Sequence record: SRR22947727_1135
Reading direction: 5' to 3' (one strand)
Length of the DNA stretch: 41,764 nt
This document shows, piece by piece, positions 1 to 41,764 of this stretch. The position numbers and the translations under genes were made by a program. Under the pieces are notes generated by a model. That model ran no database searches. It saw nothing but the letters and a program-made list of their open reading frames with translations, and had not been told where the DNA came from. Every line of letters begins with the position of its first letter. The stretch's first letter is position 1.

Positions 1-30
1 TCCCATAGGACCAACTATAAAAATATTCAT
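1..30 (-). CDS. aroK: Shikimate kinase, N-terminal fragment (runs off the window)
   Basis: Reverse complement of 1-30 reads ATG AAT ATT TTT ATA GTT GGT CCT ATG GGA = MNIFIVGPMG, the typical AroK start leading into the P-loop. It is divergent from PBP1A as in other gammaproteobacteria. Not in the ORF track. Confidence 0.75.
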   Translation of the reverse strand, partial: MNIFIVGPMG

Positions 31-135
31 ATATGATTTATCTTTTGATTATAATTATTTTACCACCGAACTATAAAAAATAGTTTTTTTGATAATAAAA
101 GATGTAATCTAGAGTAACAATATTCTTAAAAACTT

Positions 136-2577
136 ATGTTAAAAATAACTAAATTTCTTTTTTGGATAAGCATTTCAGGTTGTGTGCTAGCAATAATGAT
201 TGTGTTGGGTTCATTTTTAACATTAAGGCCGTCTCTTCCAGAAATTTCACTTGTTGATGAGGCTCAGTTACAAATGCCATTGAAAGTTTATACAGAGGAT
301 GGTGTCTTAATAGGTGAATATGGAGAAATTAAAAGAAGACCAATTAGTTTTGAGGACATACCTCCATATATTAAGAATGCATTTTTAGCTGCTGAAGATG
401 ATCAATTTTTTTATCATCAAGGTATTAGTTATACAGGTTTGATTAGATCATTCATTAGATGTTTGAGTCCCAGTGGGTGCTATGGTGGTGGTGGCACCAT
501 TTCAATGCAGGTAGTTAGGGGCTATCTTCTAACTAAAGATCAAACAATTATAAGAAAGGTTAAAGAAATATTCCTAGCATTAGAGCTCGAAGGAGAGCTA
601 AGTAAAGAAGAGATTTTTGAGCTATACGTTAATAGAAATTTTTTTGGTAATAGATCTTACGGCATTGAAGCTGCTGCAAACACTTATTTTAATAAAAGCA
701 GTTTAGATCTTACTTTATCTGAATCTGCTGCAATTGCAGCAATGGCCCAATCTCCATCAAGAATAAATGCTATCAAGGCGCCTGAAAGAACAAAACAAAG
801 AAGAAATTGGATTCTGTCCAGAATGCTTAAACTTAGAATGATTGATGAAAATGAATTCTATAATGCTATAAATTCATCACTAGCTATTTCAAGAAATATC
901 GATTTATATGATATTGATGGAAGATTTTTAGCTGAACTTGCTAGACAAGATATTATTTCAAGATACGGATTAGCGGCATACAAGAATGGCTGGTCCGTAT
1001 TCACTACAATTAATTCAAAATCTCAAGATAATGCAAATTTAAATGTTATCACTCAACTTGCAGAATACGATAAGAGGCATGGCTGGAAAGAGGCACAAAA
1101 TTTCATAGATTTATTCTCCAACGAACAGCTTCAAAATTTATCTGAATTAAATATTGATTTTCTTTCAAACGAAGCAATGGATTTCAATTTTTTTGATGAT
1201 GAAACAAGCCTCTCAAATAGTATTAATGTGATATTTGAAGATTTCCCTTTTTATAAAACACATTCAAAAGGTATAGTAATTAGTTTTAAAGACAATAATC
1301 TTTTTTTTATAAATGAAGAATTAGAAATAGACTCAATTTCTTGGTCATCTGAATATGAATGGGCAAGAAAAAGAATTTCAATCAATCAAAAAGGACCTAA
1401 ACCAAACTCATTTAAGGATTTTTTAAACGTTGGGGATTTTGTTTATTTTAAAAAAGAGGGAGATTTTTTATTATTAGGTCAAATACCAGAGGCTGAATCA
1501 GCACTTGTTTCTATTAATCCAAGCACTGGAGCAGTTAAAGCCTATATAGGCGGTACAAGTTTTAATAGAAGTAACTTTGATAGGGCTCGCCTTTCTTATC
1601 CTCAATCGGGTTCAAGCTTTAAACCATTTATCTATGCTACCGCTCTTGCAGGACAATATAATGCATCATCATTAATAAATGATGCTCCAATTGCTTTTGA
1701 GGATAAAAATCTTGAAAGTGTTTGGAGGCCGCAAAACTATACTGGAAAATTTTATGGCCCAACCTCTATTAGAGATGCACTGATTCGATCAATTAATATA
1801 GTTTCTATAAAACTACTTAGAGAAATTGGAATAAATAAATCTCATGATTTTATTCAAAATTTTGGATTTGAGAAATCAAGACTGCCATCTGATCTTTCCT
1901 TGGCTCTGGGCTCTGGAAATTTTTCACCTGTTGAAATGGCTCGTGCATTTGGTGTGATTGCAAATGGTGGCTACTTAGTTGATCCATACTATATTTCAAA
2001 AATTGAAGACAGAGAAGGAAATATTATTTATTCGCATAATGATTATATTAATCTTAAAGAAAATACAGAAATTAAAGCCTTCCCTTGGCTAAATACCCTT
2101 GAGATGAATATTAAAAAGCCATATTTTTTAATAGAACCAAAACATCAAACAGAACCAGTTATAGATGAAAGAGTTGCCTTTCTTATTAAGGATATATTAC
2201 AAGAATTTATGCAAAGCGGAACTGCTGGTAGGAAGTCATCTTTTCTAAATAGAAAAGATATTGCAGGTAAGACTGGGACTACCAATGATGCAGTTAGCAC
2301 TTGGTTTTCAGGATTCCATGAAGATTTAGTAACAACTATATGGGTTGGTACGGATGATTTTTCTTCGCTAGGAGAAAATGAGTTTGGATCAACCATAGCT
2401 CTACCTATATGGTTAAATTATATGAGCGGAGAACTAAATAACTTACCAAAAAAAGAAAAAAATATACCAGAAGGTTTATCCTTTGCAAGAGTGAATAAAA
2501 AGACTGGCAAGATTGATAACTCAGAAAATGTTAATACTTATTTTGAGCTCATTCTGGATGAAAACTTAGAGAATTAA
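136..2577 (+). CDS. mrcA: Penicillin-binding protein 1A (bifunctional transglycosylase/transpeptidase)
   Basis: N-terminal TM helix; transglycosylase motifs AEDDQFFYHQG, GGGTISMQ, RKVKE; transpeptidase SSFK, SIN, KTGT. Confidence 0.95.
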   Translation: MLKITKFLFWISISGCVLAIMIVLGSFLTLRPSLPEISLVDEAQLQMPLKVYTEDGVLIGEYGEIKRRPISFEDIPPYIKNAFLAAEDDQFFYHQGISYTGLIRSFIRCLSPSGCYGGGGTISMQVVRGYLLTKDQTIIRKVKEIFLALELEGELSKEEIFELYVNRNFFGNRSYGIEAAANTYFNKSSLDLTLSESAAIAAMAQSPSRINAIKAPERTKQRRNWILSRMLKLRMIDENEFYNAINSSLAISRNIDLYDIDGRFLAELARQDIISRYGLAAYKNGWSVFTTINSKSQDNANLNVITQLAEYDKRHGWKEAQNFIDLFSNEQLQNLSELNIDFLSNEAMDFNFFDDETSLSNSINVIFEDFPFYKTHSKGIVISFKDNNLFFINEELEIDSISWSSEYEWARKRISINQKGPKPNSFKDFLNVGDFVYFKKEGDFLLLGQIPEAESALVSINPSTGAVKAYIGGTSFNRSNFDRARLSYPQSGSSFKPFIYATALAGQYNASSLINDAPIAFEDKNLESVWRPQNYTGKFYGPTSIRDALIRSINIVSIKLLREIGINKSHDFIQNFGFEKSRLPSDLSLALGSGNFSPVEMARAFGVIANGGYLVDPYYISKIEDREGNIIYSHNDYINLKENTEIKAFPWLNTLEMNIKKPYFLIEPKHQTEPVIDERVAFLIKDILQEFMQSGTAGRKSSFLNRKDIAGKTGTTNDAVSTWFSGFHEDLVTTIWVGTDDFSSLGENEFGSTIALPIWLNYMSGELNNLPKKEKNIPEGLSFARVNKKTGKIDNSENVNTYFELILDENLEN

Positions 2578-3143
2578 TTTTTAAATATATTGACGCTAAG
2601 CAAATTCCATATATTTTCAATATAACTGCTTGGTGAATCCTTAAATTTAGATCTGATATATCTTCCAACATTACCTTCAAGACAAGTTACTATCAGTTGA
2701 GCAGAAACCCCTGGAGTAGTTAGTAAATTTTCAGAGTCTTCTGCAAGCATCTGCTTGATTGATAATTCCAATCTTTCAAAAAATTGATTCACTGAATCAG
2801 ATACATTTTGTTCATTTGAAGAAAGAGCTTCTCTTGATATAAGTCTGGCAAAACCCTTATTTTTTTCAATAAAAATCATGAAAAACAAAAAAGTATTTTT
2901 TACTTTTTCTTTAGGTTCTAAGTCAGATTTTTTAAGTTCAGAGCACTTGCTAAAAATAGCACCATCACAAAAAGAAAAAAGTTCTGCATAAATAGCTCTT
3001 TTACTTGGAAAATGTCTATACAAAGCTGCTTCAGTGATTTCTGATTTTTCTGCAAGAAGTGCAGTTGTTACCTTGGATAAATTTCTTCCCTCAAGAAGGC
3101 TAGCTAAAGACTGTAAAATAATATTTTTTCTATCATTTTTCAT
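2574..3143 (-). CDS. slmA: Nucleoid occlusion factor SlmA (TetR family)
   Basis: RKNIILQSLASLLE...VTTALLA...EAALYRHFPSK matches the SlmA N-terminal HTH; ends RYIRSKFK..P like SlmA. Confidence 0.88.
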   Translation of the reverse strand: MKNDRKNIILQSLASLLEGRNLSKVTTALLAEKSEITEAALYRHFPSKRAIYAELFSFCDGAIFSKCSELKKSDLEPKEKVKNTFLFFMIFIEKNKGFARLISREALSSNEQNVSDSVNQFFERLELSIKQMLAEDSENLLTTPGVSAQLIVTCLEGNVGRYIRSKFKDSPSSYIENIWNLLSVNIFKN

Positions 3144-3146
3144 TTG

Positions 3147-4511
3147 TTAATCTAAATTTATATCAATCTCTGGACAAATGCGAGATAGTTCTGAAATAAA
3201 TTCATCCTGAATTCGATTCATTGCTTCAAATGAATCGCCTTCAAATCTCAATACAAGTTTGGGTGTTGTATTGGATGCTCTTAAAAGACCCCAGCCATCA
3301 TCAAAATTAACTCTTAATCCATCTAGGGTTATTTTCTCTCCATTTAATCGTGATTCACTTATAAACTTTTTAACTATCTCAAATTTATTTTCATCTGTTA
3401 CATTAATATTTAACTCTGGTGTTGAGAAAGAGTTAGGAAATCTTGAAAATAAATCTGAGATTGAATCATCTGATTTAACTAAAATTTCAGCAGCTCTTAC
3501 TGCAGAATAGGGACCGTCATCGAAGCCATACCATTTGTCATTAAAAAATATATGACCGCTCATTTCCCCGCCTAGTAGTGCATTATTTTTTTTGATTGCA
3601 TTTTTAATATGAAAGTGACCTGTTGGAGACATAATAGGATCTCCGCCATTTTTAGATATTATATTTTCTAGATGATTAGAGCACTTAACATCAAAGACTA
3701 TCCCGCCTTTTTTTTCTTTTAATATATCTTCAGAAAATAACATCATTTGCTTATCTGGAAATATCATCTCACCTTTGTTAGTAATAAGCCCGACTCTATC
3801 CCCATCTCCATCAAATGCAAAACCAATATCTGCATTTTGTTTTTTAACCTCTGAAATAATATCTTGGAGATTTTCTAGCTTTCCAGGATCAGGATGATGA
3901 TTTGGAAAATTTCCATCTACATCACTATAAAGCTCAATCACTTCACATCCCAGCTTCTTAAATAAGTCTGGAGCGACATGTCCTGCAACTCCATTTCCAC
4001 TATCTAGAACAACTTTTAAATTACTTAAATCCTCTTCAACACTGTCAATAACTTCTTTTATGTATGTATCTTTTATGTCACTGTATGTTATTTGTCCTCG
4101 CATGGAAGTAGTTAATTCTTTCCCATCTTTAATAAGCGTTAAAATTTCATTACCAGAAACTGAACTATTATTGATAACCATCTTTATGCCGTTGTAATTT
4201 TTAGGATTATGGCTTCCAGTAATCATTATTCCGCTTTTTGATTTTTCTTTCTTTGCAGCAAAATACAACATTGGGCTGGTGGCTAGTCCGATGCAATTCA
4301 CGTCTATACCGCAATTTAATATAGCTTCACAGAAGTTGGTAAGCAGAGGTTCCCCAGATAGCCTTCCATCTCTAGCAACAGCAATTGAATCAACCCCTTC
4401 TGATTTACATTTTTTTGCTATGCCAATAGCTATATCCTTCATAACTAACTCGTTTATTTCTTCAGGATAAGTGCCTCTAATATCATTTTCTCTAAATATT
4501 GTTTCTTGCAT
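3147..4511 (-). CDS. algC: Phosphomannomutase/phosphoglucomutase (AlgC type)
   Basis: FRENDIRG, catalytic TGSHNP, metal loop FDGDGDR, sugar loop GEMSGH, LRASNT. Confidence 0.93.
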   Translation of the reverse strand: MQETIFRENDIRGTYPEEINELVMKDIAIGIAKKCKSEGVDSIAVARDGRLSGEPLLTNFCEAILNCGIDVNCIGLATSPMLYFAAKKEKSKSGIMITGSHNPKNYNGIKMVINNSSVSGNEILTLIKDGKELTTSMRGQITYSDIKDTYIKEVIDSVEEDLSNLKVVLDSGNGVAGHVAPDLFKKLGCEVIELYSDVDGNFPNHHPDPGKLENLQDIISEVKKQNADIGFAFDGDGDRVGLITNKGEMIFPDKQMMLFSEDILKEKKGGIVFDVKCSNHLENIISKNGGDPIMSPTGHFHIKNAIKKNNALLGGEMSGHIFFNDKWYGFDDGPYSAVRAAEILVKSDDSISDLFSRFPNSFSTPELNINVTDENKFEIVKKFISESRLNGEKITLDGLRVNFDDGWGLLRASNTTPKLVLRFEGDSFEAMNRIQDEFISELSRICPEIDINLD

Positions 4512-4580
4512 TATTATTCTATCCTTTTGTTATTTTGTTTAGTTTGTCATAATAGCTAATCGTTATTATATCTTGTAAAA

Positions 4581-5504
4581 ATGTTTGCAAACACTGATTT
4601 AAAATATATATGGAAGAATGGTTCTTATGAAAAATGGGAAGATAGTTCTGTTCATATTCTCTCTCATACAGTGCATTATGGAACAGGTGTTTTCGAGGGA
4701 GTCAGAGCATATGAAACCAATGCTGGAGCAGCAATATTTAGGTTAAATGATCACACAGAAAGGTTATTTGATGCTGCTAGCAAGATTGGAATAAAAATTC
4801 CTTATTCCATAGAAGAGCTAAATCAAGTTCAGAAAGATATATTTTTAAAAAATAATCTATTAGAAGGGTATCTTAGACCTATAGTTTTTCTCGGAAGTGA
4901 ATCTCTGGGCCTTAGAGCAAAAAATTTATCTGTCAATGTTGCTGTTGCTGCATGGGAATGGCCATCCTATATGAGTCCAGAGTCGAAGAAAAATGGTATT
5001 GCAATTATAAAGTCATCCTATGAGCAATACAGCAATCCACTTCATTCGGGATATAAAATTATAGGAACTTATATCAATTCCACCATGGCTCTTCATGAGG
5101 CTATTGAAAAAGGCGCAGATGAAGCTTTGCTATTGGATAAAAATGGATTTATTTCAGAAGGCAGTGGTGAAAATATATTTTTAGTTAATGAAAAGACCAT
5201 AAGCACACCTAAAACAGACCATTGTTTGAATGGAATTACAAGACAGTCAGTTATTCAGATAGCTCAAGATTTTGGTTTTGATGTAATTGAAAGAGATATC
5301 TCTTATGATGAATTAATCGCTAGTGATGAGGTGTTTTTTTCCGGCACTGCAGTAGAAATAACACCAATTTCAAAGATTGATGAAACTATAGTTGGCTCTG
5401 GATCAATTGGGCCCGTTACTGAAAAACTTCAAACCGCTTATGCTGATATAGTATCTGGTCGTAACGATCAATACAGAAACTGGTTAAGCATAGTTTCTGA
5501 ATAA
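4581..5504 (+). CDS. ilvE: Branched-chain amino acid aminotransferase
   Basis: HYGTGVFEGVRAY, YLRP, EGSGENIF, LNGITR, GTAVEITP class IV aminotransferase motifs. Confidence 0.94.
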   Translation: MFANTDLKYIWKNGSYEKWEDSSVHILSHTVHYGTGVFEGVRAYETNAGAAIFRLNDHTERLFDAASKIGIKIPYSIEELNQVQKDIFLKNNLLEGYLRPIVFLGSESLGLRAKNLSVNVAVAAWEWPSYMSPESKKNGIAIIKSSYEQYSNPLHSGYKIIGTYINSTMALHEAIEKGADEALLLDKNGFISEGSGENIFLVNEKTISTPKTDHCLNGITRQSVIQIAQDFGFDVIERDISYDELIASDEVFFSGTAVEITPISKIDETIVGSGSIGPVTEKLQTAYADIVSGRNDQYRNWLSIVSE

Positions 5505-5509
5505 ATATT

Positions 5510-6763
5510 TTGCAAAAGCTTAAAATAGCAATTCTAAGTTATAGAAGTGCTCCTTTTGGAGGAGGCCAGGGTATTTATATTCGCGATATCTCAAGAGCAC
5601 TTTCAGTTATGGGACACACAGTTGATGTAATTTCCGGCCCTCCATATCCAAATCTGGTTTGTGAAATCAACCTTATAAAACTACCAGGACTGGACTTATT
5701 TCAGACATTTTCTTTCAAAGAAAGACTGAAAATTTTTTACAACAAAAAAAACAAAAAATTAATAGATTTTTATGAGTTTATCTCTGTTTTTTTTGGTGGC
5801 TTCCCTGAGATGAGAACTTTTGGTTACAGGGCTAATAAATTTTTAAAATTATCTTCTGATTATGATGTCGTCATAGACAATCAATCATTAAGTTATGGAA
5901 TATTAGAAATACAAAAAAGACTTCCATTCATTGAAATTATTCACCACCCTATATCAAAGGACTATAAGTTTGAATTAGAAACAGCTAGCGGTTTTTTATA
6001 TAAATTTTCAAGGCATAGATGGTATTCATTTTTAAAAATGCAAAAGAGAGTTGCAAAAGATATTAATAATATTGTTACACCATCTAAAAACTCCTTAAAG
6101 GACATAAGTGTTGATTTTAATGTTAATCAAAAGAATATTACTGTTATAAATAATGGACTAGATATAAATACATTTATTCCCTATAAAAACATTAAAAGAG
6201 ACCCTTTTAGGCTAATAACTACAGCAAGTGCTGATGTTGCATTAAAAGGCTTAGATTACTCTTTAAAATCTCTAGCTATTCTTTCAAAAACTTTTCCTGA
6301 AATATCTCTTTTAGTTATTGGGCAATTGAAAAAAGATGGTCATACTTCAAGGTTAATTGAAGAGCTTGGTATCGGGGATAGGATTATATTTAAAACAGGG
6401 CTTACTAAAGAAGAAATTGCCAAAGAATATGCATCAAGTTCTGTTGCCATAGTCAGCTCATTATATGAAGGATTTGGCTATCCTGTTATTGAGGCAATGA
6501 GCTGTGAAGTTCCTCTTGTTGCTACTAATACCTCCTCAATACCAGAATTAGTAGGTGATTTTGCAACCTTAATTCCTCCTATGAACGAAAATGACCTGTC
6601 AGAAGCCATCAAAAATATTCTAACCAATTTTAAAAAATATGAAAAAATTGCAGAAAGTGGGAGACACCATATAATTGAGAACTTTAATTGGTTAAAAATA
6701 ACTCAAGAGTATGAAGATATGATCTACAAGACAATTCAGGATTTTAATAATGTTAACCTTTAA
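5510..6763 (+). CDS. GT4 glycosyltransferase, ManT-like (putative alpha-mannosyltransferase)
   Basis: GT4 signature YEGFGYPVIEAM; N-terminus IAILSYRS..GGGQGIYIRDISRAL..GHTVDVISGPPYP resembles the actinobacterial MMP-cluster glycosyltransferase (recalled). TTG start. Confidence 0.85.
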   Translation: MQKLKIAILSYRSAPFGGGQGIYIRDISRALSVMGHTVDVISGPPYPNLVCEINLIKLPGLDLFQTFSFKERLKIFYNKKNKKLIDFYEFISVFFGGFPEMRTFGYRANKFLKLSSDYDVVIDNQSLSYGILEIQKRLPFIEIIHHPISKDYKFELETASGFLYKFSRHRWYSFLKMQKRVAKDINNIVTPSKNSLKDISVDFNVNQKNITVINNGLDINTFIPYKNIKRDPFRLITTASADVALKGLDYSLKSLAILSKTFPEISLLVIGQLKKDGHTSRLIEELGIGDRIIFKTGLTKEEIAKEYASSSVAIVSSLYEGFGYPVIEAMSCEVPLVATNTSSIPELVGDFATLIPPMNENDLSEAIKNILTNFKKYEKIAESGRHHIIENFNWLKITQEYEDMIYKTIQDFNNVNL

Positions 6764-7457
6764 TTTTTCAAAAATTAAATTAGATAATCCCGATGGTGTT
6801 ATGCTTGATTTAGGGTGTGGTGAGGGCAGGCATATATTTGGCGCAATGGAGTCATTTCCCAATATGCAATGTGTTGGTCTAGATCCTCATTTAGAATCAT
6901 TAGACAAATCATTAGAAGGTCTTGAATTTTTTGAGTCAATATCAAATAAAAAGACAACTTTTTTAAGTGGATCAGCATACAAACTACCTTTTCATAATAA
7001 TACCTTTGACCTAGTTATTTGCTCTGAAGTTTTGGAACACCTCCATAATTATAAAGAAGCCATTGATGAAATTAGCAGAGTGCTTAAACCAGGCGGTAAA
7101 TTTTTAGCAAGTGTTCCAGCAGAATTCCCAGAAAAAGTTTGCTGGGCCTTGTCTAAAGAGTATCAAAATCAGCCAGGGGGACATTTAAGAATTTTTAAAA
7201 AGAAAGCATTATTGAAAGATATATCTTCAAGAGGTTTTGTTTATCTTGATTCTGAAAGATTCCATTCAATTCATTCGGCATACTGGTGGCTAAGATGTAT
7301 GTTTTGGAAAAATCAAGATACCAATCTATTAGTTAGTTGGTATAAAAAATTGCTTGAAACTCATATTTTAAAAAAACCAGCCTGGATAGATTTCATTGAT
7401 AGATTATTTAATCCAGTCTTGGGTAAAAGCATTGCCTTTTATTTTGAAAAAAAATGA
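6750..7457 (+). CDS. Class I SAM-dependent methyltransferase (putative sugar 3-O-methyltransferase, MeT3-like)
   Basis: LDLGCGEGRH motif I, LPF..NTFDLVICSEVLEH, RVLKPGG, plus subfamily-specific GGHLRIF, HSAYWWLRC and NPVLGKSIAFYF. Confidence 0.85.
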   Translation: MLTFNFSKIKLDNPDGVMLDLGCGEGRHIFGAMESFPNMQCVGLDPHLESLDKSLEGLEFFESISNKKTTFLSGSAYKLPFHNNTFDLVICSEVLEHLHNYKEAIDEISRVLKPGGKFLASVPAEFPEKVCWALSKEYQNQPGGHLRIFKKKALLKDISSRGFVYLDSERFHSIHSAYWWLRCMFWKNQDTNLLVSWYKKLLETHILKKPAWIDFIDRLFNPVLGKSIAFYFEKK

Positions 7458-8443
7458 ATTGGCTTCATGAAAAAGATAAGTTTGAAGAATCCAAAAACTG
7501 GATCATCAAAAACCAATCATTAGATGGTTATATTTCTTGGGATGAAAAGGGTAAATGCGATCCATGGGATCATTGTGAGTGTTTAATTGCTTTAAGCATA
7601 TACAAAGAGTGGGATGCATTTTGGCTAGGAGTCCAGTGGTTTTTTGATAATATTAATAATGAGGGTCTGATTTATGCAGAATTCCAAAAAGGAAAACCTT
7701 CAAAAAAACACTTTGAAAGCCACCATGCTCCTTATATCATCTTGCCATTGATCCAGGCATCACTTATAGATAAAAAGCAGGACTATCATAAAGTCCTTAA
7801 CCAAACACAGCTTGATAAATTAAACAAAATTTTTGAAGCGCTTAAGAATTTTCAAGATAAGGATGGTTTTTATTATTGGGCAAAAAATGATGATGGATAC
7901 TCTGATAATTCGCTTATTACAGCCACAATGTCCATTTATTTATCAATTACGGCAAAAGAATCATTGGCCCCTAATTTAATAACAAACTTATGGGATAAAA
8001 AATTTGATCGAGATGGTGTTGATAGATCAAGATTTTCAATGGATTTTTACTATCCATATTTGGCGGGCATTAAAAATAATAAATCTGAATTTCTAAAATC
8101 GTTAGAAAGTTTTTACGTTAAAGGACTTGGCATAAAGTGTGTTAAAGAGGAGCCATGGGTTACGGTAGCTGAAAGTTGTGAGTGTGTAATAGCAGCACTG
8201 GTTCATGAAAATATACAAATAGCAGAAGATATATTTAATGATATTCAGCAATTCCAAGATTCAGAAGGAATTTTTCCGACTGGTTATCAGTATGATTTAA
8301 AAATATTTTGGCCAGAAGAGAAATCAACATGGACAAATGCAGCAGTAATTATTGCTGCGCATGCTCTGACTTGCAAAATAAATACTGATTCAGTTGAAAA
8401 AAATGTATTTTTAGAATTATGTAATTTTTTTAAGAGCAACTAA
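7454..8443 (+). CDS. (alpha/alpha)-barrel protein, usually annotated 'prenyltransferase-like'; MmpH-like glycoside hydrolase candidate
   Basis: Motifs DPWDHCECLIAL, RFSMDFYYPYLAG, PWVTVAESCE, WPEEKSTWTNAAVI; ATGA overlap with the upstream methyltransferase. Confidence 0.7.
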   Translation: MNWLHEKDKFEESKNWIIKNQSLDGYISWDEKGKCDPWDHCECLIALSIYKEWDAFWLGVQWFFDNINNEGLIYAEFQKGKPSKKHFESHHAPYIILPLIQASLIDKKQDYHKVLNQTQLDKLNKIFEALKNFQDKDGFYYWAKNDDGYSDNSLITATMSIYLSITAKESLAPNLITNLWDKKFDRDGVDRSRFSMDFYYPYLAGIKNNKSEFLKSLESFYVKGLGIKCVKEEPWVTVAESCECVIAALVHENIQIAEDIFNDIQQFQDSEGIFPTGYQYDLKIFWPEEKSTWTNAAVIIAAHALTCKINTDSVEKNVFLELCNFFKSN

Positions 8444-9031
8444 ACTATTAACTCTTTTTACTAATTTAAAACCTTCTGTCATAGCTTTTTCATATATTTC
8501 TCTTGGTGCCTGACCGCCCTCTAATTCAGAATCATAAATATCATGAATTGAAAGAATTCCACCAGTTCGTATTTTGTTTTTCCATGATTCGTAATCATTT
8601 CTAGCAGATTCAAATGTATGACTCCCATCTATAAATAGAAAATCTAATTCACTGTTAATTTTTTTTGAGGCTGACTTTGAATTATCTACAATTGCCTTTA
8701 TATGGGAATTTAGTTTATATTTTGCAATATTTTTAGTTAATGTTGGAAGTGTATCAACTCTATTATTTTTGTAATCATACTCTTCCGGGTCAAAGTATTC
8801 TTCCCCAAACTGTTGCTCTTCTGAACCCCTGTGATGATCGATGGTCACAAGATAAGTTCCATTTTCTTTGCATGCTTGGCCAATGTAGCAAGCAGATTTG
8901 CCACAATATGATCCAATTTCAACAGCGAAACTTTTTGTACAGTATTGTTTTGCCATTTCATACAAAAGAATCCCCTCTTCATGAGCTAAGAAACCTTTAA
9001 TCGTATCAAATTCTTTTAAAAAATTAGACAT
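8417..9031 (-). CDS. Class I SAM-dependent methyltransferase (Methyltransf_24 type; MeT1-like 1-O-methyltransferase candidate)
   Basis: KGFL..EEG, VEIGSYCGKS, TIDHHRGSEEQQ, FLFIDGSH, IHDIY, GGQAPREIY. ATG at 9031 preferred over TTG at 9049 because it gives only an 8-nt overlap with lpxL. Confidence 0.85.
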   Translation of the reverse strand: MSNFLKEFDTIKGFLAHEEGILLYEMAKQYCTKSFAVEIGSYCGKSACYIGQACKENGTYLVTIDHHRGSEEQQFGEEYFDPEEYDYKNNRVDTLPTLTKNIAKYKLNSHIKAIVDNSKSASKKINSELDFLFIDGSHTFESARNDYESWKNKIRTGGILSIHDIYDSELEGGQAPREIYEKAMTEGFKLVKRVNSLVALKKIT

Positions 9032-9896
9032 AAAAACTTTCTTTTCCAAGAGTTGATTTAAATCTTCTATGCTGCCATAAATATTCTTCTGGATTTAGTT
9101 TTATTTTATTTTCCATATATAGGTTTAAATCTTTTGAAAAGTTAATTTGACTAGATTGATCTAAAAAAATCTGTTCAACTTCAAGAATATATTTATCATT
9201 CTCCATAAAACTATTAACAAAGAAAGTTTTGCATTTAGTGCTTTTAATAATTTTTTGAGGAGCAGAGATTGTTGCGGCAGGATGATTAAAAAAATTAACA
9301 ATATCAGATTGACTTAGTCCGTAATCTTGATCTGTTGCATAAAGAACAGTTTTTCCATTCTTAAGCCATCTTATAAATTTTAAAGGGTTATTTCTATCAC
9401 AAGTATCTTTAACACTTTTTAATCGCCCTTTATTTTGTATTGAATCAAATGAATCAGAGTTATGAACTCTTTCAACACCATATATTTCTGCATTCATGCC
9501 AAGCAGTCTTGCATCAAGCTCAAGGTGAAGGGAGTGTTTAAAAAATAACAATATGCCGTTGTTATTTTTTTGTTCTTCTAAAAGGTTCTCTAGGCCTCTA
9601 ATCTCATAACTAATTAGCTTATTAATTCTTTTATCAGACCAAAACCATGAAATACCTGAATCAAAAATAATTTTTGTTGATGCAATAACATTTAACTTGT
9701 GCAATTTTTTTCTTTCTTCTTGGGAGAGTTTTGGAAAACATAACTCGATATTCTTTTGACTAATTTTGTTTCTTTTAATTGGCATAAGATATATTAAATT
9801 CCCAAAAAAATAGACCAATCCTTTATGCATGGGTCTAGGAAAAAGCAAAAGAAGCTTCCAGAGAATTACAAGAAGTGATAATAAGATTCTATTCAT
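9024..9896 (-). CDS. lpxL: Lipid A biosynthesis acyltransferase (LpxL/HtrB family)
   Basis: KNIELCFP, HxxxxE-type FKHSLHLE, TDQDYG, PEEYLWQHRRFK; divergent from waaA. Confidence 0.88.
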   Translation of the reverse strand: MNRILLSLLVILWKLLLLFPRPMHKGLVYFFGNLIYLMPIKRNKISQKNIELCFPKLSQEERKKLHKLNVIASTKIIFDSGISWFWSDKRINKLISYEIRGLENLLEEQKNNNGILLFFKHSLHLELDARLLGMNAEIYGVERVHNSDSFDSIQNKGRLKSVKDTCDRNNPLKFIRWLKNGKTVLYATDQDYGLSQSDIVNFFNHPAATISAPQKIIKSTKCKTFFVNSFMENDKYILEVEQIFLDQSSQINFSKDLNLYMENKIKLNPEEYLWQHRRFKSTLGKESFYV

Positions 9897-9943
9897 ATAC
9901 TATTAAGCTGTATTATTACATTAATCATTGGAATGAATGACAT

Positions 9944-11531
<1,588 letters not shown>

Positions 11532-11533
11532 AT

Positions 11534-12478
11534 TTGAATAAAAAAAATAAAAAGCCAATTGCTTTTATTCTTGGGCCAACAGCTTCTGGCAAAACAGATC
11601 TAGCAATTAATATTTGTAATTCTATTCCTGCTGAAATCATAAGTGTTGATTCTGTAATGGTTTATAAAGATTGTGATATTGGCTCTGCCAAACCCTCAAA
11701 AGATGTATTGCTCAAACACAAACATCATTTAGTTGATTGTATTAACCCAGAGTCAATATATTCAGTAGCAGATTTTTATAAAAGTTCGCTAGAGCTAATC
11801 ACAGAAATACATAATAAAAATAAGCTGCCGCTTTTTGTGGGAGGCTCAATGATGTACTTTAAATCACTAATAAATGGCCTTGACAATCTTCCCGAGCGAG
11901 ATGATGAATATAGGTCTGAATTACAGAATATAAAAAATAAAAACGGGGTAGAATTGCTTCATAATATGCTTAAAGAATTAGACCCAAACTACGCAAAAAG
12001 AGTTAATGTCTTTGATGAAAAGAGAATTATCAGAGCATTAGAAATTCATAAAGCATCGGGTAATCAGTTAAGCACAATGGTTGGATATAAAAATAAAGAC
12101 TACTTATCAAACACTTATTCTGTTTATCAATTTGGAATCTTTGATGAGGACAGGTCATTACTTCATTCCAGAATAGAAGAACGCCTTAAGATAATTATTC
12201 AAAATGGTTTGATTGATGAGGTTAAAAATTTATTAAATAAGTACAAGATTCCTGAAAATCATCCTATTAGAAAGTCTGTGAATTACAAACAAGCAATTTC
12301 TTTTTTAAATGAGGAGTATGATTCAGATGAATTATTTAAAAGAGCACTTTACGCAACCAGGCAATTAGCAAAAAGACAAATGACATGGTTGCGTTCTTGG
12401 GATCATTTAGAAGCTTTTGAGATAAAAGCTAGTCATAAAATTGAAGAATCTATTAAAAGATTGATAACTTCTCTTTAA
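11534..12478 (+). CDS. miaA: tRNA dimethylallyltransferase
   Basis: GPTASGKT, SVDSVMVY, DIGSAKP, VGGSMMY, TRQLAKRQMTW. Confidence 0.95.
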   Translation: MNKKNKKPIAFILGPTASGKTDLAINICNSIPAEIISVDSVMVYKDCDIGSAKPSKDVLLKHKHHLVDCINPESIYSVADFYKSSLELITEIHNKNKLPLFVGGSMMYFKSLINGLDNLPERDDEYRSELQNIKNKNGVELLHNMLKELDPNYAKRVNVFDEKRIIRALEIHKASGNQLSTMVGYKNKDYLSNTYSVYQFGIFDEDRSLLHSRIEERLKIIIQNGLIDEVKNLLNKYKIPENHPIRKSVNYKQAISFLNEEYDSDELFKRALYATRQLAKRQMTWLRSWDHLEAFEIKASHKIEESIKRLITSL

Positions 12479-12537
12479 ATATAGCTATAAGTCCATAGAT
12501 AGGGTCTATAATAGTTAAAAAAAACGAGGTAATTATT

Positions 12538-13612
12538 GTGAATTGGGATAACCAAAATAAAGATCCATGGGGTGGGAAAAATGATGCTCCTGACTTTGAT
12601 GAGCTTGTAAAGAAATTTTCTTCAATACTTGGAGGAAAAAAATCATCATCCAATGGTTCTGGAGGAAGTTCTGGAGGAAGTTCGGGTGGTGGTTTTAAGT
12701 TACCAACTACAAGAATATTTTTATACGCACTTTTTGGATTCTTAATTGTTTATGCATCTCAATCAATATATCAGCTTGATGCATCCGAGCGAGCAGTGAT
12801 TTTACGATTTGGTAAGTTCTATGAAGAGCAACAAGAAGGACTAAATTTCAGATTGGCTGGAATAGATGAAAGATATATAGAAAATGTATCTCTAACAAGA
12901 AGATATAGTCAAACAAATAGTATGTTGACTAAAGATGAAAACATAGTAGATGTAACTGTTTCGGCCCAATACAGAATAGCAAACTTAAAAGATTTTGTTT
13001 TAAATGTAAAAGATCCAGAGTTAAGTCTTAGGCAGGCTATTGAAAGTGCTTTAAGGCATGTTGTTGGTGATAATTCTCTTGAACAGACCCTAACTGTAGG
13101 AAGAGAAAAGATTGCTCAAGAAGTTCAAACTCGACTCCAGCAAATTTTAGATATATATGCTACTGGCCTACTAGTTCAGCAGGTAAACATTGAAAAAACT
13201 GATCCACCAGCGGCAGTTAAAGATGCTTTTGATGATGTTGTTGCTGCGAGAGAAGATAAAGAAAAATTGCAAAATGAGGCTGAAAGGTATGCATTAACTA
13301 TAGTTCCTGAAGCAAGAGGTCAAGCACAGGCAAGAATCAGAAATGCTGAAGGTTATTTGTTAGAGGTTATTGCTAATGCAGAGGGTGAGGTTGGAAGATT
13401 TACTCAACTTCTTGAAGAGTATCAAAAGGCACCTGAAGTTACTAGAGATAGAATGTATATAGATGCAATGCAAAAAGTTCTATCTAGCACCACAAAAATA
13501 ATGATTGATATTGATAGTGGTAATAATTTAATGTTGCTTCCTTTAGATAAGATGATGGATCAAGGAAACAAAATAGATCTCAATCAGTTTAGATTAAGAC
13601 AAGGAGACCAAG

Positions 13613-13620
<8 letters not shown>
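12538..13620 (+). CDS. hflK: FtsH protease modulator HflK
   Basis: N-terminal DPWG..PDFDEL, TM segment, SPFH domain (MLTKDENIV, VKDAFDDV), EYQKAPEVTRDRMY. GTG start with GAGGT RBS. Confidence 0.95.
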
Positions 13621-15708
<2,088 letters not shown>

Positions 15709-15709
15709 T

Positions 15710-16120
15710 TTATGTTGATTTTAGATATTTATCTAAATTAGCGTTTATAAATTTGTATGAATCTGGGCTAGAAAATTTCTTTGAAAGTCTTAAAGATTCA
15801 TCAATCACAATAGGGTTATCTAGATTACCAAATATCATTTCATTTAATGCAAAGTATAAAATTGATTTATCTATAAGGTCCATATTTGAGTCCTTAACAC
15901 CAAGTGATTCAAGAATTTTCTTTATATGTTCTTCATTATCCTTTATAGACTCTAATGAAGATGAAAAGACATCAAAATTTACTTTTTTATTTTTATGCTC
16001 ATCTTTAAATTGATCAATAATATCTGAAGTATCCTGCTTGCTAAAAAAATATTGATAAATAGCTTGAACCAGATACTCTCTAGTTCTTACTTCTACTTTA
16101 AATTTAGCTAGATTTTTCAT
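15710..16120 (-). CDS. nusB: Transcription antitermination factor NusB
   Basis: REYLVQAIYQ, IDKSIL, IVIDESLRLSKKF, KFINANLD; follows ribH. Confidence 0.88.
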   Translation of the reverse strand: MKNLAKFKVEVRTREYLVQAIYQYFFSKQDTSDIIDQFKDEHKNKKVNFDVFSSSLESIKDNEEHIKKILESLGVKDSNMDLIDKSILYFALNEMIFGNLDNPIVIDESLRLSKKFSSPDSYKFINANLDKYLKST

Positions 16121-16514
16121 GTATTAATTTAATAAGTGATTTTGTATTATTTTCAGTATTAAAGAGCCTTTCTTTCAATTGATTTTCATTTTCAACACAA
16201 ATAACGTTATTAATTACTGATATTTGAGGATAGTCCATAGCTAAATTTCCAATGGATCTGAATGTTTCAGATGTAACTAGCTCATAGTGAGTAGTTTCAC
16301 CCCTTACGACTATTCCTAGAAAAAGAATGCCTACATAATCCTCTTTATTTTTTATTAATTTATGTTTTGCTAATGCAGGTAGCTCAATACTGCCTGGTGC
16401 AAGAGAAATATCCCATGAAAATTTATTTTCTGATAAAACCTTACAGGATAGTTTTATCATTTCATTTACATAATCGGCATACCATGAGGTGTGAACTATT
16501 AGAACTTTATTCAT
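16104..16514 (-). CDS. ribH: 6,7-dimethyl-8-ribityllumazine synthase (divergent, short)
   Basis: APGSIELP and LGIVVRGETTHYE motifs, conserved ER near the C-terminus; position between ribB and nusB. Confidence 0.85.
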   Translation of the reverse strand: MNKVLIVHTSWYADYVNEMIKLSCKVLSENKFSWDISLAPGSIELPALAKHKLIKNKEDYVGILFLGIVVRGETTHYELVTSETFRSIGNLAMDYPQISVINNVICVENENQLKERLFNTENNTKSLIKLIHEKSS

Positions 16515-17586
16515 TTACAAATCCTGTTATGTCTATATTAAAACCAGATACAGCATTATATTTAGTAGGGGTACCTAACACACTTATTTTTCTTAAATCG
16601 AGAGCTCTTAGTATTTGAGATCCAACGCCAATGACTCGTCTATTTCTTTTTGGTTCAATTTCTTTATCTTCTAATTTATTTAGCCAGTAACTTTTTGCAT
16701 CTCGGTGATTTATAAGAACAAAAAGCCCAGCATCTTCTTTTGAGATTCTTTCTATAGATTTCCTTATTGACCAATTTTTTCCTAATTCTTCTATGCCTAA
16801 TGTGTCTTGAAGAATGCTTTGTGTTTGAACTCGAACCAAAGGGGACTCAACTGATAATAAATCACCTTTACTTAAAGAAAAATGATATTCATCTTTTATT
16901 ATATCTCTCCATACTATTAGGTTAAATTCACCAAACTCATTTGTGACTTGTCTTTCATTTACTGCTTCAACCGTACTATCTGAGGACAATCTATAATCTA
17001 TTAAATCCGCAATAGTACCAACCTTAATATCATATTTTTCACCAAATTTTATTAGATCATCTCTTCTTGCCATAGTTCCATCATCATTCATAATTTCACA
17101 AATAACCCCTGCAGACTGAAAGCCTGCAAGTTTAGCTATATCACATGCAGCCTCTGTATGTCCTGCTCTGCTCAGAACCCCACCTTCCATGGCTTTAAGT
17201 GGAAATACATGTCCAGGCTGAACAATGTCCGAAGCTTTAGAATCTTTGCTAACTGCAGTCCTGATTGTGTGAGCTCTATCAGCTGCTGATATTCCAGTTG
17301 TAATACCTTCTGCAGCCTCAATCGAAACAGTAAAAGCTGTTCTATTTGCTGCTTTATTATTAGAAGTCATCATTTGAAGATTGTATTTATCTATAAGGTT
17401 TTCACTCATAGGTAGGCATATTAATCCCTTGCCCTTTGAGGCCATAAAATTAATTATTTCTGGAGTAACTTGATCAGCAGCGCAAACAAGGTCACCTTCA
17501 TTTTCCCTAGATTCATCATCAAGAATGATTACCATCTTTCCTTGTTTAATATCTTCAATAATCTCTGTAATGCTATCTTTTAACAT
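16507..17586 (-). CDS. ribB: 3,4-dihydroxy-2-butanone-4-phosphate synthase with degenerate GTP cyclohydrolase II-like C-terminal domain (RibBX-type)
   Basis: DDESRENEGD, AFTVSIEA, TTGISAADR, PGHVFPL, RAGHTEA, CEIMNDDG. The C-terminal VRVQTQSILQD lacks the Zn-binding cysteines. Confidence 0.92.
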   Translation of the reverse strand: MLKDSITEIIEDIKQGKMVIILDDESRENEGDLVCAADQVTPEIINFMASKGKGLICLPMSENLIDKYNLQMMTSNNKAANRTAFTVSIEAAEGITTGISAADRAHTIRTAVSKDSKASDIVQPGHVFPLKAMEGGVLSRAGHTEAACDIAKLAGFQSAGVICEIMNDDGTMARRDDLIKFGEKYDIKVGTIADLIDYRLSSDSTVEAVNERQVTNEFGEFNLIVWRDIIKDEYHFSLSKGDLLSVESPLVRVQTQSILQDTLGIEELGKNWSIRKSIERISKEDAGLFVLINHRDAKSYWLNKLEDKEIEPKRNRRVIGVGSQILRALDLRKISVLGTPTKYNAVSGFNIDITGFVNE

Positions 17587-18590
17587 TTTATATATATTTT
17601 TTTGGTATCTGCTTTAATGTTGTATGAGGATTCTAGTTTAAAATTTAGTTTTTCAACAGCATTATCTTCTTTAAACCAATTCACACCATCTAAACCAAGA
17701 TTATTTTGAGACTGATAAATAATAACCTCATCTACTTTATCAGAATCTAGAAATGCGTTAACAAGTTTTGGACCTGCCTCAACTAAAATTGATGTGATGT
17801 CTGTGTATCTATATCTTTCTAATATCTTGCCTATATTTGTTTCATTGAGTATTTCATATTCGCAATTCACAAAGAAATCAGCAGTTAAATCAAAATTAGA
17901 TTTATTGCTTAGAAGAATTTTTTTTGGCTGATTAACTGGAAAACTTACCCTAGCATTCATCCTGGGTGAGTCATTAATAACTGTATTACCTCCTGTCAAA
18001 ATAGCATCATAATTTGCTCTAACTTTTTGAACATCATCTCTTGATTCTTTGCAGGTAATATATGTCCTTTTTTCATTTGGTAGATGAGATTTGCCATCTT
18101 TCGAAGATGCAATTTTTACAGTTATGTATGGCCTATTATTCTTATTCTTAAAAAAAAAGAATTTGTTTTGTTCCTCAACCAGTTTTGCACATACTCCTGA
18201 TTGAACATTCACTCCATGATTAATTAAATTCCTAATTCCACTTCCTGAAACAAGAGGGTTTGGATCTTCAGCACCAACCACTACATTTCTTATTCCAGAA
18301 CTAATTATTGCCTCGGAACATGGTCCAGTTTTACCAGTATGATTACATGGCTCAAGAGAACAAATTAAGGTTAATTCACCAAAGGAATCAAAAGCAATTC
18401 CTTGGTTTTTTTTTGCTTCTTCAATTGCATTTACTTCAGCATGACTGGATCCAAATTCTTTATGCGCACCTTCTGAGATTATAGTTTCGCCTTTTACAAT
18501 AATACATCCAACCACAGGGTTTGGTTTAGCGGTATATTTATATTGATCAGCAAGAGAAATAGCTCTCTTCATCAACTTTTCATAATTCAT
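17580..18590 (-). CDS. ribD: Bifunctional riboflavin deaminase/reductase
   Basis: [40 protein letters not shown]. Confidence 0.93.
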
Positions 18591-19075
18591 TTCTTTAATT
18601 TTTTCTTAGATGCTTTTTTGGGTTTCTCTTTACTTAAAGAATTGATTTCAGTTGAGAAATCTTTTATATCTTGAAAATCTCTATAGACTGATGCAAATCT
18701 AACATAAGCAACAGTATCAACCTCTTTTAGAGCATTCATCATTATTTCTCCTATCTTAAGAGAAGGGATTTCACGAAGACCACTAGTACGAATTTCATTT
18801 AAAATTTTTCCAAAAACAGTATCTATTTCTTCAGATGATAAAGGCCTTTTTTCAAGGGCTCTTAGCATACCTTTCTTAAGTTTTGAGCCATTAAAAGGCT
18901 GACGCTCTCCATCGTTTTTTACAACCCTCGGTAGTGCTAAATCCGCTGTTTCAAAGGTAGTAAATCTAGAGTGACATATTTCACACTCTCTTCTTCTTCT
19001 AGTTTGGGAGCCGTCTGCAACTAATCTAGAGTCTATAACTTTAGTATCTTCAGCTTGGCAAAAGGGACAATGCAT
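18587..19075 (-). CDS. nrdR: Transcriptional repressor NrdR
   Basis: MHCPFC...RRRREC..C..RFTTFE zinc ribbon, ATP-cone, [10 protein letters not shown]. Confidence 0.97.
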
Positions 19076-20377
19076 TTATAAATTATAGACTGGATATTGT
19101 TTCGTCAGATTAGTTACTTTATTTTTTATTTCTAACATTGCATCTTCATCATTAATATTTTCAATTACATCGCATATCCAATTACTTAGAAGTGTAATTT
19201 CTTCTGTTTTAAAACCTCTTGTAGTTACAGCGGGAGTACCCAGTCTAACACCTGATGTTACAAAGGGTGATCTTGGATCATCTGGTACAGCATTTTTATT
19301 AACAGTAATGTTTACATCGCCTAAAGCTTTTTCTAAATCTTTGCCTGTAATGTCTTTATTTCTAAGATCTACAAGAACAATATGATTGTGTGTATTGCCA
19401 GTAACAACATCAACACCTCGAGACATAATCACATCGCACATAGTTTTTGCATTATCAACAACTTGTTGCATATATTCTTGAAAACTAGGCTCCATTGCTT
19501 CTTTAAAGCAAATAGCTTTTGCTGCAATCACATGCATCAAAGGTCCGCCTTGAGATCCAGGAAAAACAGCAGAGTTAAGTTTCTTTTGCAGAGCTTCATT
19601 TTCTTTTGCTAATATTATTCCTGACCTTGGTCCTCTTAGGGTTTTATGAGTTGTTGAAGTAACTACATCTGCGAAGGGAATAGGTGAGGGATAATGTCCT
19701 GTAGCAACAAGACCAGAGATATGAGCCATATCAACTAGAAAATATGCTCCCACCTCATCTGCAATTTCTCTAAATTTTTTCCAATCTATAATTCCTGAAT
19801 AAGCAGAAAAACCTGCAATAATTAATTTAGGTTTATGCTCTTTAGCTAAATTTCTGACTTCTTCATAGTCTATTTCATGAGTATCAGGATGTAAGCCGTA
19901 TTGAATACTTTTATAGTTCTTTCCAGAAAAATTTACTTTTGCTCCATGAGTTAAATGACCCCCATGATCTAAACTCATACCAAGAATAGTATCATTAGGC
20001 TCAAGCAAAGCCAGAAATGCAGCAGCGTTTGCTGAAGATCCTGAATGCGGCTGAACATTTGCATAATCAGCTTTAAATAATTCTTTTGCTCTTTCAATAG
20101 CAAGTTGTTCTGCAATATCCACAAATTCACAGCCCCCATAATATCTTTTAGATGGATATCCTTCTGCATATTTATTTGTTAATAAAGAGCCTTGAGCTTC
20201 TAATATTCTATTGCTGGCATAATTTTCTGATGCAATGAGCTCTATATGGTCTTCTTGTCTATTCGCTTCTTTTTCAATGGAATCCCATAAATCTTTATCA
20301 TAATCTTTTATGGATTGAGGGTTGCTGAATACAGAATCACTTTGTGAAAGATTTTTATCTTTTGAATTAAATGTCAT
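19076..20377 (-). CDS. glyA: Serine hydroxymethyltransferase
   Basis: [39 protein letters not shown]. Confidence 0.97.
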
Positions 20378-20436
20378 TTGAAAATATCCTAAGTATTAAG
20401 TTGCATAAAACCAAGAAGTTGAATATTTTAAATCAT

Positions 20437-21090
20437 CTAGGGCTTCTTGTGTGCAAAAGGCTTTATTCTTTTTGGATAGCATGAAGTACAAATATTACAT
20501 TCAAGTCCATAACAAGCTTTTGCCTGACAAAATTCACGACCCCAAAAAATTATTTGTAAATGAAGTTTATTCCAAGTTGATGCATCAAATAATTTTTTTA
20601 AGTCAGCCTCAGTCTTTTTCACATTTTTGCCATTTGTTAAGCCCCATCTTTGAGCAAGTCTGTGTATATGGGTATCAACTGCAAATGCAGGCACTCCAAA
20701 ACCTTGACTCATAACAACTGAAGCAGTTTTGTGTCCAACACCAGGCAGTTTCTCAAGATCCTCAAAGTTATCAGGGACTATGCTGTTATATTTTTTCACT
20801 AAAATTAATGAAAGAGATTTGATAGCTTTAGATTTCTTTGGTCCCAACCCGCATGGCTTTATTATTTTGTATATTTTTTCTTGAGATAGTTTGCTCATTT
20901 TCTCAGGGGTTGAAGCTAATTTGAATAACTTTGGAGTAACCTGATTTACTCGTTCATCAGTGCATTGAGCAGATAGCAGAACAGCAATAAGTAATGTAAA
21001 GATATCTTTATGATTCAGGGGTATTGGAGTTTCTGGATAAGTTTTATCTAGTATCGTCCTAACTATTTCAGCTCTTTCAGATTTCCTCAT
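20437..21090 (-). CDS. nth: Endonuclease III
   Basis: LLIAVLLSAQCTDERVN, HhH LPGVGHKTA, AVDTHIHR, Cys-rich C-terminus. ATG at 21090 chosen because the longer ORF would overlap the divergent gene. Confidence 0.93.
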   Translation of the reverse strand: MRKSERAEIVRTILDKTYPETPIPLNHKDIFTLLIAVLLSAQCTDERVNQVTPKLFKLASTPEKMSKLSQEKIYKIIKPCGLGPKKSKAIKSLSLILVKKYNSIVPDNFEDLEKLPGVGHKTASVVMSQGFGVPAFAVDTHIHRLAQRWGLTNGKNVKKTEADLKKLFDASTWNKLHLQIIFWGREFCQAKACYGLECNICTSCYPKRIKPFAHKKP

Positions 21091-21122
21091 GATGACAAAT
21101 GTAGCATAATAATCTTTAACAA
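21091..21122. promoter_or_regulatory. Putative compact bidirectional promoter (two opposed -10 elements)
   Basis: Minus strand TGC-TACATT (hexamer 21098-21103) 7 nt before the nth ATG; plus strand TAATCT (21110-21115) 7 nt before the ATG at 21123. Confidence 0.45.
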
Positions 21123-21410
21123 ATGAATACAAAAAAAATACAAAAATATTTACTTAAGCTAAAAGATAGTTTTTTAGAAGAGTCTGAAGAAAACAAAAAG
21201 ATGTTAGATGTATATATAAAATTTATTGAAGGAGAGACTACCGAAGACGAAATTGAATATGCAAACAATCAATTAAATGAAATTTTTAAAAGCTTAGGCC
21301 TAGGCGTGTTAACCATACTTCCATTTAGTCCAATAACGATTCCTTATGTGATGAAGAAAGCACAAGAGTTGGGCATAGACATAATACCAAATTGGTATAA
21401 GAAGCTTTAA
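21123..21410 (+). CDS. Small hypothetical protein (95 aa) with a C-terminal hydrophobic Pro-rich segment
   Basis: Fills the gap between nth and the thiolase; charged helical N-terminus followed by LGLGVLTILPFSPITIPYV. Confidence 0.7.
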   Translation: MNTKKIQKYLLKLKDSFLEESEENKKMLDVYIKFIEGETTEDEIEYANNQLNEIFKSLGLGVLTILPFSPITIPYVMKKAQELGIDIIPNWYKKL

Positions 21411-21467
21411 GTCAGCATTAGTATAGATTAGAATGACAGTGTAAATTTTTTACCCAATGGAGAAATT

Positions 21468-22655
21468 ATGAAAAACGTAGTTATTGTTGATAGCGTAAGG
21501 ACTGGTTTGGCAAAATCACACAGAGGTGGATTTAACATGACAAGACCTGATGAAATGCTCTCTCACATTATCAATGCAATGTTAGATAGAAACCCAAACC
21601 TTCCTCCAGAAGCAGTTGAGGATATTATAATGGGTTGTGGAAATCCTGAAGGAGCTCAAGGTCATAATATAGCAAGAAATGCTGCAGTACTTTCTAACTT
21701 ACCAATCACAGTAGGTGGCACAACTATAAACAGATATTGTTCATCAGGCTTACAGTCGGTATCTATGGCTGCAGGACAAATTATGGCAGGTTGTTATGAC
21801 ACTGTTATAGCTGGTGGAGCGGAGACAATATCAATGATGAATATGAATATGGATAATTTTGTTAATGAAAGATTAGCAGAACAATCTCCTGGAATATATT
21901 TTCCTATGGGTATGACTGCAGAAGTAGTTGCCAAAAGATATAACGTTTCAAGAGAGACACAAGATGAACTAGCTTTTGAAAGCCAAAAGAGGACTGCTGC
22001 AGCACAAGAAGCGGGATTATTTACTGATGAGATAGTTCCAATGAATACAAAGATGTTGCTAACAAATAAAGAAACTGGAGAATCAAAAGAGGTTGAGGTA
22101 ACTGTAGATAAAGATGAATGCAACAGACCAGGAACAACATTAGAAGGTTTGGCTGGGTTAAAGCCCGTTTTTGATCCAGAAAACGGTTCTGTGACAGCTG
22201 GTAATTCTTCGCAATTATCAGATGGAGCTTCAGTTAATTTAGTTATGTCAGAAGATAAAGCACTTGAGCTTGGATTAAAGCCAGTAGCATATTTTAGAGG
22301 TTTTACAACTATGGGTTGTGAGCCAGATGAAATGGGCATAGGGCCAGTTTATTCAGTACCTAAGTTACTAAAAAATTATAATATGTCTGTTGAGGACATT
22401 GATTTATGGGAACTAAATGAGGCATTTGCAGTTCAAGTTGCTCATTGCAGAGATACTTTAGGCATACCAATGGATAAATTAAATGTTAATGGTGGTTCCA
22501 TTTCAATTGGCCATCCCTTTGGTATGACAGGGTCAAGATGTGTAGGGCATTTAACAAGAGAGTTAGTTCGAAGTGACAAACAATTTGGTGTTGTAACTAT
22601 GTGTGTTGGTGGCGGCATGGGCGCATCAGGGCTGTTTGAAAGATACCCTAACTAG
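21468..22655 (+). CDS. Acetyl-CoA C-acyltransferase (thiolase, FadA-like)
   Basis: NRYCSSGLQ, NEAFA, GHPFGMTG, MCVGGGMG; GGAG RBS. Confidence 0.94.
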   Translation: MKNVVIVDSVRTGLAKSHRGGFNMTRPDEMLSHIINAMLDRNPNLPPEAVEDIIMGCGNPEGAQGHNIARNAAVLSNLPITVGGTTINRYCSSGLQSVSMAAGQIMAGCYDTVIAGGAETISMMNMNMDNFVNERLAEQSPGIYFPMGMTAEVVAKRYNVSRETQDELAFESQKRTAAAQEAGLFTDEIVPMNTKMLLTNKETGESKEVEVTVDKDECNRPGTTLEGLAGLKPVFDPENGSVTAGNSSQLSDGASVNLVMSEDKALELGLKPVAYFRGFTTMGCEPDEMGIGPVYSVPKLLKNYNMSVEDIDLWELNEAFAVQVAHCRDTLGIPMDKLNVNGGSISIGHPFGMTGSRCVGHLTRELVRSDKQFGVVTMCVGGGMGASGLFERYPN

Positions 22656-22663
22656 AATTTTAA

Positions 22664-23542
22664 TTGAATTCAGAATTTGAGCTAATTGATTTATTTAATC
22701 AAATTGGTTCTAAATATTACAAAGAAAATGGCGTAATCATCCCTCCGGGGGATGATTGCGCTGTTTTTGAGTCTAAAAAAAAGATTGTTACCTCTGTTGA
22801 CGCTTCTGTTGAAGGCATACATTTCTTAAAAAATACAAAACCTCAAGACATTGCATATCGATCAATAGCTGTAGCAATTAGCGATATTGCAGCAATGGGG
22901 TGTAAGCCGTTAGCTTTTAGCCTATCAGTAACATCCCCATCTCAAAATAGAGCCTGGTTTGAAGATTTTGCGCTTGGAACTAATGAAATAGCAAACCAAT
23001 TTGAAATTCCTTTAATCGGCGGAGATTTAACTAGAGGACCGTTAAACATTGGTGTAATAGTCTATGGATCACCTTTTAATAAAAATATCTTAAGACGAGA
23101 TGGAGCCAAGCCCGGAGACTTTATATGTATAAGCACAGAAGTTGGCAAAGGCGCAAAAGGATTAAAAGATTTGAAGAACAAAATATCGGACTCACCTTTT
23201 ATTAAATACTATCTGAGGCCAATACCAAAGATTGAGTTAGGTAAAAAAATATCTGAATTAGCTAACGCATGTATTGATACATCTGATGGGTTGCTAGTTG
23301 ATATGCAAAAAATGCTTAAAGCTTCAAATTGTGGTGGCAAAATATACTTAGACAAAATACCAGTTATATCTAATATCGCAGATCTAAATCTTGGAGATGA
23401 CTATGACTTATGTTTTACAATTCCAAAAGATAAATTTACTGATGATTTCATTAAGATAGGTGAAGTTTCAAAATCAAAGGAAATTAAACTTATTTCTAAT
23501 AAAGGTTATGATGTAAAGATTGCAGGATATGAGCATTTTTAA
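22664..23542 (+). CDS. thiL: Thiamine-monophosphate kinase
   Basis: SEFELI, GDDCA, EGIHF, SDIAAMG, GGDLT, IDTSDGL, GDDYDLCFT, GYEHF. TTG start. Confidence 0.93.
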   Translation: MNSEFELIDLFNQIGSKYYKENGVIIPPGDDCAVFESKKKIVTSVDASVEGIHFLKNTKPQDIAYRSIAVAISDIAAMGCKPLAFSLSVTSPSQNRAWFEDFALGTNEIANQFEIPLIGGDLTRGPLNIGVIVYGSPFNKNILRRDGAKPGDFICISTEVGKGAKGLKDLKNKISDSPFIKYYLRPIPKIELGKKISELANACIDTSDGLLVDMQKMLKASNCGGKIYLDKIPVISNIADLNLGDDYDLCFTIPKDKFTDDFIKIGEVSKSKEIKLISNKGYDVKIAGYEHF

Positions 23543-23544
23543 TA

Positions 23545-24030
23545 ATGAATAACTTTCCAAATTTAAAAAATCCAATACACTTCATAGCAACCTTGGGTGG
23601 AATTGGCAAAATTCCTTTTGCTCCAGGAACATGGGGCTCCTTATTCTCTTTTTTATTATTTATTCTTCTTTCCCATTACATCAATATGCACTTTGTTGTT
23701 TTCTTAATCATTTTATTTTCTATTTGGATATGTGAAAAAGCATCAGCAGACCTAATTGAAAAAGATCATAGTTCAATAGTTATTGATGAGTTGGCTGGCA
23801 TGTGGGTAGCATTATTACCAGCACTTTACATGACCACTCAATCATCTAGAACCACCTATGCAGTTTTAGCATTTATATTTTTTAGAATATTTGATATTTT
23901 GAAACCATTTCCAATTTCATATTTTGATAAAAATTATAAAAATGGATTAGGTATTGTATTAGATGACCTAATAGCAGGGTTTCTAGCAATTATTCCTGCA
24001 ATGTTTTTAATTTATCTAGGATTTTTGTAG
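23545..24030 (+). CDS. pgpA: Phosphatidylglycerophosphatase A
   Basis: APGTWGS, IVIDELAG, FRIFDILKPFPI, GIVLDDLIAG. Confidence 0.95.
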   Translation: MNNFPNLKNPIHFIATLGGIGKIPFAPGTWGSLFSFLLFILLSHYINMHFVVFLIILFSIWICEKASADLIEKDHSSIVIDELAGMWVALLPALYMTTQSSRTTYAVLAFIFFRIFDILKPFPISYFDKNYKNGLGIVLDDLIAGFLAIIPAMFLIYLGFL

Positions 24031-25861
24031 CACTCAGCCCAGCTTGGTCAAGCATTTCTTCCCTAGACGCATGATCAATAAATTCATCAGGGATTCCAAA
24101 TAAGAGTGATTTAATTATTATATTATTTCTTCCACAATATTCTTGGACCGCACTTCCTGCTCCCCCTGATATTGAACCATCTTCAAGAGAAACAAACATA
24201 TCAGCATTATTAAGATATTTATGAAGCATGTCCTCATCTAACGGCTTCACAAATCGCATATCAATCAAAGTAATATCCATTTCTTTTGAGACTATTTCTG
24301 CTTCATCAAGAAGAGCGCCAAAATTTAGAAAAATGATATTTGACTTACCTTCTCTGACTAGTTTAGCTTTTCCAATTTCTAAGGGCTCTAAGGCAAATTT
24401 AACTGTAGAATTTGGTCCAGTACCTCTTGGATATCTTACTGCAGCTGGTCCCTTATATTTATATGCAGTTGTTAATAATAATCTAGTTTCATTTTCATCA
24501 GAAGGCGTCATTAAAATTATATTTGGGATACATCTTAAATAGGCAATATCATAATTTCCAGAATGAGTAGGACCATCTTCACCAACTAGACCAGCTCTAT
24601 CTAAAGCGAAAGTAACATCAAGGTTTTGAACAGCAACGTCATGAATAAGTTGGTCATAGGCTCTTTGCAAGAATGTAGAATAAATTGCAACAACAGGTTT
24701 TTTATTTTCTTTTGCCAGTCCAGCGGCAAAGGTTACCGAATGCTGTTCTGCTATAGCCACATCAAAGTATCTCTCAGGAAATTTTTTACTAAATTCTACA
24801 AGTCCTGAACCTTCTCTCATGGCAGGTGTTATGGCGAATAAGTTTGCATCAACTTCTGCCATATCAACAATCCAGTCACTAAAAATATCTTGATATTTAG
24901 GTTTTGGGGTAGAGTCTGATTTAATACTATTTATTTTTCCAATTGCATGAAATCCAATTCTATCTGCTTCAGCAGCATCCAGCCCAGCACCCTTTTTTGT
25001 AATAACATGTAAAAATTGAGGCCCGTCAAAATCTTTCAAATTACCAATCACTTCAAGCATTTCTTTTATGTTATGACCGTCTATGGGACCAATATAATTA
25101 AACCCCAACTCTTCAAAAATAGAACCAGGAGCAACCATAGCCTTCATTTGAGTTTCTACCTTTCTTGCTAAATGATATGCCTGAGGTAGAGGTTTTAGAG
25201 CACTTGCACCACTTTTTTTAATTCCTTTATATATTTTTGAAGCCCAAATTCTGGAGAAATAGTTTGAAAGACCTCCAATATTCTCTGATATTGACATGTC
25301 ATTATCATTAAGAATAACAAGCATATTGGGCTTAAGATGACCTCCATGACTTAAGGCTTCAAAAGCCATGCCCGCTGTCATAGCGCCATCACCAATTATA
25401 GCAATATGTTTTTTATCAGGCATGGTTTCTTTTGATGCCATTGCCATTCCCAATATAGCACTTATGGAAGTACTTGAATGCCCGACCCCAAATGCATCAT
25501 ATTTACTTTCATTTATAGCCGGGAAGGGCGCAAGACCATCTTTATGCCTAATAGATTGAATTTGATCTTTTCTGCCAGTAAGTATTTTATGGGGGTAAGC
25601 TTGATGACCAACATCCCAAACCAAATTATCATAAGGAGTATTAAATAAATAATGCAAAGCTACTGTAAGCTCAACTACTCCCAAACCTCCACCAAGATGA
25701 CCTCCACTTTGACCAACTGAATATAATAAGAACTCTCTTAACTCATTTGAAAGATTTTCTAATTCAGAAACTGAAAAAGATCTTATATCAGCAGGATAAT
25801 TAACTCTGTCTAGAACTGGTGTTAATGGTTTTTCTTTAGGAATTTTCTTAAAAATTTTCAT
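23990..25861 (-). CDS. dxs: 1-deoxy-D-xylulose-5-phosphate synthase
   Basis: GGHLG..LGVVELT, WDVGHQAYPHK, GDGAMTAG, NDN, IAEQH, DGPTH. Confidence 0.97.
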   Translation of the reverse strand: MKIFKKIPKEKPLTPVLDRVNYPADIRSFSVSELENLSNELREFLLYSVGQSGGHLGGGLGVVELTVALHYLFNTPYDNLVWDVGHQAYPHKILTGRKDQIQSIRHKDGLAPFPAINESKYDAFGVGHSSTSISAILGMAMASKETMPDKKHIAIIGDGAMTAGMAFEALSHGGHLKPNMLVILNDNDMSISENIGGLSNYFSRIWASKIYKGIKKSGASALKPLPQAYHLARKVETQMKAMVAPGSIFEELGFNYIGPIDGHNIKEMLEVIGNLKDFDGPQFLHVITKKGAGLDAAEADRIGFHAIGKINSIKSDSTPKPKYQDIFSDWIVDMAEVDANLFAITPAMREGSGLVEFSKKFPERYFDVAIAEQHSVTFAAGLAKENKKPVVAIYSTFLQRAYDQLIHDVAVQNLDVTFALDRAGLVGEDGPTHSGNYDIAYLRCIPNIILMTPSDENETRLLLTTAYKYKGPAAVRYPRGTGPNSTVKFALEPLEIGKAKLVREGKSNIIFLNFGALLDEAEIVSKEMDITLIDMRFVKPLDEDMLHKYLNNADMFVSLEDGSISGGAGSAVQEYCGRNNIIIKSLLFGIPDEFIDHASREEMLDQAGLSATKILDKLKTLQE

Positions 25862-26727
25862 TAGTTTTGCCTACTAATTAAATATTTAGCTATATTTTTT
25901 AGTTTATCTTTTCCTGAAATATCAATTCTATCTAATGTATCAAGGGATAGCTCTGTTAACTCTTTAGCTTTTTCTTTAGCGCCATCCAATCCTAGGACAT
26001 CAATATAGGTAATTTTATTATTCTTTATATCAGAATTTTTATTTTTTCCTAAAACTTCTTCTGTTTGCGTTACATCTAAAATGTCATCAGTGATCTGAAA
26101 AGCTAAGCCCATATGACTTGCAAATTCTTTAAATAAATTGATTTTTATATCACTTCCAATTTGACCAAGCATCACAGAGCACTCAATTAACTTGCCAGTC
26201 TTAAGGTTATGAATTTGATCAAGCATATCTTTATCAACATCTTTGTTATTTTCATTCTGAATATCAAGATGTTGACCATAAACCATTCCATTTTTACCAC
26301 ATGCTCTAGACAAAATCTTAATAGTTTTAACTTTCTCATCAGAATTCATTTGTATATCGTTAACAATGATTTCATATGCTAAAGCCTGAAGGGCATCGCC
26401 AGATAAAACTGCATTAGCTTCTCCATATTTAATATGACTTGATGGTTGATTTCTCCTAAGATCATCATCATCCATACATGGAAGATCGTCATGTATTAGA
26501 GAATATGTATGCATTAACTCTACAGCTGAAGCTAAAGTAATAATACTATCTTCATGAATGTTTTTATTAGTGCAAGAAGAAGCAAAAACTAAACCCGCCC
26601 GTATCATTTTACTTTCAGCTAATGCTGAATAGGACATTACCTCTTCAATTAAATTAGATTCCCCAATAGATATTTTTATCTTATTTATTACAAGCTCTTT
26701 TACTTGCGATAAGAATTCAGGATGCAT
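25861..26727 (-). CDS. ispA: Farnesyl diphosphate synthase / polyprenyl synthetase
   Basis: SLIHDDLPCMDDDDLRR, KTG, FQITDDILD; xseB-ispA-dxs order. Confidence 0.93.
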   Translation of the reverse strand: MHPEFLSQVKELVINKIKISIGESNLIEEVMSYSALAESKMIRAGLVFASSCTNKNIHEDSIITLASAVELMHTYSLIHDDLPCMDDDDLRRNQPSSHIKYGEANAVLSGDALQALAYEIIVNDIQMNSDEKVKTIKILSRACGKNGMVYGQHLDIQNENNKDVDKDMLDQIHNLKTGKLIECSVMLGQIGSDIKINLFKEFASHMGLAFQITDDILDVTQTEEVLGKNKNSDIKNNKITYIDVLGLDGAKEKAKELTELSLDTLDRIDISGKDKLKNIAKYLISRQN

Positions 26728-26734
26728 GGAGAGT

Positions 26735-26959
26735 TTATGAGTTATCTAATTCTTGAGATGATCCATCATCAAGCAACTCTTTTACTTTAAGCTCAGCTTT
26801 TTCGAGTTGTTTTTGACACTCTTTAACAAGATTTATTCCCGCCTCAAATGACTTTACTGAATCTTCTAAATTAATATTCTCATCCTCTAGTTTTGTAACA
26901 ATCAACTCAAGCTCTTTCAAAGAAGACTCAAAATTAATTTTTTTATTTGAATTAGACAT
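26735..26959 (-). CDS. xseB: Exodeoxyribonuclease VII small subunit
   Basis: FESSLKELELIVTKLE...LEDSVKSFEAG...CQKQLEKAE. Confidence 0.94.
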   Translation of the reverse strand: MSNSNKKINFESSLKELELIVTKLEDENINLEDSVKSFEAGINLVKECQKQLEKAELKVKELLDDGSSQELDNS

Positions 26960-26975
26960 ACTTTATTGTAATTTA

Positions 26976-29900
26976 TTAATCAGCTGTTTTTAAAAACTTT
27001 TTAAAATCTTTTCTTAATGCATATGGTAGTGCCAATATTGCAGGAGTTAGAATTAAAGTTATAAAAGTGCTGAAGGCTAAACCAAAAACAATAGATACAG
27101 CTAGATTAGACCACCAATCAACAATAGGACTTCCAATAGCTATATCTCTAGAAATAATGTCGAGACTTACTCCCATAGCCAGAGGTAATAAACCAAAAAT
27201 AGTTGTTAATGATGTTAGCAATATAGGTCTAAGTCTTTGTTTGCAAGCATTAATAATATGAGTGGATTGATCTAAGTGAGGAGATTCAAACCTTAATTTA
27301 TTAAATGTATCAATGAGAACAATATTATTATTAACTACAATGCCAGCCAATGTGACTATAGATAAACCTGTCATAGTTGTACTAAATGGTTTTCCAGTTA
27401 TTAATAAACCCAAAAGAACACCAACAAAAGAAATTGTTACTGATGTAAGAATTATAAATGACTGATAAAAGCTGTTAAATTGGGTTAAAAGCATTAGCAG
27501 CATAATAAATACGGCCATAATGCCTGCAGCTATCATAAAATTATTTACATCTTCTGTTTCTTCTGCCATGCCAGTAAATTTATATGTGACCCCGTTCCCA
27601 AGATCGGCAGACTCCAACCAAGTATTAATCTCTTTTACTTTATCTGAAACTTGAGACTCATCTATGGTTGCAGCACCAATTGATTGTGTAAATTTACCAT
27701 CTTTTCTATTTACAGATTGTCTGTTTTCTTTAGGTATCACTGATATAAAAGAACTCACAGGAACCAAACCTTTGAGAGTTGTTACATTTAAGTTTTGTAT
27801 TCCGGTTATTGTTCTATCAGATTCAGGAAATCTAGCTCTAATTTCTACCTCATCTCTTGAATCGTCCGGTCTATATTCTCCAACCTTAAATCCATTTGTG
27901 AGCATTTGAACTAATGCGCCAACATCAGCAACACTTACACCTAGCTGAGCTGCTTTTTGTTTATCTACTTCAACACTCCATTCCACGGATGGGTATGACT
28001 TAGATGAGGTGATATTTTTGAGACCATTTATATTATTTCTTATATAAGTTTCAATGATATCTGCAGTAGCATTAACATCATTTTCACTGTCGCCATAAAG
28101 ATCTAACTCAATCGGATTGTCAAAAGAAGGACCGCCTAGATCAGGAGCAATTTCAACAAATATACCCGGTAAATCATTTACTGATTTATTTAAGAGTTCC
28201 ATTATTTGCAATCCAGATATTTCTCTCTGAGCCGCTGGTGCAACCTCTACAAAACCACCACCAATTTTATCTGCTTCTGTATTCCACCATTCGCTTCCAG
28301 CTCTCAGGTAAACACTATTAAGTCCAGGCACTTCCAAGAACCTTTCCTCAACCTGTTCAACAAGCTTTTTAGTCTCTAATGCAGAATAATTACCTCGAGC
28401 TTTAATAGTTACATTAGCTTCCACTGGATCAACTAAGGCAAAATAAATTGTCCCTTTTCCAAAATATGAGTAACTCATAATTATTATTAACAATACTGAA
28501 ACCACTGCTAAACAAGTTTCAATCGGATTTTTAACAAATTTTGCAATTCTTTTTCCATAAAGTTCAGTTAATTTCTTAAATATAGATTCTCTTCCTTCTT
28601 CCTTATTGAGAGCTGAATCTTGTTGACCAAGATAGGATCCTAATACAGGAATCATAATTAACGAATATATTAGAGATCCCAATAAGACTGTAAAAACTGT
28701 TATAGGAAGATATCGCATAAATTGGCCTGTAAACCCCGGCCATAACATTACAGGAATAAAGGCAGCCATAGTTGTTCCAGTAGATGCTAAAATGGGATAA
28801 AACATTCTCTTCGATGCCATTTTATAACCTTCTGATCTTGAAAGGCCTTCTCCAATTTTTTTATCAGCGTATTCAGTAATTACTATTGCGCCATCAATCA
28901 ACATACCCATACCAAGAAGCAATCCCATCATTACAAGAAAATTTATCTCCATTCCAAGAGAAAAGAAAATTAGATAAGTAAATAAGAAACAAAAGGGGAT
29001 TGATAGCCCTACAAGCATTGAAACCCTAAAACCCATACTTGCTATTACGAGAACCATAATGAGAACCACTGCAGCTATAATATTTCCATTTAGTTCTTTT
29101 ACCATGTCAATGGAATAAAGAGTGTCGTCTTGAGAGACTAATATTTCTAAATTTTCTGGAAGATTTTTTTCATATTCACTTAGAATATTCTTAATTGCAT
29201 ATGAGGCGTCTATTGAATTTGCTCCAACTCTAAGTTGAACTTCTAGAGTTACAGCATCTTGCCCATTAATTCTTGCATATGATGTAAAGTCTTTAAATGT
29301 TCTTTTGATATCTGCAATATCACCCAAAGTTACAATTGCATCTTGAGTAACTTTTATCGGTATGGAGTATACATCTTGAGCTGATTCAATGATGCTTGGC
29401 ACCTCAATATTAAAGCTACCTTTTCCTGTATCCTGTGTTCCACCAGGGATAATAAGATTATTATTAGAAACAGAATAATATATATCACTAAGAGTGACTT
29501 CATATGATTCCATCCTTGATTTATTAATAACTCCTTCAAGAACTTCTTCAGGTGCTCCAGATAGATTAGCTTGCAAAATCTCCCCTAAGCTCTCAACCTT
29601 ATCTTTTAACTCTTTCGCATAAAATATTTTTTGCCTAATAGACCCATTACCAACAATGCTTATATTCATTACTGGAAAACTTGCTTCCGAATACTCAGAT
29701 ATTTGAGGGTCTTCAGCCTCTCTTGGCAATTCGTATTTTGTTTCTTCAACGGTTTGCTTGATATCTACAAGGGCTTGATCCATATCATAACCAACTTCAA
29801 ATTCAAGAAATATTCTTGCAAAACTTAGTGTACTCCTGGAGCTTATGCTTTTAATTCCAGGAACTGTCATTAGTCTGTTTTCAAGAGGTTTAGCTATTAG

Positions 29901-30086
29901 TCTTGATGTGTCGCTTGGAGATGCTCCATCTAAATAAACTGAGACACTTATGAAGGGCAGTTGAACATTTGGTGATGCTGCAATGGATATTTCTTGTCTT
30001 GCATAAGAGCCTGCAATAATTACCATGAAGGCAATCAACAATGTTGTTTTTGCTTTAGATAAAGCAAAATCTACAATACTTGTCAT
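26976..30086 (-). CDS. RND efflux transporter permease (AcrB/AcrD/AcrF family)
   Basis: 1036 aa, 12-TM layout, GMLIDGAIVITE, GIVVNNNIVLID, RLRPILLTSLTT. Confidence 0.93.
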   Translation of the reverse strand: MTSIVDFALSKAKTTLLIAFMVIIAGSYARQEISIAASPNVQLPFISVSVYLDGASPSDTSRLIAKPLENRLMTVPGIKSISSRSTLSFARIFLEFEVGYDMDQALVDIKQTVEETKYELPREAEDPQISEYSEASFPVMNISIVGNGSIRQKIFYAKELKDKVESLGEILQANLSGAPEEVLEGVINKSRMESYEVTLSDIYYSVSNNNLIIPGGTQDTGKGSFNIEVPSIIESAQDVYSIPIKVTQDAIVTLGDIADIKRTFKDFTSYARINGQDAVTLEVQLRVGANSIDASYAIKNILSEYEKNLPENLEILVSQDDTLYSIDMVKELNGNIIAAVVLIMVLVIASMGFRVSMLVGLSIPFCFLFTYLIFFSLGMEINFLVMMGLLLGMGMLIDGAIVITEYADKKIGEGLSRSEGYKMASKRMFYPILASTGTTMAAFIPVMLWPGFTGQFMRYLPITVFTVLLGSLIYSLIMIPVLGSYLGQQDSALNKEEGRESIFKKLTELYGKRIAKFVKNPIETCLAVVSVLLIIIMSYSYFGKGTIYFALVDPVEANVTIKARGNYSALETKKLVEQVEERFLEVPGLNSVYLRAGSEWWNTEADKIGGGFVEVAPAAQREISGLQIMELLNKSVNDLPGIFVEIAPDLGGPSFDNPIELDLYGDSENDVNATADIIETYIRNNINGLKNITSSKSYPSVEWSVEVDKQKAAQLGVSVADVGALVQMLTNGFKVGEYRPDDSRDEVEIRARFPESDRTITGIQNLNVTTLKGLVPVSSFISVIPKENRQSVNRKDGKFTQSIGAATIDESQVSDKVKEINTWLESADLGNGVTYKFTGMAEETEDVNNFMIAAGIMAVFIMLLMLLTQFNSFYQSFIILTSVTISFVGVLLGLLITGKPFSTTMTGLSIVTLAGIVVNNNIVLIDTFNKLRFESPHLDQSTHIINACKQRLRPILLTSLTTIFGLLPLAMGVSLDIISRDIAIGSPIVDWWSNLAVSIVFGLAFSTFITLILTPAILALPYALRKDFKKFLKTAD

Positions 30087-30952
30087 AGTTTATTAATTAA
30101 AACTTTTTGGCCATCTTCAACAAAACCTTGCCCTTGAACAATTAATTCAAGTTCTTTTGGAATGCCAGTGATCCAAAGACCAGATTCGGAATCTTCTAGA
30201 ATAGTTATGTTATGGAACTTAACTATATCGTTTTCAACGGACCTAATTCCAATTTTACCCTCATCATTCAAAAGTAATATCGATGGTGAAATTTTATGAG
30301 CCATAACTAGTTTTGTTTTAATTGTCATTTCAGCAGTTATGCCATCACGAACTAAGCCATTTTTATTTTCTATTTGCGATTCTACTTTAAATGTTCTGGT
30401 TGAAGGAGAAGCACTTTTAGAAACAAAAGTTAATTTACCATTTATAAATTCACCAGTAACAAGCCTTATATCTACATCTTGACCAGTCTCAACTTTATTT
30501 ATATTAAATTCAGGAACTTCAGCAACAAAAATTATTGGATTTAGTTGGATAATTGTTGCACAAACTTGACCTCTTTCTAAAAAATTACCTGGTTTTACAA
30601 TTTGCTCTATAAAACCTGAAAAAGGTGCTTTCACCTCTGTTCTGTTTAATTCTACAACCCCTAAGCTACATAATATTGAATCTTTTTCAACAAAATTTCC
30701 CTGAGTTGAACCTATTTTAACAACCTCTCCTGAGGTTTTAGCTCTTACATCCACTCTAGCTTCTGATCTTGAGGTTGCTTTTAATTTTATTGTTGGCTGA
30801 TACGAAACAGCTTCACTTAAAAGTGTTCCAACTCTAAAAAGATCATTTTTTGGAACTTCATTTTTAACTGCATCTTTTACGAATAATCCAGAAATCATCC
30901 ACAATAAAATTGGAATGAATATGTATAAAGAAATTCTAATATTTTTAGTCAT
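30083..30952 (-). CDS. RND periplasmic adaptor (membrane fusion protein), short form lacking the alpha-hairpin
   Basis: N-terminal TM, lipoyl halves VRAKTSGEV...GNFVEK and VKAPFSG...GNFLERG, beta-barrel STRTFKVE; ATGA-type overlap with the RND gene. Confidence 0.88.
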   Translation of the reverse strand: MTKNIRISLYIFIPILLWMISGLFVKDAVKNEVPKNDLFRVGTLLSEAVSYQPTIKLKATSRSEARVDVRAKTSGEVVKIGSTQGNFVEKDSILCSLGVVELNRTEVKAPFSGFIEQIVKPGNFLERGQVCATIIQLNPIIFVAEVPEFNINKVETGQDVDIRLVTGEFINGKLTFVSKSASPSTRTFKVESQIENKNGLVRDGITAEMTIKTKLVMAHKISPSILLLNDEGKIGIRSVENDIVKFHNITILEDSESGLWITGIPKELELIVQGQGFVEDGQKVLINKL

Positions 30953-30967
30953 ATATATATTTTAGCA
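30953..30967 (-). promoter_or_regulatory. Putative extended -10 promoter giving a leaderless transcript for the RND operon
   Basis: Minus strand reads TGC-TAAAAT-ATATAT-ATG. Confidence 0.45.
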
Positions 30968-31011
30968 CCTACAGTACGACAAAACTTATTCCTTAGAAGT
31001 TCAATTTTGAA

Positions 31012-31659
31012 TTATACGTTGTGCTTTTTACGCAAAGTTTCAAAAAGCTTCCTATTCATAGGGGTTGATGGCGATTTACTATCTGCAAGAAGTTCAATTT
31101 TAAACTCAGTTCCATTTAAGGCCTTAACCTTAAACTTGTTGAATATTTTTTTAAATGAAAAAAATAATTCTTTGCTATCTCTTTCATCTAAAAAATTCCA
31201 ACCAATTTTCTTGCCTGCAAAGTAAACAATTGGATGGCTCCACGGATATTCAGCTCTTGGAGAAAAAGACTTCCTTGCTTCAATATAGGCCTCTTCAACT
31301 GATGGAAAGCCATCATGACTATTAATTTCTGAACAAGCCTTAACTAGGTCTGTTAAAGTTGGTAAGTATGACTGTGAGCCAATAACACTTTCGATAGCTT
31401 TTAATATTGTTTCAGCTGAGAAAGATTTTAAACTCATAGCCCATAGCTTCTTACCCTCATTTAACCTGTCATCAGTACCAAAGACTTTGTAAAACTGATA
31501 ATGATAAGCTAATTCAAGCTTTAAAAATAAACCATCTATAGATTCAATAAATTCTTCTTTATTCGAATTTAATTTCTGATGCCCAAGAGGAGTCACTCTT
31601 TCTTGATGAGAAATCTTTTGAATATTTTCCTGGTTCAATATGTTTTTTATTTTCTTCAT
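31012..31659 (-). CDS. Replication protein P family / DopE-like helicase loader
   Basis: LF..LELAY..QF...KKLW, YLPTL, GFPSVEEAYIEA, WSHPIVYFAG motifs of lambda P-like proteins; downstream of a DnaT-domain gene. Confidence 0.78.
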   Translation of the reverse strand: MKKIKNILNQENIQKISHQERVTPLGHQKLNSNKEEFIESIDGLFLKLELAYHYQFYKVFGTDDRLNEGKKLWAMSLKSFSAETILKAIESVIGSQSYLPTLTDLVKACSEINSHDGFPSVEEAYIEARKSFSPRAEYPWSHPIVYFAGKKIGWNFLDERDSKELFFSFKKIFNKFKVKALNGTEFKIELLADSKSPSTPMNRKLFETLRKKHNV

Positions 31660-32359
31660 GATCTATTCTTTGGTTTCCTATATGCCTTCTTTTTACATGC
31701 TCTATAAATTTAGAGTTCCATGTAGAAAAGGCTGAACCATTTTCTTTCCAATATAGTATAAACTCACTTAAATACTTTAATGATGATTCTTTTGAAATAT
31801 CAGACAATTCAAGAATATCATAGACGTCTTCGCTTGGAACCCAGTCTGAATTAATTGAAAAGGGTAATCCTTTATTAGAGCTTTGATCTTTAGCCCACTC
31901 TCTTCTTATGTAGTCAATAAAAGATGTATTCCAATTATTCCTTTCTTGACCTCGTTCTTGCCAATATAACTTAAATTCTCTAAGTTTATTTTGATGAAAC
32001 TCCTCTGAGACTTGACTCATTTTTAATATTTCTAATGCTTCTTTTGAGGGCATCCAGCTTGGATCAATTTTTGTTTTATAAGTATTATTTTGAGCTGGAG
32101 ATTGAATGCGGTAATTTGAAGTTTTTTTTACATTATCGGAATTAGTAATGAGTTTATAGCCGACTAATTTATTAATACTTAATTCAGCAATATTAGAATC
32201 TATAAAAGGGAATTCTTTTTTAATTAAGAAAACAAGATCATTAATGTTGTTAGAGAAATTGATTCTTTTTGATTTACAGAACTCAAGAATAATTGCTGAC
32301 TCGATTCCAAGTGTTTCTGCAACCTCTTTAGAAAATGAGATATTATCATTATCTTTCAA
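31559..32359 (-). CDS. DnaT-like ssDNA-binding domain protein / DopC-like (lambda O-derived)
   Basis: N-terminal FSKEVAETLGIESAIIL and two W.PS...EF.LYW.E.G....WN..F repeats. TTG at 32359 lies 5 nt after the aroG stop and downstream of GGAGAGG; the longer ORF overlaps aroG. Confidence 0.75.
   Translation of the reverse strand: MKDNDNISFSKEVAETLGIESAIILEFCKSKRINFSNNINDLVFLIKKEFPFIDSNIAELSINKLVGYKLITNSDNVKKTSNYRIQSPAQNNTYKTKIDPSWMPSKEALEILKMSQVSEEFHQNKLREFKLYWQERGQERNNWNTSFIDYIRREWAKDQSSNKGLPFSINSDWVPSEDVYDILELSDISKESSLKYLSEFILYWKENGSAFSTWNSKFIEHVKRRHIGNQRIDHEENKKHIEPGKYSKDFSSRKSDSSWASEIKFE
31682..32068 (-). repeat. Internal protein-level tandem duplication (two ~58-aa DnaT-like domains, 71-aa period)
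   Basis: IDPSWMPSKEALEILKMSQVSEEFHQNKLREFKLYWQERGQERNNWNTSFIDYIRREW versus INSDWVPSEDVYDILELSDISKESSLKYLSEFILYWKENGSAFSTWNSKFIEHVKRRH. Confidence 0.85.
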
Positions 32360-32363
32360 TCTA

Positions 32364-33413
32364 CTATGAACCTCTCCTTTTCTCAACAGCATTGCTAAGG
32401 TTTTGTAGGCATGAGACTGTATCTTCCCAGCCAATACAGGCATCAGTAATGCTTTGACCATATGTAAGATTGTCAGAAATTTTTTGATTACCTTCAACTA
32501 AGTGACTTTCTATCATAACTCCCTTAATACTTTTGTTACCATTGGATATCTGTTCGGATATTTCTTCTATAACAGGAAGCTGTCTTTTGTATTGTTTTTG
32601 ACTATTACCGTGGCTAGCATCAATCATAATAGATTCATTAACTTCAGCCTCTCGCAAAGCAGTCAATGTTTCATTTATTGAATCTTTATCATAATTCGGC
32701 TCTTTACCACCCCTAAGAATTATATGCGTATCATTATTTCCAGCAGTCTTTAGCATGGCAATATCAGATTCTTTTGTTGCTCCAAGAAATACATGAGAAT
32801 GATTTGCTGCTTGGATACCATCAATAGCTGCTTTCAATCCTCCATTTGTAGCATTTTTAATTCCAATAGGGCATGACAATCCTGATGCTAATTCTCTATG
32901 GATTTGACTTTCTGCTGTTCTAGCACCAATTGCACCCCATGAAATAATATCCGTAATATATTGAGGAGAAATGGGATCTAAAAATTCAGTACCAGCAGGT
33001 AGATTTAAGTTTGCTAAATCTATCAATAGTTTTCTAGCCATCTCGACACCTTTTCCAATCTGATAGCTTTCATTTAAATCAGGATCATTAATTAATCCTT
33101 TCCAACCAACAGTAGTTCTAGGTTTTTCAAAGTAAACTCTCATTACAATCAATAGGTTTTCTTTAAAGCGAGTGTTTTGTTCTATTAGTTTTTTTCCATA
33201 TTCAATAGCGCTTTCAGGGTCGTGAATTGAGCATGGGCCTACAACAACAAGTACACGATCATCTTTGTCATGAAGAATTTGACTTATTTCTTGCCTTGTT
33301 CCGTAAACAAGTTTTGAAATATTATCATTGATGGGGTGTTTATTAACTAGCTCATATGGAGCTGGAACTTTTTGCCTATCAATAATTCTTGTATTATCGG
33401 TTGAGTAATTCAT
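32364..33413 (-). CDS. aroG: Class I DAHP synthase (AroF/G/H family)
   Basis: VGPCSIHD, RVYFEKPRTTVGWKG, IGARTAESQIHRE, DASHGNS, YGQSITDAC. Confidence 0.95.
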   Translation of the reverse strand: MNYSTDNTRIIDRQKVPAPYELVNKHPINDNISKLVYGTRQEISQILHDKDDRVLVVVGPCSIHDPESAIEYGKKLIEQNTRFKENLLIVMRVYFEKPRTTVGWKGLINDPDLNESYQIGKGVEMARKLLIDLANLNLPAGTEFLDPISPQYITDIISWGAIGARTAESQIHRELASGLSCPIGIKNATNGGLKAAIDGIQAANHSHVFLGATKESDIAMLKTAGNNDTHIILRGGKEPNYDKDSINETLTALREAEVNESIMIDASHGNSQKQYKRQLPVIEEISEQISNGNKSIKGVMIESHLVEGNQKISDNLTYGQSITDACIGWEDTVSCLQNLSNAVEKRRGS

Positions 33414-33543
33414 TTTTTATCATTATTTCTTATTTGAGCCCCTAATATTAAATGAATCAAATAAAATTAGTAGAGGTTTAGAAAATTAATTAATAAGTAT
33501 TTATTTTTATAATACTAATTAAAAATTAACTAAACTTATAAAT

Positions 33544-33591
33544 ACACAATATGTTGTATTAATAGGCACTAAACCTTACACTATGTAGTGT
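33544..33591. promoter_or_regulatory. Tandem NrdR-box-like operators upstream of scpA
   Basis: ACACAATATGTTGTAT (33544-33559) and TTACACTATGTAGTGT (33576-33591) against the consensus acaCwAtATaTwGtgt: 14/16 and 12/16 matches, starts 32 bp apart. Confidence 0.65.
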
Positions 33592-33596
33592 TTATC

Positions 33597-34394
33597 ATGC
33601 AAAATACTACTCAAACACAATTAGAGTTTCCAACTGTCATGGGACAGCCCTACGAAGTAATTCCAGATGATTTATTTATACCTCCAAACGCTTTAGAGCT
33701 TTGTTTAGAGACTTTTTCAGGTCCAATGGACCTGCTTTTGTATTTAATCAAAAAAGAGAATATTAATATTCTAGACTTAGATGTCTCAAACATTACAGAT
33801 CAATATATAGAATACATTAATTTAATGGATGCCTTGCAATTTGAATTAGCGGCAGAATATCTAGTTATGGCTGCTACATTAGCAGAAATAAAATCTAGAA
33901 TGATGCTGCCGCAAGAAATTCATGAGGAAGAAGAAGAAGATCCTAAATCCGCGTTAATTAAAAGGCTTCAAGAATATCAAAGATATAAAAGTGCCTCTGA
34001 AAAATTAGCTATTTTACCAAGAATTGATAGAGATTTTTTCACTGCTTCAGCAAAATTACCAGATTTAAAAATTGAAAAAAAAGATTTTAAAATTACAAAA
34101 GATGAACTAATTGCTATTTATCATGAAATAAAAAATAGACCAGATTTAAAATTAAATCATCAAATTGACTTTGAGGAACTATCAACTCAAGAAAGAATTC
34201 AGATAATCCTCGATATCTTATCTAAGAGAAATATCATTAGTTTTTCAAAGACTCTAAGAAAATCAGAGGGTAGGCATGGTGTTGTAGTTACATTTTTAGC
34301 ATCACTAGAGCTTGCAAAAGATGGCCATGTTGAGTTGATTCAAAACAAAACTGAAGAAATTTTTCTTAAATCTAAAACTGGAGCAATAAGTTGA
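33597..34394 (+). CDS. scpA: Segregation and condensation protein A
   Basis: LETFSGPMDLLLYLI, AEYLVMAATLAEIKSRMMLP, VVTFLASLELAK. ATG at 33597 or GTG at 33588. Confidence 0.94.
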   Translation: MQNTTQTQLEFPTVMGQPYEVIPDDLFIPPNALELCLETFSGPMDLLLYLIKKENINILDLDVSNITDQYIEYINLMDALQFELAAEYLVMAATLAEIKSRMMLPQEIHEEEEEDPKSALIKRLQEYQRYKSASEKLAILPRIDRDFFTASAKLPDLKIEKKDFKITKDELIAIYHEIKNRPDLKLNHQIDFEELSTQERIQIILDILSKRNIISFSKTLRKSEGRHGVVVTFLASLELAKDGHVELIQNKTEEIFLKSKTGAIS

Positions 34395-34960
34395 ATATTA
34401 AATTAATTAATACAGTAGAAGCTTTGTTATTTGGAGCGGGACGACCATTAAGAATATCTGAAATAAGAAGTTTATTAGAATTAGAAGGCCTCGTTGCTGA
34501 ATTATCAGATATTAAGAAATGTTTAAACGAGCTTGAAATGAGATATATAGAATCATCTCTTGAAATTTCTGAAATAGCATCCGGTTATAGGCTTCAAATT
34601 AAATCTGCTTTCAGTCCAGCCCTTACTCATTTATGGAATGAGAAAACTCCTAGAATTTCAAAGGCTCTTATGGAAACTATATCTATTATTGCATATAAAC
34701 AACCTGTTACCAGAGGCGATATCGAAGATATAAGAGGAGTAAGTGTTAGCACGCAAAGCATAAGATCTTTACTTGAAAGAAATTGGATAAAAGTATCAGG
34801 TTTCAAAGATGCTCCTGGAAGACCTGCGCTTTACTCAACAACAAAAGAATTTCTAGATGATTTAAACATGAAGAATTTATCAGACCTTCCAGATTTACCA
34901 GAGTCTGTTGAAACTAAAGACGTTTCTATGGAAGATCAATCCATGTCACAAGCAATCTAG
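34391..34960 (+). CDS. scpB: Segregation and condensation protein B
   Basis: EALLF, ETISIIAYKQPVTRGDIEDIRGV, PGRPALYSTTKEFL. Confidence 0.95.
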   Translation: MNIKLINTVEALLFGAGRPLRISEIRSLLELEGLVAELSDIKKCLNELEMRYIESSLEISEIASGYRLQIKSAFSPALTHLWNEKTPRISKALMETISIIAYKQPVTRGDIEDIRGVSVSTQSIRSLLERNWIKVSGFKDAPGRPALYSTTKEFLDDLNMKNLSDLPDLPESVETKDVSMEDQSMSQAI

Positions 34961-34973
34961 CTCTTTTATTTAA

Positions 34974-35699
34974 ATGTCAGAAAGGCTTCAAAAATTTTTA
35001 GCCCAAGCAGGTATTGGATCAAGAAGAGGTTGCGAAAATTTTATTAAGGAAGGAAGGGTTACAGTAAATGGAAGTGTAGCAAAACTTGGTACAAAAGTTT
35101 CTAATGAAGATGTAGTTGAGTTTGATAATAAAGTTATTGAACTAAAAGAGGTAGATATCAAGCTTATCGCTCTTAATAAACCAGAAGGCGTTTTATCATC
35201 AACAGCTAGAGAGAAAAAAATTCCAATCGTTTATGATTACTTGCCTAACTATGCTAATCAAAGAAATTGGATATCAATAGGCAGACTTGATATCAACACC
35301 TCAGGGCTTATGTTATTTACTAATGATGGAAGCTTTGCAAACTATTGTATGCATCCATCTAACACAATCGATAGAGAGTATTTGGTTAGAGCGAGAGGCA
35401 ATTTTTCAATTGAGAAAAAAAATGAAATGCTGAAGGGTATTATTATTGATGGTGAAAAGCATCAGTTTACCGATGTGGTAGAAGGAGAAAAAGTCGGAAG
35501 CAATCAATGGTTTTCAGTATGCTTGGTAAGCGGTAAAAATAGGGAAGTTAGAAAGATTTTTCAATCTCTAGATCTTGAGGTGAGTAGACTAAAGAGAACT
35601 CGGTTTGGTCCTATCTTTTTACCTTCAACTTTAAAAAAAGGTAAAACAATAGAGTTAACTCAAAAGGAAATAAGTGAATTAAAAAATTATGGCAAATGA
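34974..35699 (+). CDS. rluB: 23S rRNA pseudouridine synthase (RluB/RsuA family)
   Basis: S4 domain ERLQKFLAQAGIGSRR, GRLDINTSGL, GKNREVRK; scpAB-rluB context. Confidence 0.9.
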   Translation: MSERLQKFLAQAGIGSRRGCENFIKEGRVTVNGSVAKLGTKVSNEDVVEFDNKVIELKEVDIKLIALNKPEGVLSSTAREKKIPIVYDYLPNYANQRNWISIGRLDINTSGLMLFTNDGSFANYCMHPSNTIDREYLVRARGNFSIEKKNEMLKGIIIDGEKHQFTDVVEGEKVGSNQWFSVCLVSGKNREVRKIFQSLDLEVSRLKRTRFGPIFLPSTLKKGKTIELTQKEISELKNYGK

Positions 35700-36294
35700 T
35701 TCCAAATCAACACAAGTCCATAAACTCTTTCTAAAAATTTCTAAACAAAATAAACATAAAGAATTTTATAACTATTTAAAGACGACTAAAATAATAAATA
35801 TTGATTCACGTCTTAATAAAGACATCAGCCTTCAATTTTTTATTATTAAAACAATAATTGGGCAACAGGTTTCAGTAAGCGCAGCAAGATCTATTTGGAA
35901 AAAAGTTGAGATTTTTTTAGAAAATAAAAATAATAATATTTCATTAAAGGCTTTGGCTAATTGCGGCCTATCTAGACCAAAAGCAAAATACATACATGGA
36001 GTTATAAATAATGAGGAACTGCAATTAACGTCTAAGAGGACATTACAAACAATGCAAGACCAGGAATTGTCTGAATTTTTTTTAAAAATAAAAGGTATTG
36101 GCCCATGGACTTTGGGCATTATTAAAATGTTTTATTTGGGCCACTCAGATACATACTTAAGTGAAGATCTTGGAGTAAAAAAAGGAGCATTATATTTTTT
36201 TAAGGATAGTAAATATATGGGTGAAGATTATTCACCATATAAAACATATTTATGTCTATATCTATGGCAGAGCCTAAGTACTAATCTTGATTAA
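35689..36294 (+). CDS. alkA: DNA-3-methyladenine glycosylase II family (HhH-GPD)
   Basis: IIGQQVSVSAA, GLSRPKAKYI, IKGIGPWT, EDLGV, PYKTY...YLW. Confidence 0.8.
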   Translation: MANDSKSTQVHKLFLKISKQNKHKEFYNYLKTTKIINIDSRLNKDISLQFFIIKTIIGQQVSVSAARSIWKKVEIFLENKNNNISLKALANCGLSRPKAKYIHGVINNEELQLTSKRTLQTMQDQELSEFFLKIKGIGPWTLGIIKMFYLGHSDTYLSEDLGVKKGALYFFKDSKYMGEDYSPYKTYLCLYLWQSLSTNLD

Positions 36295-37030
36295 ATTCAA
36301 TGTATCTATTGTTAGTATGATTGCTAAAATCAGATAACATCCATAAATAATAATCCATTAATGATGATGCATCTTTGAGAGACCTGGGGTCCTCTGCTGG
36401 ATAGGCAAAAGCTCTCATAGAGGTTCGTGTTGCTCCTGGATCAAAATTGAAAACTTTAATATTTGAGATAGGCTCTAATTCATCTTGTAATATTTCAGAC
36501 ATAGATTTGATTGCTGTTTTGGATACAGCATATGCACCCCAAAAAGCTCTGCCTTTTTTTACTACCCCAGATGATGTAAATATTATTCTTGGATTTGTTG
36601 ATTGCTCCATCATTGGTGAAAGAAATTTAGTTAATAAATATGAGCTTGTAAGATTTGTTTGTATTACTTTATTCCAGGTAATCAGGTCATAATCAATCAT
36701 CGAAGCCATTTTTCCCAATATAGCTGCGTTATGTATTAATCCATCCAAGCATGAAATATTTTCAGATAAAACATTTGCTATTTCTTGCGCTTTATTCTCA
36801 TCTAAATCATTAAGATCACATTTAATAATCATTGGAGACGTCTTGTGAGTATTTACAATTTCGTCGTAGAGAGCATCTAAATTATTTTCATCTCTAGCTA
36901 ATAAAACTACATTTGCACCATATTTACTTAAAGACATAGCAACTTCTCTGCCAATACCTTTTGATGCTCCAGTAATTAATATATTTTTTTCAGCTAAAAA
37001 ATTTTTTTCATAAGAATTTTTTATCTTCAT
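36281..37030 (-). CDS. yciK: YciK-family short-chain dehydrogenase
   Basis: TGASKGIG, HNAAILG, GRAFWGAYAVSK, PGATRTSMRAFAYPAED. Confidence 0.9.
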   Translation of the reverse strand: MKIKNSYEKNFLAEKNILITGASKGIGREVAMSLSKYGANVVLLARDENNLDALYDEIVNTHKTSPMIIKCDLNDLDENKAQEIANVLSENISCLDGLIHNAAILGKMASMIDYDLITWNKVIQTNLTSSYLLTKFLSPMMEQSTNPRIIFTSSGVVKKGRAFWGAYAVSKTAIKSMSEILQDELEPISNIKVFNFDPGATRTSMRAFAYPAEDPRSLKDASSLMDYYLWMLSDFSNHTNNRYIEFNQD

Positions 37031-37692
37031 ATGCTTTTTAGTGCGTCAATTATTTGAGAGGCCTCTTTAACAATAACTGAGTCTTTATAATTTTTATCTT
37101 TGGATAAGCTGTAGCCATATAAACAACCAATGGTTTTTGTACCTGCTCTTTTTCCAGCTATTAAATCATTTGGATGATCTCCGACATAGACTGTGTGGCT
37201 TGGACTCACTCCAATTTTTTTACATGCTAACAATATCCCCTCTGGACTAGGCTTGCTCTCTTTTAGATGATCAGGGCATATCAATACTTTTGAGTCTGAC
37301 AATTCTTTGAAATAACTTACAAGCGGGAGTGCATAGTCATATGGCTTATTGGTTACGATTCCAAAAGCAATATCAGAGTCTTTTAAATAATTTATAACTG
37401 AATCTATCCCATCAAATACTACAGATTTATTTATTAAATTATTTTTATACTCTTGCAAGAATTCGTTTCTATATGTCTGGAAATTTGGATCACCTTGAGT
37501 AATTTCAAAACCAATTTCTGTGAATTTGGCAGAGCCTTCTGAAACAAAAGACCTAATACGATCAAAATTCAAAACATCTCTACCATATTTTTTAAGAATA
37601 TTATTTAGAGATATTACAAAATCTGGAGCGGTATCAACAAGAGTGCCATCTAGATCAAATAAGACTAATTTCGTATTAAGACTTTTTGGCAT
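37027..37692 (-). CDS. HAD-IA phosphatase (phosphoglycolate phosphatase / MupP-like)
   Basis: FDLDGTLVDTAPD, VTNKP, KPSP, YVGDHPND; the ubiG-HAD-yciK order matches the Pseudomonas mupP locus. Confidence 0.88.
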   Translation of the reverse strand: MPKSLNTKLVLFDLDGTLVDTAPDFVISLNNILKKYGRDVLNFDRIRSFVSEGSAKFTEIGFEITQGDPNFQTYRNEFLQEYKNNLINKSVVFDGIDSVINYLKDSDIAFGIVTNKPYDYALPLVSYFKELSDSKVLICPDHLKESKPSPEGILLACKKIGVSPSHTVYVGDHPNDLIAGKRAGTKTIGCLYGYSLSKDKNYKDSVIVKEASQIIDALKSI

Positions 37693-38368
37693 ACATTAAA
37701 TAATTTACACCTAAATCATTATTCAGATGAGCTTTGTGTGTGATTGGGTTATAAAACATTCCTTTTGACTCTATTAATTCTGCAGACCCTCTTCTAATAA
37801 AAGATCCAAGGGAAGAGGGTTTGATAAATTTATTAAATTCATGAGTTCCTTTTGGAAGAATATTAAATATATACTCAGCACCAACAATTGCTGTTATCCA
37901 TGACCTTGGATTTTTATTTATAGTTGATAAAAATAAATCTCCTTCTGACTTTAAAAGATTGATGCATGTATGCACTAATAATTCAGGGTCTGGAACATGT
38001 TCTAAAACCTCTAAACAAGTAACAATATCAAATTTTTCTTCCGAGCTATTTAGCAAGTCTTCAGCTGTCGATTCCATATAATTAATAGATTTATTATTAT
38101 CTTGTGCATGAAGTTTGGCTATCTCTATTCCAGGACCAGCTGCATCAATTCCTGTAACAATTGCTCCAGCGTCGCTCAAAGCTTCAGCCAGAATTCCTCC
38201 GCCACACCCAACATCTAGAATTTTCTTTCCGGTAAGATCAACTTTGCTTGCAATATAATTTGCTCTCAAAGGGTTTATTACATGAAGAGGTTTAAAGTCT
38301 CCAGACTTATCCCACCATTTTTCTGCAAGTTCTGAAAATTTCTGAACTTCCTGTTGATCAATATTCAT
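37676..38368 (-). CDS. ubiG: Ubiquinone biosynthesis O-methyltransferase
   Basis: EVQKFS..WWD..GDFKPLH.INPLR, LDVGCGGG, LEHVPDP, AEYIFNILPKGTH. Confidence 0.96.
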   Translation of the reverse strand: MNIDQQEVQKFSELAEKWWDKSGDFKPLHVINPLRANYIASKVDLTGKKILDVGCGGGILAEALSDAGAIVTGIDAAGPGIEIAKLHAQDNNKSINYMESTAEDLLNSSEEKFDIVTCLEVLEHVPDPELLVHTCINLLKSEGDLFLSTINKNPRSWITAIVGAEYIFNILPKGTHEFNKFIKPSSLGSFIRRGSAELIESKGMFYNPITHKAHLNNDLGVNYLMYAKKS

Positions 38369-38423
38369 TGGGCAATTTTACATGTTATACATAGATTTAA
38401 ACATAGCCCAACAAACTAATTTT

Positions 38424-38440
38424 ATGTAGTAAAACTACAT
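38424..38440. promoter_or_regulatory. Perfect palindromic operator ATGTAGT-AAA-ACTACAT (HexR/RccR-type)
   Basis: 7-3-7 inverted repeat in the ubiG/pntAA divergent spacer, matching the TGTART-N3-AYTACA pattern of RpiR-family HexR/RccR sites. Confidence 0.65.
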
Positions 38441-38544
38441 TTATATATGTTATACAAATCAATAGATATATACGTTTTGTAATTAAATTGACTTTTTATT
38501 TCTATTGGGCTTTACTTCACTACAAATACAAACATTTATTTAAA

Positions 38545-39663
38545 GTGATCATTTCAGCATTAAAATCTAATGACCCAAAAGATCAAAGATCTCCTATCCA
38601 CATTGATACAGTCACAGCGTTAATTAATACTGGCGCAGACATTTTATTTGAAAAAGATATAGGTAGCGGAATTAACACATACGATCACGAGTTTGAAGAA
38701 TTAGGTTTAAAAGGAGCATCTCGTTCAGAGTGTATTTCAAAGTCTAATCTTTTAATTACAAACCAGCCTTTGCAACTTGAAGAATTATCTTTGATGCAAC
38801 CAGGCGCATCATTAATTGGCATGGTTAATCCATTTAGTAATCAAGAATTAATAAATGCTTGCGCAGATAGAAAAATTAATTTAGTAAGTATGGAATTTAT
38901 CCCAAGAATCACTAGAGCGCAAAAAATGGATGTCTTAAGTTCGCAGGCAAATTTAGCTGGGTATGCTGCTGTGATTGAATCAGCTAAGCATCTTTCAACA
39001 GCTTTACCAATGATGATGACAGCTGCTGGAACATTAAAGCCAGCTAGAGTATTTGTTATTGGGGTTGGGGTTGCAGGTCTTCAGGCAATTGCAACAGCCA
39101 AGAGATTGGGAGCAAGAGTAGATGCTTTTGATACAAGAGATGTTGTTGAAGAACAAGTAAACTCTCTCGGAGCTAAATTTGTAAAAATTGATTTAGGAGA
39201 AACGGGCCAGACTGATCAAGGTTATGCAAAAGAATTAACCCCTGAGCAAGTTCAAAAACAAAAAGATCTTCAATCTGATGTATGCGCAAGATCTGATATT
39301 GTAATTACGACTGCTCAACTATTTGGCAGGCCAGCTCCTCAATTAATAGATAACAATACTATTAAAAAAATGAAACCAGGCAGTGTAATTTTTGATATGG
39401 CAGTTGAATCAGGAGGGAATGTTGAAGGATCTATTGCTGATAAAGTTGTAATTAACAATGGCGTAAAGATTATTGGCATATCTAATTTAGCTTCTTCTGT
39501 TTCTAATCATGCTTCTTTAGCTTTATCCAATAATTACAATCACTGGATAACAGATTTTTATAACAAAGAAGAAAGTGTTATTAATTTTAATTTTGAAGAC
39601 GAAATTGTAAAAAGTAGCGTAATTGTATTTGATGGAAAGATACTTAGCGAGAGGTTTCAATAA
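38545..39663 (+). CDS. pntAA: NAD(P) transhydrogenase alpha subunit, part 1 (domain I)
   Basis: PRITRAQKMDVLSSQANLAGY, GVGVAGLQA, GYAKE, DMAVESGGN. GTG at 38545 is the likely start. Confidence 0.94.
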   Translation: MIISALKSNDPKDQRSPIHIDTVTALINTGADILFEKDIGSGINTYDHEFEELGLKGASRSECISKSNLLITNQPLQLEELSLMQPGASLIGMVNPFSNQELINACADRKINLVSMEFIPRITRAQKMDVLSSQANLAGYAAVIESAKHLSTALPMMMTAAGTLKPARVFVIGVGVAGLQAIATAKRLGARVDAFDTRDVVEEQVNSLGAKFVKIDLGETGQTDQGYAKELTPEQVQKQKDLQSDVCARSDIVITTAQLFGRPAPQLIDNNTIKKMKPGSVIFDMAVESGGNVEGSIADKVVINNGVKIIGISNLASSVSNHASLALSNNYNHWITDFYNKEESVINFNFEDEIVKSSVIVFDGKILSERFQ

Positions 39664-39664
39664 T

Positions 39665-39937
39665 ATGGAGATATATACTTTACTAGGATTCGTTCTAATA
39701 TTATCTATTTACTTAGGTTTAGAGTTGATATCAAAAGTACCGAGCACTCTTCACACACCTTTAATGTCTGGAGCAAATGCTATATCTGGCATTGCCTTAG
39801 TTGGAGCATTAGTCTTATCAACAGACTCTAACCTTCAGAGCTCTATCGCTTTTTTAGCTGTTCTTTTTGCTTCAATAAATGTTTTTGGTGGTTATCTAGT
39901 TACAAACAGAATGTTAAAAATGTTTAAGAAGAAATAA
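39665..39937 (+). CDS. pntAB: NAD(P) transhydrogenase alpha subunit, part 2 (membrane)
   Basis: LHTPLMSGANAISG, INVFGGYLVTNRMLKMF; ATG at 39665 just after the pntAA stop. Confidence 0.93.
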   Translation: MEIYTLLGFVLILSIYLGLELISKVPSTLHTPLMSGANAISGIALVGALVLSTDSNLQSSIAFLAVLFASINVFGGYLVTNRMLKMFKKK

Positions 39938-39939
39938 GT

Positions 39940-41322
39940 ATGGATATTTTTAACGACATAACTGCAATTCAAAATATCACATATGTTGTTGCATCTATTT
40001 TGTTCATTTCTGGTATAAAAATGCTAGGCAAAGAAGATACTGCAGTAAAAGGTAACTTTTTATCAGCCTTAGCAATGTTTATTGCTGTTTCAGTCACGGT
40101 AGTGGATATAGTTAACCCAATGGTCTTGATTGGAGGCATAGCACTTGGTGCTGTTATTGGATCAACAATAGCTTTAAAAGTGAAAATGACTTCCATACCT
40201 GAAATGGTTGCTTTATTTAATGGCTTCGGTGGCTTGGCTACCTTCTTGATTGCTTGGTCTGAGTTTAATTCTGTACCAGATAATTTATTCCAACATATTT
40301 TGGTAATGACAACTTTATATATTGGCGGCGTAACTTTTACAGGAAGTCTTGTTGCTTATGCAAAATTATCTGAGAAGATAAAAATAGCAAAAACTTCAAT
40401 AATTACAAAAATATTCACGACTATTTTTTATATTTCATTAGCCTTTTTATTATATTCAATATTCGTAACTCCTTTTATAGCTACAAGCTTTGATTTTTTT
40501 ACTATATTGCTAGTTTTGACTCTTTTGGGGGGTATTGGTTTTGTTCTTCCAATTGGCGGTGGAGATATGCCAGTTGTAATTTCTTTACTAAATTCCTTTT
40601 CAGGAATCGCAGCGGCTTTTGCTGGCCTACTCTTATTAAATAATGTCTTAATTGTTGCTGGATCTCTTGTTGGCGCAAGCGGTCTTATTTTGACTGTAAT
40701 AATGGCAAAAGCAATGAACAGATCTATAAATAATATTTTATTTGTTGGTTATGCAAGCTCTTCTTCCAAAAGTTCATCATCTGAAGATCAGGGTGATGTT
40801 AGCCCTATAAGCGTTTCTGATGCTTATTTAATTCTAGAGAGCGCAAGTTCAGTCTTAATTATTCCTGGGTATGGTATGGCGGTTGCTCAAGCTCAACATG
40901 TTGTTAGAGAACTAGGTGAATTACTGGAAGAAAATGGAACTGAAGTTAAATATGGGATCCATCCTGTAGCTGGAAGAATGCCAGGTCATATGAATGTTCT
41001 TCTGGCTGAAGCTAATGTTCCTTATGATGTTCTGGCTGAGCCTGATGACATTAACCCTATAATGGATTCAGTTGATGTCGCAGTTGTAATAGGTGCTAAT
41101 GATGTTGTAAATCCATCGGCAACAGAGGAGCCCGGAAGCCCAATTTATGGCATGCCAATTATTGAAGTGCATAATGCAAAAACAGTATTTGTTCTAAAAA
41201 GATCAATGTCTGCAGGATTTGCAGGCGTACAAAATCCTTTATTTTTTAAACAAAATACCAGGATGTTATTTGGTGATGCCAAGGAATCAATCGGTGGCCT
41301 AGTTTCTGAATTTAAAGACTAA
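39940..41322 (+). CDS. pntB: NAD(P) transhydrogenase beta subunit
   Basis: GGGDMPVVISLLNS, PGYGMAVAQAQ, HPVAGRMPGHMNVLLAEA, GANDVVNP. Confidence 0.96.
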   Translation: MDIFNDITAIQNITYVVASILFISGIKMLGKEDTAVKGNFLSALAMFIAVSVTVVDIVNPMVLIGGIALGAVIGSTIALKVKMTSIPEMVALFNGFGGLATFLIAWSEFNSVPDNLFQHILVMTTLYIGGVTFTGSLVAYAKLSEKIKIAKTSIITKIFTTIFYISLAFLLYSIFVTPFIATSFDFFTILLVLTLLGGIGFVLPIGGGDMPVVISLLNSFSGIAAAFAGLLLLNNVLIVAGSLVGASGLILTVIMAKAMNRSINNILFVGYASSSSKSSSSEDQGDVSPISVSDAYLILESASSVLIIPGYGMAVAQAQHVVRELGELLEENGTEVKYGIHPVAGRMPGHMNVLLAEANVPYDVLAEPDDINPIMDSVDVAVVIGANDVVNPSATEEPGSPIYGMPIIEVHNAKTVFVLKRSMSAGFAGVQNPLFFKQNTRMLFGDAKESIGGLVSEFKD

Positions 41323-41392
41323 TATCTAGTCAAAATATGCTAAAATAATCCTTAAATTAAGGACCAATTTTTACTTCAAAAATCCATAGCAT

Positions 41393-41764
41393 ATGAGTGA
41401 CTTCGCAAAAGAAATAATACCAGTAAATATCGAGGATGAGCTCAAGCAATCCTATCTAAGTTATGCATTAAGTGTTATTCACGGACGGGCACTACCAGAT
41501 ATTAGAGATGGCTTAAAACCAGTACATAGAAGAATTTTATATGCGATGTATGATCTTAAAAATTCATACAACAAACCTTATAAAAAATCTGCAAGGGTTG
41601 TGGGTGATGTTATCGGTAAATATCATCCTCACGGAGACAGTGCTGTTTATGATGCCATGGTCAGAATGGCGCAAGATTTTTCAATGAGATATCCAATTGT
41701 TGAGGGTCAAGGAAATTTTGGATCTATTGACGGTGATCCTCCTGCTGCTATGAGATATACAGAA
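41393..41764 (+). CDS. gyrA: DNA gyrase subunit A, N-terminal fragment (runs off the window)
   Basis: My translation: [47 protein letters not shown]...[12 protein letters not shown]...[18 protein letters not shown]. Not in the ORF track. Confidence 0.95.

Follow-up and report, generated by a model that had tools for sequence, protein, structure and literature searches.

Polymethylated polysaccharides in bacteria

Mycobacteria make methylmannose polysaccharides (MMP), chains of 11–14 α-(1→4)-linked 3-O-methylmannoses that bear a 1-O-methyl cap and bind acyl-CoA. The MMP cycle, in which the chain is cut, extended, 3-O-methylated, and capped, has been demonstrated for M. hassiacum and M. smegmatis (PMC9883506). 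The published cluster survey in that source is described there as covering actinobacterial genomes only, and the source also cites an acetylated MMP from Streptomyces griseus (PMC9883506). The S. griseus product shows that MMP occurs beyond Mycobacterium and that its decoration varies, still within the actinobacteria. Our literature search returned no report of MMP outside Actinobacteria.

Two further groups of polymers bear comparison. The mycobacterial 6-O-methylglucose lipopolysaccharide (MGLP) is likewise an intracellular polymethylated α-(1→4)-glycan, for which acyl-CoA binding has been proposed (PMC9883506). MGLP provides a glucose-based precedent for a polymethylated acyl-binding polymer. 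We take the enzymes of its gene set to be different from, and non-orthologous to, those considered here. Methylated mannans also occur among Gram-negative O-antigens: those of Escherichia coli O8 and O9a are methyl-capped polymannans. The O-antigen of Oligotropha carboxidovorans is an α-(1→2) homopolymer of 3-O-methylmannose (cited in PMC9883506). Like the product predicted below, these polymers contain mannose with O-methyl groups, but they are lipid-linked surface polymers exported by ABC-transporter systems, they have other linkages, and their systems have no MmpH or MeT1 counterpart.

An MMP-type cluster in SAR86

Here, we describe an MMP-type cluster from SAR86, carried on a 41,764-nucleotide stretch of DNA (hereafter, the window). 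The polymer has so far been described only in actinobacteria; its production in SAR86 is predicted from the genes. We put at roughly 65% the probability that the four genes are orthologues of the actinobacterial MMP cluster manT–pmeT3–mmpH/meT1 and that they probably serve the synthesis and recycling of a polymethylated α-(1→4)-hexose chain that is short, soluble, and cytoplasmic. The window and the M. hassiacum/M. smegmatis cluster (PMC9883506) are alike in all four orthologues, their order and orientation, the proven catalytic residues, and the MmpH fold. They differ in host, which here is a Gram-negative, low-GC (~32%), ~1.3-Mb marine gammaproteobacterium, and in setting, as the window set is embedded between ilvE and lpxL–waaA (Table 1). 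No gene in the window is a counterpart for the S. griseus acetylation, and export genes of the O-antigen kind are not linked to the set.

Table 1. Genes of the cluster and of its immediate surroundings, in window coordinates.
Gene	Product	Position	Strand	Predicted role or supporting match
	phosphomannomutase/phosphoglucomutase (PgmG/AlgC-like), context gene	3147–4511	−	all four PGM_PMM domains
ilvE	branched-chain aminotransferase, context gene	4581–5504	+	NF005146, 8e-114, over cut-off
manT-like	GT4 glycosyltransferase, 417 aa, TTG start	5510–6763	+	predicted α-(1→4)-mannosyltransferase, polymer elongation
pmeT3-like	class I SAM methyltransferase, 235 aa	6750–7457	+	predicted 3-O-methyltransferase, chain sugars
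mmpH-like	(α/α)6-barrel endo-hydrolase, 329 aa	7454–8443	+	predicted to convert mature polymer to primers
meT1-like	Methyltransf_24 methyltransferase	8417–9049	−	predicted 1-O-methyltransferase, reducing-end cap
lpxL	lipid A late acyltransferase, context gene	9024–9896	−	Pfam Lip_A_acyltrans 4e-47; TIGR02207 1e-65
waaA	Kdo transferase, context gene	9944–11218	+	NF004388, 1.3e-104

The four open reading frames (5510–9049) lie where a preliminary description of this DNA had placed them, and every motif that it quoted (DPWDHCE, WPEEKSTWT, EIGSYCGKS, DHHRGSEEQQ, IDGSH, and GGQAP) is present in the translations. Its account of four adjacent genes stands, and the packing proves to be tight, with one correction: the fourth gene runs on the minus strand and converges with the other three, as in Mycobacterium. 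Specifically, manT begins after a gap of 5 nt from the end of ilvE on the same strand, manT and the methyltransferase gene overlap by 14 nt, the methyltransferase gene and mmpH overlap by 4 nt, and the convergent mmpH and meT1 overlap by 27 nt. The meT1 gene could start at TTG 9049, giving 210 aa, or at the first in-frame ATG (9031), giving 204 aa; given the ATG start, it overlaps lpxL by 8 nt. The lpxL gene lies directly upstream of meT1 on the same strand and is regarded here as context. On the other flank, the PgmG/AlgC-like mutase scores 434 bits against NF046027, under the cut-off of 600. Its position beside ilvE and the cluster is kept in f1, f3, and f4, three of the order's four families, and the mutase is a possible source of hexose-1-phosphate.

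Pfam detects Glycos_transf_1/Glyco_transf_4, Methyltransf_11, and Methyltransf_24 in the window, and the mmpH-like protein has no match in Pfam or NCBIfam. Maximum KD19 is at most 1.37 for all four proteins, compared with 2.0 for LpxL and WaaA, so that none has a transmembrane-like segment. The four are predicted to be soluble and cytoplasmic, as are their mycobacterial counterparts. The window proteins are shorter than those of mycobacteria; for MmpH, the comparison is 329 aa with 358 aa for the M. parascrofulaceum open reading frame and 373 for the 7qsj chain.

Orthology, catalytic residues, and fold

The four proteins pair one to one with the members of the MMP cluster, as the preliminary description had proposed from motifs. 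In a PDB sequence search, the manT-like protein matches M. hassiacum ManT (7qsg) at E 2.8e-79, with the runner-up at 5.7e-18, and the mmpH-like protein has M. hassiacum MmpH (7qsj) as its sole real match (E 6.5e-30). The meT1-like protein matches M. hassiacum MeT1 (6g7d/6g80/6h40) at E 3.2e-44 over residues 15–206. In two Mycobacterium genomes, the pmeT3-like protein finds the pMeT3 of the cluster first (1e-45, the next at 1.4e-8), and the reverse search with Mycobacterium pMeT3 gives 8.6e-46, followed by 1e-4. Likewise, the window GT4 finds Mycobacterium manT at 5e-78, with all remaining GT4s at 4e-13 or weaker. Both manT and pMeT3 are reciprocal best hits when the two Mycobacterium genomes are compared with the window and three genomes of its order. 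Thus, the best matches in the PDB and in the Mycobacterium genomes are MMP enzymes and not LPS or O-antigen enzymes. Identity of the four proteins to the M. parascrofulaceum copies is 27–39%. A natural pMeT3–MmpH fusion protein of 590 aa (P0155) also exists.

The residues that mutation has shown to matter are kept. In ManT, mutation of K240, E313, or E321 abolishes the enzyme, and M. hassiacum MmpH mutants at D47, D50, or E262 are reported as inactive or nearly so (PMC9883506). The catalytic and donor-binding ManT residues G15, H142, K240, E313, G314, F315, and E321 are invariant in 86 of 86 aligned rows and correspond to window G18, H145, K246, E320, G321, F322, and E328. MmpH D47, D50, and E262 correspond to window D36, D39, and E240; D47 and E262 are invariant in all 93 rows, and the D50 position, D in the window, is D or N in actinobacterial and proteobacterial rows. 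Of the residues lining the additional sugar subsite of MmpH, W49, T163, M215, Y219, and E265 are present as W38, T156, M196, Y200, and E243; W315 is present as W293. Across 66 actinobacterial MeT1 rows, 56 columns reach at least 95% conservation; the meT1-like protein keeps 42 of these, among them D71-H72-H73, E77-E78, D141, H144, and H169-D170.

Among the MmpH and ManT residues compared, three depart from the mycobacterial enzymes. MmpH subsite N101 is replaced by H90; this position is N in 80/80 actinobacterial rows and H in 10/13 proteobacterial rows. The neighboring F102 is replaced by H91, at a position that is also variable among actinobacteria. Finally, ManT D293, for which a guanine contact was proposed by analogy with PimA D253 (PMC9883506), is K300 in the window; actinobacterial rows have D or E there in 72 of 74 cases, and the 12 proteobacterial rows vary.

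The fold agrees with the alignment. The AlphaFold model of the mmpH-like protein (pLDDT 92.6, pTM 0.93) is an (α/α)6-barrel for which Foldseek returns 7qsj first (E 8.3e-22, TM 0.82), and the runners-up are other (α/α)6 enzymes at 4e-7 or weaker.

Conservation and distribution

The order and orientation of the window genes, ManT → MT → MmpH → ← MeT1, are found exactly in 3/3 Mycobacterium loci and in 6/6 further Pseudomonadota loci. In 73 of 93 loci, the fetched stretch takes in all four genes. Streptomyces loci share the ManT–MT–MmpH core, and there meT1 often lies several kb off or beyond the fetched stretch. The preliminary description had taken retention in so compact a genome as a sign of a real function, and relatives bear this out: 38 of 41 related genomes, in all four families of the order, carry the four-gene set, as do all 21 relatives that are at least 90% complete, and dN/dS of 0.04–0.19 for three of the four genes indicates purifying selection. 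For the cluster, the comparisons thus establish orthology and synteny with the mycobacterial genes, retention of the catalytic residues, the fold, conservation among relatives, and purifying selection. Marine RNA libraries from four studies contain contigs that cover the four genes at identities of at least 95%, which attests to presence in such libraries and is not proof of transcription.

The cluster is present in ~2% of sampled Pseudomonadota. On the tree, the Actinomycetota rows split from all Pseudomonadota rows with support of 100. Thus, a recent transfer of these genes from actinobacteria is unlikely.

The sugar donor

The nearest genome to the window, unlike mycobacteria, has no detected canonical GDP-mannose pyrophosphorylase (ManC). 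Specifically, a TIGR01479 search, judged on the N-terminal guanylyltransferase domain, found ManC in 0 of 35 sampled genomes of f1, f3, and f4, with no match better than E 4e-6. These 35 include that nearest genome (G001, 94% complete), and 32 of them carry MmpH. ManC is present in 5/6 genomes of the fourth family, f2, and in 10/10 carriers outside SAR86. Given that ManC escaped detection in three families and in the genome closest to the window, the donor, or the sugar itself, may not be that of mycobacteria.

One possibility is that the same machinery performs other chemistry: in families lacking ManC, the ManT-like enzyme would use UDP-glucose, supplied by GalU, or a non-canonical NDP-mannose, and the product would be a polymethylated glucan or other hexan and not MMP proper. 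Beyond the distribution of ManC, several observations point this way. A PF00483 search of five genomes yields GalU, a MurU-like enzyme, GlmU, and RmlA (one genome), the rest being short weak or partial matches, partly unclassified; GalU is found in four of these five. One genome that has the cluster (G028, 97% complete) holds only GalU and the MurU-like nucleotidyltransferase, with neither ManC nor the cupin-fusion protein described below. One carrier among the Gammaproteobacteria (L024) has galU encoded on the same strand as manT and 6 nt upstream of it. The MmpH N101H substitution fits as well. Against this, the four proteins are clear orthologues of enzymes described as highly specific for methylmannosides (PMC9883506). 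Moreover, the N101H and D293 substitutions are also found in carriers that have ManC, and because the D293 position varies in such carriers and does not track with ManC presence, its substitution has little weight. NDP-mannose could also be provided in another way, and a gene that is not found in metagenome-assembled genomes is not thereby proven absent. On balance, we regard a non-MMP product as unlikely.

There are two candidates for an undescribed route to NDP-mannose. The first is a 257-aa protein that joins a cytidylyltransferase-like part to a mannose-6-P-isomerase cupin and occurs in 20 of the 35 f1, f3, and f4 genomes. The second is a pair consisting of an AmgK-like kinase and a MurU-like transferase. 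We speculate, tentatively, that the three families retain the full set, under strong purifying selection, without the canonical GDP-mannose enzyme either by such a route or by a glycosyltransferase that acts on another donor (e.g., UDP-glucose) and so yields a new polymethylated polysaccharide chemotype. Either way, polymethylated polysaccharides would be a widespread acyl-chain device, here tied to a β-oxidation lifestyle and coupled to lipid A acylation through the lpxL–meT1 overlap.

Lipid A neighbors and catabolism

The neighborhood raises the question of whether the genes serve the lipid A–Kdo core, either by adding a methylated mannose oligosaccharide to the inner core of LPS or by providing an acyl-donor chaperone for LpxL. 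The flanking lipid A genes would permit an envelope-related role: meT1 runs in the same direction as lpxL and overlaps its end, with waaA as the next gene. Moreover, loci of all four families have a codirectional lpxL upstream of meT1, and in two of the families the two genes are immediate neighbors. An unrelated family of Gammaproteobacteria (L025) has waaA directly next to meT1 and carries an MsbA-like ABC gene between the methyltransferase gene and manT. However, the same four genes occur in the same order in Actinomycetota, which have no LPS, and the set is also found in other Pseudomonadota without lipid A neighbors. A dedicated cytoplasmic endo-hydrolase suits the recycling of a free polymer and not core assembly, and no set-specific polymerase, ligase, or flippase gene is kept beside the set. 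We consider such a role improbable.

Least probable is a catabolic set for uptake and breakdown of foreign methylated mannans, with the hydrolase MmpH as its key enzyme: SAR86 is indeed described as degrading lipids and polysaccharides (PMC3358033, PMC11582366), but three of the four genes, namely those for the glycosyltransferase and the two SAM-dependent methyltransferases, are biosynthetic, no hydrophobic segment as strong as a transmembrane one is seen in any of the four proteins, and no transporter or TonB receptor is tied to the set within the window.

Proposed cycle and role

Returning to the reading of the set as an MMP-type pathway, we infer what the enzymes do, which sugar and donor they use, and what physiological role they serve from the mycobacterial counterparts. 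MmpH would cut the mature chain into defined oligomers, ManT would re-extend these primers from an NDP-sugar, the pMeT3-like enzyme would 3-O-methylate the added units, and MeT1 would methylate the free 1-OH on uncapped fragments. Because the MmpH fragments would serve as ManT primers, the polymer would "replicate" from its own fragments. By homology, the chain would be built of 3-O-methylmannose and carry a methyl cap at its reducing end.

Because fatty-acid synthesis in Gram-negative bacteria is of type II, the FAS-I rationale for the mycobacterial polymer does not carry over directly. By analogy, the likely role is nonetheless the sequestration or buffering of long acyl chains, be they acyl-CoA or fatty acids. 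Lipid uptake and β-oxidation are described as central to SAR86 carbon metabolism (PMC11582366, PMC3358033). In one other carrier (L137), a gene for acyl-CoA thioesterase II lies immediately upstream of manT.

Implications

MMP has so far been seen as a trait peculiar to mycobacteria and a few other actinobacteria. The present analysis shows the gene set to be nearly core to a lineage that ranks among the most abundant bacteria of the surface ocean, and the pathway to be old and cross-phylum. The missing GDP-mannose enzyme poses a sharp biochemical question, namely, which donor is used. A cultured SAR86 strain is available (PMC11582366), and thus the prediction is directly testable. Four "hypothetical" genes of a ~1.3-Mb genome gain a concrete predicted function, and a proposed acyl-CoA-buffering polymer becomes linked to an organism whose carbon metabolism is described as based on lipids and β-oxidation.

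A complete MMP-type gene set

Four tightly packed ORFs at 5510-9049 of the window overlap by 14, 4, and 27 nt, the last overlap being the stretch 8417-8443 that mmpH and the convergent meT1 have in common. The preliminary description assigned each encoded protein to one member of the mycobacterial 3-O-methylmannose polysaccharide (MMP) cluster. ORF calls and translations place all four genes and every motif quoted there in the window, and the end claimed for the set, 9031, is the first in-frame ATG of the Methyltransf_24 ORF. Pfam and NCBIfam name three of the proteins in generic terms only and have no match for the MmpH-like one, and neither supports nor refutes the MMP idea.

Coordinates of the four genes in the window and of a fusion gene in the nearest genome
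Feature	Coordinates	Strand	Remarks
GT4 glycosyltransferase (ManT-like), 417 aa	5510-6763	+	ORF call
Class I SAM methyltransferase (pMeT3-like), 235 aa	6750-7457	+	ORF call
MmpH-like protein, 329 aa	7454-8443	+	ORF call; no Pfam/NCBIfam match
Methyltransf_24 protein (MeT1-like)	8417-9049	-	ORF call; first ATG at 9031
257-aa fusion in G001, the nearest genome	L140:5349-6122 = G001:C1:305348-306121		~16 kb past the window's end

Searches against all PDB sequences return a solved MMP enzyme for three of the four proteins. Specifically, the best match of the GT4 protein is Mycolicibacterium hassiacum ManT (7qsg, E 2.8e-79; next, 5.7e-18), the sole match of the 329-aa protein is MmpH (7qsj, E 6.5e-30), and the sole match of the Methyltransf_24 protein is MeT1 (6g7d/6g80/6h40, E 3.2e-44). 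The pMeT3-like methyltransferase has no solved counterpart in the same search, and it was therefore compared with named actinobacterial loci. Its best match in two whole Mycobacterium genomes is the MMP-cluster methyltransferase (1e-45; next, 1.4e-8), and reverse searches of three genomes of the window's order return the cluster gene (8.6e-46, 1.1e-57, and 4.8e-40; next, 1e-4 to 1.6e-5). ManT behaves likewise in both directions (forward, in the two Mycobacterium genomes, 5e-78 versus 3.9e-13; reverse, 1.2e-79 versus 1.6e-7). Finally, three of three Mycobacterium loci carry ManT, the pMeT3-type methyltransferase, MmpH, and a convergent MeT1 in the order and orientation of the window. PDB matches, reciprocal best matches, and gene order thus support the one-to-one assignment.

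Protein P0155 (590 aa), from a library of cluster representatives, is a natural fusion of a pMeT3-type methyltransferase with MmpH: residues 1-237 align over the full length of the window's pMeT3-like methyltransferase (37% identity, E 2e-49), and residues 265-576 align with MmpH. A 633-aa ORF at another fetched locus, L023, was considered as a second such fusion and dropped, as its methyltransferase is a separate ORF inside the same coordinates.

Catalytic residues and fold

Mutants of MmpH residues D47, D50, and E262 are dead or nearly so, and W49, N101, F102, T163, M215, Y219, E265, and W315 are also named for this enzyme (PMC9883506). The residues named for ManT are G15, H142, K240, L291, D293, E313, G314, F315, L317, and E321; K240A and E321A abolish activity, and E313A strongly reduces it (PMC9883506). 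We transferred these positions to the window's proteins through pairwise alignments. In the MmpH-like protein, D36, W38, D39, T156, M196, Y200, E240, E243, and W293 correspond to D47, W49, D50, T163, M215, Y219, E262, E265, and W315, and H90 and H91 replace N101 and F102. In the ManT-like protein, G18, H145, K246, L298, E320, G321, F322, and E328 correspond to G15, H142, K240, L291, E313, G314, F315, and E321, and K300 replaces D293. By these alignments, the proven MmpH and ManT residues are kept.

Across the family, MmpH D47, W49, M215, Y219, E262, and E265 do not vary among 93 rows (13 proteobacterial, 80 actinobacterial); position 101 is N in 80/80 actinobacterial and H in 10/13 proteobacterial rows. 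Seven catalytic and donor residues of ManT are invariant in 12 proteobacterial and 74 actinobacterial rows; position 293 is acidic (D or E) in 72 of the 74 and variable among the 12. MeT1 was judged by family-wide conserved columns rather than by named metal- or substrate-binding residues: of 56 columns with conservation of at least 95% in actinobacteria, 42 are retained in the MeT1-like protein, as are 47 of 68 such columns in the pMeT3-like protein. The AlphaFold model of the MmpH-like protein (pLDDT 92.6) has 7qsj as its first structural match (E 8e-22, TM 0.82), with other (alpha/alpha)6 enzymes far behind. Hydrophobic segments of transmembrane strength are absent from all four proteins.

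Distribution

We infer that the window's order is SAR86/Magnimaribacterales, as the traits of its relatives fit the published description of genomes of 0.9-1.8 Mb, four families, and seawater sources (PMC11582366). The nearest genome has 71% of sampled words in common with the window and an MmpH that is 99% identical. The MmpH gene is present in 38 of 41 relatives, in all four families (22/25, 6/6, 5/5, and 5/5), and in 21/21 genomes at least 90% complete; the three relatives with no MmpH match are 71-79% complete. All four genes occur in nine of twelve 15-kb loci from the window's order and four other gammaproteobacterial families. Two of the remaining loci stop at a contig edge, and one has no meT1 within the 15 kb.

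In an even draw of the class, 8/400 genomes are positive, four of them in the window's order. A profile search (E <= 1e-10) of an even sample of the phylum finds 8/401 positive genomes, five of them in other classes, and six of six newly found carriers have the four genes arranged and oriented as in the window. The MmpH family is small, with 495 cluster representatives among 1.84 billion at E <= 1e-3. The 80 named loci are all Actinomycetota by construction, the query being an actinobacterial-type alignment, and are uninformative on range across phyla.

The marine RNA libraries of four studies contain contigs that, at 95% identity or more, cover 26-30 of 30 bins of the stretch; this attests presence and is not proof of transcription. 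Such contigs bridge manT, the methyltransferase gene, and mmpH, and also mmpH, meT1, and lpxL; a single transcript, strand, or level is not readable from them, and DNA carry-over is possible. In one relative with a single-contig genome (locus L028, G019:C1:57000-72000), manT, ilvE, and the PMM gene read as numerous short fragments with frameshifts. Neighboring genes have intact counterparts elsewhere, and the fragments look like assembly indel errors, not gene decay.

Genomic neighborhood and alternative roles

The remainder of the window is core housekeeping (PBP1A, SlmA-like, PMM/PGM, ilvE, lpxL, waaA, glnB, miaA, hflK/C-like, purA, rib genes, glyA, and dxs) at an even GC content of 27-37%, with ~32% near the cluster; thus, the four-gene set does not lie in an island. 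A promoter and terminator scan finds fewer sites than in shuffled sequence and is uninformative. Elsewhere in the window, a 215-aa ORF (31012-31659, minus strand) and a 201-aa ORF (35689-36294, plus strand) lack Pfam matches at E <= 1e-6, and a 312-aa ORF (31559-32497, minus strand) has two DnaT DNA-binding-domain matches.

On the minus strand, the 3' end of lpxL overlaps the start of meT1 by 8 nt (9024-9031), which suggests that translation of the lipid A acyltransferase and that of the capping methyltransferase are coupled. This overlap and the adjacent waaA raise the suggestion that the four genes serve the LPS core, as does a second gammaproteobacterial family (locus L025), in which an MsbA-like ABC gene lies between the methyltransferase gene and manT and waaA adjoins meT1 (8755-10800 and 4986-6245). 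That role is weakened because actinobacteria, which have no LPS, carry the same set, as do Pseudomonadota in which it has no lipid A neighbors. Cluster neighbors vary across other Pseudomonadota (L137, L024, L025); for example, galU lies 6 nt upstream of manT at L024:9930-10826. A catabolic role is at odds with a set that holds a glycosyltransferase and two methyltransferases.

Concatenated ManT, pMeT3-type methyltransferase, and MmpH from 38 rows, 20 of them actinobacterial and chosen from the 80 to cover genera, yield an unrooted tree in which composition is skewed in many rows. Actinomycetota (support 100), the window's order (98), and five other-class Pseudomonadota carriers (99) each occupy one side of a branch, and this pattern does not resemble recent acquisition from actinobacteria. 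The notion of a relic or a recent arrival is rejected, because ORFs at the MmpH matches in relatives are intact in nearly all, dN/dS within the genus is 0.04-0.19 (three genes measured), composition along the window is even, and the groups separate on the tree.

Donor supply

The mycobacterial donor is GDP-mannose (PMC9883506). With TIGR01479, the model of the canonical bifunctional pyrophosphorylase, as the ManC query, full-length genes are found in 5/6 genomes of family f2 and in 10/10 carriers outside the window's order. In 35/35 genomes of the other three families (f1, f3, and f4), its guanylyltransferase domain has no match better than E 4e-6. PF00483 matches in five ManC-less genomes are GalU, a MurU-like enzyme, and GlmU, with RmlA in one genome; the remaining matches in those five are short, weak, or partial, and not all are classified.

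The MurU-like nucleotidyltransferase (214 and 147 bits; cut-off 250) adjoins a weak AmgK-like anomeric sugar kinase (89 bits; cut-off 550), and the pair is conserved between the nearest genome (L119:494-2169) and another relative, G028 (L121:1495-3056). The pair may function in peptidoglycan recycling or as an NDP-sugar salvage route, its sugar specificity being uncertain. Additionally, 20 of the 35 genomes encode a fusion of ~257 aa, in which a cytidylyltransferase-like domain (PF01467) is linked to a mannose-6-phosphate-isomerase cupin (PF01050). It lies on the margin of a surface-polysaccharide island (a Wzz-like gene, CMP-sugar synthetase, and DegT aminotransferase), and its architecture is common among marine phage protein clusters (ESM Atlas). 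G028, a 97% complete genome with the cluster, lacks the fusion.

Either a non-canonical route supplies NDP-mannose, or the donor, and hence the sugar, has changed. The substitutions at ManT D293 and MmpH N101 were considered as a sign of donor change and dropped: they do not track with ManC loss, and because they are also found in carriers with ManC, they do not settle the donor.

Proposed function

By orthology, the four-gene set most likely runs the cycle shown for mycobacteria (PMC9883506). MmpH would cut the mature chain into defined oligomers, ManT would extend these by alpha-(1->4) addition, the pMeT3-type enzyme would 3-O-methylate the newly added units, and MeT1 would cap free reducing ends. 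MMP is proposed to sequester acyl-CoA, and Mycolicibacterium smegmatis without MMP grows more slowly at 15 °C (PMC9883506). Published accounts describe SAR86 genomes as rich in lipases and beta-oxidation enzymes (PMC3358033, PMC11582366); therefore, an acyl-chain buffer is a plausible use of the polymer. In one other carrier, a gene for acyl-CoA thioesterase II (TesB; L137:3449-4435) lies 7 nt upstream of manT.

The published cluster survey is confined to actinobacterial genomes (PMC9883506). The literature searched, whose coverage stops short of subscription journals, holds no report of an MMP cluster or polymer outside Actinobacteria and no publication that combines methylmannose with SAR86. 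The MMP-type set described here belongs to a known kind of system, now in another phylum and habitat, with a donor and sugar that may differ from the mycobacterial ones.
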